NCBI GenBank assembly: GCA_016748015.1
Contig: JAAOMT010000267.1
Span: 1 to 16,221, forward strand
From: Geosiphon pyriformis uo1
Taxonomy: Eukaryota > Fungi > Glomeromycota
DNA: 16,221 nt
Direction: 5' to 3'
Part shown: piece after piece, positions 1 through 16,221 of the stretch
Layout: every line of letters begins with the position of its first letter
Numbering within the stretch: the stretch's first letter is position 1
Notes under the pieces: generated by a model
Told to the model about the DNA's origin: nothing
Database searches by the model: none
The model's input: the letters and a program-made list of their open reading frames with translations, nothing else
Position numbers and translations under genes: made by a program

Positions 1-389
1 CCTAACCCTAACCCTAACTCTATCCCTATCCCTATCCCTATCCCTATCCCTATCCCTAACCCTATCCCTATCCCTAACCCTAACCCTAACCCTAACCCTA
101 ACCCTAACCCTAACCCTAACCCTAACCCTAACCCTAACCCTAACCCTAACCCTAACCCTAACCCTAACCCTAACCCTAACCCTAACCCTATCCCTAACCC
201 TAACCCTAACCCTATCCCTATCCCTAACCCTAACCCTATCCCTAACCCTAACCCTAACCCTATCCCTATCCCTATCCCTATCCCTATCCCTATCCCTATC
301 CCTATCCCTATAAATATCCCTATCCCTATCCCTATCCCTATAAATATCCCTATAAATATCCCTATCCCTATAAATATCCCTATCTCTAA
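1..389 (+). repeat. Telomeric hexamer array (C-strand), mixed CCCTAA/CCCTAT with in-phase AAATAT variants
   Basis: Unbroken 6-bp phase from base 1 to about 389. Hand count: 31 CCCTAA, about 29 CCCTAT (one is CTCTAT), 4 AAATAT (312, 342, 354, 372) and a final CTCTAA. A C-rich strand at the 5' start is the orientation of a left chromosome end. Confidence 0.96.
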
Positions 390-390
390 T

Positions 391-1576
391 CTCTTATCTT
401 CTACTATAACCAAGTTGCAAGCTGTTACTCTCACTTTGGAATGTATTCCGTCCTCTTGTTCAGTGCTCTTGTTTTTTGACAGTGTAGCTACTATTAATGC
501 ATGTGTCTTTGAGTTGTCATCTGGAATTCCAGATTTCAACAACTGGTATTGGGTCAAGCATAGGCATGTTTTTAATTTGATTAGAGATAAGGATCTTAGT
601 GTAAGTTGGGCCAAAGTCAAGAGTCATGCTGGTGTTCCTAGTAATGTAAAAGCTGACAGATTTGCAGATGAGACTGCTGGCTCTTTCTATGTTTTACTAG
701 TGAGAGTCCGTGAAAGTTTTTTAATGGCTAAAAATACTGTGGTCTCAGACAATGCTTGTTATTTCGTCAGGAATTTTTTTAGGTCTATTTGTCACGCTCG
801 TTGGAAAGCTAGTCCAAACCATAATGTGGTCTCTGTTGACATGTTGTGGGATTTTGATTGGGTTGCTTCTGTGAGGATCTGGCATCCTGATTCACATATG
901 CTTACTGGGTTTACCAGCCAAAAATTAGCAGATCTTCATACATATTTAATAAAGACTTTGCATAGAAGGTTGCCGGTAGCAGTCAGGAAAAAATTGTATG
1001 ATAGATATTATCCAGGTGTTTAATGCTTATTGTGTGGGAAGGTGGAATTGCCCGACCATAATTTTTCTTATTTACAAGATGCTCACACTCATGAGGAGAT
1101 TCTATTAGAGGCTTCCACACGTTAGATTTTTTTGGTTAACATTTGTGACCTGTCTTCTTCTTCTGTTTTTCTGTTTTTCTGGTTCTTAATTCTTGCCTTT
1201 TAGATGTTGGCAGATATTCGGTTTTGTATAAGGAATTTGTAATGAAGAGTTAGTGTGCTAAAGTGGCTGGTATTTTCGATAATGTTAAGAAAACTTCCTG
1301 TATAGTTATTGATTGTGTAAGATTCTTGGTTAAGTTGTATCATTCTAGGGTGTAGTTGGTTAGATCTAAGTTTAGGTTGGACATAGAGAAAGCTGGCTTG
1401 GTCAGTAACAATAGCTTGATGTCGGGTCTATCATGTGATATGTTTTTTGTGCTTTCTGACAGTGTGGTTAAGTTGCTTAGTATCGCTGAGTCTTTTGCTA
1501 TCGGTTTTGGTCATCACAGGCCTTGCTTTTTTTTTCAGGTTGGGATAGTAGTTTTTGTGTTCGTGTTGATACATAG
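391..1576 (+). pseudogene. Retrotransposon ORF2 remnant: RNase H domain + C-terminal zinc knuckle region
   Basis: The frame of ORF 415..1023 extends upstream as LLSSTITKLQA (RNase H SST.AEL.A helix, E>K). It contains FFDS and KVKSHAGVPSNVKADRFA (VKGH.G..GNE.AD motif). After the TAA at 1021 it reads CLLCGKVELPDHNFSY (C-x2-C-x7-H-x3-C with the last C>Y). It continues through stops and frameshifts into ORF 1356..1604, with the likely true stop at 1574-1576 after a T-run frameshift. Confidence 0.9.
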
Positions 1577-1711
1577 TGTTGCTTTGTTTGGCCTGAATGG
1601 CTAGCCACATATAGAAAATGTGTGAGTCACATTTAGTTTGAACCATTTAGTCTGGCTCTATGTATTAGATAGTGGTTGGGCTTCACTCATTAAACAGTTA
1701 ATAAAAAAAAA
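391..1711 (+). mobile_element. 5'-truncated non-LTR (LINE-like) retrotransposon with RNase H; 3' end with AATAAA and short poly(A)
   Basis: Degenerate ORF2 C-terminus at 391-1576, then a ~125-bp 3' UTR ending in AATAAA (1700-1705) that runs into A9 (1703-1711). Composition switches abruptly to extremely AT-rich DNA after it. Confidence 0.88.
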
Positions 1712-2315
1712 TATATATATAAATATGTTTAAAATAAAAAATTAAATAAGTATTTAAATACAAAATTGTTAAATACTTAAATAAAATAAAAAAAAATAGT
1801 TTTTTTAATTTATATAGCTTAATATAAGTTTAAATTACTGGTTATATATAAAAAATGTGTAAGTAATATTTTTGATGCATATTTTAAGTTTTAATTAATT
1901 TATATTTAATTCATACATAAAAATAAGATTATTAAATTTGTTTTATTTACAAATTAAAATATATAAGCATTTATTTTTTAAGTTTAAATTAATATAAAAT
2001 TACATATATATATACAAAATAATAATAAAAATATATTTATTACTGGTTTAATTTTTTCTAATTTTAAAACTTTCAATTATTTTTATTTTAAAATAATAAA
2101 ACAAATTTTATTCAATATTAAAATATATAAAACAATAATAATGTTAATTTAACAAAACAAAATAACTTAATGAATATTTCACAATACAATAATTATTAAA
2201 AAAACAATTATATTATATAGGCATATAACAGAGAGTAAAAACTTTGATTATTGTTATAATTTAAATAGTAAATTTATACTGATTTAAAACGTGATTGACA
2301 CAAACCAAATATATA

Positions 2316-2684
2316 TTAGGCCATATCTTCCCAATTTATAACAAATACACAAAACACCATGGCTAATGTCAACAAAATTGATGTTACCGGAGGTTTTTGG
2401 TCTCTTTTCTTAAATGTTGTTAATGTTGATTTGTTGTGAATTTATGTTTCCAGGAAGTAGTTGAATCTCCAATAACTGAATTTATCTTCAAATTATCTCC
2501 TATAATTTGAACTTGCTAGACTTATGAGTGGAATAGCCAATTCCATGCCAGTTGCTTTATGTAGTTATGTTGTAGTAAATGTCAACTCTTTCTCAGGAAT
2601 TGCTCATCTGGAAGCTCACTAAAAATGTGTAGTTACTTTGCTGTGAAAGTCAACTCTTTTACAGGAATCTTGTCTGTAGGCTAC
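2316..2684 (-). pseudogene. Possible degenerate last exon of an unidentified gene with a hydrophobic C-terminal tail
   Basis: GC-richer island. The minus strand reads ...IPEKELTFTTT*LHKATGMELAIPLISLASSNYRR*FEDKFSYWRFNYFLET*...PPVTSILLTLAMVFCVFVINWEDMA*. It is preceded on the minus strand by a pyrimidine tract (2700-2740) and an AG at 2685-2686. No family recognised. Confidence 0.3.
2560..2668. repeat. 41-bp direct repeat, 2 copies (2560-2600, 2628-2668)
   Basis: tgtagttatgttgtagtaaatgtcaactctttctcaggaat vs tgtagttactttgctgtgaaagtcaactcttttacaggaat, 33/41 identical by hand alignment. Confidence 0.85.
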
Positions 2685-3037
2685 CTTAATAATTGTAATA
2701 AGAAAAGAAAAGAAATATAAAAGAAATATAAAAGAAATAGGATTTTATCAAAGAAAACGTTTTTCTATTCAGGCCTGAAGTCACTAACAGTTTACTGAAA
2801 TTGGTAGCTAATCAATTTCGAAATGTTAGTTGGGTTTTAGAGGTTTTTCCAAGTACAATAATTAAAGAATTTGGTTTTTCGAATTATTTGATATTTATTT
2901 CTTTTTTTGGTATGTATAGGAATGGTTTTAAAAAATAAATCTAAAGTAAGATACATTTTCTCAAAGGGAAATGCTCTTCTTTTATATAACTTGTCATAAC
3001 ACTATTCTATGAACTTGAACTTTGCTATTTTCTACAA

Positions 3038-3150
3038 TTTTGCTGAACTAAAGATATATTTTAGCAAACTACAAGTTATTTCTGCAAACTATTAGATATT
3101 TCGATGAACTATCAATTATTTCGGCGAATTTTTACAAATTTTGGCAAACT
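3038..3150 (+). repeat. Six-copy, 20-bp-periodic array of a 12-bp motif (consensus TTTCGGCGAACT) with variable 8-9-bp spacers
   Basis: Cores: ttttgctgaact (3038), ttttagcaaact (3059), tttctgcaaact (3079), tttcgatgaact (3099), tttcggcgaatt (3119), ttttggcaaact (3139). Confidence 0.85.
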
Positions 3151-3389
3151 TTTGAATGTTACATAGTTCAGGGTATTGCATGATTTGATCATCACAATTA
3201 GGTTACATTTGTGTTGTGTACAAATTGGGTTATTAATTAAATGATAATTTTGGACATTTTGTTAATATAATAAGTAATAATTTGAAATGATAATATATGC
3301 TAATTAATAATAAAATTTATAAGATAATTTCATGCTAAATAATATCTCTAATTTCGTCTAGTAACATTGAACATTAATTAAAGGTGGCT

Positions 3390-5113
3390 ATGACTAAGTA
3401 TAGAAGATGCATAAAAGAGCTGGAGGAGAAAGGTAAGAAGCTGGGTGAAAAAGAAGTTGAGTTACATGACTTGAAAAAGAATTTGAGACAGAGGAAGTAC
3501 AAAAACAAAAACAAAAAAAATTGCTGAATAGAAGATATACAAAAGCTAAAAGATAAATTGAAGGAGCTAAAAGTAGAAAAGAACAAGTTAAAAGTAGAAA
3601 AAAACAAGTGGAAAGTGCAAATGCAAAAATTACAAAATATGTTGATAGAAGAAACAACTAAGACAGATAACTTGGGCGTTAGGAAATAGAGTAGGATAAA
3701 AAAGTACTTTCTTTGGGAAAATAGAGTAGTGTGTACATAGGGTAAAATAGACATAGTAATGTGGTTTTCTATATTGTAGATTTATTACTAACTGGAGTTA
3801 CTTTTCTAGTTAAAATCAGCTTAGAAGAGCTGTCATCTATACTACCATCTGTAACATATTCTTCAACAGGTGTTATATTGAAGACCACTACGAAAGTTGA
3901 TGGTGACCTACTGACAAGTGTACTGCTTTGGGATAACTTTCTTGAGGAAGTGAACCAATTCCATTTCAATCAACAACTGAGATTTAAGAGACTGCAATTT
4001 GCTAAAAATAGAGAGATGTCTAATGAAGAAAATGTTTGTGATGCCTTGAATGCCAACATTTGTACAGTGGTAAATAGGCTTATGTCATCAGAAGATTATA
4101 AGTTCACAAGGCTTTAAACTCATGCTCTTGGTATATCAGACTTCAATTGTTTTCTTGGAAAATTATTAATATTAGTAATTGAAGTTAAAAGAAAGTGTGT
4201 GTTAGAAGATATTGGTGGAAGAACATTTTCTGAGTTTTATCAGGATAATAACAAGACAAAAATGATAGTCCAACAAATCTACAATTATATGGGAGCAAAT
4301 GAGTGTAGATATAGTATTATAACTACCTACAATAATTACTGGTTTCTACGCCGAGAGCACACAATGCTTTGGATCTCAGAAACTTTTTCACTACAATCAA
4401 AATCTCCACTAGTGCTTAAGGTATATGCTTATTTGGCTCAACAAGCAAAGAATAATTTTGAATCCCTTAATCTATCTTCTACCCAATCAGCAAATCAACA
4501 ATTGACTACCAGCACATCTATATATCAACAATTATCTAATGCTTTTGACAAGCTATATAATTTTGCTTTTACAGATTTTAAGTTCATGAATATACTAGGT
4601 CAAGGCCGAAGTAGTAAAATGCTTTTATGCGAATTTTACAGTGAAATAATTGCTTTAAAGACTGTCGACTTGGCAAAAGTATCACCATATGTTCTGGAAG
4701 AAATACAAAAAGAAATAGAGATCTATGAAAGTTTTGCTAATATCCAGGGACAATATATTTCGAAATTGGTTTGTCATGGATATTATAGAAGAGAAATGTG
4801 CTTCATTATTGAATTGACTATTGTTGGTACCCTATTGGATAAGCACAAAATAACGAAACAACAAAATTCAAGAGCTCTTAAGGCATTAGAAACTATCTAC
4901 AAGCATAACATTCTCCAAAATAACATTTGGAAGGAAAATATTTTAGTTGATGATAGTGGAGACATATATTTGATAGATTTTGGAATAGCAAGTCAGGCAG
5001 ACACAAAAAAGAAGTGAAAGCTTTTTGAGGAAAAACAGATGAAATTATCTTGTTTACTAGATAAATATACAGTCATGCCTCCACAGTTGCCCTGTCAGTT
5101 CCTAGGAATCTGA
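3390..5113 (+). pseudogene. Crinkler-type pseudogene: coiled-coil header exon + PD-(D/E)xK (REase-like) domain + C-terminal protein kinase-like domain
   Basis: Exon 1 (~3390-3666) is a K/E-rich heptad coiled coil with TGA at 3525. A phase-1 intron at 3667-3809 has an ACTAAC branch site and TTTTCTAG acceptor, and its donor appears mutated GT>AT. ORFs 3761..4117 and 4199..5017 share one frame across the TAA at 4115. Motifs: SDFNC...LVIEVKRK...QQIYNYM...YSIITTYNNYWFL (REase) and LGQGRSS, IALK, QNNIWKENIL (decayed HxDxxxxN), LIDFG (kinase). Reading through the TGA at 5015 reaches a stop at 5111-5113. Confidence 0.85.
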
Positions 5114-5589
5114 TGATTATATAGAGGGTGTGACTACAAAAACTGTTTTATGTAACTGAGTATGCAATCAAATATTATCATGCTTTTATATTGGTTGAAA
5201 TACTGATAATGTGTAACAAAAAAAAGAGATATAAGCCTATGTTTGGTCATTTTCAGTAAGATTAATGTGGTCATAGAATTTGAATTGATTATTGCTAGAA
5301 TAAAAATAGTCATTTTATTAAATTCTATTGTAATTCTTGTGTATTTTGAATGAGGTAATAAATAGAATTACACTGTTACAACATTTGTAATTTAATGCAT
5401 TTTATTTTATTTCACTATTTTTATAGGTCAAATGACAGGGAGTTTTTTTTGGAACTTGTTGTTGAGTATTTCACTTAGACCATTAACTTAAGAATACCAG
5501 AGTAGTTTCATAACAGAAACCATAGTAGTAAATATAAGTTTTAATCAAATGTAATTTATTTTAGACTTAACAATCAACAGAAATTAAAG

Positions 5590-5810
5590 TAAAATAGTTT
5601 AGTCTCAGATCAACTTGAAATTGATGAACAAATATGCAGATTACTGTTATAAAAGTGATTAAATTTATTTATAGGATTACCTGTATATGCAATTGTGGTT
5701 GCTCAAAAATAATTCCAAAAGGAAAGTTTGCTGAATTGTATGAAGCGTTTCAAGCTCTCTTTAGATCCAAACAAGATATATTTTTAATGACTCAACTGAA
5801 AGCACTGAAC
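5590..5810 (+). mobile_element. Probable DNA-transposase N-terminal fragment (Sola/DUF7869-like, tentative)
   Basis: CICNCGCSKIIPKGKFAELYEAFQALFRSKQDIFLMTQLKALN follows a TTTATAG acceptor. From recall it resembles the Cys-rich C-x-C...C...F..L....QD.FL..QL leader of Sola-like transposases. It is cut abruptly at ~5810. Confidence 0.4.
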
Positions 5811-5849
5811 GACTTGAGTGTTGGAAAATGAAGTAGGATAAAAAAGTTG

Positions 5850-6160
5850 TAAAAATTACTTTCTTATCTATCTTATTACCATTATTTTTCGTTCATTTGA
5901 CTAATTTGTGCTCATTGACTTCTCCCTCTTGCTTCCAAAATTGCTTTGTATTTAACTCAATAATAAAATCTTTGGACTTAATTTTAACTCTTAACTTAAG
6001 TTTTACTCTTTACTTCAATTATCTATTATTTATACCCATTTTTATCTATTTAAGAAAACGTTCAATATATTTTTATGATGTTAATTAACTATTGTTTTCT
6101 TCCTTCTCTTTTCTTGTCACCAATATGCTTTATAGCTGAGTCTTCTTCTGGTAGGTTTAT
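5850..6160 (-). pseudogene. Degenerate K/E-rich coding fragment, possibly a retroelement ORF tail inserted in an intron
   Basis: A single minus frame reads NLPEEDSAIKHIGDKKREGENNS*LTS*KYIERFLK*IKMGINNR*LK*RVKLKL..., with stops compatible with decayed Trp/Gln codons. It lies between the duplicated intron-start segment (5812-5847) and the acceptor at 6377. Confidence 0.3.
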
Positions 6161-6377
6161 TTGTTTTAGTATTAAGTTTTGTGGACAGAGCTAGGTTATA
6201 TGTAAACTTGTTTTAAAGAAAACAAGAAATAGTATGGGTTACAAGAGATGCTATGAGTTAATAGAGAAGCAATAGAGGGAGTATAATTCAAATGTGTTAC
6301 AACATGCATTGAAATCATAGTACCGCTTGCAACATTGACTAATTAGTATTTTTCTTCTTGTTGTTATGCATTTTTAG

Positions 6378-7262
6378 CAAAAGATACACAGAAAGACAAA
6401 ACCCACTGTGACTGCTCTCCACAAAAAAATCAGGCTTTTGTGGATGCCTTTAAAATACCATACAAGGATCCATCAAACCTGGTTGAATTATTTCAAGAAT
6501 ACATTAATAACATACTTTATGGAATGCTCTTTCAGAGTTCTAGATATGGAAAAACCCGTTTTATTAAACAAATTGTGAGGAAAATTCCTACATCATATGT
6601 GTATCTACACCACAAGGAAAGTACTGGATACTCACCTACTACGTCTTACACACCAGAGATCTTCAATGCACTGGAAAAGATCTCAGATGAAGAGGAATGA
6701 CATTTCATGTTTATTCTTTGGCACACTATCAAAAAGCTGCAAGAATATTCCCTCACTGAATCAGCTGAGAAACTCTAGAATCTGCAACTGGATTATGAAG
6801 TGTGCTAGAAATTCTGAGCAGAAGTCTTAACAAGCAGTAAAGACTGAGAGAATGTTGATCAGAGTGATGCAAACCTCAGCAGAAATAAATTCCCATTCTC
6901 AGATAATCCCAACAATGAAGTCAAGATTCTTTTATGCATTGACAAAGCTCAATGCCTTATTAGTTTTGTGCAAAATGATGACTGCAGTAAATTTCGATTG
7001 TTTAGAAAAGCTATGAGATACATCAACTGGAATGGCTTCTTCATCTTCTTTTTGGACACACTTAGCAAAGTTTTTAACTTTACACTATCATTATCAGCAG
7101 ACCCATCTGCAAAAAAAGATGAGCTAAAATTTGAATTATTTCATCCATTTATTCGACTTACAACAATGAATATCTTTGGAAAAAGACAGAAGATCCAGTA
7201 GAAAAATCTGAAAAAGACCTGATAGTTCAATTGGCAAGTCTAGAGAAATTATTAATATACAG
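6378..7262 (+). pseudogene. Crinkler-type P-loop NTPase pseudogene (header exon lost, 3'-truncated)
   Basis: A branch-like GACTAAT and a TTTTTAG acceptor (6377) precede it. ORFs 6440..6700 and 6968..7201 are in one frame across several stops. Motifs: Walker A QSSRYGKT (from QSSGYGKT), STGYSP, Walker B ILLCIDKA (from IDEA), FLDTLSKV.NF, DPSA, LFHPF. A frameshifted LASLEKLLIY follows, then similarity is lost. Confidence 0.82.
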
Positions 7263-7329
7263 CTATTTTAATATTAAATGGAAAGATCACTCCTCAACTT
7301 AAATAGCTCTTAAAAGACTTGTCTCACTA

Positions 7330-7983
7330 TTGAAGATTAAACTTTTTGGTGTAATGAGTAATCGTCGAATGAATTGGTGCAGAGGGGTTTGGAGAGATAA
7401 TTATTAGTTGAATGGTTTGATGTAGAGTTATTTGAAAGGGGATTACTAGTTGTTGTATAAATCAATTCAGAGATGTTTGGGAAAGAATAATTATTTGTGG
7501 AATAATTTGGTCTAGAGTTATTGGGAAAAGGATAACTATTAGTGAGATGAGTTGGTGCAAAGATGTTTAAAAAGGGATAACTTGTCGTGGAATCAATTAG
7601 TGCAGAATTATTTGAAGAAAAGTAACTAGTGGTGGGATAAATTGGTTTAGTAATACTAAAACTATTGTTGTTAATGGTAAAATGAATTGGGTCAATATTG
7701 CTAAAACTATTACTATTATTATTGTTGTTGCTGTTGTTTTTGTTATTATCATCATTAATATTGAAAGAAAAAAAATTTAAAAAAAATTTAACTTCATTGT
7801 TTTATCAGTTGTGCTTATAGAAGTTTCCACCCATTCAATTTTTAAAAGCATTTAAGATATTTCTTCAATATCTGAACATTTGGCTAGTTCACTATCTCAA
7901 CATTCTGTATAGAGTTTTATATATTCTTCTGATGTTCTGGAAATTAATGTTTCTCATTTACCGTAAATATTAAACAACAGATT
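7330..7983 (-). pseudogene. Tyrosine-kinase-like (TKL) kinase C-terminal fragment followed by an N/S/T/P-rich repeat linker
   Basis: The minus strand at ~7983-7850 reads NLLFNIYGK*ETLISRTSEEYIKLYTEC*DSELAKCSDIEEIS*ML, a decayed GKRE.PI.GTP.EY..LY..CWD.EP..RP.I (kinase subdomains X-XI). Poly-Asn and 15-aa repeats follow. Not reported in the ORF track. Confidence 0.82.
7370..7645 (-). repeat. 45-bp coding minisatellite, ~6 copies (15-aa units)
   Basis: Units: PIYPTTSYFSSNNSA / LIDSTTSYPFLNIFA / PTHLTNSYPFPNNSR / PNYSTNNYSFPNISE / LIYTTTSNPLSNNST / SNHSTNNYLS.., recurring every 45 bp. Confidence 0.88.
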
Positions 7984-9607
7984 TTATATCTTTTAAAATT
8001 AATTTAAAACAATATTTAATAATTAATCTGTTTATAATACAAGAATTAAAAAGTATTACAAAAAATTTAATTAGTTATCAATTATTATAATATTCATAAT
8101 ATTAAACAATAAAACATTAAAACAATTATAAATTATTATAGTTCTAAAACAGTCATATTTTTATTTAGCATAAAAAAATATTTTTTGATTAAAACATATA
8201 AAATATTCTTTTTACGTTTTATAAATATTAAATAAAAAACTATTTTGATGCTTTATTTATATTAAAAAACAAATAATAATAAAGAATAAAATTAAAATAT
8301 ATTTTGTTATCAATTTACAAAAAACTATAATAAAAACAAAAAAATTAGCAGTAAAATAAATAAGTATATGATTAAATATATAACTGCTAAAATACTTTTT
8401 TTTTTAATATGCTAAAAAAAGTTTTGTTTATAATAAAAATTTGTTATATAAAAAACAGCTCAAATATTATGGAAAACTTGGTAAAATTATAGAAAATATA
8501 AAGCTTTTAAAAAAAACAACTTCAAAAATTCAGATGAAAATTTTAAGCTTTATATATTTAAATATTCTAAGAATTTTGATTATTGTAAAAATAATTAAAA
8601 TACTTTTATAAAAGTATGGTTTCTTAAATTTAAATTAATATTGTTATAGTTATTATATATTTTGTTAGCCAAAATTTTTATTAAATGGTTTTATTTTACT
8701 AAAACTTAATTTTTTTAGCAAAAATAATGTTATAAGTAAAACTTTTAATTTTCAATTATTCTATTTATTAGCAATAGTAATTTTACATATATTAATTACT
8801 AATGTATATTAGCTATCTTATTTTTGAAATTAATTATTAATATAATTATTAACTTAATAATAACTTAATTATAAATTTAATTATTAACCAAATTATTAAT
8901 TTTTTTTTTAAAATATAAAAGCAAAATTTTTTAAAGTTGTAAAAATTTAATTCAGACAAAAATTTACATTTAAAATAATTTATTTAAGACAAAAGTTAAT
9001 ATATAATATTAATTTTTTTATTTTCTTTTACTTTTTTTTTTATTTGTATAATTATTTGTTTTTGTAAAGTATATTGAATACAAATTTACTAAAAAATACA
9101 ACTAATACTTAATATTAAATTCTAAAAGCAATAATATAAAACATAGAATTACATTAGTGTATATTTTTTTGTTAATAGTATAGACTATCTTTTTATCTTC
9201 AGATTTTTTATTATCTTTTAAAAATAGTAACTGAGATATTTATAAAATTAATTTTACACATTAAATTCTTACTAATTCAATTCACTTATTAAAATCAAAT
9301 TATTTTTTGATTATTTTTTTATTATATAATATTGTTTTTTTTGCTATCTATTAGCATATTATATCTAATATTATCTTTAAATTTATGAAAGTTTTTAATA
9401 AAACAGTTTTTAAGATTAGCATTTTACATAAAAATTATATTTGGTAAAAACTTTTGGATGTTAATATTATTACAAGTATTAAAGTTTAGATTATTTGGCT
9501 TCTGTTTGTAAAGCTGTTATTGCTGTTTTTTTAACAAAATTTTAAGTTTTCTATTGTATTTAAGATTTTGTTGATTAACTTATTGATTTGATGCTTTATG
9601 TTAAAAT

Positions 9608-9951
9608 TAGAACTTCAAAAGAGTTAAGTTAACTCTCTTTAACTCAGTATCTGACTCATAAGAGTCAAGTTTGAATTATAAATATTCTGATTCGACTTAT
9701 TGAGTCTTATATATAAGTAAATAAAATCTCAATTTAGCTTTTTTTAACTTGAAAAATAATAAATGATCAGTTATTATTTTTCTATTAGTTGAGAGTAAAA
9801 ATTTTACCAATAAATTTCTACACATGACAAATAATAAGTTGAATTGGATTATAGACTACTAAACTTGACTCGATTTCTTAAAATGAAAATTTTCTGAGTT
9901 GAATTTAAGTCAGACCAAGATTTAACATGATTCGACTTGTAAAAAGCCCTA
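9608..9951. mobile_element. Non-autonomous hAT-type element (MITE), 344 bp
   Basis: The left end tagaacttcaaaagagttaagtta aligns with the reverse complement of the right end, tagggctttttacaagtcgaatca (13/24, mismatches mostly transitions). It is flanked by a near-perfect 8-bp TSD, GTTAAAAT (9600-9607) / GTTAAAGT (9952-9959), and contains many internal GAGTC/GACTC-like motifs. Confidence 0.78.
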
Positions 9952-12383
9952 GTTAAAGTTGTTGCTCTTTTAAAATTACACAATACTTTTTTGTTAATAA
10001 TTAGATTAATGCTAATTTTAGTCCAGTCAAATTTTGTTATAAATATTGAAGCCAAATTTGCTTCAAATTAAGAGTAATTTATTTCTTTATTATTGAATTT
10101 CTAAAAAAATATTAGTTTTTAATTATTTTATGTGTTTAACTTTTTATTTCAATTGTTAATTTTTGTTAAGAATTTGCACTTATATTTATGTATATATAAA
10201 TATTTTTGTATAATAAATAATGTTAATCTATCAATTGATTCTACAGTTCAGTAATCGTTATTTTGGGCTTGATAGGTTTGGAATTATCTTAAAATAACTT
10301 TTTTTACCTTCACTCAAAATAAGAAATTGATTGTAAATTTCTTAAAGATAAGTTGTAATGAAAAGATAATCGTTTTTGCTCAGCACATAATACAATTGAA
10401 CTAGATTAAACATGATTTCAAGTTTCTGGTATAATCAAATAAAAATAAAAATATAATATTTGAAACTACTATAAGTTTTTTAATGAATCCTTATTTGATA
10501 AAAACAAAATACAAAATTGTGTTTTTTTAAATATTAATTGAGATTTGTGAGCCAAGAGTTTTCGAAGGCTCTGGTTTTTAATAAAAAGAAATTTTATTAC
10601 ATTTGTAAACGTTCTTTAAATTTTTTTTGCAGATTCTGAACTTGTCTAATCGAGCTAAAAATATTGAAAGCAGGTTTGTATCTTTTTAAAAAAAAATCCG
10701 AGTTGTTAACTTCTACTTACCTTTTTCAATATTTTTTATTCCCAATTTAATAAGAGAATCTAAATTTTTTTTATACCCAAACCAATGGTACTTAATTACT
10801 TTTTTCTCTCTTTTCAACTTTTCCCTTTTCTCTTATATAAGCAAAATAAAATTCTGAAATTTTATTTATTTATTTATTGAATATAAAATTTTTTATATGT
10901 ATATTTTTTTCATTCATTCTCCTTCTTCTTTAAATTTTACTTCTTTCATTTTAAATAAAATTTAGAATAATTCTTTTATCTAATAATTAAAAGCAAAAAT
11001 GTCACATCTTTAAAAAATTATTAGAACCAATATATCATTGAATATGACTGATAATTAATTGTGTTCTAATTTCAAGAGTGAAATAAAGTGTTATTAACAT
11101 ATTATTTTTTTGCCTATTTCACTTTTAAAACTTTTTTTTTTAAACATAATAAAAATTTTTTGGCTTTAATGTTTTTTATTGCTGTTCAAATTTTAAACAA
11201 GTTTGGACTTATTTTACAGATTGAACATTTTTATTGTTAATTTAACAATATACAAATTAATAAACATTAAGAATAGAATTTGAATAAAAAAAATAATTGA
11301 TATTGAACACGAATAGTAATAATTTAACAATTATTTTTTTTTATATAAAAAATAAAATGTGTAATAATAAAATTTAAATTTGATATGAAAAATACATTAA
11401 TATATATATAATATTTTTTTTTGTAATTAACAAATCAAAATTCTATTAATTATATTATTAAAAAAAAAATTTTTTAATATATTAATAAAAATTTTATACT
11501 TGAATTTCTATTTAAACAATATTCATATACTAATCAAGATTTTGTTATACTTAAAAAAATTTTGACTTATAATAAAAAATTTTAAAGCAATTTTCCAATT
11601 TTCCAAGCTTTTTTTAGAAAACAAATAAAATGTTTTAAAAAACTTTAAACTTTACAAAATTATAAACATTTTATTAAAAAAATTACAATTAACAAATAAC
11701 ATAATATGCATCTATTAATTTAATACCATTATCAATATTTGTATAAAATTCAAGTGGCTTTTGTTCAAAATATATTTAAATTATTAATATTTTAACTTCT
11801 TATCTCACGATTTCAGTAGCTTATTGAAAAGTCATAATTTCTAATGTTAGAATTTTTACAAATTTTAGCAGCAAAATCTCATATTTTGCCAGTGATCCAG
11901 TTAAAGACAAAATGATGCTATTTTTTCCGCTAAAACCGACATCTTTTTGGTGGCTCATATGTTTTTTTTGCATGGAATATTTTATATACACTATTCAATT
12001 TTTTGCTTTTTTTTTTAGATCTATTTAAATTGATCAAATTTATATAACCCTTGTTTATTCAAATAAAAAATTGTTAATAACATTAATTTCAAATTTCTTA
12101 AAAAATATGAAAAATATTGCAATATTGTTTTCTTTAATTCAGCACTTAATTCAAAAATAGATATCTGTGAAACACTTTATAAACCTTTCAGTTTTTAAGA
12201 TTGGTCATATACTTTAAAATCTGCTACTTCTAAGTGGATATTTGGATTTGTATTATTATTATTATTATTAGCATTATTATAGATTGTGTTATATTTTAAT
12301 AATGCTTTACTTTAAAAAAATGATCCTTATTAAATGGTAGTTCTCTGTTGCAACAGCGTTAAAAAAGGCTAGTTCTTTGCATT

Positions 12384-13115
12384 CAATCGATTAGATGGTG
12401 AATTCAATTTTTCTAGAAAATGATTTTTAGGTTAGAATTATTAAGCTGAAGAATCTTATAAAAAAAGAAATTTATTAATAAACTCTTAAAACTACTTTCT
12501 GCAGCGATGAATATGGCATTGATTCTACTTACTATTTATACGATAAACAATTGTGCTATGCTTCTATCCCGTTGCCATTTTGTGCACTCACTCACTCCTA
12601 GCCTTTATAAAATCTGCTATTCTATTGGGCATGGATTCAACAAGTTTATAAAGACTTGGATTTCGACATTATTTCAAATTTTTTGAAATTTTTTTCTAGA
12701 AATCTTTCTTGCTATGAAATTGCTTAAATAGAATCTTAATATTTTTGTCTCAAAACTACTTGGTAAGTTTTGTATTTGAAAAATCATGTCTTGTGTACTC
12801 AAACCAAACTGGCTATAATAATTTTTTTTATTACAAAAGGCACTTATATATATTTATCTAAGATCTATATACAACTAAAGAAAAAATTCCCTTGAATCAT
12901 TTGTATAAAGACAATCTGAAATGTATGACCATCTGATTGTTAATAATCGATAATTGTCTTAAATTCTCAGGTGGCATGGGAAGCCACTAGATAAATGACC
13001 ATTTTAATTTTCCTACATCCAATCGATTAGATATAAAATTCGATTGTTCTAATTATTAAGCAGAAAAAATCTTGTGCATTTAAAAAAAAATTTTTTAAAA
13101 CCTAGTTTCTGCAGC
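12384..13115 (+). repeat. Diverged non-coding duplication (12384-12505 vs 13020-13115)
   Basis: Both copies carry the colinear blocks CAATCGATTAGAT ... AATTC.ATT.TTCTA ... AATTATTAAGC.GAA.AATCTT ... TTTCTGCAGC. The second copy lacks about 25 bp internally. Confidence 0.82.
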
Positions 13116-13341
13116 TCTTATTGTTTGAGTTAGAAGTATATTCAATTTCTTCCCAGACAATCTCTATCCAATGAGAAAACTAACCTTATAAAATAAGCGT
13201 CTCTTTCTGGCGTTTTAAGGCCTAGCCTTTTCGGAAGTGTAATTTAAAAAATATATATAGATTAAAATCTTTATTTATTAGTCCAAATGAACTCCAGGAA
13301 TTCATCTTTTAACATACAGAATATTCTGTAATTTAAAGACC

Positions 13342-14852
13342 ATGATTTTAACATTATCAATTGAAAATACAACTTCATCTTTCGACTGGCTTGAAGAAGT
13401 ATTCATTGTCATCAAAGAAAGTTGTCAAAAAAATATTTTTTCACAAGTTGCAGATTTAGTGAAAAAATATCTTGAGCACAATAAGAAAATGCTCAATAAA
13501 CTATACCTTGCTTGGCTTTTCCATAGAACATGGGATTGGAACTATTCCCGATTCAATAAAAGCATTTTCAGAATTTCAAAACAGCAGAGGCGGGTAATAC
13601 AGATGCACAATACAATCTTGGACTTTGTTATGGTAATGGGTGAGGACCAACAAAAAATTCAGAAAAAGCATTTGAACCATATTCAAAAGCAGCAGAGGGG
13701 GGTAATACAAATGCACACATCAATCTTAGGAGCTATTATTTAAATAGAGAAGGGACGACGAGAAATGAGGAAAGGCGTTTGAACTCTATTAAAAAGCAGC
13801 AGAGGCGTGTAATACAAATTCACAACTATATCTCGCATTTTGTTATGAAAATGGAAGGGGAACGACAAAACATGAGGAAAAAACATTTGAACTCTATTCA
13901 AAAGCAGCAGGGGTGGGAAATTTAGTTGTAAAATACAGACTTAGTGCATATTATCGAAATAGACTAAAAATAAAAAAAGACTTGGAAAAAGTGGGCAATC
14001 CAAGTCCATAAACTGATATTGGAACGTATCATCCAAATGGCTGGGAAATAAGGAAAAATTAGGAAAAAACATTTGAACTTTATTTCAAAACAGCAGAACC
14101 GAAAAATACGAGTTCACAATACAACCTTTGGATGGTTTTATCAAAATGAATGGGGAACAACAAAAGATCTAACAAAATCATTTGAGCTCTATTTAAAAGC
14201 AGACCCAAGCAAGATAAGTTACCAGAGTGATTTTCCTGATTTGAATGACCATAAACCCACTTTAAAGAATCAAGATTACCTGGAGCATTCCATTTTGCAA
14301 TTCCAAAAGCGAGTTTTTAGATGTTTAGATATTTTCAAAGGAGAATTTTTAGATCTTAAAGCTTTCTTTAACCAGCTTTCAAATGAATTCATGTGTCTTA
14401 AATGTGGCAATTTGTGTATAATTATTAGTGGATCTCCTATATGTCCATTTTGCGATACTAATGAAAGTGACAATATCTTTGAAGCGGGGTTGCCTAAATG
14501 TCCAGAATATTATAGAACATTAAAGGAACCCTTTTGGTGTCTATCTTGTGAATATTCACGATATTCAAAAGTTTGGGAACATGGAATAGTCATTAATAAG
14601 TATATAGATTATACACAGAACATTTCTGAAAGCGGCAGAGGCTACCTGGAATGGATTTCTCCCGACGAGATCAAGTCTTTAGATAAGGTGGGAGAGGGAG
14701 GATTTGGTATTGTTAAAGAATGTAGATGGACAAGAGGCAAAACTCTATTTTGGGATAAGAAAAATCAAAAGCATGGACGAAGAGGAGTGACAAAAGTTGC
14801 GTTGAAATGTCTTAAAGACAGCCAAACTATAAAATATATTAATTCAGATGAG
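13342..14852 (+). pseudogene. SEL1-repeat + Cys-rich Zn-finger-like + TKL protein kinase N-lobe, frameshifted
   Basis: Across shifting frames it reads YTLLGFSIEHGIGTIPDSIKAF, AEAGNTDAQYNLGLCYGNG*GPTKNSEKAF, AAEACNTNSQLYLAFCYENGRGTTKHEEKTFELYSKAA and GWFYQNEWGTTKDLTKSFELYLKA (SEL1 units). These are followed by CLKC..CPFC, KCPE..WCLSC, LEWI, VGEGGFGIV and VALKCL. The exon probably ends at the donor GAG|GTATTT (14852/14853). The start is uncertain and may be near the ATG at 13287. Confidence 0.88.
13500..14200 (+). repeat. SEL1-like repeat array, ~6-7 units of ~108 bp
   Basis: Recurrent catttgaactctatt.aaaagcagcagag-like segments near 13560, 13669, 13776, 13885, 14070 and 14179. One unit near 13980-14000 carries an internal deletion. 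Confidence 0.85.
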
Positions 14853-16221
14853 GTATTTTCTTTTAAGAAAGTTATTTTTGCTATTCTAATATCTTGTATC
14901 AATACTAGAAAAACGAATTGGGATAGTTTTTTGCTCACTTAATAAAAGAGCTTCTTTGGATTTTCAAATTCAAAAAAAAAGTTGAATCGCATTTCCGAAG
15001 CTCGTTTTACTTTGGGTTTCTTGTATTCTTTAATTACTGAAATATCCATATAAGCAGTCATTATTAAAAGTCATCTTGACCTTCATTTTCTATTCAAACC
15101 CTCAAAACAATCTTCAATTTAATTTCGATTGAAAATTAAAATGTAAAAAATCCTCCCAGAACTTCAAAAATTTGAAATCTGAAGATTAAAGGAACAAAAT
15201 ATATCAAAATTTTGTAAATCGAAAGAAGGTTTCTAGTGGTTGAAATATTTATTTCCACAATCAACAAGGCTTTGAATATACATCCATTGATAAGAATTCT
15301 GCAAGCCAGAAAAAACTGACATTAAAATTGCAGAAAAATTTTTTTTAAATTAATAGTCCCATGGGATATAATATTTTTTATTCAAGAATTAAAGTATTGC
15401 ATTTCATTGTAAAAGTAGTCTTGAAGTGAGTTATGTTATTTTATGCTAATAGCTCCTACTTTCTTTGTGATATTTTAATTTTATATATCTCAAAAAAAAC
15501 GTTCATAAAAATAGAAAGTTTCATTTGAATATTGTTATTTAACTAAAATGTATGATTATTTTAAGATGGAAATTAAAGCAACTATGAAGCCTTAAAACGC
15601 TTAAAGGGTCAATTGTCTTTAACAATTCGAGTTGAATTACATTTGATCATAAAACTAAAAAATCTTAACCAGCAGGCTGGAAATATTGACTTAAAAATTT
15701 TTTCAACAAATTATGAATTATTATACTCTATATCATATTCATTGTAAATAATATTTGGCAAGATAATTAATTTCTACTTTTAAATATTCAAGAATATATA
15801 AAGAATCAACATTTCTTTTTTTTAATCGGTATTTTTTTTCAATGAACTTGGTTTTTTCAGTGTTCCAATATCCAAAAAAGCTAAAAAAATCTTGTGGGGG
15901 TAATATTATTAATCTCATCAACAAAAATGAATATTCAGATATTCTTTTAACCAAATGAGAAATTCATGCTTGATCAAATCAAATCAAATCAAATATTCTA
16001 ATATAATTATTTTCAACTAGATCATTATTATCGAAATAATTTTATCTATTATATTATAATATTTTTGACGAAGCCTTTTGTGAACTCAATAATTCTAAAA
16101 TTTTATTCTATTACTTGACTTTACAGTGCCTTGATTTGGTTCCGTATTCATCAACCACATGTTGACCGATTTAAAACCAAAAAAAAACAAATAATCTCAA
16201 ATTTAGTTAATTTTCTATTTC

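Follow-up and report, generated by a model that had tools for sequence, protein, structure and literature searches.

In yeast and human, terminal deletions are healed by de novo telomere addition. The Drosophila elements HeT-A, TART and TAHRE reside mainly at chromosome ends and form head-to-tail arrays in which the poly(A) is proximal and the 5' end distal, and the TRAS/SART-type insertions of Bombyx lie within the telomere repeats. In Magnaporthe oryzae, terminal truncations, including those of truncated telomeric retrotransposons (MoTeRs), are re-capped by telomerase through chromosome healing; this de novo telomere formation is seed-primed, with 19 of 24 events extending seeds of 1-4 nt (PMC7367193). 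The MoTeRs are non-LTR elements that, like TRAS and SART, sit inside the telomere array with repeats on both sides (PMC7367193). Endonuclease-independent LINE-1 insertion at dysfunctional telomeres, for which the 3'-OH of the end serves as primer of the LINE reverse transcriptase (RT), is an established pathway in mammalian cells (Morrish et al. 2007, cited in PMC4014453).

We analyzed a 16,221-nt stretch of Geosiphon pyriformis DNA (the window, contig C22), which begins with a telomere tract fused to the interior of a LINE (non-LTR retrotransposon). The locus shares with known healing events the direct, correctly oriented repeat junction, the short G-rich seed, the loss of the distal part of the element, and the recurrence of such junctions on unrelated sequences. 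It differs from them in that the units of its tract are ordered in the manner of this genome (a single TTAGGG, next ATAGGG and ATATTTATAGGG, finally TTAGGG), that the element is an ordinary dispersed LINE and not a telomere-specific one like MoTeR, and that the event is inferred from an assembly instead of having been watched. Our preferred explanation, to which we assign a probability of about 0.8, is that an old internal LINE was broken or eroded and the resulting end healed by telomerase.

As in HeT-A, TART and TAHRE, the poly(A) of the window's LINE points toward the centromere and its truncated 5' end toward the tip. In contrast to those arrays, it is a single copy without head-to-tail repetition, its end is capped by telomerase repeats, its family is mainly interior, the terminal copy is old and dead, and another end shows the opposite polarity. 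Like TRAS, SART and MoTeR, it is a non-LTR element beside telomere repeats; however, these are present on its 5' side only, with no telomere units after position 1711, and the family is not telomere-specific.

The telomere tract, its junction and the truncated LINE

Positions 1-389 constitute a telomere tract with its C-rich strand on the plus strand, which we parsed as 60 units of the types CCCTAA, CCCTAT and CCCTATAAATAT. CCCTAA is found mainly at 1-262, and CCCTAT and CCCTATAAATAT mainly at 263-383; the same three-unit make-up occurs at other contig ends. Only two units of the tract carry T at a C position, namely CTCTAT (18-23) and the junction unit CTCTAA (384-389; TTAGAG on the G strand). 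Most abrupt ends begin their tract with one TTAGGG-type unit, to which CTCTAA corresponds, and the matching position is TTAGGG, TTAGAG or TTAGGA in L033, L035, L038, L041, L042, L044, L045, L059, L062, L067, and L069.

Alignment with 14 family copies placed the start of LINE homology at 391 (ctcttatcttctactat...), while upstream of this point the family copies go on as ...gtttgtggc|ctcttatcttctactat.... Base 390 is ambiguous: on the plus strand it is T in the window where the LINE family has C, so the boundary falls at either 389/390 or 390/391, and the T may be a decayed LINE base. Read on the G strand, the junction is ...GATAAGAG[A]|TTAGAG|ATAGGG|ATATTTATAGGG. Since the LINE family has G at the position in brackets, the original junction was probably ...GG|TTAGGG, the commonest type. 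With the family state at 390, the seed reads ...GAGG|TTAG.., and if this base is LINE-derived, the healed 3' end would be ...GATAAGAGG, finishing in a GG seed. The C strand has 8 C versus 2 G in the 30 nt that directly follow the junction. Correctly oriented repeats are fused straight to nontelomeric sequence at the start of the assembled contig, the arrangement that de novo addition produces and that the first-pass annotation had described as telomere repeats joined directly to a LINE.

Such a junction could also arise if telomeric reads had been misjoined to an interior LINE copy during assembly or scaffolding. In favor of this, the contig measures only 16 kb, N gaps occur in several other telomere tracts of the assembly, and, when Logan contigs of the source run were compared with window positions 264-3200, none covered 362-453, which includes the junction. 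On the other hand, the assembly has no N gap near the junction, and the Logan contigs, although short, matched the window with zero differences over 454-1682. The window's LINE is effectively unique sequence, its divergence from any other copy being 15% or more, and its junction follows the pattern seen at ~20 other ends, which is not expected from a random misjoin. We therefore regard an artefact as most unlikely.

The LINE copy extends over 391-1711 on the plus strand, as delineated by homology to genomic copies and by tblastn, and comprises a remainder of RNase H, the C-terminal region of ORF2, a 3' untranslated region and a short poly(A). Frame 1 is open over 391-1020 (210 codons), and residues 9-95 of this frame match Pfam RNase_H (E 5.9e-6; 27 bits versus a cut-off of 25.8). 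The match, at 415-675, covers profile positions 47-139 of 141, so that the N-terminal third of the domain is absent. In an intact relative (L016, with a 508-aa ORF), RNase_H occupies residues 229-360, and the window joins this protein at residue 266, that is, ~37 residues into the domain. The element was thus cut inside RNase H, as had been claimed from the sequence at first reading, and retains the 3' 1.3 kb of the family. In the rest of the coding part (1021-1566), stop codons interrupt the frame at 1021 and 1123, the reading frame shifts near 1170, and the shifted frame contains additional stops, while relatives keep the frame open to approximately the equivalent of 1566. The heavy decay noted earlier for this copy is therefore real from 1021 to ~1566.

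More than 1,338 first-look candidates came from a genome search with 391-1711; of the genomic copies, at least 29 span the whole query (1-1321), all ending at 1319-1321. The window copy is 84-85% identical to the five nearest full-span copies and 71-75% identical to the others; copies were compared with each other only. In all aligned copies, the family terminus ...CTCATTAAA.. is followed by a run of ~6-21 unbroken A bases and then by unrelated AT-rich sequence. The window ends in the same way, with ...CTCATTAAACAGTTAATA plus A9 (1700-1711, plus strand), where AATAAA overlaps the A9 tail in a normal family 3' terminus. Beyond it lies an AT-rich flank (1712-2330, ~20% GC) that contains no telomere units and resembles the flanks of internal copies. 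Both the colinear run of the element to AATAAA/A9 and the lack of telomere repeats behind the tail, as initially annotated, thus held in comparison with the genomic copies. On the basis of homology and the common 3' end, 391-1711 is classified as a 5'-truncated copy of a LINE.

The upstream parts of family copies show 55% amino acid homology to a sequence in L051 overlapping an ORF that matches Pfam RVT_1 (E 8.5e-7) at 29.3 bits, slightly below the cut-off of 29.6. RNase_H comes after the RVT_1 region in the same ORF, and no LTR-like direct repeats were found at the ends of any aligned copy. Endonuclease-like motifs (GGNFN and ...HFDTDH) were read by eye in minus-strand pieces of L051; Pfam gave no match on the endonuclease-like pieces, including those of L051, all of which are short. 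Relatives with ~60% amino acid identity in open frames of 1,300-1,578 aa lie at C515:29575-31092, C710:498488-500005, C667:717893-719410 and C729:61360-62877; their matched parts have between zero and two stops. Judging from these frames, certain LINE lineages of this genome may still be intact.

The 3' terminus bears on a different origin, which the first-pass annotation had offered beside a break in an old LINE healed de novo. Reverse transcription of the LINE would have started at its poly(A) from the 3'-OH of a broken or uncapped end and stopped in RNase H, and telomerase would then have capped the product, a course resembling that of HeT-A/TART or of endonuclease-independent LINE-1 insertion at telomeres. 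The polarity fits this proposal, with the poly(A) proximal and the truncated 5' end distal, and so does the presence in some related lineages of open frames up to ~1,578 aa. However, endonuclease-independent LINE-1 joins telomere repeats or a deprotected end (Morrish et al. 2007, cited in PMC4014453), whereas telomere units are absent proximal to the window's poly(A), and the 3' junction is indistinguishable from those of interior copies. Nor does the 16-kb window hold an array, since no other LINE-like sequence was found in it.

Relative ages of the LINE and the telomere tract

The window copy and its five nearest interior copies form a star-like set with 84-87% pairwise identity. Private changes, ~90% of which are transitions, amount to 9.0% in the window copy as compared to 6.2-8.2% in the five interior copies. 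By this measure, the terminal copy appears as an ordinary member of an old interior burst and not as a young terminal lineage, and the divergence of terminal and internal copies thus gives no support to the telomere-associated retroelement system that had been raised as a possibility for this fungus.

We compared the decay of the LINE with that of the adjoining tract. In the window copy, 18.2% of non-CpG C/G sites are decayed. In the telomere tract, the change affects 2 of 180 C positions overall and, among the 20 proximal units, 1 of 60 (Fisher's exact test, p = 5e-11 for the whole tract and 3e-4 for the proximal 20 units). We considered whether the decay of the LINE might be CpG specific and hence not comparable with that of telomere C, and rejected this, as CpG is almost absent and nearly all of the changes fall at non-CpG C/G. 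Telomere units of this genome do decay, since older ends carry 40-78% T at C positions proximally. The C-to-T fading of old tracts is thus an internal clock for the age of an end. Fossil tracts fading to TTCTAT and TTTTAT were seen in L032 (C37), L052 and L053 (C9 and C35), L060 (C399), and L050 (C732, to ~2183).

The LINE has decayed to the same degree as its interior relatives from one burst, and the tract hardly at all, so the cap is much younger than the LINE. This difference speaks against priming of the LINE on the chromosome end. The young tract gives no strict date for the first capping, since tracts can be renewed.

Sequences beside other chromosome ends

The genome of G. pyriformis has been described as 129 Mb in 795 scaffolds, with 29% GC and 64% repeats (PMC9453076), LTR elements accounting for 41% (PMC9453076, PMC11952901). 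The assembly that contains the window is AT-rich and comprises 128.3 Mb in 792 contigs. We listed its telomere-bearing contigs by pattern search and took the sequence beside 36 true contig ends, that is, the window plus 35 others; the census leaves out the ends of C746, C771 and C775 and odd sites in C714 and C731, and reverse ends were covered over 1.5-2.5 kb only. N gaps lie inside or just behind the tracts of L047 (C646, from 768), L031, L043, L048, L052, L054, and L065, so some subtelomere structures were scaffolded and not sequenced through. Two pairs of ends, L055 (C334)/L066 (C634) and L052 (C9)/L053 (C35), each have the same junction and 94% identical subtelomeres. They are duplicated chromosome ends or alternative haplotype contigs and do not count as independent events.

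Telomere matches were also detected away from contig ends. Apparently interstitial ones lie at C361:26535, C371:237299 and C558:73945, and the match at C629:164304 is 5.5 kb from a contig end. Further matches that are far from ends, and short or multiple, occur at C710:1011868, C714:133821 and C731:46661-47038, the last consisting of three matches in left-end orientation at 46.6-47.0 kb. Interstitial telomere sequence, or the joining of telomere-bearing contigs during scaffolding, may account for the matches far from ends.

The examined ends form an age gradient. Approximately a dozen have proximal units decayed by C-to-T changes (TTCTAT, TTTTAT), such that T occupies 32-78% of the C positions among the last 20 units. 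At the other extreme, 14 of the 35 parsed ends, the window among them, have a nearly undecayed tract (0-5%) that stops abruptly at unrelated sequence.

The window's LINE family adjoins none of the 35 other examined ends, and related LINEs (40-56% amino acid identity) adjoin 3 of the 35. Two of these have the polarity of the window but different 5' cut points: L039 (C393) is cut in RT, and L049 (C686) upstream of RT, right after an apparent endonuclease region read by eye. This variation agrees with priming on the chromosome end. The third, L051 (C778), has the opposite polarity, is 3'-truncated and is cut inside RT, a geometry that reverse transcription primed on a chromosome end cannot yield. 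The HeT-A/TART-like polarity with variable 5' truncation is thus present in three of four LINE-abutting ends, which is no different from chance (p = 0.63), and with n = 4 the comparison has no statistical power.

The frequency of LINEs at ends is likewise unremarkable. A search with the RT-RNase H region of this LINE group gave 7,104 first-look candidates in 128 Mb, from which, using candidate counts only, we estimated very roughly that LINEs make up 8-16% of the genome. Among 36 random break points, 3-6 would then be expected to hit a LINE, and 4 were observed (Poisson). The test proposed in the first-pass annotation, an excess over genome-wide density of this family beside telomere repeats in the same polarity, therefore gave a null result (4 of 36 ends with LINEs), and the recurrent telomere-associated retroelement system that it had envisaged is not borne out, with the family at 0 of 35 other ends and related LINEs at 3 of 35, in a 2:1 ratio of polarities and at a frequency matching density. 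Far from residing mainly at ends, the family is overwhelmingly interior: it adjoins 1 of 36 ends, and the >1,338 DNA and 7,104 protein candidates are interior.

Capping of the same kind is found on LTR elements and other repeats. At least seven ends adjoin Gypsy-like LTR elements at internal points (L035, L042, L062, L038, L044, L056, and L045), recognized by RVT_1, Integrase_H2C2 and dUTPase matches; their sense strand is on the C strand in six and reversed in one. Some of the remaining ends adjoin unclassified repeats, and several subtelomeric ORFs gave no Pfam matches. Two of the Gypsy-like copies, L035 (C336:1-6000, tract end ~351) and L042 (C530:1-6000, tract end ~683), are only ~65% identical, and their young caps lie within ~7 nt of one position of the element, ~230 nt upstream of the RT start. 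The agreement may be coincidental, or healing may favor this position, at which the antisense strand would offer a G-rich seed. Taking all retroelements at ends together, we also asked whether their polarity is biased. In nine of 11, the C strand is the sense strand (p = 0.065); this set includes LTR elements, which are not end-primable, and we did not retain this as a sign of end-priming. The excess can equally be explained by sense strands richer in C than in G, which would provide G-rich seeds on the extended strand.

Given the age of the copy, the identical capping of LTR elements, the reversed L051 and the unexceptional LINE frequency, priming of the window's LINE on a chromosome end followed by telomerase capping seems unlikely to us; of the two routes first put forward for this locus, the one that withstood the comparison is the break in an old LINE healed de novo. 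A broader version, in which LINE RT sometimes heals uncapped ends so that the window, C393 and C686 are relics of a HeT-A-like back-up route beside telomerase, we consider very unlikely.

The junctions themselves are stereotyped. Read on the G strand, most abrupt and intermediate junctions consist of a G, GG or GGG seed, one TTAGGG-type unit, and then ATAGGG or ATATTTATAGGG units, and the window conforms to this pattern. In the unit order of the examined ends (L031-L069), runs of TTAGGG are distal only. At least one G directly precedes the first unit in ~18 of 22 abrupt or intermediate ends, as read by eye, against a genomic G content of ~14%, and at nearly all such junctions the C strand is rich in C over the initial 30 nt on the inner side. 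The stereotyped unit order may record how telomerase initiates.

This regularity also bears on telomere capture, in which the broken LINE end would have invaded another telomere by microhomology and the tract would have been copied by break-induced replication. Break-induced replication is documented at fungal chromosome ends (PMC7367193), and the LINE sequence at the junction (TCTCTTATCTTCTACTATAACC) is loosely like decayed telomere units. However, capture would not set exactly one TTAGGG-type unit at the junction, as found at many ends on unrelated sequences, and no subtelomeric sequence was copied along with the tract. Capture is thus a most improbable source of this end.

The proposed healing scenario and other features of the window

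Under the preferred reading, the old LINE would have inserted by ordinary target-primed reverse transcription into AT-rich, chromosome-internal DNA and decayed there together with the rest of its burst. Much later, all of the chromosome distal to the point in RNase H would have been lost, by a double-strand break or by terminal erosion. The 3' end thereby exposed, in a locally purine-rich context and probably with GG at its terminus, would then have been extended by telomerase into a new telomere, with units in the order found at most other healed ends, namely, one TTAGGG-type unit, then ATAGGG and ATATTTATAGGG, and then TTAGGG. The poly(A)-proximal polarity of the LINE would be incidental. 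We infer both the break and the action of telomerase from the junction, the family membership of the copy, the relative ages and the recurrence of this junction type on unrelated sequences.

That the family is a dispersed interior repeat favors healing. Against it, neither the unbroken ancestral locus nor a second copy of this locus occurs in the assembly (the best other match is 85%), and of the four ends that adjoin LINEs, three show the HeT-A-like polarity and the differing 5' cut points that priming on the end predicts, although four ends carry no power.

Taken alone, the window is one more example of a well-known process, a telomerase-healed end that here lies in a transposon, and it gives no support to a HeT-A-like system in fungi. 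In the census, ~14 of the 35 ends that were parsed carry a young cap set abruptly on the inside of a transposon, which suggests frequent loss and rebuilding of chromosome ends in this multinucleate fungus with its many transposons. Their junctions may record how its unusual telomerase starts a new telomere.

Farther inward, window positions 2322-3200 belong to a repeat of very high copy number: of the 4,671 Logan contigs over 264-3200, by far the most map there, and the summed Logan depth is approximately a thousandfold above that of the LINE. Part of this repeat (~2381-2900) also occurs in reversed orientation beside the telomeres of C42 (L033) and C499 (L041); a related ORF in the latter (L041:877-1596), the single ORF tested, had no Pfam match. 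A 108-bp tandem repeat of 3.2 copies occupies 13575-13921, and 4199-5014 encodes a fragment of a protein kinase domain (Pfam Pkinase, E 1e-13).
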